From Ascidiella aspersa (Eukaryota), in contig OZ004608.1 of NCBI GenBank assembly GCA_963924565.1, positions 11,160,001 to 11,224,000 of the forward strand: DNA of 64,000 bases, given 5' to 3'. The translations under genes were made by a program, and so were the position numbers. The notes beneath the pieces were generated by a model. That model had not been told where the DNA came from and did not search any database. It was given only the letters and a program-made list of their open reading frames with translations. Positions 1 through 64,000 of the stretch are shown here, one piece after another (the stretch's first letter is position 1; every line of letters begins with the position of its first letter).

Positions 1-3000
1 TTGTGGCGAACCGAAGCTGGCTTTCACGGTATTTTACAAAGATAAAGTCGTGTAAAAAGTGGGTCCGAACACAGAAGAAAGCAATAACATTTACGCGAAG
101 CGGGCGCATTAAATCTTCGCCCGATGTCGCAATTAGGATGGCGCGAAACAACGGCCCGTTCCTTGCCGTCGCCACCTGTCCACATACAAATGTGACTAAG
201 ATAAACCAAACACCCCAAAGCAAAGCGCGCCATTATGTCGTCACAAAGCGCAAACAAACAGCGCGGGCGCGACAAAAACCGGGAGCGCGCTATTTTTCCT
301 TAAGTGCTTGCGCGAGCCGCATTTTTACCGCCCCTCCCCTCAGTCGATGTCGCTTTAATTGAGTTTCAATGTAGGCCGGGCACCGTACACCCGCACCAGC
401 TGCTGACTGCGAGACTAAAACTAACTCCGCGTATTGTTTGCGCCACTTCGCACCTTTCGGGGGTAAACAGGGTAAATAGTTTGTGCCCCAGGGCCGCGCG
501 CGATCGTTTGTCGTGCGATCCGGGAGCCCCAGGACCCTTCGTTGGGGGCACGGGGTCCCCAATGCCAAAGGTGCGAGGTGACCGGCTTCTGGTGGCTTCA
601 GGTTACTTTAGCTGCGGCTTTGCAACAGGAAGACGAGTTTTCCCGACGTCAGTTGTGGCGGTGCGACAGATGACGATGCACTTAGGCGAGGAATTCGTGG
701 CGCAAATGCCATCTGTCAAGGTTTTATGCGTGCCAAGCGCTGTTAAACATTTAACTATGTTATTTGTTTTGGGTTTAATCGCGTGTATAGGTTTGACTTG
801 ATTAGTTATCTTTACGTGGCTTGAGAGCAACGCAAGAAATGTAAATTTTAGCGGGATTTTAACTTTTTGTTTTTCAGCACAAACTTAAACATGTCAACCT
901 GTGTTTCACACTAAACGTTTTAGATTAGATAAAGGTCGTGTCGAGAAGAACTTATGGCTTTATTAATGCGGTTAAAACCTAACAAAATTCATCAAATGCA
1001 CACCTAGCCTTGAAGACCTCGCTATATAGTTAAATAGGGACAAGCTTGTCACACACATGATGAACCACTTTGAAATCGCCGTACGTTTTCCAGTAGTTTT
1101 GAAAAAGTATACTTTATTCCAGTATAAACATTTAGGTTGTGGTATGTCGTGAATTAACGACAGTCGGCAATCAAGGGCCCAGACATTCCTATCCATAAAG
1201 CCATTCAACGTTTCTTAAATTCATTCATCCCGGCGCGAACCCCTTAAATCAATTTTGATACAACAGCTTGAAGAACAAACTCCCTTCTCATAAATAATCG
1301 GGTCCGCACCGTAAGCCCTTGTCGCTCTGACGAGAGATGAAGAGAGTGAGCACAAACTCCAAAAAAACTCAAAAACAAGCGATCAATCCTGGATAGATGA
1401 CGGATCTCTGTCCAAGCAGACGTGCCCGATCCGGGGTCCGCCATCTTGAACAGCGAGGCTTAATGAAAACTAATGCGCGACTAATGACACCGTCGCTTGT
1501 TTTTTTTCTCTCGCGCGCGGTAATGCCGACTAATAGGACCCCGCCGGCCGTGAAATGTTTGTCAATGAAGCGCGCGCGTCCATCACTTGTGACGTAACAC
1601 GCGGGCGACCGCGTTGCGTCGTCCAGTCGCGTTGTTTATCGCGCCTGCGATGCATCAAATTAAGTTTAACGCGAAAGTACCGCGTTGGGATGGCGGCTTG
1701 TGCTTTGGCGTAATGCGACCAGAACGGACAAATGACCGCAAGGCTTCTGCTGCCGTGACCAGTTTCGTGATGGACGATCGGACATGGCTTGGACAATTAT
1801 TATTGGACCGTGTTGACCTTGCTTGCGTCCAGGCGCCTCGACTTCAAAATGCGGCCGACTTGTTTTAATTCAAGCCTAATTAACTGAGCGGTCGGTTTTG
1901 GACAGTGCCCATCGTCAAGGCGCCGCAGTGGAGTTGGACCGTTCGAAAACAAGATATTCACCCGGTATCTTTCTATATGTATATGTGCTGTCGCTAAAAT
2001 AATTTTTGAAAAAACACGGAGGTTGTTTAGTGTTTTGTCTTAGCTTCCAACTTTACGATAATGAGAACGGAAACTATTATTAGGTTAAGGACGCCGAAAA
2101 TAAACATAATTATAAATGACCCCAACCCGTGGTTTTTTACTTTTTACTATAGCAACAGAAAGGTTCAAGTTAGCATTTGTGCTCACATATCTGAAAACCC
2201 CATTAAGTAAAGATTTTTGTGAAAGGTAAAGTGAAAGTTAGCTTTAAACCAAAAATAACCATTTTATTGTAAAATTAAAGGTTAAAAACAATTTAAGACC
2301 AAAAAATATTTCAACTTAATTTCATTAATTTTTAAAAAAACGTTACATATACTGTTTTGTAATTACAAACCAATTTTTTTTTAAATGTATCTATATTTCA
2401 GTTAAGGCGTATTTACTTACATCTTACCAAAATGGGTGTATAGTAATAAACGCTATGCTGGAACAAAAATGTAGGAGAGAAAGTAAAACAACTTAAGCCA
2501 TGTAATTTAACAGGGTTTCAGCTCTTAAAATCAGTTACAACTATTTAAAATATTATTTTCAGTGTTCATCGTTGTATGAAGTAAAACCCGTAATTTGTTG
2601 TGAAAAACTGTTTTCCCAAAACAGTTACTTCCCTTAAACCAAGTGCGAAATTCGATAAACTTCGGCTTGTCGAGATTTATTTAAATTAAGTTACCTCAAT
2701 TATTACGCTATATAAAGCAACCAGGATCTTTAGTTTTAACATCTACCCCAAAAGTGATGCAACATAACGTGACGCACTAAATACGTTTATGCGTACCGTA
2801 TACCAAAGTGTATTGTCCAATATCCGTATACGCACTGTACAATCATCCGAGAATTTGATAGTTGGCGGGTCTGGTGGCGAAAAATGCGTTCGCCGTGCGG
2901 CAAAAATAGACTCCTTCCGGGAGTCGTGAGAATTTTTGCTCCTGATCCCTTAAACGGTGCTTTGCTGAAGGGTGGGATTTGCCCGACTTAGAACAGGGCC

Positions 3001-4044
3001 GCTCATGGTGGGTGTTTTAAATCGGCAGATTCGCGCCTTTTGCTGCAAACCGAGGAAGGATGTTGGGAGATGTTTCGGTTAACTTTTATGTCAGCAATTC
3101 GAGGAAACGCAGACTAATGACCTATATACCCGTTTGAAAACTTTTTAATTTTGCCAAGTTTAGGCACTGACGAAATCTTTAGCAGTTTGCGAAAACTATA
3201 GGATGTTAAACGTATATCCATCTCTTTCATTATTTCACGATTAAACATAAACTTTCTTGTTTAAAATATGCTTTAAAGATTTGTTCAGGTTTCCTTTTTT
3301 ACAGGTGAACAACTAAATTAACATTCAATTACAAACACTGACAAAACAGATTGTCTATTTCATAAAACGCCAGTCCCCAAATGCCCAATCATAATTATGA
3401 TTGGTTTGAGAACATTTAAAAGAAATAAAAAAACTCGCAAACCAATTTTCAACTCTTCGGCGTTTCCTGGAGAGAGGCAAATGTACCCTCATGCCCTCCC
3501 AGCCCTTCCCAGCCCTTCCCAGCCGGATCCCTGCTTTTATTCCTATACGCAAACGTGCAAGTTCAGCCCACCGTCCGGGCCCGGCTCGGAGCGCAGGTGG
3601 CAATTTGGCGTCGTGTTGTTCGACATGTGTCAATTTCGGTCCGGGCCCCGAAGCCTGGGAAACGCGAATTAAGGGATGAATTTGGACAACTCGGATTCCG
3701 CGGCACTGCGGACCACACATGAGCCCGGGCTGTTCTCATTGTCAGGGCCTACGGGGCCTTGGCGTTTGTTTGTTGTCACGAAAGCGCACCGATTGCCAGA
3801 GCTGGTGATTGTCGCTCGCGCGGCTGCAATTACTTTCCCCGAAAGCGCGTCCGATTGAGTTCCAGCCACCCGGAAACGCGCCCCTCGTGCTTTAGATAAA
3901 CTTGAGCGCAGCATTGATGCTGCGCGAGCTCTGCATTTTTTCTGGGTTGCTGATTCTTCTCAATGCCTCGTTTTAAAGTTTTAATATGCCCGTACAAGTT
4001 TATAAGTACGCCCGACCTGTGGCAAATTTAAAATTCATGTAAAA

Positions 4045-4245
4045 CAGGGTTGTCCAACTCGAACACACCAGGTATATGTGAATGCTAGCCTTCATTACAG
4101 TATATTATCAGAAGCAATTGTTAATTACCATAATTGCTGCGATTTTAGTATTTTTTTTACAATTGGCTGAATAACAAATTTAGTATTTAGGGGGAAATAG
4201 CGTGCCATTTTTATAAGGTCGCGTGCCGCGTGTTGGACATCCCTG
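4045..4245. mobile_element. hAT-type MITE
   Basis: TIRs CAGGGTTGTCCAAC / GTTGGACATCCCTG; TSD not preserved. Confidence 0.7.
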
Positions 4246-4764
4246 AAGTCAAGAGATTGAAACAATAGATGACAGCGAAAAAAAAAATAAAAAAAATAAT
4301 CATAATAATACTGAAGCAGGTTGTACGAAAGCTGATGTTATTTAAAACAAAATATTGTTTATCAACAGTGCCAAAAGATTTTTAGCTTTTAAGACGAAAA
4401 ACACTGTTTTCAACTATAATGCCAAATAACGAATTGTTTGAGGTAATGCGCTCCATCAAAAGGAAAAAAACAAAACACACTAACTCGTCAACATGTTTTA
4501 ACAACATCACCCCCAGGATGATTATATCGCTTGCACTCTGTCTATGTCGCAACGATTGTGCAATATGATCGGTTTGGGCGCGTCATTTCGATTTTTTATT
4601 TATCTGGAGGTTGTAGCAACATATATGGAGACTCGTGGACTTGCTTCTCGGGCGTGATTTATTCGTGAACACGTGTAGAAAAGCCGCAGAGGGTCTGTAT
4701 TCATGTAAAGTTTGACGAAAATTACGGTTATTTATCGATGCAGGGGACTGCGGTTAGAGGGCGT

Positions 4765-5170
4765 TCCCCTGTTTGTCAGCAAAACTGTCGACGCCAGGAT
4801 TCCGATTTCTCAATAATATGGTGAAATAAAATAATTTCTTACAGCTGGCAATGCAGTCTATCTTCTGTTTGTCAACATTTATTAAGTAAAAAAACAATTT
4901 TTTTCCTATTGGCGAATATTCGAAATCTTTGAGCCTGTTGCTTGATATTTTCAGTAAATAGAATAAAATGAATTCCCTGTTTGTCAAAAGAACGGTCGAC
5001 GCCAGTATTCTGAATTTTGAATAATATGGTAAAATAAAATTAATGTCCTAAAGCTAACAAAGTATAGTCCAAGCCTCGTGAACTGTAAATATTTATGCAT
5101 TGTCCTTTTGTCACTATCTTCTGTTTGTCAACATTTATTAAACAAAACACAATATTTTTCGTATTGGGAA
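4765..5170. repeat. Local tandem duplication (~210-bp unit, 2 diverged copies)
   Basis: TTCCCTGTTTGTCA...GTCGACGCCAG...AATAATATGGT.AAATAAAAT and CTATCTTCTGTTTGTCAACATTTATTAA each occur twice in order. Confidence 0.75.
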
Positions 5171-5246
5171 ATCCTTAATTTTTTTTTAAATAAAAAAAAA
5201 TAAAAATATATATATATATTTCCCCTGTGCTTGCTATTTCCTAATC

Positions 5247-5583
5247 AACCCTTTAAACTGGGGTCCATGGACCCCTTTGGAGTACGTGAACTCGTTTTAA
5301 GGAACCCTGAAGCCTAATTAAAAGATTAGCGTATATTTTAAGAAGAAATCAACTTTTCAAAGAAAAGGCTTTAATTTAAAAAATAAAACATTTTTGCATT
5401 GAATCTATTCTGACTCAATTTTACTTTCACATTTTTTAGACCCAAAACAGAAGATTTTTAAAACTCATTTATAATGTGACGTTAATTTATGACGTAATCG
5501 CTAAAATTTTCTTCCCTAAAGTGGTCCATGCATCGCAAAAAAAGTCTTTAGGGGCCGCGGAAAAAAAAGTTTAAGAACCCCTG
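5247..5583. mobile_element. Degraded hAT-type MITE
   Basis: Left AAACTGGGGTCCATGGACCCC and right GGGGCCGCGG...GTTTAAGAACCCCTG ends typical of Charlie-like MITEs; left TIR decayed. Confidence 0.55.
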
Positions 5584-6185
5584 TACTAAACTAAATAGAA
5601 TAAATTATCGGAATAAAATCCATGTAAAAATCTTCATCGATATGCATTAAAACCATAAAACGACTTGTAGACTAATCGGTTTACACATTTATACTCACTC
5701 GACCCGCATCCTTTATTTGCTGACATGATGAACCTAAAGACCCCAAGCATCGATTCAAATTCGAATTAGTGGGCGTACGCATATATATTCATCATGGCGA
5801 AATTTACAGCCGTATGCAATTCCGTGATTGGTCGCCTAAAACCGCAATCGCTTGTGCACACTTTCTAGTTCCTTTACAAGCGCCATAACGACACTTTCCG
5901 CACACGTAAGGGGTGACGAACACGCCAGTTGCATTGCGAACATCATCGCGGACAAATAGGTCTTTTACTGTATCCAAGTTGTTCTTATCGTCAAAACAAG
6001 GCAAAGTACACCCAGACCAACTTGTTCAGCGCCAAGATATTTGCCAAATCATCTTTCCGACTTCCGGGCAAACATTTCTGCTATGTCGTGGCATTTTTTC
6101 ATTTGTATTTTGTTGACAAAGCAGTTTTCACAGTTTGCCTCAAATTAAAATATTTGCTTCGTTAGACCAAGTTGAAAGTCGGACT

Positions 6186-6432
6186 CAGTGATTGTCAACC
6201 TTTTATGAATAGTGGACTCTTCCATGGGCTCTCAACAATTTGTGACCCCCTCGTTAACTTTTCAGACAAATGTGTCACAGAACGTCACTAATATAGGTGG
6301 TCTGCGAAAGTTATAATGAAAACCACAAATTGGAGTTTAACTGACTAAAAATTAAAACTTTATATCATCGCGGTCCCCAGACGACTGCTCCATGGCCCCA
6401 GAGAGACGGTGGACACTGGTTGAGAAACCCTG
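6186..6432. mobile_element. hAT-type MITE
   Basis: Imperfect TIRs CAGTGATTGTCAACC / GGTTGAGAAACCCTG. Confidence 0.6.
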
Positions 6433-8786
6433 GTAACTGTTCACAAGTAATGTTTAGTGTGGCAGTATTAACTGGTGTCAACAATAACAAAAAAAGTTAT
6501 TTTGACTTGGTTTGTTTATCAAACAAAAGCTTGTACAAGATTTTTTGAAACAGCATAGTCGCAACTCGCAACTGTAGTTTATAAACCGTGCGCACGTTAT
6601 TAGCTGTGTCTCAATGGCGGCGATGCCAAGTATTTTAAGTATATTTGTGTGTGAAGTGAATACAACGTGTGTGCACATGAAAGATACATCGATAGTATAA
6701 ATTTTAAAAATTAAGTAACACTCGTTGATCCAGAAAATGAACCGGGTCCATCCTTTGTATTGGTATATATGAGGATTAAAACGTTTTTTTGTGTAAAAAA
6801 TCCGAAACAAATTTTGACCTGATAGGCAATGGGGCGCTTATAAATATTTATTTGCTTGTATGTGTAATAAAAATATTTTTTTTCGTTTGGTTCTTTCGAG
6901 AAAATGCGCACTATTTTAAAAGCGGAATTCTCGGCTAATTTAATTATCATCCCAATAAAACTTGGCACGGGAACTGTTTTAGAAAATTATTATTTTAATT
7001 TTCAAACTATATATTTTTGAACGTCCGAATGTTTCTCGTAATATAATGCCGATTCCTCCAGTAATTGCAATCATTTATTTTTGACAAAAAACTTGGGAGT
7101 TGACTGTAGACTGCACGTAGTTCAACCAATTACCCCAGTCACACAGAATTAGTAGCGCAAGACATGAGATTCCAGGAGTAAGTGTACTTGGTCACAAAGT
7201 CTTATTGACAGCACTTATAAAGCGGATCAATTGGTCCTTTATATTGAGGTTTTGGCATCCGGGCAAATTCACATTTGAACCATTCCGTTGATCGATTTGT
7301 TCCAGCGTTTTACCAGTCAATTTATAAGGCCTTAATATAAGATGAAAAATGGTAGCTGTACACGTTTAAAATACTATGAAAACCCTGGTTAGATATTGTG
7401 CAGAAGTAGTTAGCAAACTCGTTAGGAGACAACATTGTTTTTCTGTCCTTGTTTTTGGGTAATCATCATAGACTATTCACTGCAAACACATAAATATGAA
7501 GTGTCGCTCGTGTTTTGATGTCTTGTTTGTCGAGTCTCGCCGTGTCGGTTAAATGGCGGCCGATCAAATATCCTGGCGAAAGTGCGCTTAACAGCACTTC
7601 AGCAAAAAGAGTACACCGGCAGCATGTGTAACCTGTATACACGGTGCTCTGTCGGTCGGATATTATGCGCAGTCGTAATTCCTCATCAAAGGAGCTCCCC
7701 GCTAAACTAACGTTTGCAAGCGCGGCGGCTAAAATAACCTTTTAAAGTTTTACGACTGCGGTGAAACAGTTACGTCAGTAGGGCACTCATCGTCTGACGC
7801 GATTTATTTGGGGGCGTCTTTCTCTTTAGAGCTGGAAGCCGCTGTTTAATTACTTAAAGGAACATTAAATTACATTTATTTTGTTACAGGAAGAAAAAGA
7901 AAAACAACAAAGACACAGATTTAACACTGATTTTGCAACACGTTTAGAATTGTTTGTCAAGAAAGTTGCGTTACAGAGACAATCACAAAATCAATAAAAT
8001 TTGTGAAATCTCGTCGATTATTATTTTAAAAAAATTTAAATTTAATTTGGGCCTTTATCGATGCACAATCGTACTTAACTTGCCCTGCACCGAAAGACAT
8101 TCGTCTTTTCTGCAGTTAGACATTTTTTAATTTTCCAGGTTCTTAGGCGTATTCCGTTAGAATGTATTGAGCAGAAAAAAGAAACGTGTGAATAGAGAAT
8201 GGCTATTTGCCTAAATAGCTGTAACGTTAAAAATAGAACACTTAGAGGACCCTAAAACATAAATTCGATTTTTGTTCTCGCGGTGTCAGAGTAGAACCTA
8301 AAATAGAAAATGTTAAGTGACGAATTGGCCGGCAATATAACACCGCGAACCTTTATTATTAATTCGCTGTACGAAAAAAGAAGATTTTCGACGCGTCTGC
8401 CGGACGATTTTATTTCCTCGAGATCTGCAGGACGAGAAAGTCGCGCGTTTCTCGAAACCGTCGCAATATCACCGACCGCGGAATACACACGAACGGGGCA
8501 ATATCGCGTGCATTCCTTTTAACGAGCAAAAAATCGACACACCACCTCAAAGCGGGCCGCCGAAAGCGTGCGCGGTAAATCGTGCTCGCGCAGCACAAAT
8601 ACGCTGGCGGGCCGCGATCGTAAATTACCGACTTATTAAGGCGGCGGCGTCGGCCTCACGTTGCCCCAGCGTAAATGTTTTGCCAGGCAACGGATCACCG
8701 CACCAAAAGCCTTCGCTGCTTGCCTAGTGCCAGCGATTCGCATTCGTCGGGTCGTTTGATGCTCGGCGTTAATTGTAACCGCTCGC

Positions 8787-8826
8787 GTATATATATGTAT
8801 ATATATATGTGTGTGTGTGTGTGTGT
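8787..8826. repeat. Compound (TA)n(TG)n microsatellite
   Basis: gtatatatatgtatatatatatgtgtgtgtgtgtgtgtgt seen directly. Confidence 0.9.
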
Positions 8827-9260
8827 CTTCGTGTATGAGTGTGGTAGTTTGGTTGACAGCACGGTCAGGATAACCGGCTTTGAACAGCTTGGAGCCCCCC
8901 CTAAAGGCCAATTGCGTATAGGAGAAATGCTTGCTTCCAATGCGCTTTTGCGTTCACCGATTTAATTTTATGGTTATCGCATGGGCTCAAAAGGACAAAA
9001 TCACATAACAGGGAAGTGGTTCGTTAAGAGGCATATGTGGATAAATTCGTCTGACGTTTGCAGCCCACCCACAATAAGCTGCATAAGTGCTACTAAAGTC
9101 GCTGCTATTTGCTTTGTATTAGTTAAACTTTCTTAGCCTTTTTTGTTTTTTGGTAAAGTTTTTTTGCTTTTACTGCAATTTGTATAGATTTTCTGAGAGT
9201 AGCTATCTCAATATAATAGAAATATTTTATGAATCGTTATTTTAAATTGTGGGCGGAAAC

Positions 9261-9613
9261 CATTGCTTCTCAACCTTTTTTAGTTCGCGACCACTTTTAT
9301 TGCCAGTTTTATTGTGCGACCCACAATGAGATAATACAATACATAAAACCTGCATCTTTTCTACTGGCGTACGTGCTGAAATAGATAATGCGACATAATA
9401 CTACTAATTCTTTTTATTTATTACAATGTTGCATAAATGTTACGTAATGATAATGCAATAATTTCACCTAATAGAAAACAGTAACATTTAGAAATACTTC
9501 GTCATTTTGTGCTGTTATATATAGAGGTAGTTTTATCATATCATGAGACAAGGGTGAATGAAATCTGGAGATAGACGCTAGGGGTGAACAAAACTAAAAA
9601 AGTTGAAGCACTG
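9261..9613. mobile_element. Composite MITE remnant made of parts of two families
   Basis: 9261-9450 is the reverse complement of the right part of the 18104-18411 element; 9530-9613 is the reverse complement of the left end of the 40498-40724 element. Confidence 0.7.
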
Positions 9614-12600
9614 ATTTAAAGCACTCTATCCCGGCACATGGCCAATCACGTGGCAATACAACGCTGACACGGGACTGGCGTCAGAGGAAGCCGAGGAGCT
9701 ATCTTATTGCGGTTAACGCCGCCACTGTTCGTTTCCACCTTCGCCGAATGTTTCCGGACGCCCGGCGTAAAACATGTGCCCGAGGCGCGTGTACAGGCGA
9801 TCGGTCGATGTTCGACAAGCTCTGGAGTTGTGCGCGGGTGATAGCGGCCGTGTTGGTGGACGTGACATCACAGGACGCTGCCTTTACGGGTGTAATGGTA
9901 GTTGTAGCGCGCAAAGGCGAATCAATGACCCCTATGTGCTGGCCCGAAGCGGCACCGGGGAAAGGCGACAGTCCGAAGGTTTGTTCTCGCCAGAGTTCGG
10001 GTTTGTTTAAGTTCACCCGACTTCCCTTCGGTCTTCCGCCCCAGCCGTGTCCCGATTTATCGCCCCCTTTGCCCTTTCACCTGATTTCCCGTGAACACTT
10101 TGATTGCGTTTGATATCAAGCCTCGATTTCCTCTTTCGCGTAATACCAAACTAATACTATTGGCCTGTTGTTTTTCTGTGGAAGAAAGTGAGCCGAGTGT
10201 GAAACAAACCTTGGCCCCAGGATGTATAGTTCGTGGCTCTATTTATTTTTTGTCAATTTTTTACGCTTTATTTATTCATTTTTTAGGAGCCCTATTTAAA
10301 GTATTTTTATTAAGGTGAAGTTAAAATCTTTAGAATTTTAGTTGTCGGGTTTAAGAAATAAAGACTTTGTAAAGTTATTAAACGAAAACTAGTTTTCTCC
10401 CTTGTCAAGAAATCAAAATGGCGGTTCGAAATTGGCCTAATCCGGAACGACTATATATAGTTGAAAGCACACCGCAGTAAAATGCTGAATTGTCAATTGA
10501 AAAAAAAACATATTTCTGCTGTCCTCAGGGTCGAAACTGTTTCGCGGCTTTAAGCTGTTTTCGCGGCATTAAACTTGTCAAAATACTGCGAAAATACATT
10601 TTTTGTGCTCATAAGATAGCTCCGAAAACAGTATTTCTCCGAGTTCCAGAAATTCCACCGGTCCAAAGTCGGTGGCGCGCATAGCGATGCAAAAGCATCT
10701 GGCGCGGCATCACGATATCCAAAGAGAAACATTTGGCGAGCGCGAGTGTGTCGATTCCAGGGTTCGGCGACCAGCAGACAATCGTCGCGTTTCGGCGGCC
10801 CGCCTATCGCCTTACAGCGCCCATTGACGAAGGCAGCGCGGCTTTCAAGTGGCCACTTTGTTCAACAGAGTAGTGTCATTACAAACGCCGAGGGTTTTTG
10901 ACACCTTCCCTCTGTGCGCCGTTGTGCCCGAGCCTGTGGGCGCAGACGACCGTCCTTTGTAACCCGCCACTGGGCAATTACCCGGCCAGGCTTGGGTGAC
11001 ATGTACATCTCTATATGTGTGCGCGTTGGACATATCCCGGGCCGGCTCCTGTGTGTGGGTTTCGGATCGTTATATTTGCCCAACCGCGCGTCCCTTTCCG
11101 GTCCTGAACTGACCAGAGCGACTGGCGTTCGATAAATACGCCAGAGGCTTAAAGCCCCCTTTGCCCCCCGGCCACCCCCAAAAGCGCCGATTGACGCCGC
11201 TTGTGCGGCGATGGACTTGCCCCCGGGGTGTCACCTTACCCCCTGGCCGTTGACCTTTTCCGACCCTTCGCGTCCCTTGTCGCTTTTTAACTACGTCCTA
11301 GACGCCCCTTTATTACTAAGCAATGGATGTGCTGGGAACGTAAAGGTTTTGACCAAGAGAGTTAACTATAATTGCCTTACATTATATTTTGTGGAAAAGA
11401 GGCAAATATCTGCGCAAAAATAAACTATAGTGGGCAGATCAAACAGTGCGTGCTATGGGCCAGAAGTTAAAAAGGATTTTTTTAACTAAAGCGGTGGTTA
11501 AAAGGTTTTTGCGCACATGTGAAATGTGCTTGAAAGGAATATTCAGCTGATTAATTGAGCGCGCTTGTCAAGGGAACTGATCGGAATCTCCGTGGGTTAA
11601 CGACGGTCCCGTTTAACGGGTCAATTGTTCGAGAGTACAAAAACAAAATTGTCCGGCAGCATTATGTTACTCTAAGAAAGAAAATATTCAACAATAGAAT
11701 GTATAAAAATTGAGATTTTTTCTATATCTAAAGATTCAAAGAATTGCGAACTTACACAAAATATAGTACTTTGTTGAAATTACACAGGTCATTGTCCAAT
11801 ATTTTTATTGCCATTCTTGCGGTAAAGCTATATTCTCCTATCCATTTTAATTGATCCTTTTCCAAAGGTACTGCAACTTAAAGCTTCCAAAGTATATTTA
11901 TGGGCACTTCAAACTGGGCGTGGAATTAGGTTTGGTCGCCGAAATGAGACAAAATAAAGACAAAACCAATGCCAAACTCACCCTATATATCCCTATATTG
12001 ACGTTACAGGCAATTTGATTTGTTTTGAAAATTGAACGAACGCGGCCACGAATAATAACATTGACCCGTAGACTTTGACTTTGATTGATTAGTTCACTGG
12101 ACAAGGGACCCTTTTTATGGACTCAAATGGGTTCGGTTTATATCTGAAATATATTGCTGCTAATAGTGTATATGCTATAGTTTGTAACCGAGTGTAGCTT
12201 CGTAACTTTTGCTGACGGTAAAATTAAAAAAAATATCTGATTTTTTTTTGTAAATCGTACAAGAGAAATACCACAACAAAAAAAATTAAACATAATTAGG
12301 AAGCGTATACTGTAGGTTGACCTGGTCATATACATAATATTTAATTTAAAGAAGAAATTCAAAGAGCATAATTACGGTTGTACTTTAATTGTAACAATGT
12401 GTGGTTAATACTTTAAATACTTTGCGCATAGCCCAAGTTGTAAGTTTTCCGAACTTTTTTTAGAAGAAAAATCCCTTCAAATAGAAATTTTAGCATACAT
12501 TCATTTATTTAGAAGAGATTGAATTCACGAGTTTTAACGGCAGGTGGGTGGTATAAAATCAGATGCTTTCGTAACTACCATTTATACGCTGCCAAAGGGT

Positions 12601-13023
12601 CAGAAATTTTAGCCGTAATGGGCATAACAAAAAAGCTAAATGAAAAGGCAAAAAAGGGCACGAAAACGGATACGGTAAAAACGAATTATCTATCCTAAAT
12701 TGAAGTGACCAGGGTGAAGGCTGCCGGCCGGTCGGAGTCGGCTTTCGGCGAAGGCCAAACAGGCCAAACAAAATGAATCCGGCGAAGTCAGTGAACCCTC
12801 GCAAAGCCGATCCAGCATTCTTGTTGCAAGGTACGAGTCCGGACTGTCGTTGCTGATGCCACGTTTACTCAGTCGTGTTTTGCCTTGCCGCTTTGGGTTT
12901 CCGCACCGCGACTTGGACTTGCGACGCGTCTGCTTTGCGGCCAGTTGAAGAGGCGTTTCGAAAATCAGTCGAATATACGTTCTTTAACTCTAAATATGCT
13001 GTTTGCTATACCAGATAAAGTAC

Positions 13024-13158
13024 ACTAAAAAGAAGCTCTTTCGGTACCTGTTTATTTTATTTGACGTTTCGGCTACCTATATATACAGGATGCCGTTAGG
13101 GTTAGGGAATGCGAAACGTCGTATAAAATAAATAGGTATCGGAAGAGCTTTTTTAGTA
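13024..13158. repeat. Foldback/palindromic element with TTAGGG repeats in the loop
   Basis: ~45-bp imperfect inverted arms (AAGCTCTTTCGGTACCTG..TTATTTTAT..GACGTTTCG / CGAAACGTC..ATAAAATAA..AGGTATCGGAAGAGCTT) flanking GTTAGGGTTAGGG. Confidence 0.7.
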
Positions 13159-15559
13159 TTTAACTCCCCCCCCCTTTTACTCGCACTATTGAGGTGCGTA
13201 ATGGGCCTTTCTATAGTTTTTCATTTGGATTACAGGAAATGGATAACACGATGTGGCTTTCAAAACGGGGCCGTGAAGTTAAAACAAGGCATTCTCAAAA
13301 GATAAAGTTACGTAATGGTTTGGGTGCGAAATCCCAATTTTTACACTATTAAATACTTTTGTAAAAGTAATCAGTCAATAATGCTCAGTCACGGTTGGAA
13401 TTATTAAACGCTTTGTATATACGTGTTTAAAAAAGTAAAAAAATATTGCCTTTGTTCTTGTGTTTTTTAAAACAATCAAGCAGAACCTCGTAATATATAC
13501 GAACTAATTCATCACGTCAATGGTATGTCGTGATTGATCGCTATTTTTTAAATTATCCGATCTCCATATTACTTACTCGCTCACCCCGGAGGCAAAATAT
13601 TTAGCCACAATCGATATTTGACTTTTTGCCCGGTAATGTGTCAACCCTTTCCTCACTATATATTAACTTTGTTTGTGTGTAAATCCTTACGCTGAAGTTC
13701 GAATAACATGACTGCATTGACGTGTGGCCGTACACCGACAGCCACATAGGCGTGATAATGTGTTATGGGAACAAGGAATCGCCGGTAGCAGGTCAATTGG
13801 CCACTCTTGGTGGTATACACAAATTGTTAACAAAAAAATATAGCTTAAAAGCACTTTCTGTAATAGCGAATCTCTTCCACGGAATAAACTGTGAAATAAC
13901 GTTTTTTGCTTCCTATATATGTATAAATTTTGTTTTATACAACGAAACATAAATTTATGGTTATGTTTAAGAATTGGTTGCCGTTTTTTATCTGTTTGTA
14001 TATGAAACAGTTTTAAAATCTACAATTATTAAAGTTATATGTATGAAATACAAAGTAAATTGCTTCCTGCCCCTAAACTGGTATAAGATAGTCCAACGGA
14101 AAAAGTGTATTTTCTTTCCATTTCATAATATGTCGGGGCGTGGACGAAGCAATCCTAAAATCTGCTAGAGAAGGAAACTCAAACAGTATATGACGTAATC
14201 GTGATTTGGCCGTCGCTCTTAATGGCTCAAGTGCTGCTCTTCCAGCGGGCCAGGAATGGCAGGTATTCCGCAATCGCCGACCCAAGTTCGCATACTCGCG
14301 GTGGCCCCGGAGTCATAACACAACTTTCCCTCGGTGCGGATGTCGCGTTTCCCAAGTTGCCACTCGGTGCTTTCTGTTGTGAAAATCCGGACTGCTTTGC
14401 TACGGTTTTCGGTTCACGGAGGCCGCAAATGGAAATTCTTGGCCGCCGACAACGCGCGTTGACGCCCTCTCATCGGACTTGAGAGGGGTCTTGTACGCAT
14501 TCTTTGACAAAAGTTAAATGTGGTGTTTCAGCGCCAATATCCTATTGTCGAAAGCGCGTGACCCGACCGACACTTTTGCTCAACAACAGTTTTGCGCTAA
14601 AACGCAATTCGGTGCTATATAGCGCGTTGATATAACTGAACGTTTACTTTCATATACTCAGGCAATGTTTTGTGGCAATTCAGCATCTAAATAGGTCATA
14701 AAGTGAAACGAGAAACTTTAGTGCACAACGGGTGTGCCAGGTCTTTCTGTGTAGGCGGTTGCCTTAAAGCTATGTATGAGTTGAACTGTGCCCCACCCAA
14801 ACTTCTGACGAGTAGAGGATATCGATTCAATGTTGACTCATATTTCTAATTGGTCACTGTAATCCAATCTCGTTAGCTATGAACGCTTATTTTTACATGA
14901 AACCGTGTTTTGTGGTTTGCTAGCCAAATTGCCGCATTACACGACTTCCAAAACTGTACAGCCGCTTGTCTTCCATTCCAATTTCGAGGCATTTTCTCAC
15001 TACGAGGCGAAAAACCGGCCTTCCTTAAAAGTGGCTTCGCAAAAGTGGCCAAATGTTACGAATGCTTCGTTTCGGTTCGCTTGCTGACGGTCGCGTCAGG
15101 AAAAAACAGTCGGCCGTGTTTATGACAATGAACCCGCGTGTGGCGCCACCGTGTGTAAAAATCCGACGACGTTTCACAAGTGACGCAATTGCATAACTTT
15201 TCGGGGCTGATCGGTGAAAAAAGGCGCAACGGTCATCCAACTAAACTTTTTAAAAACTAATTCAGTTTCGTTGAGTGAAGAATAAATGCGAAACTACTAT
15301 GTTATAAATGCGAACTTGCTTATCCATAGTTTATAAAATTCTTGAATTTATATACAGAAATTCAGTAGAATCCGCCTTTTATGAATTTGACTTCATTTGT
15401 TGTATTTTTGTGCGTTTGATTTGATTTGACTTTTAGTATTGTAGTTTAACCCCTTTTACTATGTCATCCGCATTATGATATCCCATTTCATTTTCGGTCG
15501 TCCATATTCCCACAGTGGGAACGAAAAATCAGCGCCCCATCGACAGCAATTGTGTATTT

Positions 15560-16160
15560 ATTTTGCAGGGGAAGTTCCCGGGGTGCATGGGTGACGCCTG
15601 GGGGGCGACAGGTCCGTTACCTGACCCTGGGATTGTCGCCTGGGGCTCCAGGATTAGCTTGGGCGCTAAAATCGACGAACAAGAGGCGACAAGCGTCACA
15701 AGGGGTGTCGCGTGTCGCGCGGGAAGCAAGCGCTTCCGTTCTGCCGACGAACACAAACTCGTTTATGAACAAAGCATGACAGATAAAACGGCGGCTTTGA
15801 ATTTTGTCAATTAGCCCCTGCCCTGGCGCCGGCCGTCGCTGCCCCCGGGGCCGGGGCGCTTTGTCGCCTGGGACCTTTGGGACCCCGGAAAGTTGCCCCG
15901 AACCGCGTTCGCTTTGTTGTCACACAGAGTTGCACGTCACGAACAAATTAGCGCAATAGGAAGTGGAGGTGTTTGCGGTCTTGGACATACAACTGATGCG
16001 AGCTTGTTTTCTGCCCGCCCCGCCCACTCGAGCCGCGCTTTGGTAAACCGGTCCGATGGAGAAGCGCCCCGACCGCGGTCGAACCTGATACCAACCCGAT
16101 GCTCTTCAAATAGACTTTGCGACGTGGGAGGCCGGAAGGCGACACTGGGATACAACCGCT
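15560..16160. promoter_or_regulatory. Enhancer-like GC-rich island with clustered AP-2-like and Sox-like motifs
   Basis: GCCTGGGGC (15638), GCCCCCGGGGC (15841), GCCTGGGGG (15596); multiple ACAA/TTGT cores; no credible ORF or splice structure. Confidence 0.4.
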
Positions 16161-18103
16161 GGAAAACAATTTTTGTATAATGCAAAACTGTTTTTTTTTT
16201 TGTAGTGGAAACACGTGTTTTCGATACTGCCTAAAAAAGTTTTATACTCAATCTTTGTGTATTTCATTTTAAAACGGACTTAACATATTGAAATGAATGC
16301 CTTGTACTAATAAATTACATGTCTCCGATTGTTTTGTGGAAAAAACAACTTGTTATGACAACTGGTCAGATGTTAGAAATAACTTTCAGCTTCAAGCACT
16401 ATTTTTTAGTTTTTAATCCCGAATGAAACATATTTGTCCACAAAGCAATACAAATTTAAACTTGAAAATAATTAAATAAACCTACATGTTTTTAATTTGG
16501 TGGATCCAAGTACCAAAATCGGCGATATAGGAAAAATAGAAAAAACATTAAAAACTGGATTTTACTTGTTGCCTAACAAAAAAAATAGAAACTAAGAATG
16601 AGAACAATTACATTCCGACTTTTATAAGTGATGCTTTGATTTAGGCTACTTCTCAATGACATTAACTGAAGATGATACAAGTTCGTATCAAAACGTCTTA
16701 ATCAAATCAAGATGATCTCAATCTACTCGACCTTTTTGTCTTTGCAATTCATTATTATCAATCTACAATGCAGATCCGTACATAGTGTACCCCCAAAAAA
16801 ATTGTTTTAAAAATCCTGAAGAAACACAATGAATGGTCAGTCGGTCACTCAATAAAGTAACGCATCAAGTCAAACAAAAGGCCCATTAGATCCAGAATAT
16901 TATTGGATTTTAATGACCATGTCCAAGCTCATAAATTGTCAATAAAAAATTTCCTGTGGGAAAATTGTTGACAAACCACAGTTCGCCATTAGGGCGCAAA
17001 TACGATCCGTCACTGTACAACTACACACAGGATGCCGGTGAAATGACCACACAGTGAAATGTCGCAAAAGCGCGAAAATATGTTGTCATTTCCCATGCAT
17101 GTCCAATCCATCGTTGTGCAACACTTGTCGTGTTGTCGGCCCACCATTGGCTAATAAAGGAACGACAAGGGTCAATAATCTCAGCCAGTCATGTTTACGT
17201 CCGTTCAACTCCGTGTTTTCGGGTCCCAGGCGACCACATGCCATGAACCCGCACGAACGCAAATCGACCCAAGGATCGATCTTTACTTTGGTGCTTTCTA
17301 ATTGTTGGCCTGAAAGTGGCCAGTTTCAAGGGCTACTTTGGAAACCAACGGTTCACGGTTTACTTGCGGCAAAACTGTTTTGTGTTATAGTTCCTATACC
17401 GTATACCGCGGTGATTCTTTCACTGCTGTGGGTATAATAACCGTCAAATATACAGATTAAGCTAGTACAAAATAGTTTGTTTGCAAATTCGGATGTTATG
17501 CGATAAATATATTTCTCTCCTATAAGCATCATAATTATCTTATTCAAAAAGAAACCAGAATCGTTTATTTTTTACCATTCGGATTGAGACAGATTTATTT
17601 CTTCGAACGAGAATTCTGATTAACCGTTAAGGGTGAAATTTTTTATGGTAACTTTGTTATGGTGTAAATTTAATGATGGCCTCTTTGGCCGCCTAATAGT
17701 ACCAATGCGGTTTGGGCTTTCAGTTGTTTTAAACTTTGAGCTCCAATTGAAAGCAAATTGTCACGCCGTGCTTGTTTTCTTATCCAAATAAATTTTTGGA
17801 GGTTTTAAATTGTTACCCTATTGTAAGAAAAATGTATAGATTTTTTACTTACAACCTATAGCTAAAATTTTTGAAAACACTGCTTTTCCGGTTTATGAGC
17901 CTCGTTGCTCTCCACGCTTTGCGTAACGTTTATATTTGTTAACCGCCTAAAAAATGATAAAAACAAATGAAATCAAATGTTCTTCTTCAAGCCCAAGGGT
18001 ATATTATAAAACGTCTGAAGCAACCGAGAAAATTATGATTTTTACGTTTTTATACTCACAGCTTACGTTTTTATAATTAATATTAATGTTTAAAGCAATA
18101 GAG

Positions 18104-18411
18104 CAGTGCCCCCCAACCAGTGAGTCGCGAAGCAGTTCTAAATGTTACACTGTTCTATTAGAGCGGGAAATTATTGCATTACCATTACGTAACATTTATG
18201 CAACAGTGCAACAAATACTGTATGTAATAGTTAGATGTGTTGTGTCGCATTAACTATTTCAGTACGTACGCCAGTAGTGAAAATGCAGGTTTTATGTAAA
18301 TGTTAATTTTATTTCATCATTAATTTGTATTTTTATTCGTTTGGTCATATCTCATTGTGGGTCTAAAACATTAAAAGAGAGTCGCGAACTGAAAAAGGTT
18401 GAAAAGAACTG
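18104..18411. mobile_element. hAT-type MITE
   Basis: Ends CAGTGCCCCCCAACC / GGTTGAAAAGAACTG, subterminal GAGTCGCGAA on both sides, TSD CAATAGAG / CACTACAG (6/8); homologous inverted copy at 9261. Confidence 0.7.
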
Positions 18412-19489
18412 CACTACAGGTTTGAAGGCTTTGCACCGGCATAATTGCGCACCAACACCTTAAAAAAAATCAAAGCGAAAAAGAGGATCTTTCTTGAGTG
18501 TCAAGCGAGCCCGAAGCCCGATTCGGCGAAAATGGCGCCGTTTTACAGACTGCCTCGACTCCGTCGCTTCCTTCCTTCCGCGAAAGACCGCTGGGAATCG
18601 GGCTTCGTGGTTCACACGGCTCGAAGTGCCGTAAACCGCTGCTTACACGACTTGTCGTGTTACCGCCGTTGCTGGTAATTAATGCGAGTTGTTTTCGCGC
18701 GTCGCCGAATTTTTTCGCCGTGTCCCCCTGAACGTGATATTCGATTTTCTTCTCGTCGCCGAATAATGTCCGTCGCTTTTTGTGTCGCGCGTGTTTCAAC
18801 TCTATCGATTTCATGATTTCGTGGGAAATTTTTTGATGTCGCTGGAAAGCGGCCAATTGTCTTGGAACGATTAAGTACAAGTTCCAAGCAAAGGTTTTCT
18901 TGGAAATGACACAGAATACCTTTTTGTTTAATATTCAGTTAAAAAACGGGAAATAAAAGTATTTTTATAATGAATATTGGTTTAAAAAGTAGACCCAGAG
19001 TATGGCGTTACCTTGTAATTTTTTAGTTTTAGACAAGAATAGTGGTAAAATATTATTTTGATAATAGGCAAAGTAATTTACTGAAAAAAACTTGTTTGAC
19101 AATATTCCAAATTGATTTTTTTGTGATATAATTTTAGAAATATAATATTTGCAACACACTTCAAACATGAGCGATTTTTTATTTATGCAGATTTGAACAA
19201 AACACTATAACTGCATATTAGCCTACATAAGATTGTGTTAGCCAATCTTTATTGACTTGCTGTGCACATTATAAATCCCTTGCTTTAATTATATTTTTAT
19301 GGGTTTATATATTTAAGACAAGGGAATTTTTTTGAGGGCTCAGGTACCTCAGGGTTAGTGGGGTTAGCTTTTGGTTTTACCTAATGCCCCCCTCCCAGCA
19401 ATCCAACAAGCGTTAATAAGCGTGAATCCCGAAGTGGCCAGGCCCGAGCAGACACAGTCTGATGCAGTGACCCGCGGGTCCACCTTCCC

Positions 19490-19900
19490 TTTCCAACTGG
19501 AAGCCAATCAGACACGGTGCTTCCTTTTTTGTAATAAGGTTATTCCTGCTGTCCGGCATTCACTCACTCACTCGCCCATTCAGTCGCTTACTTGCTCGCC
19601 GAGCCATCAGCTCCGACGTCAATTTCCTGAGCAAGAATGGGCGGGCACTCGACGAAAAACACGCGGTTTATATTTTTCGCAGATCGGGTTTCGCCTCTTC
19701 CAGCTTCCGCGCGCGTGTCCCTCGCCCGATTTCCCAGACGCAGCAGTCGTCGCTGTCGGCATATTTTCCTCACGGTGCCAACGCTGGCAAACTGTACAGG
19801 ACGACCGACGCTTGTTTTTGCTGCCATTTCTTGGCAGACAGGTGAACGTTTTATACAGCTTATTTTTTTCTACAAATTAAATTGCAACAGGTAAAAGTCC
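19490..19900 (+). promoter_or_regulatory. Promoter-like CpG island with possible first exon of an unannotated transcript
   Basis: AGCCAATCAG (CCAAT at 19504), a pyrimidine-rich (CACT)n run with initiator-like TCAGT at 19580, and candidate donors CAG|gtgaac (19841) and CAG|gtaaaa (19890). No transcript evidence available. Confidence 0.35.
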
Positions 19901-20776
19901 GTTGGCACGTCGTCGTGAAAGCCCGACAAAATTAGCGTCCTCGGAAAAATCACCTCCAAAAACAGAGATAAAGTTTGGTTTCGAAAAATTAAACATCCTC
20001 AAACACAATTCTAGCTATAATATTTTCTATATAGCTTAATAATGGATTTGACAATACAGATGTGTGCATATAGTTTACCCAGTTTTTTGGTGTCCATTAC
20101 AGTATAGCATTCAGGCTTTTCCATATAGGTTTTTAACCAACGTGCACCAAGGATAAATAAGTGGCGAGTACGAATCTATTTTTGTCGATGTTTCCCTCAT
20201 TTGTTGTTTTGTAATTTAAGAGGCGTTTCATTAAAACTAAAAAAGGCGGTGGCGCAAAAAAATGACCAACAAACCCCGAGTAAATTTAACAGAATTTTAA
20301 AGCAAAATAAAAATAAAATCAAATAAAACGTTACAAAAAAACTTTTACTCGGAAAATGGTCACTGCGAGCGTCTATTGTTAAGAATGGTAGGAAATTCCT
20401 CTGCATTCCTAACTTACACAGGCAAATTTCCCACCGCCCCTTGTAATTGTCCACATTATTTCCAGACAGTACTCGGATCAGCTAAAAACGAAAAAAGGCC
20501 AGTCCACTCCAGTTCCAAGACTGTCGCTGAGCTTCAAAGAACAAAGCGGAATGGAATACAAGAAGTTGGACGACGCGCGTTCCAAAGGCCTGGATGTCGT
20601 CATGGATTGAGTCTGTTTCGGTGACCGCTGGGAAAGCGACCAACTCCACATTTTTGTCGCATTATTCGGTGTTTTTAGGACTTGCATGGTCGCTTCAAAT
20701 TTAAAAGTAGTAGGGGCGTTTTACCCCGCATTTCGTGTGGCTATTATTCGCTTTAAAATTCAGGTCTTCAACAAAA

Positions 20777-21003
20777 CAGTATTGTAAAAAGTCATCTTGA
20801 AATACAAGTCAAAGACCCTCATTTGTAAAAACACTTAAATCCAAGTCAAGGACACAAAACGCAACATATAGCAAGTAAATTGTTTATGTGCAAAAAACCT
20901 TAGTCTAGTCATTTATTCAAAAGACTTAAGTCAAGTCAAGTCATTTAAAAACAGTGCCTCAAGTCAAGTCATGTCATTGACTTAAATCATCATTACAACA
21001 CTG
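20777..21003. mobile_element. CAAGT-repeat MITE (same family as 28714-28913)
   Basis: TIRs CAGTATTGTAA / TTACAACACTG, internal CAAGTCAAGTC repeats, shared CATTTGTAAAA...CTTAA segment. Confidence 0.75.
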
Positions 21004-21472
21004 CAGAAAAGCTGGCACCATTAAAATGGCCACTAACACTGGACCGTTTTTGCAACGACTATAGAGAGATGGGGGCGGCCAGCTTGCCTTCGGACCCCTC
21101 GTGAGCCGAGGTGCGAAAATCCTGGCGACTTTCAAGCGAATTGCAAGGTGTCGCTTTACAGCCGCCAAAGTGTCGACGTCACCGCCCCCGTACCCTGCAC
21201 CTGCCGCCAATAAATACAACAAAGCGGCAGCACTTGGCCGCACAGAGGCAACTCGATAGGGTTTTATCGGCCCGGCCAATGTGTACACCTTTACAGGCAC
21301 CGTGGGCACGGGGAATTTTTCGGGGTCTGCGGCTCGGCTAAGTTGCATCAAGTAATTTTAATTGGCGAGGGTAAAATGAACTTGTGTCACGGAAATTCTG
21401 GAGTTGTTTTTATTAAAATCGTTGTTGATGTTTTTATTGCTTTTTTAAAATTGGGGAGGGAGGTTATTTAAG

Positions 21473-21718
21473 CAGTATTTTTCAATCTGTAAGGCAAATT
21501 TTCATTCAAATAAAGTCGTGCAATAAATATAAGCTTTAATAAATAAAAAAAGGAGCTGTGTTGATGCTAAAAAGTAATTATCAAAAATAATAATGTCACA
21601 AGATAACAATAGTTTATTTGTTCTAATGGTTATTTGTGCTTCTGTACATCGTTTAATTTGATAACATTTTTTTATTTTTGAAAGGAGGAACTGAGCCCAT
21701 ATAACTGAAAAAGCACTG
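21473..21718. mobile_element. Possible degraded hAT-type MITE
   Basis: Imperfect TIRs CAGTATTTTTCA / TGAAAAAGCACTG around an AT-rich core; no TSD. Confidence 0.35.
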
Positions 21719-22884
21719 TTGCACAGGCTATCTTGGGTATTCGTTCTAAGTAGTTTTACTTTTTTACAATGCCATAACTTCTGCCAGCAGACAAATGGAT
21801 ATATGTGTTTTATTATTTTGCATTAATTTTCACTCTGGCCTTCAAACGGTATTCTGAGCTGGTTAAATATTTAGCTAAACGACATAAACCCGTGTAATTA
21901 AAATAAATCGTCTCTTTTGCAAAACAAATTAGTTTCTGTGTTCATAGTATAACGTATACTTCCATGCAAAATCGTGGTATTTTGCGCATTGAGTAAATCA
22001 TAACCTACGTCGTTTTTTAGAAAATTTTAATCTTCAAAATATTTTTAAACAAAATGGCACCAGGCAACATTGGAAAGTCATCGATTTGTGGTTTATTGAG
22101 CAATTTATTACACATGTTTTACATTTGCCTAACTGAATTCAATGCTTGTCAACCGGTGGTTACGAAGTATAGCAAACAAAAAATAACAGCAGTTTGCGTG
22201 CTGCAGTCGCGTGTCATGCGGTCGAGTAAGCCTGGAAAACAAATACAAAACCAGATATTGCCTATTAGTCAACTGTATTTTGAACGAGTTCACTGTTCCC
22301 TGTTCCCCAAATTTACAAATCACTTAGCAGTTGATGGACGGCATACACAACTTGTTGTTGGTACAAAATTGGTGGATGCTCAGGCAAAGAAAAGCACATT
22401 TAATTTCAAAATATTTCTGAAATTTTTTTCATGTATAAAAAATACAAGATTTCCGTCAATTTGTTTACGGCCAATGTATAGACATTTCCGGCTTTCCTTT
22501 AGAAAGCCATGCTTTCGTGTAACTTCCCATATCCTGTCCAGGGGTATTGCCACTTCATGGCAGCTAGGAAAATAGCTAAAAAGTCAAGTGTTTTTTCCCG
22601 CTCCTTGTGCAAAAAAGCGAGACGGCTACATAATTGGTCCTGAACATCATAAACGAAAGCAAGAAGATCGGAGCGGGTTGTTTCTGTTCAGCGGATATTT
22701 CAACCGGTTCTACGAGGATCTGAGAGGTCATTACAGTCGGGAATCGAAAAAAAAAACAATGTAAATTTCACAAAAAGTGAAGCTTTAATAAGTTCAAACA
22801 ACTATTCATATACTTTATATCGCATGTATTTCTAAAATAGGGAATATTATGTTTGCTTTAGTCATTCGAACCTAAATCAGATGT

Positions 22885-22907
22885 CCCTCCCCCCCCCCCC
22901 CCCCCCC
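22885..22907. repeat. Poly-C tract
   Basis: Run of ~19 consecutive C preceded by CCCT. Confidence 0.85.
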
Positions 22908-25900
22908 GGCGTTCCTGGTATCCTTGTTGGTTGTGATTGCTACATGTATCACCATAATAAAAGGATTCGGCCTTTTACTTTCAAACCAATAAATAAACGA
23001 AAAACAACTCAACAGAGGCACTTAGTTCCCGGCTTGTTCCCACCGGCCTTCTCAGCCGGGCGTTATGTCGCATTTCGCCAAAAAGCCCTTTGTGTGCGCA
23101 GGTGTCGCTTCACCGAGTCGCTTTTCGCGTCACTCGATAGGCGCGACTCGCCGCTTGATAATAAGCGACCGACAACCCGCCGACGTGTCGCGCCATTGTT
23201 CCGAGGTGTGAAGTTATAAAAATGTTTGTGTTTCTCAGCGGCGTTGATTTGTGCCGCGCCGGAATGGAACGTCGCGTCCCATTGTCTTGAACACCCATCC
23301 CAGTGATGCACCTCCCCCCCTAGTTGAGGCGACGATGGATGTTTATTTGAAAAGGCGACAAAGGAGAGTTTCCTGTTTTCCTCTCGTCGGCTACTTCTGT
23401 TAGCCGACTGTTTACTTGCCTCTTGTTGCTGTTTATATCTTGTTTGCCGCTGTCGTTTGAACGGGCAATCGTCAAACCATTACTACAAAGCAAAAGGGTG
23501 CTCTTCGAATTTCTTCCAGACCAATTGTATTGTTAAGGGAACCTTACATTGATTTTTTTTGTTTGTAATAATTTAGTGTGGGGCTGGTATAGTTCTTCGG
23601 AATATTATAACCGCCAAATAAATTTACATAAACGCAACGTAACAAAATCCGATTAAAATTATGGTTATCAAGCTACATTCCAACAAAATTAAATGACATT
23701 AAACACAATTTAAAAATTCCATTGTTTAACTTGCACACTCGATGTGGCTGATCCAAGTAATAAATCTACTAAATTGAAAATACGTTTCAAGTTGCTTTAC
23801 ATTGATTTAAGTAACGTTAGAAGTTACATAAATATTAATCATGTGTTAAAGTCTACAACTAGAACAGATGCGGTATTTCGTCATTATAAGGCACCTGTAT
23901 AAGTCGCCTTTAGCAGTAAGTTTAGCAGTAACATCGCCAGAAACGAGTATTTGTCTTGCAACGAAGCGCCGCTGCTTATGCCAGGAGCTGCCAGGCCCTT
24001 GATCTTGTGTGTTGGGGTTATGCAAACTTCGCAACCCCGTCGGCAACCCGATAGCGCCGGGTCGGCCTGGCGAATTAGCAAAGCGCGAGCGAATACTTTC
24101 GCAAAACTGGAGCGACAGAAATGACAACAAGCTGCTGTTGGCGCAACAACGCCGAGATCTCCCACACACGTTGACATTGGCTCGGTTTACAAGGATACCC
24201 TCGCCGTTTGTGAGTTTCCACCCTGGTAAGCAAAGTAGAAAAGCGCCCCTCACTTGTTTCCACCCTTTAAGACGTGATAAAATGCCTACGCCAAGCGGGT
24301 GGATTACAATAGTAGTCGACTGAGGCGGTCATGAAAAACTAGCCAAATGTAAGCTTCAAATTGGGGATTACAACATCGCGCGCGCTCCTGCTAACACCTA
24401 ATTTGTCAAGTCGAACGCAATGATGGTATAGCTGAGGCTGTGTCGCGTTTAACTGGGTCGCGTTTGCCGCGAAAGGCGATACGCCCGCTTCGTTCCTGAG
24501 CCTGTAGCTCGGTCGCGGATCAACGCTAAGCATATATGAAAAAATTGGATCGAGGCGTGACCCCGACCCGTCGACCTTTGAACCTTGGCGCAGTGTGAGT
24601 CGCGTAATTCGGCGCGAGTGTTGCCTCCAACAGTTTGAGCGCTAACGGGGGCCTCGGAGGGCAGACTGGTCCGCTGCCAAGAATAACGACACGGTTAAAG
24701 TTCTCCTGTCAAATTAGCTGTCAGCGGCAGGACAGGCTCTCAAGTTGTTTTGGGCTGCTAGTTGACTAATCTTCTCGTCGATGGAGGTAGTTTGGAATCG
24801 GTATAGGTTCGTACAACGTACTTTTGGATAGGCATCGACATTAGGGCAAAAAGACTTAGCATTTGTTTATCATAATATTGCCGTGTTTGTCCTCTTTGGG
24901 ACGCAACAAATTTTCGGGACTATTTTGCGGTCATCTAGCCTTTTAGACAAGACCATCCATCAAGGTGTTGATTTGTACGCAAATGCACGAACAAAAGGCG
25001 TTTTCATAAACAAAATTTCCCTTCATTGTCACGTATGAATTCAAAACACACTTTTTACATTAGCTGAAACGGCGTTATTGTTATAACAAACGCTGTAAAG
25101 TTGGAATTTGCAAATAGGGCAATAAATTATCCATTACACTTTCCAAAGAGAGCCATAAAGTCCGCTCTGTTATTTTCCTACAGTCTACACTTTCACGGAA
25201 CGTTTCAAATAAATGGCACAGCTATGAAACAGCTTTAAAAGCAAATAGTCCTGGATCGTTAACTACAACAACGTCAAGTCATTGCGGTTAGTGTGGCCAA
25301 GTGCATTTCCAAACAGGCGCACCCGGTGCCCTTTCAAACACAATATGAGAGCTTTCAAAATTTGGGCAACTTTCTGAAATGATTTACGACCTACCTTTTA
25401 GGATATCGCGATTAAAAACATGCCAAGCAGGGCGTTTTGTATCGAAAAGGGCACACGGCCACTTTTATAGCGTCTGGAGTATTTTTAACCTGTTAAATCA
25501 ATGGAGACTGAGCTGACCAATTCGAAAGTGTAAAGGGTATTTTATACACGATTTTGTTCACTCTTTTAACTGTCACAAAAAACACTGGGATTTTTCCATG
25601 TTGTATTTTTACACTATTTATCAGTTCTGAAATATCACGAAAACCACATCAAATAAAGGTACCGTGCTGGCATTTTTGCCGAAACGACTTGGCAATTGCG
25701 CCGCGCTCAAATCGACTTCACCCAAGAGCCGAGGTTGGCTTAAAGGCGACCACAGGAGCTCAGCACGAAGCGAGAGTTCATCGCACCAGCAAAAACAAGC
25801 TTATGCCGAGACCGCACTCCCGCGCCTTTAAAACAACCGCTCCACGGCAAAAGTCATCATTTGACACATAAGTCGACTCGCTATATCGCTTTCGGCGCGG

Positions 25901-27249
25901 CTGAGGGCCCTGCCAATGATGACGTCGCCCCCTTTTGCGGGAACGCATTCCGGAACCGGCCGAGCGTGAAAGGTGCTGTGATTGGCCGATGGGGATTTGC
26001 CCGGAAAGCTCAACAAACTCGATTTTGTTGTTTCGACGCACTTCAATCGAAATGCGCGAATAAATTGACCCCGCCGGAGCTTGTCGCCCTCGATGGGATT
26101 TACGAAAATACCTTACCGAGCCGTGGTTTCTAACTATGGGTGTCTTCAAAGCACTTCACGTCTAAGCTTTATCGTCCTTGTTTAAATAGACCGACCAATA
26201 TTTTGTTAACGATCGAGTTATTTTTTTACAACATTACCAAGATAATTAAATAGCGGCTTAAGGTTTCGGTGTTTAAAAAGGTAAATTTTTGTGTAATGAA
26301 AATAATTAGAAGCAGGAAAAACAATTTTATTTGATATATTGTTTTGTTTTTTTAATTGTGTCTTTCAACTTAAATTACTATATATTTGAAGCGCCGCCAT
26401 GCCTCAATAAAATTTATTGAAAATATGCCCCCTAAATTACTATAATAAGGAGCCGCCCCTTTCTAATTTTTATGAGCAAACAACGAATGTCCTGTGACTT
26501 CACCTAACGTTCAGCTAAAATATTTTTTACGGCCGTTAGGTGACGCAATATACCCATATTGTAACTTTTATATCCATTTAAAATAGAATATCTTATTGAT
26601 TACAAAAAGATTTTTGATTTTCTTAAATTTTGATTGAATTGTTTTTTCGAACTCTTATTTAACACACTTCAATAGTGGCAAATATGCTACTAATATTGCA
26701 AACAGGACAAATTATCGTTTTAGTTGATTATTATTATCGTTCTACAAAAGTTTAAAGCTAATCCAACAAACAGCCAGAAAACTTTTCCACATTGTATTTG
26801 GAAAGCTATTAACCACGCTCCGATTTTCAAAAGTAAAGTATTTGTTTAATTAGCAAACCTTTCGTTGCAGCAAGAAAATTTAGAAGGTTGATTTGACGTT
26901 TGTTCTATGAAGTATACGAACAAATTTGTGTATTAACTGATTACTTTGAAAGCCCCTAACTAGGCAAGTTTAGTAAATGGTAATACATGTGTTTTAAAGG
27001 TAATCTCTTGGTTTAAAATAAAGCATTATTAAACAAACATAACCCTAAAGCGAATAAAGCTAAAAATAAAGTTGTCCTAATTTACAATAAAAATAAAGTT
27101 TGTCCTAATTTTTACAAATTGCAGTTTATCTGCTACAAACCATTTTTTATACCTGGCTTTGCCTTTGCCAAACAACCTTTGTTACGTAATACAAGTTTTA
27201 AACAATTAGCTTTGGCTTAGTAAAGTATTTTTGGAAATTTTTAAATCAT

Positions 27250-27541
27250 TTGTCTTGGAGATACAGAGGAAATTGTATAGCTGAAAGAGCAAAAAATGAC
27301 CAATCAGTATTCCTATACTGTACATTCGACTTGGTTCGAATATATAGGCTCCCTATGATGGGATTTTAAGTCTTGGTGATTTTCTGTAAGTACAGAAGAG
27401 AAAAATCGGGAGGTTTTCTGTGTTTGCAAAATACTAGTTAATTAGGCTTTTCAAGACTCGATATTCTGTATTGCAAAGTTGGTGGTTGCAACTCTATTTC
27501 TCAATGTTGGAAATTATTTAGGTGGAATACCCCCAAAAAAG
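27250..27541 (+). pseudogene. Possible upstream exon remnants of the decayed gene
   Basis: Donor CT|gtaagt at 27385/6, a 60-nt intron, then an open 96-nt block 27446-27541 (AFQDSIFCIAKLVVATLFLNVGNYLGGIPPKK) ending AAG|gtgagt. The preceding block has stops. No recognisable homology. Confidence 0.3.
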
Positions 27542-28486
27542 GTGAGTCAACTTTATTTTGGTCTTTTTTTATTTCTCTCTTCTAGCAAAAACTTTAAAAG
27601 TTCAATAAAAAAAAAAGTTTTGCATTAGCTGCTTTCGTTTTCACTTGAAGTATTGATAAAGATTTATTCTTTGCACTCAAGTTCACGCGATCAAGGGTCA
27701 ACCCCGACTCATCAACCATAAAGGAGAAAATATTTACTGAGGTATCTATTTTGTGTGAATAACTTAACAAACGAATATTAGATTCATAAAACAAAAAGTT
27801 TTATAAATCTCAATTAAACACTAGGAATTAAACTTGTTAAATGATGACCAGGCTGAATTTTTTTTCAGGGTTTAACTTTTTTTAGAAATTATTAAAAGAA
27901 GTTGATTAAAGTTAATAATAAATAACTAAAAAAACTTGTAATACTTGTTACTGAAATTTTGTTTGATTGATTTGAAGTTAATATTTCTAATATTTACAGG
28001 CCGCAAATAACTTGTTTGCTGCAATTAACAGGCAAAAAGTGTTGAACGATGTGCCTATCACAAGCAAGTTAAGCGCAAAGGATAAGTGCTGGCTGCTAAA
28101 ATTGGACGCAGCGTAGTCGCTCGGAACGGGTGATCCCAAAGTTTGATTTGTTAGAGGCGCTCAAGAGGTTGCCCAATGACCCCGAAGAGCATAACACAAC
28201 CCTAAAAGAGCAAGAATGGGGGCGATATTACTAGGAAGAGCTAAGCTGCAAAGAAACAAACATTAAATACCAAACTTTTCCGAGGTAAGTCGTTGTTTGC
28301 CAAGTTTACCTTGTTGCATAACTGATATACTTCTTTAACCAAAAATATGCAAAAAAACACCGCAAGAGAAACCTAATATTTGAGCGATAGATATTAAACC
28401 AGGGGCGGGCAACTTCTTCAGTCGGCGGGCCTGATATGAAAAATGAAGTACTTGGCTGGCCGGATTCCTGAATCGATACAATAATC

Positions 28487-28674
28487 GTATTGCCATACCC
28501 TGAATGTTTTGTCGCATAATGGCGGCTAATGTTGTACTCTTTGAACATGACAACACTTTCTTTGCACAGCAAACATACTGCCTTTTTGCCGACTTGAGTG
28601 AAAAATTACTAAGGCATTCAATCTTTGTTAAATTCGCGACCCTCCTTGTCAACTTTACCTTTCTTGTCAAAACC
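28487..28674 (-). pseudogene. hAT transposase N-terminal BED-type zinc-finger remnant (SPIN/GTF2IRD2-like)
   Basis: The minus strand translates as GFDKKGKVDKEGREFNKD*MP**FFTQVGKKAVCLLCKESVVMFKEYNISRHYATKHSGYGNT, the typical KVD..R.F...W...YFF.....AVCL.C.E.V...KEYN..RHY.TKH signature, with three in-frame stops. Confidence 0.85.
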
Positions 28675-28713
28675 CAAGGGAAAATATAGATTTCAAATTC
28701 TAAATCTCATTTG

Positions 28714-28913
28714 CAGTGTTGTAAGCAAATCATTTTGAAATAACTGAAGTCCCAGTCAAGTCATTTGTAAAATAACTTAAGTCCAAGTCAAGTCTTTTTG
28801 AATAAATAACAAGTCAAGTCCCAGTCCAAGTCATAAATAACTCAAGTCAAGTCCTAATCAAGCCTTCATTTCAATCGTAATTTACCAAAAAGACTTAAAT
28901 CATTACAACACTG
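28714..28913. mobile_element. CAAGT-repeat MITE nested in the hAT element
   Basis: Perfect TIRs CAGTGTTGTAA / TTACAACACTG, internal (CAAGT)n arrays, TSD CTCATTTG / CTAATTTG (7/8); a second family member lies at 20777-21003. Confidence 0.8.
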
Positions 28914-29352
28914 CTAATTTGGGAGCACACAATAAAGTCAAATAAGCAGTAATACCCACGACAGAATAAAAACTTAATCGTCCGAATAAGACCTAAAAAA
29001 TAAGGCCTAAATGGCCAACATAATGCTTGAAACTGCAGGGAGAGGGTATGGGACGATCGAGGGCAATTCATATGGCATCGGCCGTTTTGGTGGCGAATTT
29101 TGTGCGCCCTAGTTTGAAGGTCGCCGTTATGCTTATGGCGCCGCTGTTTTGGCACCTAATTTTTTACCTCTTTTTTGGGTTATTGGTGCGATACGTGTGG
29201 TTAGAAAATCGGTTAGGGTTGAAATTATTAGGGGAGTTAGTTATGTACCTAGAGGTGGGGTTTTCGGGCTGGGTCCGGCCCGCGGGCCGTATGTTGCCCT
29301 CCCCTGGATTAAACAATACAAACAAAATCATTTTTATTTTAAATGTTTATAG

Positions 29353-30572
29353 CAAGGGTGTCCAACCTTTCAGCTCTTGACGGCCGCATTGACAGTCTTA
29401 TTTTCCTCACGGCCGCAAGTTAAATTTTTTTAGGGATGACTCAAAAAGTTGTAAAATCATGACGTCATAGCATAATCAATCTTAAAAAGACGTTTTGTTG
29501 TCTAATAAACTCGTGGTAAAATATGAAACCTAAATGCAGATTGAAAAAAAAATGCGTTTACTACGTTTAGATTTGGCAAAAATTTTAATTCAATCGAAAT
29601 GGGCTTAGGCACATAAAATAATCGCATACTGTTGTAAACACAAGCATTTATGTAAGAGTTGGATTATATTAGTAATGCGGCGCAATATGCCATGATATAA
29701 ATAGCACTTTCGATATTAACAGATTTACTTCAAAGGGACTAAAATACAATATAAACAGACGCGAAAAAATCGCTTTTGCATTGAATTTTGGATCCATCCC
29801 TGCTCTAATGCTTTTAGCCAATCTAATGACCAGCAATGGTAGACGAATGTCTGGCTGGCCTATAACATAAAAACCTTGTCTAATTTTGCTGTCTCAAAGT
29901 TCTAAATTCAGCATTTTTTTCTATACTGGCATTTGTTTTAAATTTCGTGCAAGTTTTTATTACATTGCCAAAAATTAAAAACAAATTAAAAATATATGCC
30001 CAATATTTTTGAATACGGTTTCCGTTTGTCCGCAACCCACTTGTCAGCCTTCCACTGTTCAACGATAAAGAAGCGCTAATCTATAGTTCAAATGATAGCC
30101 TCAAAACGTAAACGAACCGGACGCACAAATGAAATTCGCGCGAAGCGCGAAAAATGTTACGCCCTTGCCTAGTTAAAATAGTGCAAAAGTATTCGTAATG
30201 GACTCGTGTCTATAGTTTGTCCAAAGAGGCCGCGGGCCGGATAAATTACATTGGCGAGCCGATCCGGTCCGCGGGCCGTAGGTTGCCTACCCCTGTCATA
30301 CACTGATTTCTTTGTGCATCAATCAATCATTGAAATCAAGTTTTTTTTTAGAGCACATAAGAAATCTGTTCACTGACAATGTAGCGAAAGAGCTTATATC
30401 TCACTGATTTAGCTGCACTCCCTAAAGTCGTAAAAAATTATAATCTGCATTTAGCATATCTACCATTAACGCATGGCAGCACGGTCGGTCACGGCCGCCA
30501 ACACATGCTTATTAAAATACGTGTTAACGGCCGCACAATTATTCATCGACGGCCGCAGGTTGGACACCGTTG
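29353..30572. mobile_element. Non-autonomous hAT element with perfect TSD; contains the end of another hAT element (ending 30294)
   Basis: TIRs CAAGGGTGTCCAACC / GGTTGGACACCGTTG, subterminal ACGGCCGCA repeats, perfect 8-bp TSD GTTTATAG at 29345-29352 and 30573-30580; internal GGCCGCGGGCCG...GTTGCCTACCCCTG end at 30228-30294. Confidence 0.85.
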
Positions 30573-32559
30573 GTTTATAGGCTGCACGCGACTTGTCGGC
30601 TATAGCAAAACTACAAGAAAGTGTGCAAAAGACGATAACTGGCTGCAAAGGTTGGCGCAACACAGTCGCTCTAAGCATGAGCCTATACAAGTGTCGATTT
30701 GATAGAGGCCCTCAACAGGTTGCCCGATAAAGACGAAGAGTGACTTTTCGGCTGCGACAAACAGACACAGAACAGTCTCTCCAAAAGGGTGCTTGCAAGT
30801 TTTGATTTGATTGAGGCCTTCAATAGGATGCCCGATGATGACTAACAGCAAAGTAAGACTCCAGAAGAGGAAGAATGGGAGCGATATTACGAAGAAGTGA
30901 TAAAGTTACAGCAGCAAGAAACAAACATTAAAGATAAAACATAAATGGGTGTAATTGTTTGTTTTTAACTTATTTACTTAGTAACCTAAATGATGTATTT
31001 CCTTAACAAAATTATACAAAAAACACCGCAAGAGAAACCTAACATCTATAATTTTACCATTTATTTTTTAAAAGTTAGAAATCATGCAACAAGTAATATT
31101 CATCGTGAATTTTTACATGCCGTAAGCGACTTTTCGGCTACTTTAAAACCACAAGAAAGTATAGAATGAGGGAGGAGACGATTGTTGGCTGCAAAATTGG
31201 ACGCAGAACAATCGTTCGAAGCGGGTACCTACAAGTTTTGATTCGGTAGAGGCGCTCAACAGGATGCCTAATGACGACGAAGAGCAAAGTAAGACTCTAG
31301 CAGAGGAAGAATGGGGGCGATATTACGAAGAAGTGATGAAATTGCAGCAGCAAGGAACAAACATTAAAGATAAAACATAAATGGGGGTAATTATTTTTTT
31401 TAACTTGTATTTCTTTAACAAAATTGTACCAAAACCACCGTAAGAGAAACCTAACATTGATCATTTTAGTGTTTATTTTTTAAGAGTTAGAAAGTGACTT
31501 GTTGGCTACCATCCATAAAGCCACAAGAAAGTATGGAATTAGTGGCCAGTTTTCTATTCTGAAAAAGCACGCTTAGCGAAGACGAATCCTGGCTTCAAAA
31601 TAGGGCGCAGCACAGTCCCTCTAAGTATGAGCCTACACGTTTTGATATGATATAAGCCCTTAGCAGGATGCCCAGTGACTATGAAGAGCAAATTAAGACT
31701 CAAGAAGAGAAGAATATGTGCATTTTACACAACATGATCACCGACGAAGGTTCACGAAACTCATAGCAATTACTGAAAGGAAATGTTTCTAACAAAACCG
31801 CGACCACGGCCTAATTAGATTTATGCTCCAAGTTTACTGGAAGAAAAAAGTGTATATGTTCGAGGCATTAAAAAATATAAATACGTGACGTTCAAAATGT
31901 TAGGACTATAGTCACGCATTGGCTTACAAAAATGCAGACCTACGCTGCCTTCGTTGGTGACATCGTCCGGTGCGATGAATCAGAAAATCATAATTGTCCT
32001 TCTATACTGCACAAATTGTGGTTTCCAGTGTTATATTATGGTGATGGTGTTGCAAGAATTTTTTTTATAGTATCAATAGCAAACGATTAGGTATTCACTC
32101 AAGTAAATAATATGTTGTTCCGAAAGTCACAGATAATGATTTTGTCCTGCGTTTAGACCGCCCAGTTATCGACAATATTTGGACAATAATAGCGCAACAC
32201 TCGATCTTCGCGTTTTGCACTTAGTATTTACTTAAAACAATTATAACAATGTAATAGTAAGATATTTATCGATGGTAAATTGATAAAAGGACAGCCACAA
32301 AAATACTGCAATTGCAATTTTGAAATACATTATAATACGATATTATAATGATATATGGAGGCAATTTTACTTACTTGTATCGTAAAATGCAGAAATAAAG
32401 GTTTTAAAACATTGCACTTTATTCATTAGCAGTCTTCGAGCTGCTGCCAAGATTATAATCAATATAATTACTTAAACCGTCGCAAGATCTCTCCCAGATC
32501 GCTTCTCTAAGTGGATATTTATATTGGATTTCCACAGATAACCTAATTTACCCTCTTCA

Positions 32560-32930
32560 CCCGCGCCCAGCGCAACTCCGTTTGCAGGCCTTCACGCATC
32601 GCTAAACCCGCCTCTCTCTCCTCTCCGAAATTGAGTATTTCCTCTGTGACGTCATACAACAGCTAACGCACTCGACGCGCGAAAACCAAAAGCGTTTTCC
32701 TGGCAAGCAAGGCAGCAAGCAGACAGGCAACTTCTTGGCAAGGCAAGTCAGAACAACGATGTTTCAAAGTGAGCACAAACCAGCAGTAGAAAAAGAACAA
32801 CAACAGCAGCTTGGAAATCCCTTGGGTGAAAGGATATAGCAGGTCCCTAAAGAAAAGCTCTTTTATGCCTTCGTCCATAGCTAATTAGTTTCACATTTTG
32901 TAGTGTGTAGCATTGCAGTCGAAAGTAACT
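32560..32930 (+). promoter_or_regulatory. Probable promoter and first (5' UTR) exon of the CaaX-protein gene
   Basis: GC/CpG-rich patch with GC-box-like CCCGCC, a CT tract and a perfect CRE TGACGTCA at 32647-32654, followed by purine-rich UTR-like sequence ~2.7 kb upstream of the first coding exon. Exact TSS and donor not determined. Confidence 0.45.
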
Positions 32931-35406
32931 AGCACTTTAGGCACATGCGTACACAGTTAATCAGGGATACGTGCTGTGGTTGAAATTGTGTTGGAAGTAA
33001 CCTAATTTATGCTACTGATGTTGCAAGTATATTCAATGCTTTGAAATTATTTTAATTGATGTGGTAGCCCCTAAAGAGGATTTTGTACAATGTTTACAAT
33101 TGTTTTCCATTAAACGCGCACCAATTTATGATGGTGTGTAACGAGAACTGTTCATTCCACCACTGGGTGTAAAGTTTAAAAAACGTTAAATCTTTGCTTT
33201 GTGTACAATGCAAACAACACTACGTTACAATTCGCACGTTTTCTTTGGGTCAATAAACTTGTTTTACCCGCAGGTATTTGGGGTGTTGGTAAATACGGAT
33301 AATCTGGCCAGGGTTCGTAGACTTATTTTGTAAACAATGCACTTTTTGATGTTTTTTGAAGGTGGCCAAAGCCCAGTGTAAACGTTTTTGTTCGGGTGCT
33401 ATCAGGTTAGGCACAACTAATTTATTTTACTTTTCATGATTAAACGTTTAACCAAACGTGCGAATTATTTTATCTACTTTCTTCAGTATTTACAACGTCA
33501 TACGTCTAATATAGTACGGCTGTCTGAAATAAAAACGTTTTTTGGCCTGATTATATATTATTTCGATAAAAGTAGGCCAACATTTATCAATTAAATTTGC
33601 GTACTATTCAGTAATATAAAACGTTGTTTTGAAAATCCTCACTAAAATTTTGTGAACTAATTAAGCTCGTGGTTTGATGTTGCTCACGAAGTTTAATCGA
33701 ATACGGGTTTTTGTTGTTTCCCACACTTGGCCATACATAAGGCACAAAGCGAAACAAACTTGCTGCAACAAATAACATCGTTGTTATATGATTTGGTTAT
33801 GTTGGTTTGCAGTATGCACGACGTTACAACATTAATACTAAAAACATAAAATGTTTTCCCTGCTAAGAGTGCTTTACTATTTAGAGTTGACTCTAAATAA
33901 GTTTTGAAGAGTAAATTTTCATGCCGCGCCAGACAATCTTTCTGGTGTCATTAATCGTGCAATGGCGTTTAGGTTTGCGGTAATCTGAAAGTCAATCGAA
34001 GCCGTTCTAAGTCTCGAAGCAGGCAAAATCCATTGATTGCGAGAAAGTTGTGGCTGGACCCTGCTCTTGTATGTAGCAACGTTCGACTTCCTGGCAAACC
34101 TTATTGATGAAAGCCATTTAGTGTTACAGCGAGGTTATCAAAGTTTTAAAATGATGTGGGGCGTGCCACTTTTATGTATTTTCGCTAGCTATTTAGTCGT
34201 TATCAACAGAATATGTACAGCGGATTGTGGTCTTGTCTAATTTAGTTTATGTTTCGAGATTGCACACGTGTGACCATTGTATCTTGTAAGCAGACTTCGA
34301 CAACTAGCTGTAGTTCTAGTTTTCTAATTCAATGAATTAGAGCAAAATGCGGCTAATTCTAACCCTAATCTAATTTGTAAATCGTCTGTGTGCTTTAATT
34401 CTAGTTCTAACTAATTCGGATTTGACGAAAAACGCTACTTCCAGTGGCATTTTTAGTCATTCAGTTGAGTCGGATGCTCGGATCGAATAATTTGAATGAA
34501 TTTAATTATCTTCGTCGACAAGGCTTGTAGGTGATTTTTACAGTCTGGAAAGCAACGACCATGCTCAAACGTATAAAAACAAACACCAAACAAAATAATA
34601 TGGCCTTATTTTGATTCTAATCTATTTTTAAAATGCAAAAATAAATCTAGTTGTCAAAGTCTGCTTGTAAGACACAATGTTATTTGAGAGGATAGTTTTG
34701 TTCGTAAACTTTTCGCTGGACAACGTTAAACGTTAGTTGTTCCAGTGCTTTTTTAAATCTAATTTATTTCCCAAAAAAATTCTCTTTAAAGTCGATTTTT
34801 GTCGCTCTGTTTTCAATGAATTAAAGGTGGTGTTTCAAAAGCTGCGGAAAGGCGACAATTTGGCGAACAGCAACTAATCCATCGATTGCCTGTCGCACAT
34901 TATTGATCACATAAAATGACGCGGTGCTATTATCGTCAGTTGCACAAGCGTAACATTGCTCCGCTATTTCAGCCCTTTGTTGCATTATACAACGTGTGAA
35001 CTGTGAACACATCCGTTTTTTGTTGAGCAGATATTGTTAGGAGGTACGACGAGCAGTACGATTGCTCCCTAGAACTAAAACGAAAAGAAACGGCCTCGGT
35101 CAAAATATATAGTCAAAAATATTGACCACGATAAATGGGTCGTTCGTTCGTTGAGCTATGCTCATAGTGCAAAAAGTTAGATCAAGAATATAAATTTATA
35201 TTGGAGAACACAAATTTGTATTTAATAATAGGAATTGTAATCGCATTGTACAGTCCTATAGTACTAAAATTCGTCATATTTGCTTATAGAATATTTTAAG
35301 CTGCCGGCTAAATTTAGCTGCAAAACAACAGGTTTGCAAACCAAGTATGGATTTTATGACGCCAATCTACACCTGATCACCAGATTTTCGCCCCTTACCA
35401 GGCAAT

Positions 35407-38400
35407 ATGATGAACAGAGATTATGGGTAAGTTGATGTGCGATGGGTTGATCTCCTGACCTGAAATGGCTTATAAGAGATTTCTGCTTAGATTGGTCTCA
35501 CATGTATGACAACAAACGAACGTGTTTTACGATTTCCATACCGGACGGATTTCTTTACATTCAATATATAAAACACTCTTACTATTTCAAACACTTAATT
35601 GATAATTTGAAAAACTATATATCTCGGCCTTTATGGATTATTAAGCAATCTGATGTGCGATAAGTCGTTTTTCAGCTAATACCTAATTTTCACGTAAAAC
35701 TATCTTTATCCGATACCCATCACTTTCCGACTTCAACAAAGGAAACGAAACGTTAAAACACATGGCCCCAATTTTATTTCGACAAAGTTAGTCTCTGGGT
35801 TGCTTATCATGTTTAGAACGTATAATAGGATAGATGTCAGATCGGCACCGTTGCAGCCCAAAGGTTAGAATTAGACAAATTGTACAAATGACTAACATCA
35901 GTTTGTTTTATTCGAATTAATACGACTACACGTTATTAATATTAGGCCTACATGTAAAGCTCTACAATATTACTCCTAAATACAACAGACACCTACCAAG
36001 CTACCATATATCAGAACAATTTCAAAAAATTATCCAAAGCTTTATTTATCCTAATCATCTCGACTCCATACGTAAACGTTTGACGCTCTCTCTCACATCT
36101 CTAACTCCTTTTTAAATCTCAAACTTCAGCCGACGTCATCAGCTGATGACGCGCGCCAGCTCCGGCTACTTGCGTATGGCGATCTCGGGGTCGCGCGAGA
36201 GCATCGATGAAGACCTGGACGACGCCAGCTCGGACGCGGGATCCATCAGGAGCACTACGAGTGTTAGGAGCTACAAGAGCTGGAAGAGACAGCAGAGGTT
36301 GAGGAGAAGGCGTGCTCCCGCTCCTCTCGAGAGAGCGCAGAGTCTGTTCGGAGACGCGAGCAGCGACCAGCAATTGCACTTCAACGCAAACCGCAACAAC
36401 ATGGATCCTTTCTCGTTCGGAGTTCGGAGGTTGGTTTTTTAGGGCGTTAGGGAGGTTATTGCTGGTTGTATTTTAAAATAACTCTTTTTTAAAAAGTCGT
36501 AGCTAGTCCATTTCAAATTAACTTCAGTTAAAGTCAAAGTTTGCCAAAAATATCCAGCAGGTCAATCTCCAGTCCCAAGGTATTTTCATTAGCATCAAAA
36601 CAAAATGGTAATCCATTACCATTCATAACTAGTAAATACGCCCTGTTCTAAGCATCACATCGATTTGCAACCAACAAAGCCGCAACATATTGCAAGTTTG
36701 AGGAAATTGAGGGTAAATTTTACCAAAAATTTAATCAACACAAACACTCCCCAAGTTTAAGAAATATTGTTAGCCTTTGGGTTAGTTCAAGTCAGGTTAT
36801 TCGTTTGAATGACTTACGTCTTATCAATTTATTAAAAAAAACAGTGCCCGAAGTGCTATTAAGTCATGTCTTTGAAGTCCGAGGATACAAGTAAGCGGTG
36901 ACGTCCATAACGCGTTGCTATAAAATATTGCTGAATCGCCGTATCGGTTAAAATATGTTATTTTTTACCCGGCCATCCCGTAATTTCCTTTAATGTATTG
37001 GAAAGGTGGAACTAAAATTTTATTCAGGTTTCCTTAGGAAACTTAGCTAGACGTCCCTGATGACACAACTTTGTGACGTCATTTGTGAAAATTTTTATGC
37101 GTTGTAGTAAGGAAATTATTTTACCTTTACCCCCGCTTCAGTCATTACATTACAGCACTTGATGTTGCTGTTTTATTCGCAGTCGCAAAGCCAAATTTCA
37201 CCTGGATCTATTTAGGTCACTATTAGACTCATTTTCCTATTTGTCAGCTAATTAATAACAACGCAAAGTCGGTGACGTTTACATAAAACAAGTAAAAATG
37301 AAATACATTGGGTTCTATCTAGCATTTAGTTTGTTTCACCTTTTGTTCCATGGATGTCCAGTGGTGCGGGCATTTTTATAGAATAACTCTCGACCAAATT
37401 ATTATAGCCAAGGGACAAAATGACAAATTGTAAAAATATCAAGCTTTGTCTGTAAATTGTTGAACGAATTCGAGATAGAATTCTATTTGTCATCAAGTAA
37501 AACGCTATATTCCGGTATATTTTTTAGTCGGTTACTATCGAGATTACTGCCTTTAAGTCCTTCGCAAATATTGCTGTTTATTGTTGTATGTGTTTTTGCT
37601 GCTATGTTTATATAAACGAAACCCTGAAATACGCGTTGTGTGTTTTTCTTGTTGAATTCACGCGCTTCCGACTTACGTACTAAATGTAGAATAAAATTCA
37701 AAAATGCAATGAAAACTTGCCACATACAACGATCTTTGCAAATCCAATTGCTTAAAAAAACACTGGTAAAACATGGTATAATAACTTTTTTAATTAAATG
37801 GTTAGTTACATGAGTTCTCTTTTCCTACTGTTTATAGTGTTCATGTTGATAAAACACGTTTAGGCCCGATACGCCGAAACATTAGCTTTGTAAAGTTTAA
37901 ATTCTAATCTTTGTGTCTTTAACTTCAGGACACCATTGCCTCGACAGAATCGTGCACCACTCCCAACTGGATACAGGCCAAGTAAGCTGCGTTGCTGGTT
38001 GATGATGTTCTGTAATATCGGGTCGCGTATGTAACGACAAAGATCGTTATTGTGTAACGGCGTCGAGCCCGATATGTCAATAAAGTAGGCTTCTTGGTCT
38101 ATAACCACCAAACCAGCCAATAATTATGCGAATATAATTTTGTCGATTTAAGTTAGGGATTTGTCCAACAAGCATTATATTTTTTATTTGGTTTGTTTTT
38201 TCTCACTTTTTTTCGTGAATTCAAAGTCGGAAGAAAAATACATAAAATCTTTCTAATACTCGGGATTCTCCGCTACTAAAAATCAAGATGTCAAATAATG
38301 ATTTTGCGCAGGCAGCTTGCTAAATGCTATAGGTCAAACTACTGCGTCACTCCTATTTATGTTTTATGTAAATGTGGCTCTTTGCATAACTAGCCAAGTT

Positions 38401-41400
38401 AAATTTGAAATAACATATTTGTGTATGTAATATCTGCAATCAGCCAGTTTCGAAATCAAATCCTTGACCACCGACTGATAAAGATCATTATTTCGCTTTG
38501 CATTTAAATGCAATATTCCTGGCAAGCCTGTGTTTAATATGAAATTCGTATCGTTTTTATGAGATCCCGGAAACTATTGATGCATATATTTTCGAAGTTT
38601 GTCCAAAACCCACGACGGTATAATCAAATTCGAGCATGCTTCGTTTGTATATTGCATTTCAAAGTCGATTGTTTTTTGGCAAATGAAATATTAAACCCCT
38701 GTCACCTCTTTAATTATCGAGTCGGTAGCAATGGTTCTGTTTAATTCTGCAGCACTAAATCCGTCATTTAATCTGCACCTTTAATCATACAGTAGGCTAG
38801 CGGCCAAAGTGTCAAAGTTTGCTTTTCAGACCTTCGTCAAGCATAGACACAGCCGGGCAAAGTTAACCAGCTTGTCGATATTGCGCACCGACAATCCGAC
38901 ATATTTATGACTTCTGGGAGCACATAACAGTGCGCCGGTCCCCCCGGGTCAATTAAATTTCAATGCCACATGTGGCTTACTTGGGCTTACAGTTTTCTTT
39001 CTTCTAGTTAAATTTATCGATCCAAGTACTAGATTTATTGCTTCTTCTGTTGGAATGTTACTTTTTGCGTCGCGCCTAAATGAGTTTTTCGCACTGAAGG
39101 CGTAAGGGCAGTTGGCAGAACGAAATAGAACGACTGTTTTAAAGTTGGCAAAGGAATTTTTATGATGAAGGTTTCAGTTTACGAAAAGTCTTTAGTGATT
39201 GTTGGAATAGGCATATTTTATGAAACTGGATTGTCATATTGGCTGTCTTCATGCTTCTGACCAAGGTTAAGATATCTAACTTACAAACACACAAATATAA
39301 AAGTGGTACAAGTTACAAGTAACAGGGATGTGAAAATCCCAAACTTCTATGTTGGACTTGGCCACTTTGATTTATGTTACAGTTTCAAGAGGCAGCTTTA
39401 CTGCACTTTGTTGATAAGCCGAATTTAATAAAGTTAATTGAAAAACTGTTGACTTATGTGTTTTTTTTTGCCTAGTAGCAGAGCTCAAAAAACAACAGCA
39501 TCATTATTTTTGAACGTAATTAATTATTCATAGAGCGCTATATTTCCAAAACAGTAATTGGAGGTAAGTGCCTAAATGGGCGATAAATTAAAATTGTTTT
39601 GAGGGCATGGGATGAGGGTTTCGTTGTTTTTCGTATTACGCTCGTGTTTTAAATTTTGTACATATAAAGTCTTTGCTCTTGTTTTTTGCCTTATAATAAC
39701 CATTGAAAGTGACCAGGCTTCCTATTGCGTGTATATTCTGTCAGTTGTAGTTTGTTCTTCTTGTTAAAAAGTCTCCGTCCAGGGGTAACATACTAAAAAA
39801 TGAAAAAAATACATTTACACACGATTTCTAAATAATTTTATTTTAGTATTATCCCACTCAACTATACTCTAACATACTAAAAACGAATCAATACATTAAT
39901 ACACGCTTTCTAAACAAATGTATTTTGGCATTGTCACACTCAATTATACTTTAACATACTAAAAATGAAAAATTACATTTGCAGGCGCTTCCTAAGCAAA
40001 TATATTTTGGTATTGTCACACTCAACTATACCGTTTTAACGAATAAAAACACCCAACCTTAACAATCTGTGTTCAGGATTAAACGAAAGCTCCTCGTCAG
40101 TCGACTACGAGGTGCCACGTGACCAGGAGCCACTGGGGCGTGACGTAGCGGCCGAGGAAGCGTTCAGCCACCAGGACCTCTCCACCATCCAGCAGTCCCC
40201 GCTCGAGCCCTATTACTCCTCCTCTTCTCTCGATTCGTCCTCATCCGACGAAGAACGGGAGGACTTTGTTCCTCCTCCACTTCCGCGAGGGTCATCTGAC
40301 CAAAAGGACACTCGTGATTGGCTGTTGACCGGATCGTTCAAGCACAACCAGGAGGTGGTGAAGCCGGTGCTGCCGGCGGTGATTCCCCCCAGGAAGATTA
40401 TCGTGGCGAAATCGAAGGACTCGACGAAGTAAGCTCGATAGGAATATAAAAGAAAAATTAACCTTTTTTAAGAAGACTAATTTAACAGTCTAGCTGACAG
40501 TGCTTCTTAAACTTTTTTAGTTTTGTACACCCCTAGCTTCTATTTTCAGATTTCATTCACCCTTTCTCATGATATGATAAAACTATCAAGTCTGTATTTA
40601 ACATCACAAAATGACTTGGTTGTTTCGCAAAACTATCATCCGTTTCCGACGGTTCACCCTTATTCACCCCTGCAAAAATTTCATTCACCCTGGGGTGAAC
40701 CATTCACCTGTTTAAGAAACACTGGTCTAGCACATACTTGGCAGTTCAAAGTTTAATAAAGTGTCGCCAATTTTGTGCAAACCTTTCTTTAAACGCCGAA
40801 TAATTTTACATTTAACCATTAGGAAACAAGCCACACAGGATCGCAGCAAAAAAGGCTTTTAGCGAATAATTTTGGATTTGAACTTTAACCCGTAATTTTG
40901 TATCCTAAAACGCTAATGTTTGTAAAAAATGATTTTCAATTTTCTGTGCACTTTGAATATCGGACACTTACTTCTACCCATATTGATTAAATATTTATAA
41001 ATAATTTTCCGCCCTTTTCGCGAGAATCTTTTTAAAAATCTGCTCATTGGTAAGATTTGACCGTTTTTGCAAACAAAAAAACGTGCTATTTTAGTGTGGA
41101 TAAATCTTCCATAACTTCGCTGTGATCTGCGTGACGGTTCTCACGCACAAAGTCAAACCCTAGGTTTAGTTTTTAACACAAGTCACGACACAGCGTGGTG
41201 TGGCTTGCAGTTATGTGACATGGCTTGCGCTCCCCGAAAAGGAAAACGTTCGGGCCCAAATATTTAATATAAGCCGACGGCCGCCAGCGTTGTTCCTGTG
41301 CGTTGCGATTGTTATTGATACCTTTTCCGCCGCGCAAACGCTGACGTTCCGGTGATAAACGTGTCTAAACGGCGTTTGCACATCGCTATGCTACAGCCGA

Positions 41401-44400
41401 AGGGATGTTGCGAATTAATAACGGCTGTTGCGATGCTGCGATAAACCTGTAACCCATGTGCCTTGCAACTCCCAAACAGTGGAACACTACGATTCCGGAA
41501 TGGCGGGCACACACGCCGATCGAACTGACTTCCTGTTTTCTGTCGGAAGTTGGTGCTCGTTTGCTGCCGATTTACCAACAGGACAAGCTCATTTTAGCAT
41601 CGAATTATCGCTATGGCGACATAGCGCCACATGATCGCTTTGTAATCCAAACAGCATAGTACTTAAACGCAGAAAAATGACCCGAATACTAGTTCCAAAC
41701 TGTATTTACTGAATATGTGTTTTCCTATGTTGTAGGCATAATATGGTACTTGGGCCGAAAGCAGTATGGTTAATAAATTAACGCCAATGTCGACACAACT
41801 AAATTTTTCACTCCATTATTTGTAAGCTTAATATGATACAACACAAATAAATACCAAAAAGTTAGAATTAAATTAATCTAAGTATTTTATTATTAAAATT
41901 TGAAGCAGTTGTTGCTCAGGTTAACCTATTAAATCTAGCCGATGAAATACTGCAGTCGGCACCCCAACCGAACCCAACCAAATCAAAGAGCGTCCCACAT
42001 TTTTTCTGGTTTTAGGTCATAAGATAACTTGAGCGAAATTTGAGCAAGTTTATCCTGTTAAATGACTCCCGGCGCTGCATGCTGTAAAAATTAATGTTAT
42101 CGGAAAACATCACTTTAGGTTGGAATTTACCAAAATGAATAATTGTATCTCATAATAACTTAAATTTTGACTTATGATGTACCTTCAGGCACCCTTAGAG
42201 AGGTAACTTTAAGGGTACAAAAGTTCATTTTTGTTAAACACTAGAATTTGAGTTCATTTACTCCAAAGATGCATTTTATAATACTGACATATTCGTTGTA
42301 TTCAGTTTTACAAAAGCTAATGTTGTGTACATTAAAATAAAATAATACTACGTTTGTATTGTATGAAGCGCGCATGTAAGAAACACAGTGCACATAAGTA
42401 CATAACAATCAAGTTGAGGACGTTTATAATTGCATTTTCTACCTCCTTATTGTCATCAAAACGGCACTAAACGACCATGACGGACAGCATAAACCTCCTT
42501 TGTTAAACCACAAGAATTATTTCGGACGATTCACATTTCATTAAATCCGTTCTTCCGCAGAAAAAAATACAAGATAATTCGACCCGACCCGATGGCCGGA
42601 GGACTCAACGAGCTCCTCGACATCATTGATCCGGAGGAGAAGATGAACGGGATGCCGGAGCCAGATGAGGACCTGGAGAGACCGGACACTCCAACTCTCG
42701 TTGATGACGCAGATGATGGGAAAAAGTTGGTGCCTAACGGAATTGCTGGTGACTCGGAGGATGTTACCGGAGATAATGACGACGTCTTTAAATCAGCCAA
42801 TTTGGTATTTATTTGTTTTTATAAAACTATATTCTTTGCTGTGTTTTAGAAGAACACAAAATTTCCTTGACACGTATAACAGGGCGTTTATAATTTTATT
42901 TATTGGTATGCATAACTTTATAGGTTCCCAAATAAATAAACAAAAAAGTGGAAGCATGTTGTAAACTTCAAGTCAATTAGTTAAGTGTACATTTGCTTGG
43001 AGAAAAAGTTTTCAAAGTGAGAAGAGTTTAAAATTTAGTTATTACTTTAAAGACGTGAGTCAGACTTTGGTGAATTTAAAGTGGCGTGCAATAACACTTG
43101 ATCACTTAATGGAAGTTCAAAGGGTTACAATGACATATTAACAATTGTGTTTCACTATACAAATGTAATTTTCAACTTTTCTATCACTCGCAGGCGAACC
43201 AACTCGCCGAAAGCGACCAGATCGCGAGCACCCCGAACGACGTCCGACCTCCGAGTCTCAACGAATCCGAGATCAAAAATCTTCCCGGCATCGAGAGGTT
43301 GCAGACCTCGGAGGCGGAGACGAACGAAGCCTCCTCCAACAGCGACGTCCGGATATACAGCATCAAGGACCTCGCTGAGGACTCCATGGCCACGGATCAT
43401 CTCAGGAAAGAAGAACGTCCTCTTCGGCAGGAGGAAATTACGGATGCTTCCAGTCTTCCCGGATCTGGACAGCGTTCGAATGGTCACGCCAAACCTGCGA
43501 ATTCTCCTCCTTACAACGCAACTTCTGATTCTCCTCTCTTAATCCAAACCAATCCCACCTGCGAAGTTCCCGAGAAATCTCCAAATGAATCTTCATCACC
43601 CAAGGAGAACCGCTACTCCAGGAACAGCGACGACTACTTCCGGCACTCCCACCTGGAGGTTGTCATGGAGGAAGACGACTCTGTCGGGGAAGGATCGGAG
43701 TCTTCATCCAAGGCACCGAGGAAGTCTCAGGACGCATTTACCGAGAAGATTGACGAATTGAAGAGAGACCTCACTGACAACGATATCTACGGCGACGCCA
43801 GACCGGAATGCGATGGTAAGTATTTAGGGATGTGATCTGTATCCTTACAATTGAAATCTGCATAAAAGTGTTTAGTGATTTTACAAATTTGTAAATTAAG
43901 TGGCTCTCTTTTTTAAAAAAAAAAGTTATCTGTTTTTTGTGTTTTATTTAAACCATCTTTACCGTTCCCCATTTTCACACAAAAAAATACATTTCTAAGT
44001 TTATAAACAATGTTTATAAAGATCCTAAAAAAAGTCAAGAACTGAAAATAAATTTTCGATATAAATTTTCCTTTAAAAATATTTTTTTTTCGTTTCCTGA
44101 AACTTTTGCCTAAAATGATAAAACACTTTATAAACACTGCATTCATAAGGTAAACTGTTTCTCAGAGTAGCTTCCCTTAAAATTAAAATTAACTTTTTAC
44201 ATTTGAAATAAACTGTTAGAAGCACGTTAGGGCTGTGGCTGCATGTCCAACATCATTGGGCTAACATACGTTCGTATTCTAACACCCATATCAGTGTTGC
44301 GAAAACTTTTATCGTACACAAAAAATGTTTCAAGAAGCTTACCAATAGAGTTAAAAATGGAACCTGAAGAATTTATAATATCTCTGGGCACCCTAGAGGG

Positions 44401-45654
44401 CCTAGAGTGCCGCTGCACCCCGGTCGAGAACCACTGATCTATATGTTTGTTTTAATCACCAGTGGACGAGGACACAGGAGACGTTCGGGATGACGCTTGC
44501 GATCTCCTTCTTAACGACGAAGATGTGTCGGGGAGCAGAAGAGGAGCGAACGGCACGTCCTCCGCGATGGAGAGCACGCTCGACCTTGATAGCACGGCAA
44601 ACCACACTGTGAGTAGGCTCTTCCGAAAGTTGGATTAATTACCAATTAATATAAGTTCAATTTGTCTTTATTTTGCATTTACTCACTTATGTTTTGAATT
44701 ACAGAAATATTGGGTGTACCACAATCTTGTTAATGCTTAAGGCACCTACTAGGGTTAATCCGGTCCTGGCTGTTCCAATAACCTTGATATTATATCTCGG
44801 TACGAGAAAAACTGTTTTCTATTTTTGTCATCCCAAAACATCGGACTGTTAATGACCTGCCTAACACATTTGTATTTGAATAACAGGAATACAAATGAGT
44901 AAACCACGCTGGTAGTAGACTCACACGCGATCCAGCATTCCTTATTATTATTAGTTTCAAAATTTCTTTAGAAACTAGGTTCATGTTACCACTTTTAGGT
45001 AGACTAAATTCAAAATAACTAGACCTACATGTCGCTGGTCGGTGCACATTAAATTCACTTTGCCAATAATTTTTATCAGGTTGGGAGATAAAATATGGGA
45101 AATGAAAAACAGTCCGGGCGTTGACCCGTATTGATATATCAATGTAATATTTCATACTATACCGTGCCGATTTATGTCAACGGTAAACGAAATTTTGGTG
45201 GCTTTGATACAATTTTAATATGTTTCATTTCATAACAAATGAAATTCTGTATTATAAATTCGTCGTGCTTTGAATTGCCGCAGATAGCTGACACTTGTAG
45301 TTTAACAATTATTGACATATCCAAATAAGATATAGAGCATTTTCGAATGAGGCATACACGGAACACTAGAGAAGTACTTGAGATGTTAACTTATTACCTA
45401 TAAATTCAGCGTTGCGAATGATTTTTGTTCACCAAATTTGAAGCCCGTCTTATTTTCTGTCAAACAGCACGGCCTTCCACAATTTATCGATAACCTTTTG
45501 TGCATGTTGAAAGCAGGATGCTACGCAATCCAACGGCAAGGAAGTTGTCAATCACGCACCCACCAACGGCGCCCACGTGCGGAAAAAGAAAAAATCGATT
45601 CCACTCACGACCAGCGACAAATCGGCTTTGTGCGGATGCTGCAGTATTATGTGA
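35407..45654 (+). CDS. Acidic, Ser/Pro-rich, probably disordered protein (~624 aa) with C-terminal polybasic + palmitoylation/prenylation motif (RKKKK...CGCCSIM*), paralemmin-type membrane anchor; 8 coding exons
   Basis: Exons 35407-35426, 36130-36429, 37929-37981, 40077-40428, 42561-42804, 43194-43815, 44463-44608, 45517-45654. All introns are GT-AG with phases 2,2,1,2,0,1,0; total 1875 nt with no internal stop. Exons are GC-rich against AT-rich introns. The last exon reads DATQSNGKEVVNHAPTNGAHVRKKKKSIPLTTSDKSALCGCCSIM*. The N-terminus is less certain and could extend upstream. Confidence 0.82.
39787..40040. repeat. Intronic minisatellite, ~3 copies of an ~82-bp unit
   Basis: TAACATACTAAAAA.GAA...TACATT...CACTCAA(C/T)TATAC repeated three times just upstream of the 40077 acceptor. 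Confidence 0.85.
40498..40724. mobile_element. Intronic hAT-type MITE
   Basis: TIRs CAGTGCTTCTTAAAC / GTTTAAGAAACACTG, repeated subterminal TTCACCC; partial copy at 9530-9613. Confidence 0.8.
44385..44436 (-). mobile_element. MITE end fragment (family of 57945-58253)
   Basis: The reverse complement reads CAGTGGTTCTCGACCGGGGTGCAGCGGCACTCTAGG, matching the left end at 57945. Confidence 0.6.
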
Positions 45655-45774
45655 TTGAGGCTATTGTTCGAAGAAGTATGACTGACGTAGAAACACTTTT
45701 ATCGCTTGATTCTTATTAAAGTTTGTCTTTGTGGTACAGCGGTTGCTTCCTTTCATTTACTTTTTTGTATCGAC

Positions 45775-45780
45775 AATAAA
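45775..45780 (+). terminator. Candidate polyadenylation signal of the CaaX-protein gene
   Basis: First AATAAA 121 nt after the TGA at 45652-45654, followed by TG-rich sequence. Later AATAAA sites exist, so usage is uncertain. Confidence 0.4.
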
Positions 45781-47105
45781 TTGTTTGTGAGCTATGCTTA
45801 ACTTTGTGCTAGAAAAACAAACCATATTGACAATTTGTGCCCCCTCTGGAACTTTCGAGGCTAGCGTATCGCGACAAAAACTGTTTAAGGCCAATCTGCA
45901 TTTTTATTCTTTCCGAGTTTATTTTCTAAAGGCCACAAGATAACTTGATTCTTTAAACGAAGCGAAGAAATAAAAAGAAACAGCGCACAAAGCGACAAAA
46001 AAATGGAAAAAAAAAACTAGGCACAAGTCGTACACGGTACTATAACGAAATGAGTGCTCCCGATTTGTGGTACACAATCAATGGTGATTGCACATTAATA
46101 AGAAGACGTCAAATATAACAAAATGTGTAGGGAGCAAATGCGCCAACATCAATAATTAATACAACTCTGTTATAAACTCGTTTGGAACGCACGCAAAACA
46201 CCAGCATATCTACAACGAGGTAGAATTGCGGCAGGAGGCTTCGAAGAGAAATAAAGGCTCGTGTGTGTTTTGAAGATTTCCGACTGTTCACAGTGGGCAG
46301 AATTCGGAAGGGAAGGTGGTGTTAGCAATAAATACGAGGTTTTAATTGTAAACAAGCCATTTTAAAATATCTTTACTACCAAGTCCTTTGCGAAACTAAA
46401 GCAAGTCATTGAAACACTGGGGGCGTTGAAACAGCTTTTCCTGATTGGTTATGTACAGTATAGACTGCCGGCCAAATCTTGGAATAAAGGAGTGTCGCTT
46501 AAACAACCCACCAATAATTGAACGCATTTTTATTTCCACCGGACTGCTGTACAGTTTCGACACAGCGTTGCGTGAATCCGGTTGCCATTCATTTGCTTTT
46601 TTCCGATTGAAATACCACGTTACGCTTTTCCGAGCAAAATACACAAAGGAACAATGATTTTAAAGCGGAACAACGTTTCAATGCATTTCCTTTCATTTTT
46701 GTCATAACATAATAGTTATATAGTAGCACTGTTTATGTCGCCAATTATAACGCGATTATGAAAACAAACAAAAGGTAATGCCGGGCGATAAAAGATCCCG
46801 TAAGTGTTACGGAAAATAGGGTGTACACCAACAAAATAGATGTAACGAACACAGGTATATTCCGTCTCGGACAAACGACTGGGAAACAAGCTATTAACGA
46901 ATATGGAACGCCCCTTTCAAATTTTCAAATGACGAAAAATGACTAATTTGAGTTTGACGTTGCAATATTATGAAGAAACCAAAACTTAAACGTTGACATT
47001 GCACAATAGATACATGCAATGTTATCTTATCTTTCTTAAGGAGACACTTCGATCAATACGTTTAACTTTGTAAATTACGGACAAGTAATGTAAACGGAAA
47101 TGTAC

Positions 47106-47111
47106 TTTATT
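47106..47111 (-). terminator. Candidate polyadenylation signal of the zinc-finger gene
   Basis: TTTATT on + (AATAAA on -) about 190 nt downstream of the stop at 47302-47304. Confidence 0.35.
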
Positions 47112-47301
47112 TAACCCTTTTTTAGCAATAAACTACATTTACAAGTTGCACTTTTTGCATGCCCGAAAAATTGCACTAAGCCATTCGGCATTAACAAGGA
47201 TGACAAACAAATACAATAATTTGCTTTAAGGCGTGTTGCTGAAAGATTATGCGTTTGTATTGCGTACAGGTGGCTTTTTTACTTTCTAATGTTGACTGAA
47301 G

Positions 47302-47399
47302 TTAGGGAGGCGTTGAAGCATGGGCTAAGTTGTCCTGCATAATCTGGGGCGAGCCAGTGAGAATTTGTTGCTGTTGCAGGGAGACATGGACTTGTTGCG

Positions 47400-47445
<46 letters not shown>

Positions 47446-50400
47446 TTGTTGTTGTTGTTGCTGTTGCTGTTGTTGGTTGTGTGTCTGTATCATGTGTTGT
47501 TGTTGTTGCTGCTGTACTTGCTGTACCTGCTGCTGCATCTGCTGTTCCTGTTGTATCGCTTCCAGCGCTTGCAGCACGGTAAGGTGGCTGATTGCCTGGG
47601 GCTGCTGCTGGTCTGGGTCAGGGGGCGGTGGGGCCGATTCGCTTGGCACTGCGGGCCCCATAGGGGGCTTGGAGAGCAGGTTTTTACCTGGTCGCTTGTC
47701 GTAGAAGTGGATGTCTCTGTGGGCGGGAAAAAATAAATAAAGCGTTGACACAAAACGGCATCTCATTTTACTCCTCAGTAGGCCTACCACAGTAAATTCA
47801 CTCTGCTTTTTTGTTTTTTTGTAAGTCTATTTGAAATTTAGCACAAAACTATAGATCAATCAAAATGGTAACTTGTTAAAAATACAAGAACTATCTTTTC
47901 AATCACATTTTACACATCAGCACCAAAGTAAGTTTACTAAATTTTTGTTGGTCTGTTTAGAAATTGGTTACAATTCTGCAAACAACGGTAATTAAAACTA
48001 GAAACCAAGAACTGTATAACTGCGGTGTATTTTTTTTATAAAATTTACCCTAGTGTAGGTAACAAACTGAAAACCTACGTTTCGAACGTACTGGGTGCAT
48101 TCAGCAATAACAAAACAAACAAAAAACACATTAAACTTTCCTCTCGAATTTTTTGGCCGTTCAGGAGAATTTACGGAATAATGTTTAAGGTAGTTAAACT
48201 GATTTATACAAATCATAGACAGGTTTTTGTAACACGTAAATCATGCCTGAAATCACCTATAACGGACTTTCGCTCCTTTAGGTCGGGCATCTTTAAAACC
48301 TCCAACAGAAAAAAAAGTAAAAGCAAGAAACTAACCTGAGATGTCGCTTGAGGACTCCAATATGAGCGAAGCACTTGCCACACTCGACACACTGGTGCGG
48401 CTTCTCCAGCATGTGCACGGCCCTCACGTGCTTGTTAAGGTTGCCGTGGAGGCCGAACGACTTGCCGCAGATCTCACACTTGTGCGGTCGCTCCTGTACA
48501 CAAAAAATGCGATTAGTTCACGGCCAGTCCACATAACTTACTTGGCCCATGCTTTGGGGCGTTTTAAATCAATACTGTTATGTTGAAGAGATAAAGGATG
48601 AATAATCTAACAATAGAATAATAAACAAAAAAACTAAGAAAAAATGGATTTTCTGTTTTGTTGCAAACGATATCTGATATTTAGACCAAAAATAAAACTT
48701 GTATTTCACGATTTAAAATTTAGCAACACCAACTAATGAACCTAAAAAAATTCATGTTATTTTGACTAAGGTAAATATAAAGAGGTCAAAGTAAGGTGTG
48801 CCCGGCGTAGCGTTTGCGTTCTTTCCATACCTTTAGATGTACTGCTTGTATATGTCGGTCCAGGTCGACTGGTCTTGTGAAACTCCGGTTGCACTCGTGA
48901 CAGTGATGCTGTGGAAAGAAATACCTTGTATTATTGACTGCGGGGAAAATGGAATTGATCAGGGCCACAGTGATGAGTAGAGAAACAACAGGTCAAGGTT
49001 ACCATTTATACTCTACTAACACACGTAGTCCGAAGAAAAAGGGAATCGGTAGTTTATACTTCAAACCTTATATGCAGACAGGAAAAATGGTTATATATTA
49101 ACCAGGTCCAGGTCTTTGTCAACCTTGGTAGAACTATTTTCAATCAAATCGGGAAACACGCAGATTTTTAGTATTTACACAAGTATTATTATGCCTAAAT
49201 AGTAGATAAACAATTTTAGCGCCTTTTTTAGATTTCCATTTACTTCACTATAGATTATTTTATTGTATAATTACAAAAAGGTAAAAAAATATGTTTTTTG
49301 TTTCGGATACTGTATAAATCCCGGCATGAAAGTTCAGTTAGGAGGAAAACCAAGATGCCCTATTAGTAACTTGCCTGTTATCAAATAAGTTCAAATCAAG
49401 TCCTGTGGCACGACTACCCTATCCCCACCCAACCTTGCAAGCCAAAGTTCTAAACTTTTTTTCGCAAAATGCTTCTCTTCCCTTGCTAAGCGCCTGTCAC
49501 CGACCTGCGGCTGCGAGCTCTGGTTGGTATGTGCCGACCGCATGTGACGTCGAAGCTGGGTGCCTTCGCCGAAACGCTTGCTGCACACACTGCACACGTG
49601 GGGGCGCTCGTCCTCGTGGCAGATGTGGTTCTTGAAGGCCATCTCGTCAGCAAAGCCCTCCTGCGAAAGAACGAACGTGGGCTTGAAATGGAGTTTAGTA
49701 TGTTTGGCGAGTTATGTCGAACTTCGCTTTCTTTAGTTGAAGGAAGAATGGGCTTTATTAAGCATAATATGAAGCATGGGATATTTAAACGTATTTTGTA
49801 ATGTCTCAGAACAAAAAACTAAGGAAGTAACTTTTAATTGTAGCTTGGTTTTCAAAGGGCATAATCATTGACGTATTAAAGTTTATTCATATTGTTTACT
49901 ACGTTAACTTTTGTTAGTTTTGCAATGAACTAACACCAAAATGTTATCTGGTTTGCATCCACATGTAAGCTCTCATCGTGTGTAATAATACCATCCTAAA
50001 AACCCGAGACACATTCCAAATCGGGAAAATACACACAATTATAAAGATCAGAATTGCGGGTTTTTTCGCCAAGTGAAATTCTAGCTGCACCTACCTGACA
50101 GTCGGCGCACTTGTAGCAGGGCCGCTGGTGCAGGTGAACGGTGAGGATGTGTCGCTTGAGGTGGATAGCCTCGGAGAAGGCGGCGCCGCACTCTGTGCAC
50201 TTGAGGCTCAGCAAGCGGTGGGACTTGGACGGCGCCTTCTGCCGTTGGTGGACGCCCTTCACGTGCCTGAAGATCGAACCAAGGTTAAACATAAAATAAT
50301 TGGCTTTCGAAAAACTAAAGATTATGAGTGATTTGGTCAATCTAGGTTCCTAAATTCAGGGGCACTGCTATACAAAGAAATAATCTCATTAGGTGAACTA

Positions 50401-51764
50401 AAGTAGTGTCACTGTATCAGGTGATTCGGGACAACGTCGAATATATAACTCAATTAAATCTCTTGAAAAACATAGTCTTATCATGAAATATCAAAACTCG
50501 GATCGCCCCTTAAAATCATAGAAATATAATCTCTAAGACACAATATTAAAAACTTGTATCGCCCCTTAAAATCATAGAAATATAATCCCTAAGACACAAT
50601 ATTAATAACTTGTATCGCCCTCTTTAAAAACATATATTTTCTCGCTTACCGATTGAGGTCGCTCATGCGCGCGAAGGTCTTGCCGCAGTGCTGGCACTTG
50701 TGTGGGCGGTCCTTGGTATGCACACAACGCACGTGTTGCTTGAGGTGGGTGGCCGTCTTGAAGCCTCGACCGCACTTGGTGCAAAGGTGAGGACGCTCGC
50801 CGGCCATCGCCATAGCTGCCGCTGCGGTCAGAGCAGCCTGCTGGAACTGCAAGAGTCCTGAGGTTACTTAAGAATCATAGTTACCGCCACCAAAGCAATA
50901 ACAATAGTACACCGTTTCGATTTCTGCTTTGATGAGCCATGCGAAATGCCGAAGTAGGCGTGAAGTTTTCATGAGCCAGTAATTTAGGGCTTGTGGATGC
51001 TTTTTTGGGTCTGAAGCATAAGGTGGCCACCGTAATTAAGCTTCAAGTAAATTTGTTGTGACAATCACATGGCATGCCTGTTTACACAGAAGGAAAGCAA
51101 CGCGTCCACTTGCCGTATGCAAACGTTTCGAGTCCGACAGGCAAACCTTGAGTGTTGTGAGCCTGACAGAGCAGTTATTTTTTCCTGGCTTACTAAAATA
51201 TTACTCACCTAACGGTTACGATCCGAACGTTTTTTGTGTAGAATGTGGTTTGGTGTCAGACAGTCAGATCGAATGTCCTATACTTATTAACCGATATCTT
51301 AAGCAAAAAGCAGCACAACTTGCCAAATTTCGATCCAAAGTCTAAAATATTAGATTAGTCAATAAATCAAACCTCTTTCAATTTATTACAGGCCCTTTAT
51401 TTGTTTTAAATTGGTTAAATGTTAACATAAGCTAATTAGCTGATTTAAGATATAGGACAGGCGACAGATTCAACCTATAGGATATAGTCCAATGCGCACA
51501 TTTGTATTGATTTTCGGCCTGAATATTCAATCAAAGATAATATTTAAGCCCTGCTGTAATAGCACTGCAGTTTTAGGTACCTTCATACTGGGGCACACGT
51601 GGTCCTTCATGGTGGACTTTTCTACAATCTCCCCACATGCATTGCACTTGGCCGTGGTCGAGAGGTCGCCGCCCGCTATTGGCGGGTGAAGGTCGTCCGC
51701 TGATTGGCTGAGCAGCATGTTTGAAACCACGTTGGTCGTCCTGGCGACGGCGTGATGTTGTTGT

Positions 51765-51799
<35 letters not shown>

Positions 51800-54700
51800 A
51801 TGTTGCTGCTGCTGCTGCTGGTTGCCTAACGACAGGTTGCTGATGATGGAGGAGGTGGTGGTGGGAATGTTGTCGCTGTGTCGGGATTGGAGGTGATACT
51901 GTGCAGAGATGGGACAGTTTAGGTTTTTACATAAATTGAAAAACAATATCCCTACCAATGTTTGGTATTACGCCACTAAATACTATTCACCGAGACTTGA
52001 TGGAGAAATGCACTCTTCGAGAAGCAAAATCTAGGGTTAACTTTTTTAAAGATAGTGTGCGTGGTAAAACCATTTTCAGCACATAATTAAATTGGTGAAA
52101 TTCGTGGAGAATTAATGATTTAAAGTCAACGGCGAAAACATTGAATTGGCTAAACAGCAAATTAAACACGTTGAAAAAGGACGTCAATGCGTGGTTGTCG
52201 AAGTGAAACTATAACATTTTGACAGTTCAATGTGCATTGTGTAGAATAGTATTACGTATTTACGAAATTTGCCTTTGTCAGTCTTTTAAAATACACTCTG
52301 TATTGTTAATCAAAAAATCAGCGGTTTAATAAACGAACATTCTGATAAGTTTATAAAAACGCAAGTGTGTGTAGTTGAAGTAAACGTTTTGTCATGTGGT
52401 GTAGGTAACATCGTATTATACACAATGATTAGGCATTTTGCGTGAAACTCTGGATCGGTAAATATATACTGTGAGCAGTTTAGGCTTACCTGCAGTTGGT
52501 AAGATTGTGAGAAGCCTTCGCCACAAACAGTGCACCAAAACGGCTGGGGGTGGGTCGACATGACGTGGTTCTGATCAGGGTAAATATTTCAGTAAAACAA
52601 TCACAATCGACAAATATTTCTATGGGAAATTATTTTATCAATGGCATACAAATCTTACTCCTTGTAACATAATACAAATAGATGTAGTAGTTTTCCTGTT
52701 GCGTAAACCTAATAAACTTGCACTTGAAGAAAATAAACTGCAAAATTTCGTGCAAAGTTTACGGTAATTAGGCATTATGATGCTCACTTCGAAAATAAAA
52801 CTAAGATTAAAATATAATCTCAATTTTAAAAGGCCAACATTCTACAACTAAATCAATGACCATTTATCATCTAACAATATTAACCTGGACCATCAAACAT
52901 ATGGGGACAAGTACCAAAATTTTACGATCTTTCAAATCCCAACACAATAAATAATGTGAGGAAAATGGACGCAGTAGATTTTTCTTTCTCAAACACCAAA
53001 TAAAGTTGCAGCTAAAGGCAAATCAAACACAAAATTTCGTTAAAAGTTTTTATTATCAGGCATTATAATGCAACTTCGACGTTTAAAACTAAACTTTCAA
53101 AAAAAGATATTAATTTTAAAAGGCTAACACTATATAATTTAAATGGCAATTTAACTCATTGTCCACTTATCTTCTAAGAATATTAACCTGGGTCATTAAG
53201 CAAGTTGTACCCTTTTTACAACTTTTTACACAATAAGCGTACCTGCAGCATGGTTACGGTGGAGAAGATCTGGCCGCATTCGTAACACCTGTTCATGTGC
53301 GATTGAGCGGTCGGCAAAGCGAGGCTGCTGGAAACGTCGCTGTGTTGGCTTTCCTGCTGTTGTTGCTGTTGCTGTTGCGGCTGTTGTTGCTGTACTTGTA
53401 GCGCCGAGAACACCTGTAGTGGCGCGGTGTTGCTGTTGCTGTTGTTTAGCATGACGCTGGTCGGCACCAAAGCTGCGCGAAAAGGAAACAGTTTTCGATA
53501 CGTTGGTATTTGAAAAACGAGTTTTATAACAGATGCTGTTTCCACACGTAATGGTAGCTTGAGTTATTGTATCTGCTTGCATGGTTGGTTCATTTTTCAG
53601 ATCTTTATCGCATGAAAACTAAAACTTATTAAGAATGATGCGGGTGGAGCTAAAGTAAAATGCACTAGTCTAAAATATAAATATTTTTGGGTTAAATTTA
53701 ATACTAACATTAGATTTTGTTTAGCATTTTAATAGCATAGTTTACTGAGAAGTTTATGTGATAACCAGGACCAATCTTAGAATGTCACAGAAAACCAGCT
53801 TCAGCTGCCTTTACACCGTTTCAAAGGTATCTTTTCCTACTTTTTAATGTTTCGTTGATGTTGTGCACGCGAATCAAGTGCGTCTTCAGGTAAGACTGAA
53901 TGGAAAACCTCTTGGCGCAAATCGGACAGTGAAAATTCTTCTCCTTGGAGTGAACGGCCTGGAATAAAATAATTTACTTTCTTACGATTGATTGAATTTT
54001 CCAAATTAACATGTTAAATGCAGAAAAATGCTTCTTTTTCCCTCTGCATTCAAAAGTTTTACTTTAGTTTTATCGGATATGCCATCACGCTTACATTCTG
54101 TTGCCTTAATTGTCGTTTAATGGCGCTTAATATAATTACCAGTCATGTAGGGAATATAATCAGTCGGTGACATTCTTGTGTCCATTAAAGCTGTTTGTCT
54201 TTACCGCAACAATTAGATTTGTGGCCAACCTGCATATGATGCTTGAGGTTGCCGGCCTCGGCGAAAGTCCATCCGCATTTGGCGCAAGAGTGCGGCCTCT
54301 CCCTCATGTGAACACCGCGCATGTGACGGTTGAGGTCGCTGCGGCGTCCAAAGCCCTTACCACATTCCTCGCACTTGTGAGGTTTGTTCTGATAAAAAAA
54401 ACAATACATCTGTTTTTCTATTTAATACTGAATGTTACTGATTGGAAACCGATTTGTTTCACTAACGAGGGTTGATCAGAAAATTGTGACATAATACAAA
54501 TCTTGTCTGTTTAACACGATGAAAAATACTTGCTTTGTTCGCGCAAATGAATGTTTCAAAATTGGATTAAAAGCCAATTGCGTTCCCGTTAGATTTTTTA
54601 TTGGCTTATGGATCGCAAAAACAAAAGTCGGTCAAAACGTTTTGCAATGGCCACCACCACAGACCGGGTGCCGTCCTTGCGCCTTAACGAAAAAGTTAAC

Positions 54701-57700
54701 TCACGTGCACTGCAAGCAGGTGCTGCTTCAGGTAGGTGGTGTTCTTGAACGTCTTGTCGCAGTCCTTGCACTGCAGCGGCTTACCGCTTTCGACCCCAGC
54801 TGCAGTCATCTGCCCACCACCTGCCCCACCACTTGTATTACTACTACTGTTATTAGCGAGAGCTTGCTGCAGTTGGTTAGGGTTACTTGAGCTGCTGCTG
54901 CTCGCTGTGGTGCCGTGTACGTTTCGCAGGTGGCTCGCCAGCAGCGAAGGCTTCATGAAGCTTTTACCGCACTGGGTGCAACTGGGAAGGAAAAGGGTTT
55001 CTTTCTTGTGCATAGTTTATTGAAAATTCTCGCTGACATATTTGCCTCATGTAGCAGGCCGAAATGCGGCATCTATAGGATGTTTCCAACACTGGAAATT
55101 CTAATTTATATTCGGCTACGAAGATTTGATTGCATTCCTTAACTACAGATGGTCTTGCTTAAAAAAGAAGAATTACACTGCCATATCACGCTACTGAAAC
55201 ACTCTTCACACATGTGTGTACAACTGAGATCTCACTCATGTGAAGAAGTTGTGTAGGGAAAGAAATATTTATTAATTTTCCATTTTTTTAAAAGATTAAA
55301 AGTTTTTAATTTTCATACTTTAAATTCGAAACGCTGTCCTTTAATTTAGCATCCTATACAACTTCACACACTTAATGACTTGTTTTGGCTTCACTTACAG
55401 GTGGTGCATGATGCGTGGTCCCTGCACGGTGTGGGCCATGTATATGTGGTAGTTAAGCTGGCCGCCGTTGGTGAAGCTGGCGTTGCACTCGCTACAGGTG
55501 TAAGTGGCGTTTGCTGGCTGGATGTCGTTCGAGTGAACCGCCTTCATGTGGTCCTACATGGATAATATTACATATACTATTGCTACCAAGAATATTATAT
55601 ACTGAAAAAGTTCTTCCGGGACTTATTTTATTCGACGTTTACCGTACTTCTTTTCAGTATATGGAAAACATTAAGTTGTCGCTGTCAGCTATTGTTATTG
55701 GTTTATTTGTGTTCGATAACGTACAGTGATAAAATGTGTTTTCGTTTCCTACTCAAGGGTTATGCTTTTAAATTCAGTTTCGTGTTAAAAATGTATGTCT
55801 AAGAAAAAACGTTTTCAGAAGGACGACGATTTTAGTACCGACTGTGTCTATTAGTGTGGCTTATTCGTTAAGTTGTCAGCTATGCTCTCTTAATAAATAA
55901 ACATTACAGCACACTTTGATGAATTTTAGGCACATAACGCTGAGACAATGGTTTTCATAACATTCTTCGTTCATGACTTTCTTATTGATGCTTAGTCAGT
56001 TTAATTAAAAATATAGGAACGCAGAATTAAATACAAGACCTTTCTTCAATTTAAAAAAGGTTTAAAAGAAAAAAAAGGTTTTAAAAATGAATTGCGGTTT
56101 TGAAAGCTTTCCGTTTAGTTTTCGTACGCAAAAAAGTAAAAATAGCAAACTGGAAGAAGTTAGAAGTGGCTTCATAAGCCGAGCGAGGAAAAGAAAGCGA
56201 CAACACTTACTCTGAGGTGATGAGCAGCGAGAAAGCTCTCGGGGCAGGAATTGCACTTATGTGGCCTGGCCTGGAGCTCAGCGTGCGCTACGAACGCGTG
56301 GTAGCTGAGCTGACCAGCCTGCTTGAACGTCTTATTGCACTCGGCTGGAAAAGTTTTGCATCGCGTAAGACTGGATGTTAGTGTTAGTGTGTAAATCGAC
56401 TAATAAACCTATGTTTTACAAGGTTGTTGTTTGAGTGGTATGGTTAAACGTATTTATGAATTTTACACGTACTACCGTTTTTGCTCAACTGTATTTATAT
56501 GAAGTGCTATATTATATTAATTATAAATTTGTTCGTCCGACAAAGATAGGTTTAACATTTGTATGCTGACATATGCTGACAGTTGTAGTTTTGACTATCT
56601 ATTCATTGATTTATCAATGAAATGTAATCAAGAAAATAGACTTACTGCACTTGTGTTCTTCTTCATTGGGAGAACTGGGTGCGCCACTTGCATTGTCCGT
56701 TGCAAGTGCTGTGCTGCTAATAACTAAAAAAAAAACACAACAAATATTTAATGACATGATTCTGGAAAAAACCTTGTTGTACATGCCCCAAAACAAATCA
56801 ATAATTGGAATAATATCAAGTTAATTATTTTTTGTGGTTTGGTGTCGCTGCTTCAGAAAAAGTCCTGCAAAACTGTTACCCTGTTGTGACAATGGGTCCA
56901 GATTGGTTTGCATGAGGGCTGCAACTGTGTCATTGTTTGCGATCATTGCTACTCCACTCTCTGCTGCCGCTTGCTGGATAAAATCTTTGGCAACCGAGGT
57001 AGTTGCCATTTGAGGGGACAACATATGCTGCATGTTGCCCGCAACTAAACATATATCGTTTTAATTTAAAAGCATCAAAATGTATTTTAATGACATTCGA
57101 TAAAATTAAAAAATACGACTGTTTAATCGATCATTTAAATAAATACAATTTTTAACCCCAATAACTTTTTATTTTCAAAATAAACAGTTGATTAAGTTAA
57201 GCTAATTATACCTGCAATGAATTCGGACCAAAATATAGTTAGCAATTATCAAAACTAAACACATCTTTTGTAAACACAAAAGTTTACTTTGAATTGGTGT
57301 TGCATTCGAAATGATGACGTTTGCATTTTGCATTCCAATGTTACTGATAGTTGCCATGCCAGGAAGGGTACCAGTTATGGGAAACACCCCACTTCGCTTT
57401 GAAAGTTGGTTTGCAGGAGGAATGGTTATTTGGTTGAGCGATGGCATGCCGCCTTGGCCAATGAAATTCTTTCCTGCATTCTGAAGTACAAGATGATTTG
57501 TGTATTTTAAAAAAACGGAATGATTAGTGATATAATAAAACATAAATATATTAGCTGGCAGATTGAGCAAAAAATAATTCTTGAAATATCAAACAACCTA
57601 ATTTTGTTAGTTAGGGTGCAGGTTAATGTAAAAAAACAAAAAAAACTTACTCACCAAGTCAGTACTGGCAGATAATCCAGACACACTGCTAGCCACGGCT

Positions 57701-57870
57701 GCAGTGGCCCCAGCAAAAATGTTAGCAAAATTTACCATCGTAGACTGGCTGATCATTGAGAGGTCAGTCTCCTTTGCCTTGCTTGGGTCTTGTTGCTGTG
57801 GCAAGACGTTACACTGGACACCACTGACCACTCCACTTGCTGCAGGCAGCCAGTAGGCATTACTGTCCAT
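47302..57870 (-). CDS. Multi-C2H2 zinc-finger transcription factor with polyQ tracts (~1099 aa, ~19 fingers, 18 coding exons)
   Basis: Exons in transcript order: 57870-57655, 57480-57288, 57044-56880, 56723-56646, 56344-56211, 55553-55399, 54981-54705, 54388-54230, 53958-53841, 53472-53243, 52570-52490, 51898-51581, 50846-50650, 50266-50095, 49660-49505, 48908-48831, 48493-48336, 47716-47302. All introns are GT-AG, phases match, total is 3300 nt. Fingers split by introns rejoin correctly (e.g. HKC|TECNKTFKQAGQLSYHAFVAH; CADCQ|EGFADEMAFKNH), and ERPHKC/EKPHQC linkers are present. Confidence 0.93.
47401..47475 (-). repeat. Coding CAG/CAA repeat encoding 25 consecutive Gln in the last zinc-finger gene exon
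   Basis: 75 nt of CTG/TTG triplets on +; further Q-rich tracts at ~51756-51820 and ~53355-53395. Confidence 0.9.
50493..50630. repeat. Intronic minisatellite, ~2.4 copies of an ~57-bp unit
   Basis: ATCGCCCCTTAAAATCATAGAAATATAATC.CTAAGACACAATATTAA.AACTTGT repeated. Confidence 0.85.
52745..53200. repeat. Diverged intronic tandem duplication (~290-bp period)
   Basis: AGGCATTAT.ATGC..ACTTCGA, AATTTTAAAAGGC.AACA and AATATTAACCTGG each occur twice in order. Confidence 0.65.
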
Positions 57871-57944
57871 TGCTCTTCAATTTTGCCTACAAAAATTTAT
57901 TTAAAAAAACTTAAATTTTTGGTCCACATACTGTATATCTAGGC

Positions 57945-58253
57945 TATTGGTTCCCAACCGGGGTGCTGCAGCACTCTAGGGTGCCATTTTTAATGCTCAA
58001 GGGTGCTGAGAGGTATTTTAATTTTTAGGATTCCAATTTTTGCTTTATTGGTAAGCTTCTTAATTTTTTTTGTGTAGGATAAAAGTGCTAAAATTTAAAA
58101 AGTGTTTTTTAACCTTGTTGCACACGTAATATGCCGTTTCAATTTCATTTATTGTAACGTTACAGTCCATGCAGCAAGAATACGAGCAAGGGTGCCACAA
58201 ATTATTTATAATTTTGTGGGGTGCTGCAAGCCAAAAAAGGTTATGAAACACTG
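57945..58253. mobile_element. Intronic hAT-type MITE
   Basis: Ends TATTGGTTCCCAACC / GGTTATGAAACACTG, repeated GGGTGC(T/C) motifs, TSD ATCTAGGC / AGCTAGGC (7/8); related end fragment at 44385-44436. Confidence 0.75.
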
Positions 58254-59139
58254 AGCTAGGCAAACTAATAATATTAGTGCAGTTGTAAGTTAGTCAAAGC
58301 ACTAGGAAAAATACAATATGACAAAATTTTACTTTGTAACTTATACATTGCAAAGCACTATTAAGATTCCACTAATACCTTTTAATTAATTTTTTTGTTT
58401 GAGTGATGTTTGCAGCTGTTAACAAAATGTCCTGCAAAATTATGTTTAAAGGCTTTAAAAAATTTGAACTTTTGTTTTACATATCTCCACTGCTGGAAAG
58501 CTACAAACAAACAAACTGACAATACAATGTTTTTAGAATTCTTTTTTTAAATTTCATCAAATAAATTTCATCAAAAAAGGCAGCCCAAAACAAAACATTC
58601 TGCCCAAATATTATTTTATAGGCTTTGTTCAATAGAATTCAATTTATTTTTGTTCTATTTTGATTTTATATAATGTGAAGGCTATAAAAGTGTGATAAAG
58701 TAATAGACAACGTAGAAAATTTCTCTTTTGCCACCTTAAGCTTGCAGAGGCCCGATTTTACAAGTTTTATTTTCGCTTCACATAGTTTCAATTCCATATG
58801 ACATGATAAGCATATTTCTAGTTGTGAAGAAAATTCGAGTTGTACATGCAGCTGTAAATCAGTGATAGCAAATCACAATCTGGAATAATTTATTTCCTCC
58901 ACTACACAATCTCATTTTGACTGAGTTTTAATGTTTGAAGTTCAATCTATTTTTAGCAGTTCAAATGAAAATTTAAAATTGGCAATTGCTTTAAAAAGAT
59001 TTACCTGTTATGAAATTGTTTAATAATGAATGCGTCAATTATTGTTATGTGGCAACCCATCCGGTAAAGAGTTTTGTTTATGTGCAACACGTGTGAATGA
59101 AATGCAATTTTGTTTGTTAAACCCGTGCACTGCGCATAC

Positions 59140-59760
59140 CGAAATTGTTTCCGCAGGTCAAAACGTGTTTTTTTACGAATCAAGGTGGTGTATTGGGCCT
59201 TATGACGAAACAAATACATGCCGGGACAACAACTACAACCGATCAGCTGATCCAAGTGCGCCTGTGTGCGCAGTTTCGCCGAGAAAAAGGACCACAGAAA
59301 CACACACTTGTGCTGGCAGTGGCACGGCCGAAGCGCTGCCGGTGGGTGTTAGCGCAACGCAAAAGCGCCGACGAAACACACACAATTCAGCATTTCGCTG
59401 CGCGGCGCGCGCCTCCATTTTGCTTTCGCATAGACATGCATTGACCGCCGCGCTTTGCGTAAGCGACTGGCACACTCAAAAACGACGCACAAACTATCGG
59501 CCTACTACCGTCAAACTGGGCCATAAACTCACCTGAAATGTTTTTAGCGTTGTCCGTCTTTGGACGAAGGATGCTGTCGATCTTTTAAGGCTTTATCATC
59601 GTTCTTTAATTGCTTGTTTCGGCTAATATCTTACGCGGAACTGGCGCACGGCTCACACAATCACTAGCGCTCCGCGATTGGGCGCAAGCCTGACGCGCTC
59701 ATTCACGTCACAACAATTCAACCATTTCACATATTCATCCGCGCATTATGTTACCAACTT
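59140..59760. promoter_or_regulatory. CpG-rich shared (bidirectional) promoter region between the zinc-finger gene (-) and the BRC-repeat gene (+), including a non-coding first exon of the zinc-finger gene ending at 59533
   Basis: CpG-dense island between two divergent genes. Strong minus-strand donor CAG|GTGAGT at 59533/59532; ATTGG (inverted CCAAT) near 59677 and CRE-like TGACG/CGTCA motifs at 59690-59710. Confidence 0.55.
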
Positions 59761-60326
59761 ACTTCTCGCTATAAACAGGAAACGAAATTATGCAAACAAT
59801 AAAATAATCAAATTTACATGTTTTAATCATCAACAAGAAAAACGAATGTTTGTCACGAAACGACCACAGATTTTATAGATAAGTTCAAATATTTTTAACA
59901 TTCCAATTATTTTTAAATAAATGGCATGTCATTATAAAAAAATTCAAAGCATGTTTAAATATAAAACATGAATTTTACAAATGATACTAAACAGAGTTGG
60001 CAATTCCCTCGAATATAAATAAATGTCAAACCTTCTGTATGCCATGGTTCAATAAGTTTCGACATGGTATCTGATTTTTAACTTTGGGTGACCAAATTGT
60101 TTGGCGGCAAATACAACCCATTGCAATTGTTATTGCTCTGTAACACTTGTTTAACTTCGAAAAGGATTCCTAACCTGTGTTGCTACCGACGACCACTGGA
60201 GCTGTCTGGAGGAGTGCATGCTTATTAATATTATAGGAAGAATTTACAAACACTTTGACCTCGAGACATTTTTTAGAGGTACTGTAAAATTAATAATTGA
60301 CTTGATTTAACTTGTTATATATCAGC

Positions 60327-61151
60327 CCAGGTTGGAAAGTTTGGCCTGCGCGGGGGATTTATCCAGCAGCACCTTCAGCCGCGGTCACAGCCGCGCATTT
60401 TAGAGAAAATGTGTTCAGCCGCGCAAACCTGACTCAAGCAAACGCGCAAAACTTCAGCCGCGCAAACTTCTGTATGGAACTAAATAACCTAAAAATAAGT
60501 AATACTACTAAAATATAAATACGGGCTTTAACAAACTTTACTATTTACGAGAAGTATATTAACGTAATAGAAACGTTAGTATGGCTCCTGTAATACTGAC
60601 GTCACATTTATTCCCTCATCACTCGTGTATGACCGAAAATGTGTCACCTTAAACCAGGCCTGCACAACTAAAATGGTACAAGGGCCACAACAAGCACAAA
60701 AAAAATTGGCGGGCCGCATACTGAAGTTGCATCACATTTTTAAACGCTAGTCTATAAGACGTATATAATGTAATGCATCATATAGAACCCCCTGCAAAAC
60801 ACTAAAAACGCACAGTTCGGCGTTTTGGTCACGCATCAGTGGACAACGGTCACGTGTTTAGTGACGTCAAATTAGGCAATATCGAGTAATATTGCATATC
60901 AAAAGCTACACTATCAAAGTTTTTAAATATTTAGCTGCGCCCGCACACCAACCAAAAATTGCTCAGTGCTTCAAGTATTCTATGAACGCTGTAAACCTGT
61001 AAGTTTATTATAATGTCGCAACTTACAACGTTCGGTAGCCTGGTGGTTTATTTTCAGCCGCGCAAGTTCAAGTCGAAATTTTATTTTCAGCCGCGCATTT
61101 TTTCAGCTGCAAAACATCTCCCCCGCGCAATATCCAAAGTTTCCAATCTGG
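60327..61151. mobile_element. MITE with ~30-bp imperfect TIRs and perfect 8-bp TSD, just upstream of the first coding exon of the BRC-repeat gene
   Basis: CCAGGTTGGAAAGTTTGG...GCGCGGGGGAT at the left end and its near reverse complement ending 61151; TSD ATATCAGC at 60319-60326 and 61152-61159; repeated subterminal CAGCCGCG; a second hAT-like left end (CAGGCCTGCACAAC) at ~60655. Confidence 0.85.
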
Positions 61152-61225
61152 ATATCAGCTATAAGTGCCTCATATTATGCAATAATGTTACCCTTTTAGT
61201 TAAAATAGCTGTACACTTGGCTGGA

Positions 61226-63772
61226 ATGGCCTGCGATACATCACTAGACTTGCAAGACGACATTGATGAAAATCTTATCAAAGAAATCCTAAACAATTCT
61301 GACATAGTGAAAGGTTAGTAAATTTAGATAAAAATCTTTAAAACAATTAACGACCTAATAACCACAAGAAGGCAACTGTAGTGACGATTATTAACTATTA
61401 TATTACCGTGTCTGGATAGTGTGGTGGAGACCCGTGCAAGGCTAATTAAAAAAAGACTGTTGTAAAAAACGCAAGTGCACTTGTCATACTTTCTACAGTG
61501 ATACATAACCACATTTGCATTAATTGTCATTAAAACATAACTTTGTATTTTAGCATTGGGACATACTGAGGTCATTGAAAACAGAATATGTTCACTACCT
61601 AAAGCTACACCAAAGACGCATAGTCCACCACAGGACTTTTCCATAACCCAGGCTCTTGAAAGGGAGAATTCGGATAAGAAAAAGTTTGTTTATCCTCATC
61701 AGATTAATATAAATTTGAAACTTGTAAGCAATTGTCTTGAAAATCAAGAAACTGAAAGTAATGAAGCAAACACTGTTAAAGTAAAACCTGTTCCACACTG
61801 TTACATCAATCAAAAGTCTTCTGAAAAATGTGAAAATCATGTTGGTCCGTCAAAGGATATAACAGATATAGATCTCTCTTGTAACAGCAACCCAATTTCT
61901 CAACCTACTTCACCTATTTTGTCTTCGCGTCGGAATCGAAAAAAGAGAAAACATACCACGTCTTCATGTGGTGCTGGAGATGATGTTTCTGTCAAACATA
62001 TAAGCACACTAACTGTAGGATGTCACAAAAATATCAATTTACCAAAACCTGTGCAAATAGTGTCAAATAAGGGTAATCTTCCAAATAGATGTTCATTTAA
62101 TGCAAATTCTATCCCTCACAGTGATGCCAAAACCAACTTAACTCCTTTATGTACATCAACTAGTAGTTTTCTTGAGAATGCAACACCAACAAAAACCAAA
62201 GCACAGCAAAGGCATTTCCAAAGCAAAACAAGTTTTACGCCATCTGGCACCGAGTACAATCCATGGAAAAAGCAAGAAAGTCTGAGTAAAAGAAGAAGAA
62301 CTTTCAGTGGTTCCTGTGTTAATGCTCAGACTGGAAACCTCCTGAAGTTGAAGCCTACGCCTGTCGTACTTAAAAATACAACAGAAGTAATGCAGACAAA
62401 TTTCACTCCAGGGGCAACAAAGCAAACAGAAACTGTGAGTTTCTTAGGAGGGAAATCATGCCAGGGCTTTAAGACTGCAAGTAACAAAGATGTTAAAATA
62501 TCCTCCGAGGCTTGGAATAAAGCTAAAGACTTGATGAAATGTCTCGATAAACCGCCAATGGCTTTGTCTCAAAGAGTGCCTAATACAAGTCCTATTAAAG
62601 TGTCTAAAGCTGCTTGGTTAAAGATTGAGTCACAAACACCTTGTAACATGAATGCCACTGCATCTAAAGGTAATTATGACACTGCATCTAAAGGTAATAA
62701 TGCTACAACAGTAAAAAAATTAAAAATGGCTCTATGTCAAGGCTTTAAGACTGCTAATAATAAGGATTTGAAAATATCCAATAATGCATGGAATAAAGCC
62801 ATACAATTTATGAACAATGTTGAAGGGCCCTCAATTGAACATCCTCAAAAGGTAGTTACGAGAAGTCCAATAACGATTTCAAAAGCCTCTTGGTCAAAGG
62901 CAGAAAGCACATTGCAGAGCAAGGATCAAACGCTTACAAACATTAAGCATTGCAATATACAAACAAAGAAACAGCCAATCGTGCAAAACACTTCTTGTGG
63001 ATTTCCGGAAATTTCGAACAACTGTGGATTTAGCACTGCAAGTAAAAAAGCCATAACTGTTTCCAAACAAGCGTGGACCAAAGCAATGCAGTTCATGGAA
63101 AATGAATCATCTGCTCTGTCACCAAATTGTGGTAACCTTGAGGGTAACTTGAATCATATTAGTAGTGGTGGTTGCAAGCCAATCACTATACCCAAAGAAG
63201 CATGGAATAAGGCAAAACATGTTATGTCAAGTTCAAGTTGCATGGAGAATAAAATGGAGAAAACTGACAATATTACCGGTAAATCAGTTGCGAAAAACGT
63301 TGAAAAAATATGTAAACTAGAGAGAAAAGTGATTCAACCTGTTGGTACTCTAAAATCTGTAAAACCAAATAGTTTTACGACTCCAAAATCTTTGCAAAAT
63401 TTGCCTGAAAACAGTTCGGATTCTGGATGCGGAATTCGAACTCCTTCTTCCACAGTAAGAACAACAGATGACTCTAACCTGCTTAGCCAAAAAGCTGTTT
63501 TAAGGAGTTTCCCGTCTGCGAAAAGACGCAACAGTGCCTACAAGCCACCAAGGAGTAAAAGGGATAAACTTCAAAACCATAGCAAAAAAACGGGGCCTGA
63601 TATTGCACAAACAGTTGATTCTGAAAAGGAGAATGTTGTACCGTCTTCTCAAAAATCACCTGCTTGCAGGTCGATTGGTAAACGCCTGGGCATCAAAACG
63701 AACCCGGAAACTCAGATTATGATGTCTGACGAAAGTTTGCTTTTGGCGTTGGAGCTAATTGAAAACACATGA
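61226..63772 (+). CDS. BRCA2: BRCA2-like BRC-repeat protein (~768 aa), apparently lacking the DNA-binding domain; coding exons 61226-61313 and 61554-63772
   Basis: ATG at 61226 (MACDTSLDLQDDIDENLIKEILNNSDIVK), donor AAG|gttagt, acceptor ttttag|CA; the phase-1 join (G+CA) runs in frame into the 738-aa ORF. Three BRC-consensus matches: GFKTASNKDVKISSEAWNKAKDLM (62465), GFKTANNKDLKISNNAWNKAIQFM (62741), GFSTASKKAITVSKQAWTKAMQFM (63026). Also a basic NLS-like RRNRKKRKH and a C-terminal AYKPPRS resembling BRCA2 AFQPPRS. The coding call is secure; orthology to BRCA2 is inference. Confidence 0.8.
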
Positions 63773-64000
63773 CGTCACATTGGCACAGTGATTTATTTTA
63801 TTCACTTAACCGCAGTGACACCCTGTTGTTGTTGTTGGGCGATTTTATAGTGTTTCTTACAGTACTATACGTATGAACGCGTGCTGATTACTCCTAGCGC
63901 TTTGTACTGATTTTGCAATTTAGCTTTTTCTTACCACTATTGTTCTATCCCACGCCACTTGCATGAATTGTTTTCGCGATTTTTCGTGTTTCACATTTTT

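What the first reader, a model, noticed from the sequence alone, without database searches (positions are those of the whole stretch)
61226..63772. BRCA2-like protein with BRC repeats but no DNA-binding domain: candidate minimal or split BRCA2
Seen: a 2-exon ~768-aa reading frame with three clear BRC-consensus repeats, ending at TGA 63770-63772 about 180 aa after the last (degenerate) repeat, with no helical, OB-fold or tower domain and no WFEEL-type PALB2 motif. Known: BRC repeats (F.TASGK.V.VS...L.KA..LF) bind RAD51; most BRCA2 proteins pair them with a DSS1-binding helical/OB domain, and Drosophila BRCA2 is the well-known exception. Inference: this is an independent DBD loss, one half of a split BRCA2 whose OB domains sit in another gene, or a stand-alone BRC-only RAD51 modulator.
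Basis: partly seen in the sequence, partly recalled or inferred. Interest (0 to 1): 0.8.

Follow-up and report, generated by a model that had tools for sequence, protein, structure and literature searches.

The report
Sea-squirt BRCA2 without DNA-binding domain
This is an expressed sea-squirt version of the DNA-repair gene BRCA2 that keeps the parts that hold RAD51 but has lost the large DNA-binding domain. That makes tunicates, the closest relatives of vertebrates, a third lineage (after Drosophila and mosses) with a 'minimal' BRCA2.

Summary
A two-exon gene (ATG 61226, intron 61314-61553, TGA 63770-63772; 768 codons) carries three Pfam-significant BRC repeats. RNA contigs show exactly this intron and run unspliced through the stop.

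Eight related proteins end on the same last residues, with only BRC repeats in Pfam. The two that are named come from the ascidians Ciona intestinalis and Phallusia mammillata. The stop is therefore ancestral, not an annotation artefact.

It is a true BRCA2 ortholog:
- The Phallusia protein starts with the fish BRCA2 N-terminal LGPL.PNWF..L motif (E 1e-6).
- The tunicate tail has two invariant blocks, Y-x-P-P-R and S-D-E-x-L..A. They match, in order, the only two invariant blocks of vertebrate BRCA2 tails, F-x-P-P-R (the TR2 P-motif) and D-E-E-L-A. This is motif-level only; profile comparison is not significant.

No helical, OB1, OB2, OB3 or Tower match was found in the protein, in the 30 kb downstream or in the 308-Mb genome. 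The one near-threshold OB3 hit is the antisense frame of a GPCR exon. This species also lacks the WF motif, and PALB2 and RAD52 were not detected.

Verdict: a lineage-wide loss of the DNA-binding domain, a new member of the known 'noncanonical BRCA2' class. The split-gene and splice-out readings are rejected. No function was tested.

The parts
61226..61313 (+). Exon 1 coding part (MACDTSLDLQDDIDENLIKEILNNSDIVK plus the first base of the next codon). The start codon is conserved with the Phallusia ortholog.
   Evidence: Sequence. BLASTP against P0010 residues 1-27: 14/29 identical, E 3e-5. Contig 4 of run X1 covers it.
61314..61553 (+). Intron, 240 nt, GT..AG, phase 1
   Evidence: Spliced contig of run X1: joint L009 1011->1252 with 'cut +2'. 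Donor and acceptor were read.
61554..63772 (+). Exon 2 coding part, including the stop TGA at 63770-63772. It is a basic protein (pI 9.7) that is predicted to be mostly disordered.
   Evidence: Continuous RNA contigs and stranded reads with no internal joint. AF2 mean pLDDT 42.9, 595 of 738 residues below 50. pI.
61637..61705 (+). Conserved N-part motifs FSITQAL and KF.YP.QI, shared with Phallusia. Function unknown.
   Evidence: BLASTP against P0010, E 1e-10. Alignment A2.
61907..61954 (+). TSPIL followed by the basic cluster RRNRKKRKH. Inferred to be a nuclear localisation signal next to an S-P site; conserved in P0001.
   Evidence: The function is inferred.
62252..62314 (+). E-Y-N-P-W-K-K motif and the KRRR cluster. 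Conserved in Phallusia, P0001 and, partly, Ciona. Function unknown.
62459..62536 (+). BRC repeat 1 (CQGFKTASNKDVKISSEAWNKAKDLM): an FxxA module followed by a helix
   Evidence: Pfam PF00634, best stretch 301-326. Genome scan 31.3 bits. PDB 1n0w BRC4 aligns. AF2 pLDDT 66-81.
62588..62632 (+). Half-unit 1' (SPIKVSKAAWLKIES): the strand-plus-helix half of a BRC repeat, without FxxA
   Evidence: Pattern scan.
62735..62812 (+). BRC repeat 2 (CQGFKTANNKDLKISNNAWNKAIQFM)
   Evidence: Pfam. Genome scan 19.7 bits. PDB 8c3n BRCA2 peptide aligns. AF2 pLDDT 78-81.
62864..62908 (+). Half-unit 2' (SPITISKASWSKAES), without FxxA. The Phallusia ortholog has an equivalent unit after its BRC repeat (GVTVPKDAWNRACKVI).
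63023..63097 (+). BRC repeat 3 (CGFSTASKKAITVSKQAWTKAMQFM). It is the only repeat column set invariant across all 8 orthologs (F492, A495, S503).
   Evidence: Pfam. Genome scan 22 bits. Alignment A2 invariants. AF2 pLDDT 73-88.
63176..63226 (+).
   Evidence: AF2 helix 547-568, pLDDT 70-75.
63521..63562 (+). P-motif of the TR2 (exon 27) type: KRRNSAYKPPRSKR. N, S, Y, P, P and R are invariant in all tunicate-type proteins.
   Evidence: Alignments A1 and A2. Vertebrate tails have AFQPPRS / TFNPPRRS, insects SFRPPLRK / NS(Y/F)KSPL. Literature on FxPP: PMC11436757 and PMC11229353. Profile comparison is not significant.
63680..63769 (+). Terminal conserved motif KRLGIK...QIMMSDESLLLALELIENT, a predicted helix. 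Every ortholog ends here.
   Evidence: A1 invariants L, G, E, Q, I, S, D, E, L, A, E. AF2 helix 717-737, pLDDT 85-88. It resembles the vertebrate tail block V.DEELA (top hhalign hit, E 0.18) and the helix half of BRC repeats.
63773..64000 (+). 3' UTR. It continues beyond the window to about window-equivalent 64520.
   Evidence: Contigs of X1 run to L009 4223. X4 coverage on the gene's strand falls after L009 3600.

Best explanation
This is the BRCA2 ortholog of an ascidian-type tunicate. In this lineage the whole helical/OB1/OB2-Tower/OB3 DNA-binding domain has been deleted from inside the gene, and with it the DSS1-binding surface. What remains is a 768-residue basic protein that is mostly disordered and is built from short linear motifs.

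Inferred mechanism:
- The three BRC repeats (an FxxA module plus a helix) bind RAD51 monomers at the oligomerisation interface and deliver them.
- The conserved Y-x-P-P-R P-motif near the C-terminus binds across RAD51 protomers and stabilises the filament, as the exon-27/TR2 motif does in vertebrates.
- Basic clusters give nuclear import.
- The basic disordered regions may supply whatever ssDNA contact is needed, as shown for moss BRCA2.
- In this species recruitment is also independent of PALB2. The W-F motif is gone and no PALB2 WD40 domain is detectable.

Shown here: the gene structure, its expression, the BRC repeats, the conserved stop, the absence of any detectable DBD in the genome, and the motif matches to BRCA2 termini.

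Inferred only: RAD51 binding, filament stabilisation, DNA binding, and independence from DSS1 and PALB2.
For: Gene and transcript:
- ORF and splice sites.
- A spliced contig of run X1 and unspliced coverage through the stop.

BRC repeats:
- Pfam E 5e-15.
- They are the three best BRC hits in the genome; the only others are three isolated sub-threshold single matches of 16-19 bits.

Conserved stop and architecture:
- Seven full-length relatives match to their last residue and carry only BRC repeats in Pfam; two are named (P0010 Phallusia mammillata, P0003 Ciona intestinalis), five are unnamed (P0001, P0023, P0037, P0041, P0053). The fragment P0025 shows the same tail motif.

Orthology to BRCA2:
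- Phallusia residues 23-44 match fish BRCA2 N-termini, E 1e-6 and 6e-6.
- Window exon 1 matches Phallusia residues 1-27, E 3e-5.
- The tail blocks Y-x-P-P-R and S-D-E-x-L..A are collinear with the only invariant blocks of vertebrate tails, F-x-P-P-R and D-E-E-L-A.

No DBD:
- OB1, helical and OB2 give nothing at E<=10. Tower gives E 2.4. OB3 gives one sub-threshold hit.
- Leafhopper and bovid DBD proteins used as queries find nothing.
- An 87-sequence DBD profile finds nothing in the window or the 30 kb downstream.
- The same scan does find DSS1 and intron-split RAD51 paralogs in this genome.

No folded domain in the AF2 model.

Precedent for function without a DBD: moss and Drosophila (PMC12412785).
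Against: - Absence of the DBD rests on six-frame profile scans that had no eukaryotic positive control for these families. A very divergent or finely split DBD could be missed.
- The P-motif has Tyr where the literature calls Phe invariant.
- Profile-profile comparison of the tails is not significant (E 0.18 and 0.5).
- The PDB sequence searches with the tail found nothing.
- The W-F motif that ties the family to BRCA2 is in Phallusia, not in this protein.
- The five unnamed relatives have no taxon label, so 'tunicate-wide' is shown only for ascidian-type sequences.
- RNA depth was low (1-10x, 6% of run X4 read), so rare isoforms are not excluded.
- No binding or genetic data exist.
Confidence: 0.8

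Rival explanations
1. Split BRCA2. The BRC half is encoded here, and the helical/OB half is a separate gene elsewhere in the genome. The two work together.
For: One OB3-like hit lies at G000:C5:22053208-22053399(+). It scores 21.3 bits in the genome scan and 23.5 bits as an isolated piece, against a cut-off of 24. Its best local match is the C-terminal end of OB3 in a leafhopper BRCA2. DSS1 is present in the genome.
Against: - The hit is the antisense frame of the last coding exon of a secretin/adhesion-type GPCR on the minus strand. That exon follows a 7tm_2 TM6-7 exon about 1 kb upstream and a splice acceptor.
- Its 3' end overlaps a high-copy 60-bp repeat.
- No other DBD piece lies within 40 kb.
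- The genome-wide E is 0.036, and five families were tried.
- OB1 and the helical domain are the best conserved parts, detectable even in protists, yet they give nothing.
- The tail that follows the DBD in canonical BRCA2 is attached to the BRC half here.
- DSS1 is also a proteasome subunit (general knowledge), so its presence says nothing.
Confidence: 0.04
2. The DNA-binding domain exists, here or elsewhere, but has diverged beyond recognition. Alternatively it is replaced by an unrelated DNA-binding fold in a partner protein.
For: Tunicate proteins evolve fast: the orthologs are only 23-30% identical. The DBD scans had no eukaryotic positive control.
Against: The protein itself has no room for one. 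AF2 finds no folded domain, and the confident segments are just the BRC units and the terminal helix. The transcript ends about 750 nt after the stop. DBD domains remain detectable from plants to protists.
Confidence: 0.08
3. A stand-alone BRC-repeat protein that is not the BRCA2 ortholog, for example a RAD51 regulator that picked up BRC repeats. True BRCA2 would then have been lost.
For: Named databases call the Ciona and Phallusia proteins 'uncharacterized'. Only short motifs link the protein to BRCA2.
Against: - Three motif classes occur in the BRCA2 order: the N-terminal LGPL.PNWF..L (Phallusia, E 1e-6 against fish BRCA2 at the same position), the BRC array, and the [FY]-x-P-P-R plus acidic-hydrophobic end.
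- All significant database hits are BRCA2 proteins.
- There is no second BRC locus in the genome.
Confidence: 0.04
4. The gene model is incomplete. Some transcripts splice from inside exon 2, or from an upstream exon, to further coding exons, so the 768-residue product is not the main protein.
For: RNA depth is low. The 5' end of the transcript abuts a high-copy repeat, so its start is not mapped.
Against: There is no joint inside exon 2 in either RNA data set, and RNA coverage is zero from L009 4400 to 5600. The start Met-Ala-Cys and the last residues are both conserved with orthologs from other species.
Confidence: 0.03

Closest known systems
Noncanonical BRCA2 of Drosophila (for example D. 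elegans XP_017125143, P0064)
   Same: BRC repeats, about 1000 residues or fewer, and no helical/OB/Tower domain. This genome also shows no detectable PALB2 or RAD52, which from my own knowledge of the fly is also the case there. The fly protein supports RAD51-dependent mitotic and meiotic repair (PMC12412785).
   Different: The loss is independent. Mosquitoes and lower Diptera still have the DBD, and tunicates are deuterostomes. The tunicate protein keeps a TR2-type Y-x-P-P-R motif and a conserved terminal helix. In Phallusia it also keeps the N-terminal W-F motif.
Moss noncanonical BRCA2 (Physcomitrium patens PpBRCA2; PMC12412785)
   Same: BRC repeats without a canonical DBD, and a disordered protein. 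In moss, ssDNA binding is provided by a disordered N-terminal region. That region is the model for what the basic, disordered N-part (pI 9.5) could do here.
   Different: It is a plant lineage, and there is no sequence similarity outside the BRC repeats. DNA binding was not tested here.
Canonical vertebrate BRCA2 (fish and non-human mammals, P0130, P0148, P0156 and others)
   Same: - BRC repeats.
- The exon-27 P-motif F-x-P-P-R, followed 35-50 residues later by V.DEELA. Here it is Y-K-P-P-R followed 62 residues later by MSDESLL.
- The N-terminal LGPL.PNWF..L motif, present in the Phallusia ortholog.
   Different: - Vertebrate BRCA2 has 2800-3450 residues, 8 BRC repeats, a roughly 700-residue DBD with a DSS1 site, and an exon-14 PhePP motif VFVPPF. 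None of these is present here.
- Tyr replaces the Phe of the P-motif.
- The helix of each BRC unit carries a Trp (S.AW.KA).
- Each BRC repeat is followed by a half-unit without FxxA.
Ciona intestinalis LOC100185089 (XP_018668532) and Phallusia mammillata CAB3262912, both annotated 'uncharacterized protein'
   Same: They are direct orthologs with the same architecture: BRC repeats, N-S-x-Y-K-P-P-R, and ...SDESLL.A..L.E at the end.
   Different: They are 24-30% identical and differ in the number of BRC units. Phallusia keeps the W-F motif that this species has lost.

Membership tests
BRCA2 (canonical, as in vertebrates, most insects and plants) | One or more BRC repeats (Pfam PF00634) with an FxxA module | tested here: met
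   E 5e-15, three stretches: FKTA, FKTA and FSTA.
BRCA2 (canonical, as in vertebrates, most insects and plants) | Helical domain plus OB1, OB2/Tower and OB3 (PF09169, PF09103, PF21318, PF09121, PF09104) | tested here: not met
   None in the protein, none in the eight relatives scanned and none in the genome. The single OB3-like hit is the antisense frame of a GPCR exon. AF2 shows no folded domain.
BRCA2 (canonical, as in vertebrates, most insects and plants) | DSS1 binding through the helical/OB1/OB2 surface | not testable with these tools
   The surface is absent. DSS1 itself is encoded in the genome.
BRCA2 (canonical, as in vertebrates, most insects and plants) | N-terminal PALB2-binding motif (LGP...NWF..L) | tested here: not met
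   It is absent from this protein, which reads ALGHTEVIENRI at the homologous place. It is present in the Phallusia ortholog, E 1e-6 against fish BRCA2. PALB2 WD40 was not found in this genome.
BRCA2 (canonical, as in vertebrates, most insects and plants) | C-terminal RAD51-filament-binding P-motif (FxPP, TR2/exon 27) | tested here: inconclusive
   Y-K-P-P-R is invariant in the tunicate-type proteins and lies C-terminal to the BRC array. It matches the vertebrate F-x-P-P-R, but Tyr stands for the 'invariant' Phe. Profile comparison is not significant. Binding was not tested.
Noncanonical BRCA2 (class proposed in PMC12412785: Drosophila, mosses) | A BRCA2 ortholog with BRC repeats that lacks the canonical DBD | tested here: met
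   Orthology from the N- and C-terminal motifs plus the BRC array. No DBD found.
Noncanonical BRCA2 (class proposed in PMC12412785: Drosophila, mosses) | Binds RAD51 and is needed for RAD51 foci and homologous recombination | not testable with these tools
   RAD51 is encoded at G000:C6:9074080-9074814 (387 bits). There are no interaction or genetic data.
Noncanonical BRCA2 (class proposed in PMC12412785: Drosophila, mosses) | ssDNA binding by a disordered region outside the BRC repeats | not testable with these tools
   The N-part is basic (pI 9.5) and predicted disordered. This is suggestive only.

The most novel reading that the evidence does not exclude
Ascidian-type tunicates, and perhaps all tunicates, run homologous recombination with a roughly 400-900-residue BRCA2 made only of short motifs: the PALB2 motif (sometimes present), BRC repeats, BRC half-units without FxxA, a Y-x-P-P-R P-motif and a terminal helix. 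There is no OB/helical domain and no DSS1 interface. In this species PALB2 and RAD52 were also not detected.

This would be a natural 'mini-BRCA2' in the sister group of vertebrates. Ciona would then be a genetically tractable chordate in which to ask what the DNA-binding domain is for and what replaces it. One candidate replacement is the set of half-units and the terminal BRC-like helix, acting as extra contacts with the RAD51 filament.
Probability: 0.55. Interest if true: 0.7.

Novelty: new member of a known kind. Interest (0 to 1): 0.58.

Why it matters
BRCA2's DNA-binding domain carries most of the known pathogenic missense variants (PMC12412785). Yet a 2025 study still lists only Drosophila and mosses as organisms whose BRCA2 lacks it.

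A third, independent loss in tunicates, the closest living relatives of vertebrates, would have three consequences:
- It shows that the domain is dispensable even within chordates.
- It gives names to proteins now annotated as 'uncharacterized' in Ciona and Phallusia. It may also explain why a BRCA2/FANCD1 homolog was hard to find in Ciona. That point rests on my recollection of Stanley et al. 2016, which is not in the library.
- It offers a natural minimal chordate BRCA2 (BRC repeats, P-motif and terminal helix) for structure-function work and for genetics in Ciona.

The conserved Tyr in the P-motif and the BRC half-units without FxxA are concrete features that can be tested.

Tried and rejected
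- **OB3-like hit on C5**. I followed it with a repeat search, local phmmer and HMM searches over 40 kb and a reading of the opposite strand. Rejected: it is the antisense frame of a GPCR exon.
- **Tower-like hit on C6** (E 2.4) and small hits in L007 downstream. The profile positions were inconsistent between searches, so these are noise.
- **PDB sequence searches.** The C-terminal tail, as a single sequence and as a profile, found nothing. The Phallusia N-terminus gave one hit at E 1.7 to an unrelated bacterial protein and none to BRCA2. The BRC region gave only weak BRC4-type peptide hits.
- **hhalign** of the tunicate tail profile against lepidopteran and vertebrate tail profiles. The top hits fall on the expected motifs, but E is 0.5 and 0.18, which is not significant.
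- **My first idea that the terminal motif is specific to the vertebrate tail.** It also resembles the helix half of ordinary BRC repeats, so its origin stays open.
The taxa and gene neighbourhoods of the five unnamed relatives could not be checked.
- **Stanley et al. 2016** (Ciona Fanconi genes, PMC4898443) is not held.
- **Literature searches** for BRCA2 with tunicate, Ciona or ascidian found no description of this protein.
- The exons were searched separately.
- **A complex model with RAD51** could not be made. The structure tool folds single chains only, and a fused construct would be a changed sequence.
Full report
**1. What is there**

The window is G000:C2:11160001-11224000 of a 308-Mb eukaryotic assembly in 75 contigs.

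Gene structure:
- On the + strand an open frame runs from 61556 to the TGA at 63770-63772 (738 aa).
- An ATG at 61226 opens a short exon that ends at 61313 (AAAG|GTTAGT).
- The acceptor ttttag|CA puts the start of exon 2 at 61554, in phase 1.

BRC repeats:
- Pfam finds the BRCA2 repeat (PF00634) at E 5e-15 with three stretches, and nothing else of note.
- In a six-frame scan of the whole genome the three repeats are the three best BRC hits. Only three isolated sub-threshold single matches (16-19 bits) appear elsewhere.
- The repeats read CQGFKTASNKDVKISSEAWNKAKDLM, CQGFKTANNKDLKISNNAWNKAIQFM and CGFSTASKKAITVSKQAWTKAMQFM.
- Each is followed, 17-26 residues later, by a half-unit that keeps the strand-plus-helix part but has no FxxA: SPIKVSKAAWLKIES, SPITISKASWSKAES and KPITIPKEAWNKAKHVM.
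- The Phallusia ortholog has the same pairing of a BRC repeat with a half-unit.

**2. Transcript evidence**

I laid four runs on L009 (window 60301-66300).
- Runs X2 and X3 behave as DNA, with flat depth throughout.
- Run X1 is recorded as kind '?'. It behaves as RNA. One contig joins L009 1011 to 1252 (GT..AG, cut +2), which removes exactly 61314-61553. Further contigs run without a gap to L009 4223, and depth is zero from 4400 to 5600.
- The stranded RNA-seq run X4 covers exon 2 at 1-10x on the gene's strand and shows no joint inside it.
- A 1628-nt contig of X1 passes the proposed weak donors (63670, 63679) and the stop codon without a mismatch.

So the mRNA reads through to the TGA and ends about 750 nt later. 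Only 6% of X4 was read, so rare isoforms cannot be excluded. The 5' end abuts a high-copy repeat and is not mapped.

**3. Relatives, and the conserved stop**

- The word search and the exhaustive representative search found 67 proteins.
- Seven short ones (415-874 aa) match the query through to their own last residue. P0010 is Phallusia mammillata CAB3262912 and P0003 is Ciona intestinalis XP_018668532; both are annotated 'uncharacterized protein LOC100185089'. The other five are unnamed.
- An eighth, the fragment P0025, has the same tail motif.
- Pfam sees only BRC repeats in all eight.
- The C-terminal alignment A1 has two invariant blocks: N-S-x-Y-[KR]-P-P-R, and L-G...E.QI..SDE.L..A...E followed by the end of the protein.
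- Window exon 1 aligns with Phallusia residues 1-27, starting at Met-Ala-Cys (E 3e-5).

Both ends of the reading frame are therefore ancestral in this lineage. The named members place the genome among ascidian-type tunicates.

**4. Is it BRCA2?**

All other significant hits are BRCA2 proteins of insects, protists and Drosophila. A second word search brought in vertebrate, mollusc and crustacean BRCA2. Three lines tie the tunicate family to BRCA2.

- *N-terminus.* Phallusia residues 23-44 (EELMKALGPLNPNWFDDLNEQV) match the extreme N-terminus of fish BRCA2 (DEIWKELGPLDPNWFDILTAQT and EIKRELGPLTPNWFEEL) at E 1e-6 and 6e-6.
- *BRC array.* It lies in the middle of the protein, as in BRCA2.
- *Tail.* In an alignment of vertebrate tails (A4) the only invariant blocks are F-x-P-P-R and D-E-E-L-A. 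These are the exon-27/TR2 P-motif (F3298, P3300, P3301 in PMC11436757; PMC11229353) and a block that follows it. In tunicates the only invariant blocks are Y-x-P-P-R and S-D-E-x-L..A, in the same order and at a similar distance from the end. The -P-P-R ending is of the exon-27 type, not the exon-14 type (VFVPPF). Canonical insect BRCA2 has SFRPPLRK or NS(Y/F)KSPL after OB3, so Tyr at this position is not unique.

Caveats on the tail:
- hhalign puts its top hit on exactly these motifs, but at E 0.18 (vertebrates) and 0.5 (Lepidoptera), which is not significant.
- The PDB sequence searches with the tail are blank.
- The terminal block also resembles the helix half of ordinary BRC repeats.
- The tail homology is therefore motif-level only. 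The N-terminal match is statistically sound, but it sits in the Phallusia ortholog.

In this species the W-F core is missing: the protein reads ALGHTEVIENRI where Phallusia has ALGPLNPNWFDDL.

**5. Is there a DNA-binding domain anywhere?**

- *In the protein:* none by Pfam. AlphaFold2 on the 8-sequence alignment gives mean pLDDT 42.9 with 595 of 738 residues below 50. The confident segments are only the three BRC units, the last half-unit and the terminal helix.
- *Downstream:* the 30 kb after the window (L007, L010, L008) hold nothing for a lepidopteran DBD profile, a leafhopper DBD or an 87-sequence DBD profile of animals and a plant.
- *Genome-wide:* OB1, helical and OB2 give no match at E<=10. 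Tower gives E 2.4. OB3 gives one hit at 21.3 bits. Leafhopper and bovid DBD proteins used as queries find nothing.
- *Controls:* these searches had no eukaryotic positive control for the DBD families. The same scan does find DSS1 (74.5 bits) and an intron-split RAD51 paralog, exon by exon, down to 35-residue pieces.

The OB3-like piece (C5:22053208-22053399) scores 23.5 bits in isolation against a cut-off of 24, so I followed it up.
- It is the antisense frame of the last coding exon of a secretin/adhesion-type GPCR. The 7tm_2 TM6-7 exon lies about 1 kb upstream on the minus strand. A splice acceptor follows, and then GVLIFYVAAVMRKEIFEMW... runs to a stop.
- Its 3' end lies in a high-copy 60-bp repeat.
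- No other DBD piece lies within 40 kb.

I regard this hit as chance.

**6. Context**

PALB2 WD40 (E<=1) and RAD52 (E<=0.01) were not found in the genome, with the same caveat about missing controls. RAD51 is present as an intronless 349-codon frame on C6, together with several paralogs.

**7. How it most likely works (inferred)**

- The protein is a basic (pI 9.7), disordered scaffold.
- The BRC repeats bind RAD51 monomers.
- The Y-x-P-P-R motif binds and stabilises RAD51 filaments, as the P-motifs do in vertebrates.
- The basic clusters (RRNRKKRKH, KRRR) give nuclear import.
- The disordered basic parts may contact ssDNA, as in moss BRCA2.
- The invariant R-R-N-S just before the Tyr looks like a site for a basophilic kinase and might regulate the motif. 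This is speculation.
- The half-units without FxxA and the BRC-like terminal helix could give extra RAD51 contacts that do not cap the oligomerisation pocket. This too is speculation.

**8. Comparison and novelty**

A 2025 paper states that only Drosophila and mosses are known to have BRCA2 without the canonical DBD, and it proposes a 'noncanonical BRCA2' class (PMC12412785). My searches of the library found no description of a tunicate BRCA2. A paper on Fanconi genes in Ciona (Stanley et al. 2016) is cited but is not held. From memory, unverified, it judged the evidence for a BRCA2/FANCD1 homolog in Ciona to be weak.

The finding is therefore a new member of a known kind: a third, independent loss of the DBD, in the sister group of vertebrates. 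Mosquitoes and lower Diptera keep the DBD, so the Drosophila loss is a separate event.

**9. Earlier notes of the scan**

Two first-reader notes cover the same stretch. One concerns a BRC array with no room for a DBD. The other says that SAYKPPRS resembles TR2/FxPP. Both agree with what I found. I had already written the TR2 idea in my notebook, and I tested it with sequences obtained from the tools.

**10. Limits**

- No complex modelling was possible.
- No runs of N were met in the stretches I read, and none were filled.
- Non-human vertebrate BRCA2 proteins returned by the search tool were used only for motif comparison.

Noticed in passing
window 60301-61151 (L009 1-851) and L009 5760-6000 (about 66060-66300 in window coordinates, beyond the window's end): High-copy repeats flank the gene on both sides. 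Summed word depth reaches 10^4-10^5 in the DNA runs, against about 55-100 over the gene, and many contigs diverge at L009 851 and 5760-5810. The upstream repeat hides the 5' end of the transcript.
   Followed up: no
L011 1665-1730 (G000:C5:22053372-22053437), with many other copies such as C2:33821305-33821770 and C6:25938006-25938399: A repeat of about 60 bp, 88-97% identical, has at least 60 copies on all large contigs and forms tandem arrays at some loci. It could be a MITE or a satellite.
   Followed up: partly
L011 1399-1659 (-) and 2658-2858 (-) (G000:C5, about 22053106-22054565): These are the last two coding exons of a secretin/adhesion-type GPCR (7tm_2 positions 193-246, E 8e-4). The antisense frame of the final exon mimics the C-terminal end of BRCA2 OB3 at 23.5 bits. 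It shows how a near-threshold Pfam hit can arise on the wrong strand.
   Followed up: yes
G000:C6:9074080-9074814 (L019) and G000:C8:22213323-22215460: The best RAD51 match (387 bits) lies in a single uninterrupted frame of 349 codons, so it looks intronless. A second close RAD51/DMC1-type gene on C8 is split into at least four exons.
   Followed up: no
G000:C3:30404694-30404861 (L017) and C3:30770826-30770981 (L018): There are two DSS1/SEM1 matches 366 kb apart. The second has an in-frame TGA and a lower score (49 against 74.5 bits), so it may be a pseudogene or an intron-split copy.
   Followed up: no
whole genome G000: No match to the PALB2 WD40 domain (PF16756, E<=1) and none to RAD52 (PF04098, E<=0.01). 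If real, this species lacks both the BRCA2 recruiter and the alternative RAD51 mediator. There was no eukaryotic positive control.
   Followed up: partly
window 61907-61954, and lepidopteran BRCA2 (for example P0030 residues 1436-1472): Lepidopteran BRCA2 has a conserved KRSGSPILSCPKAKRRKKFETPY just before its DBD. It resembles both this protein's TSPILSSRRNRKKRKH and the flank of the tunicate P-motif (SP.F...AKRRNS.YKPPR). It may be an old S-P plus basic plus F/Y-x-x-P module.
   Followed up: partly
window 61160-61200: Two tiny out-of-frame upstream ORFs (ATGCAATAA and ATGTTACCCTTTTAG) lie upstream of the start codon. An acceptor-like ccttttag|TT sits at 61199, about 27 nt before the ATG. It might be a trans-splice acceptor, which is common in tunicates.
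   Followed up: no
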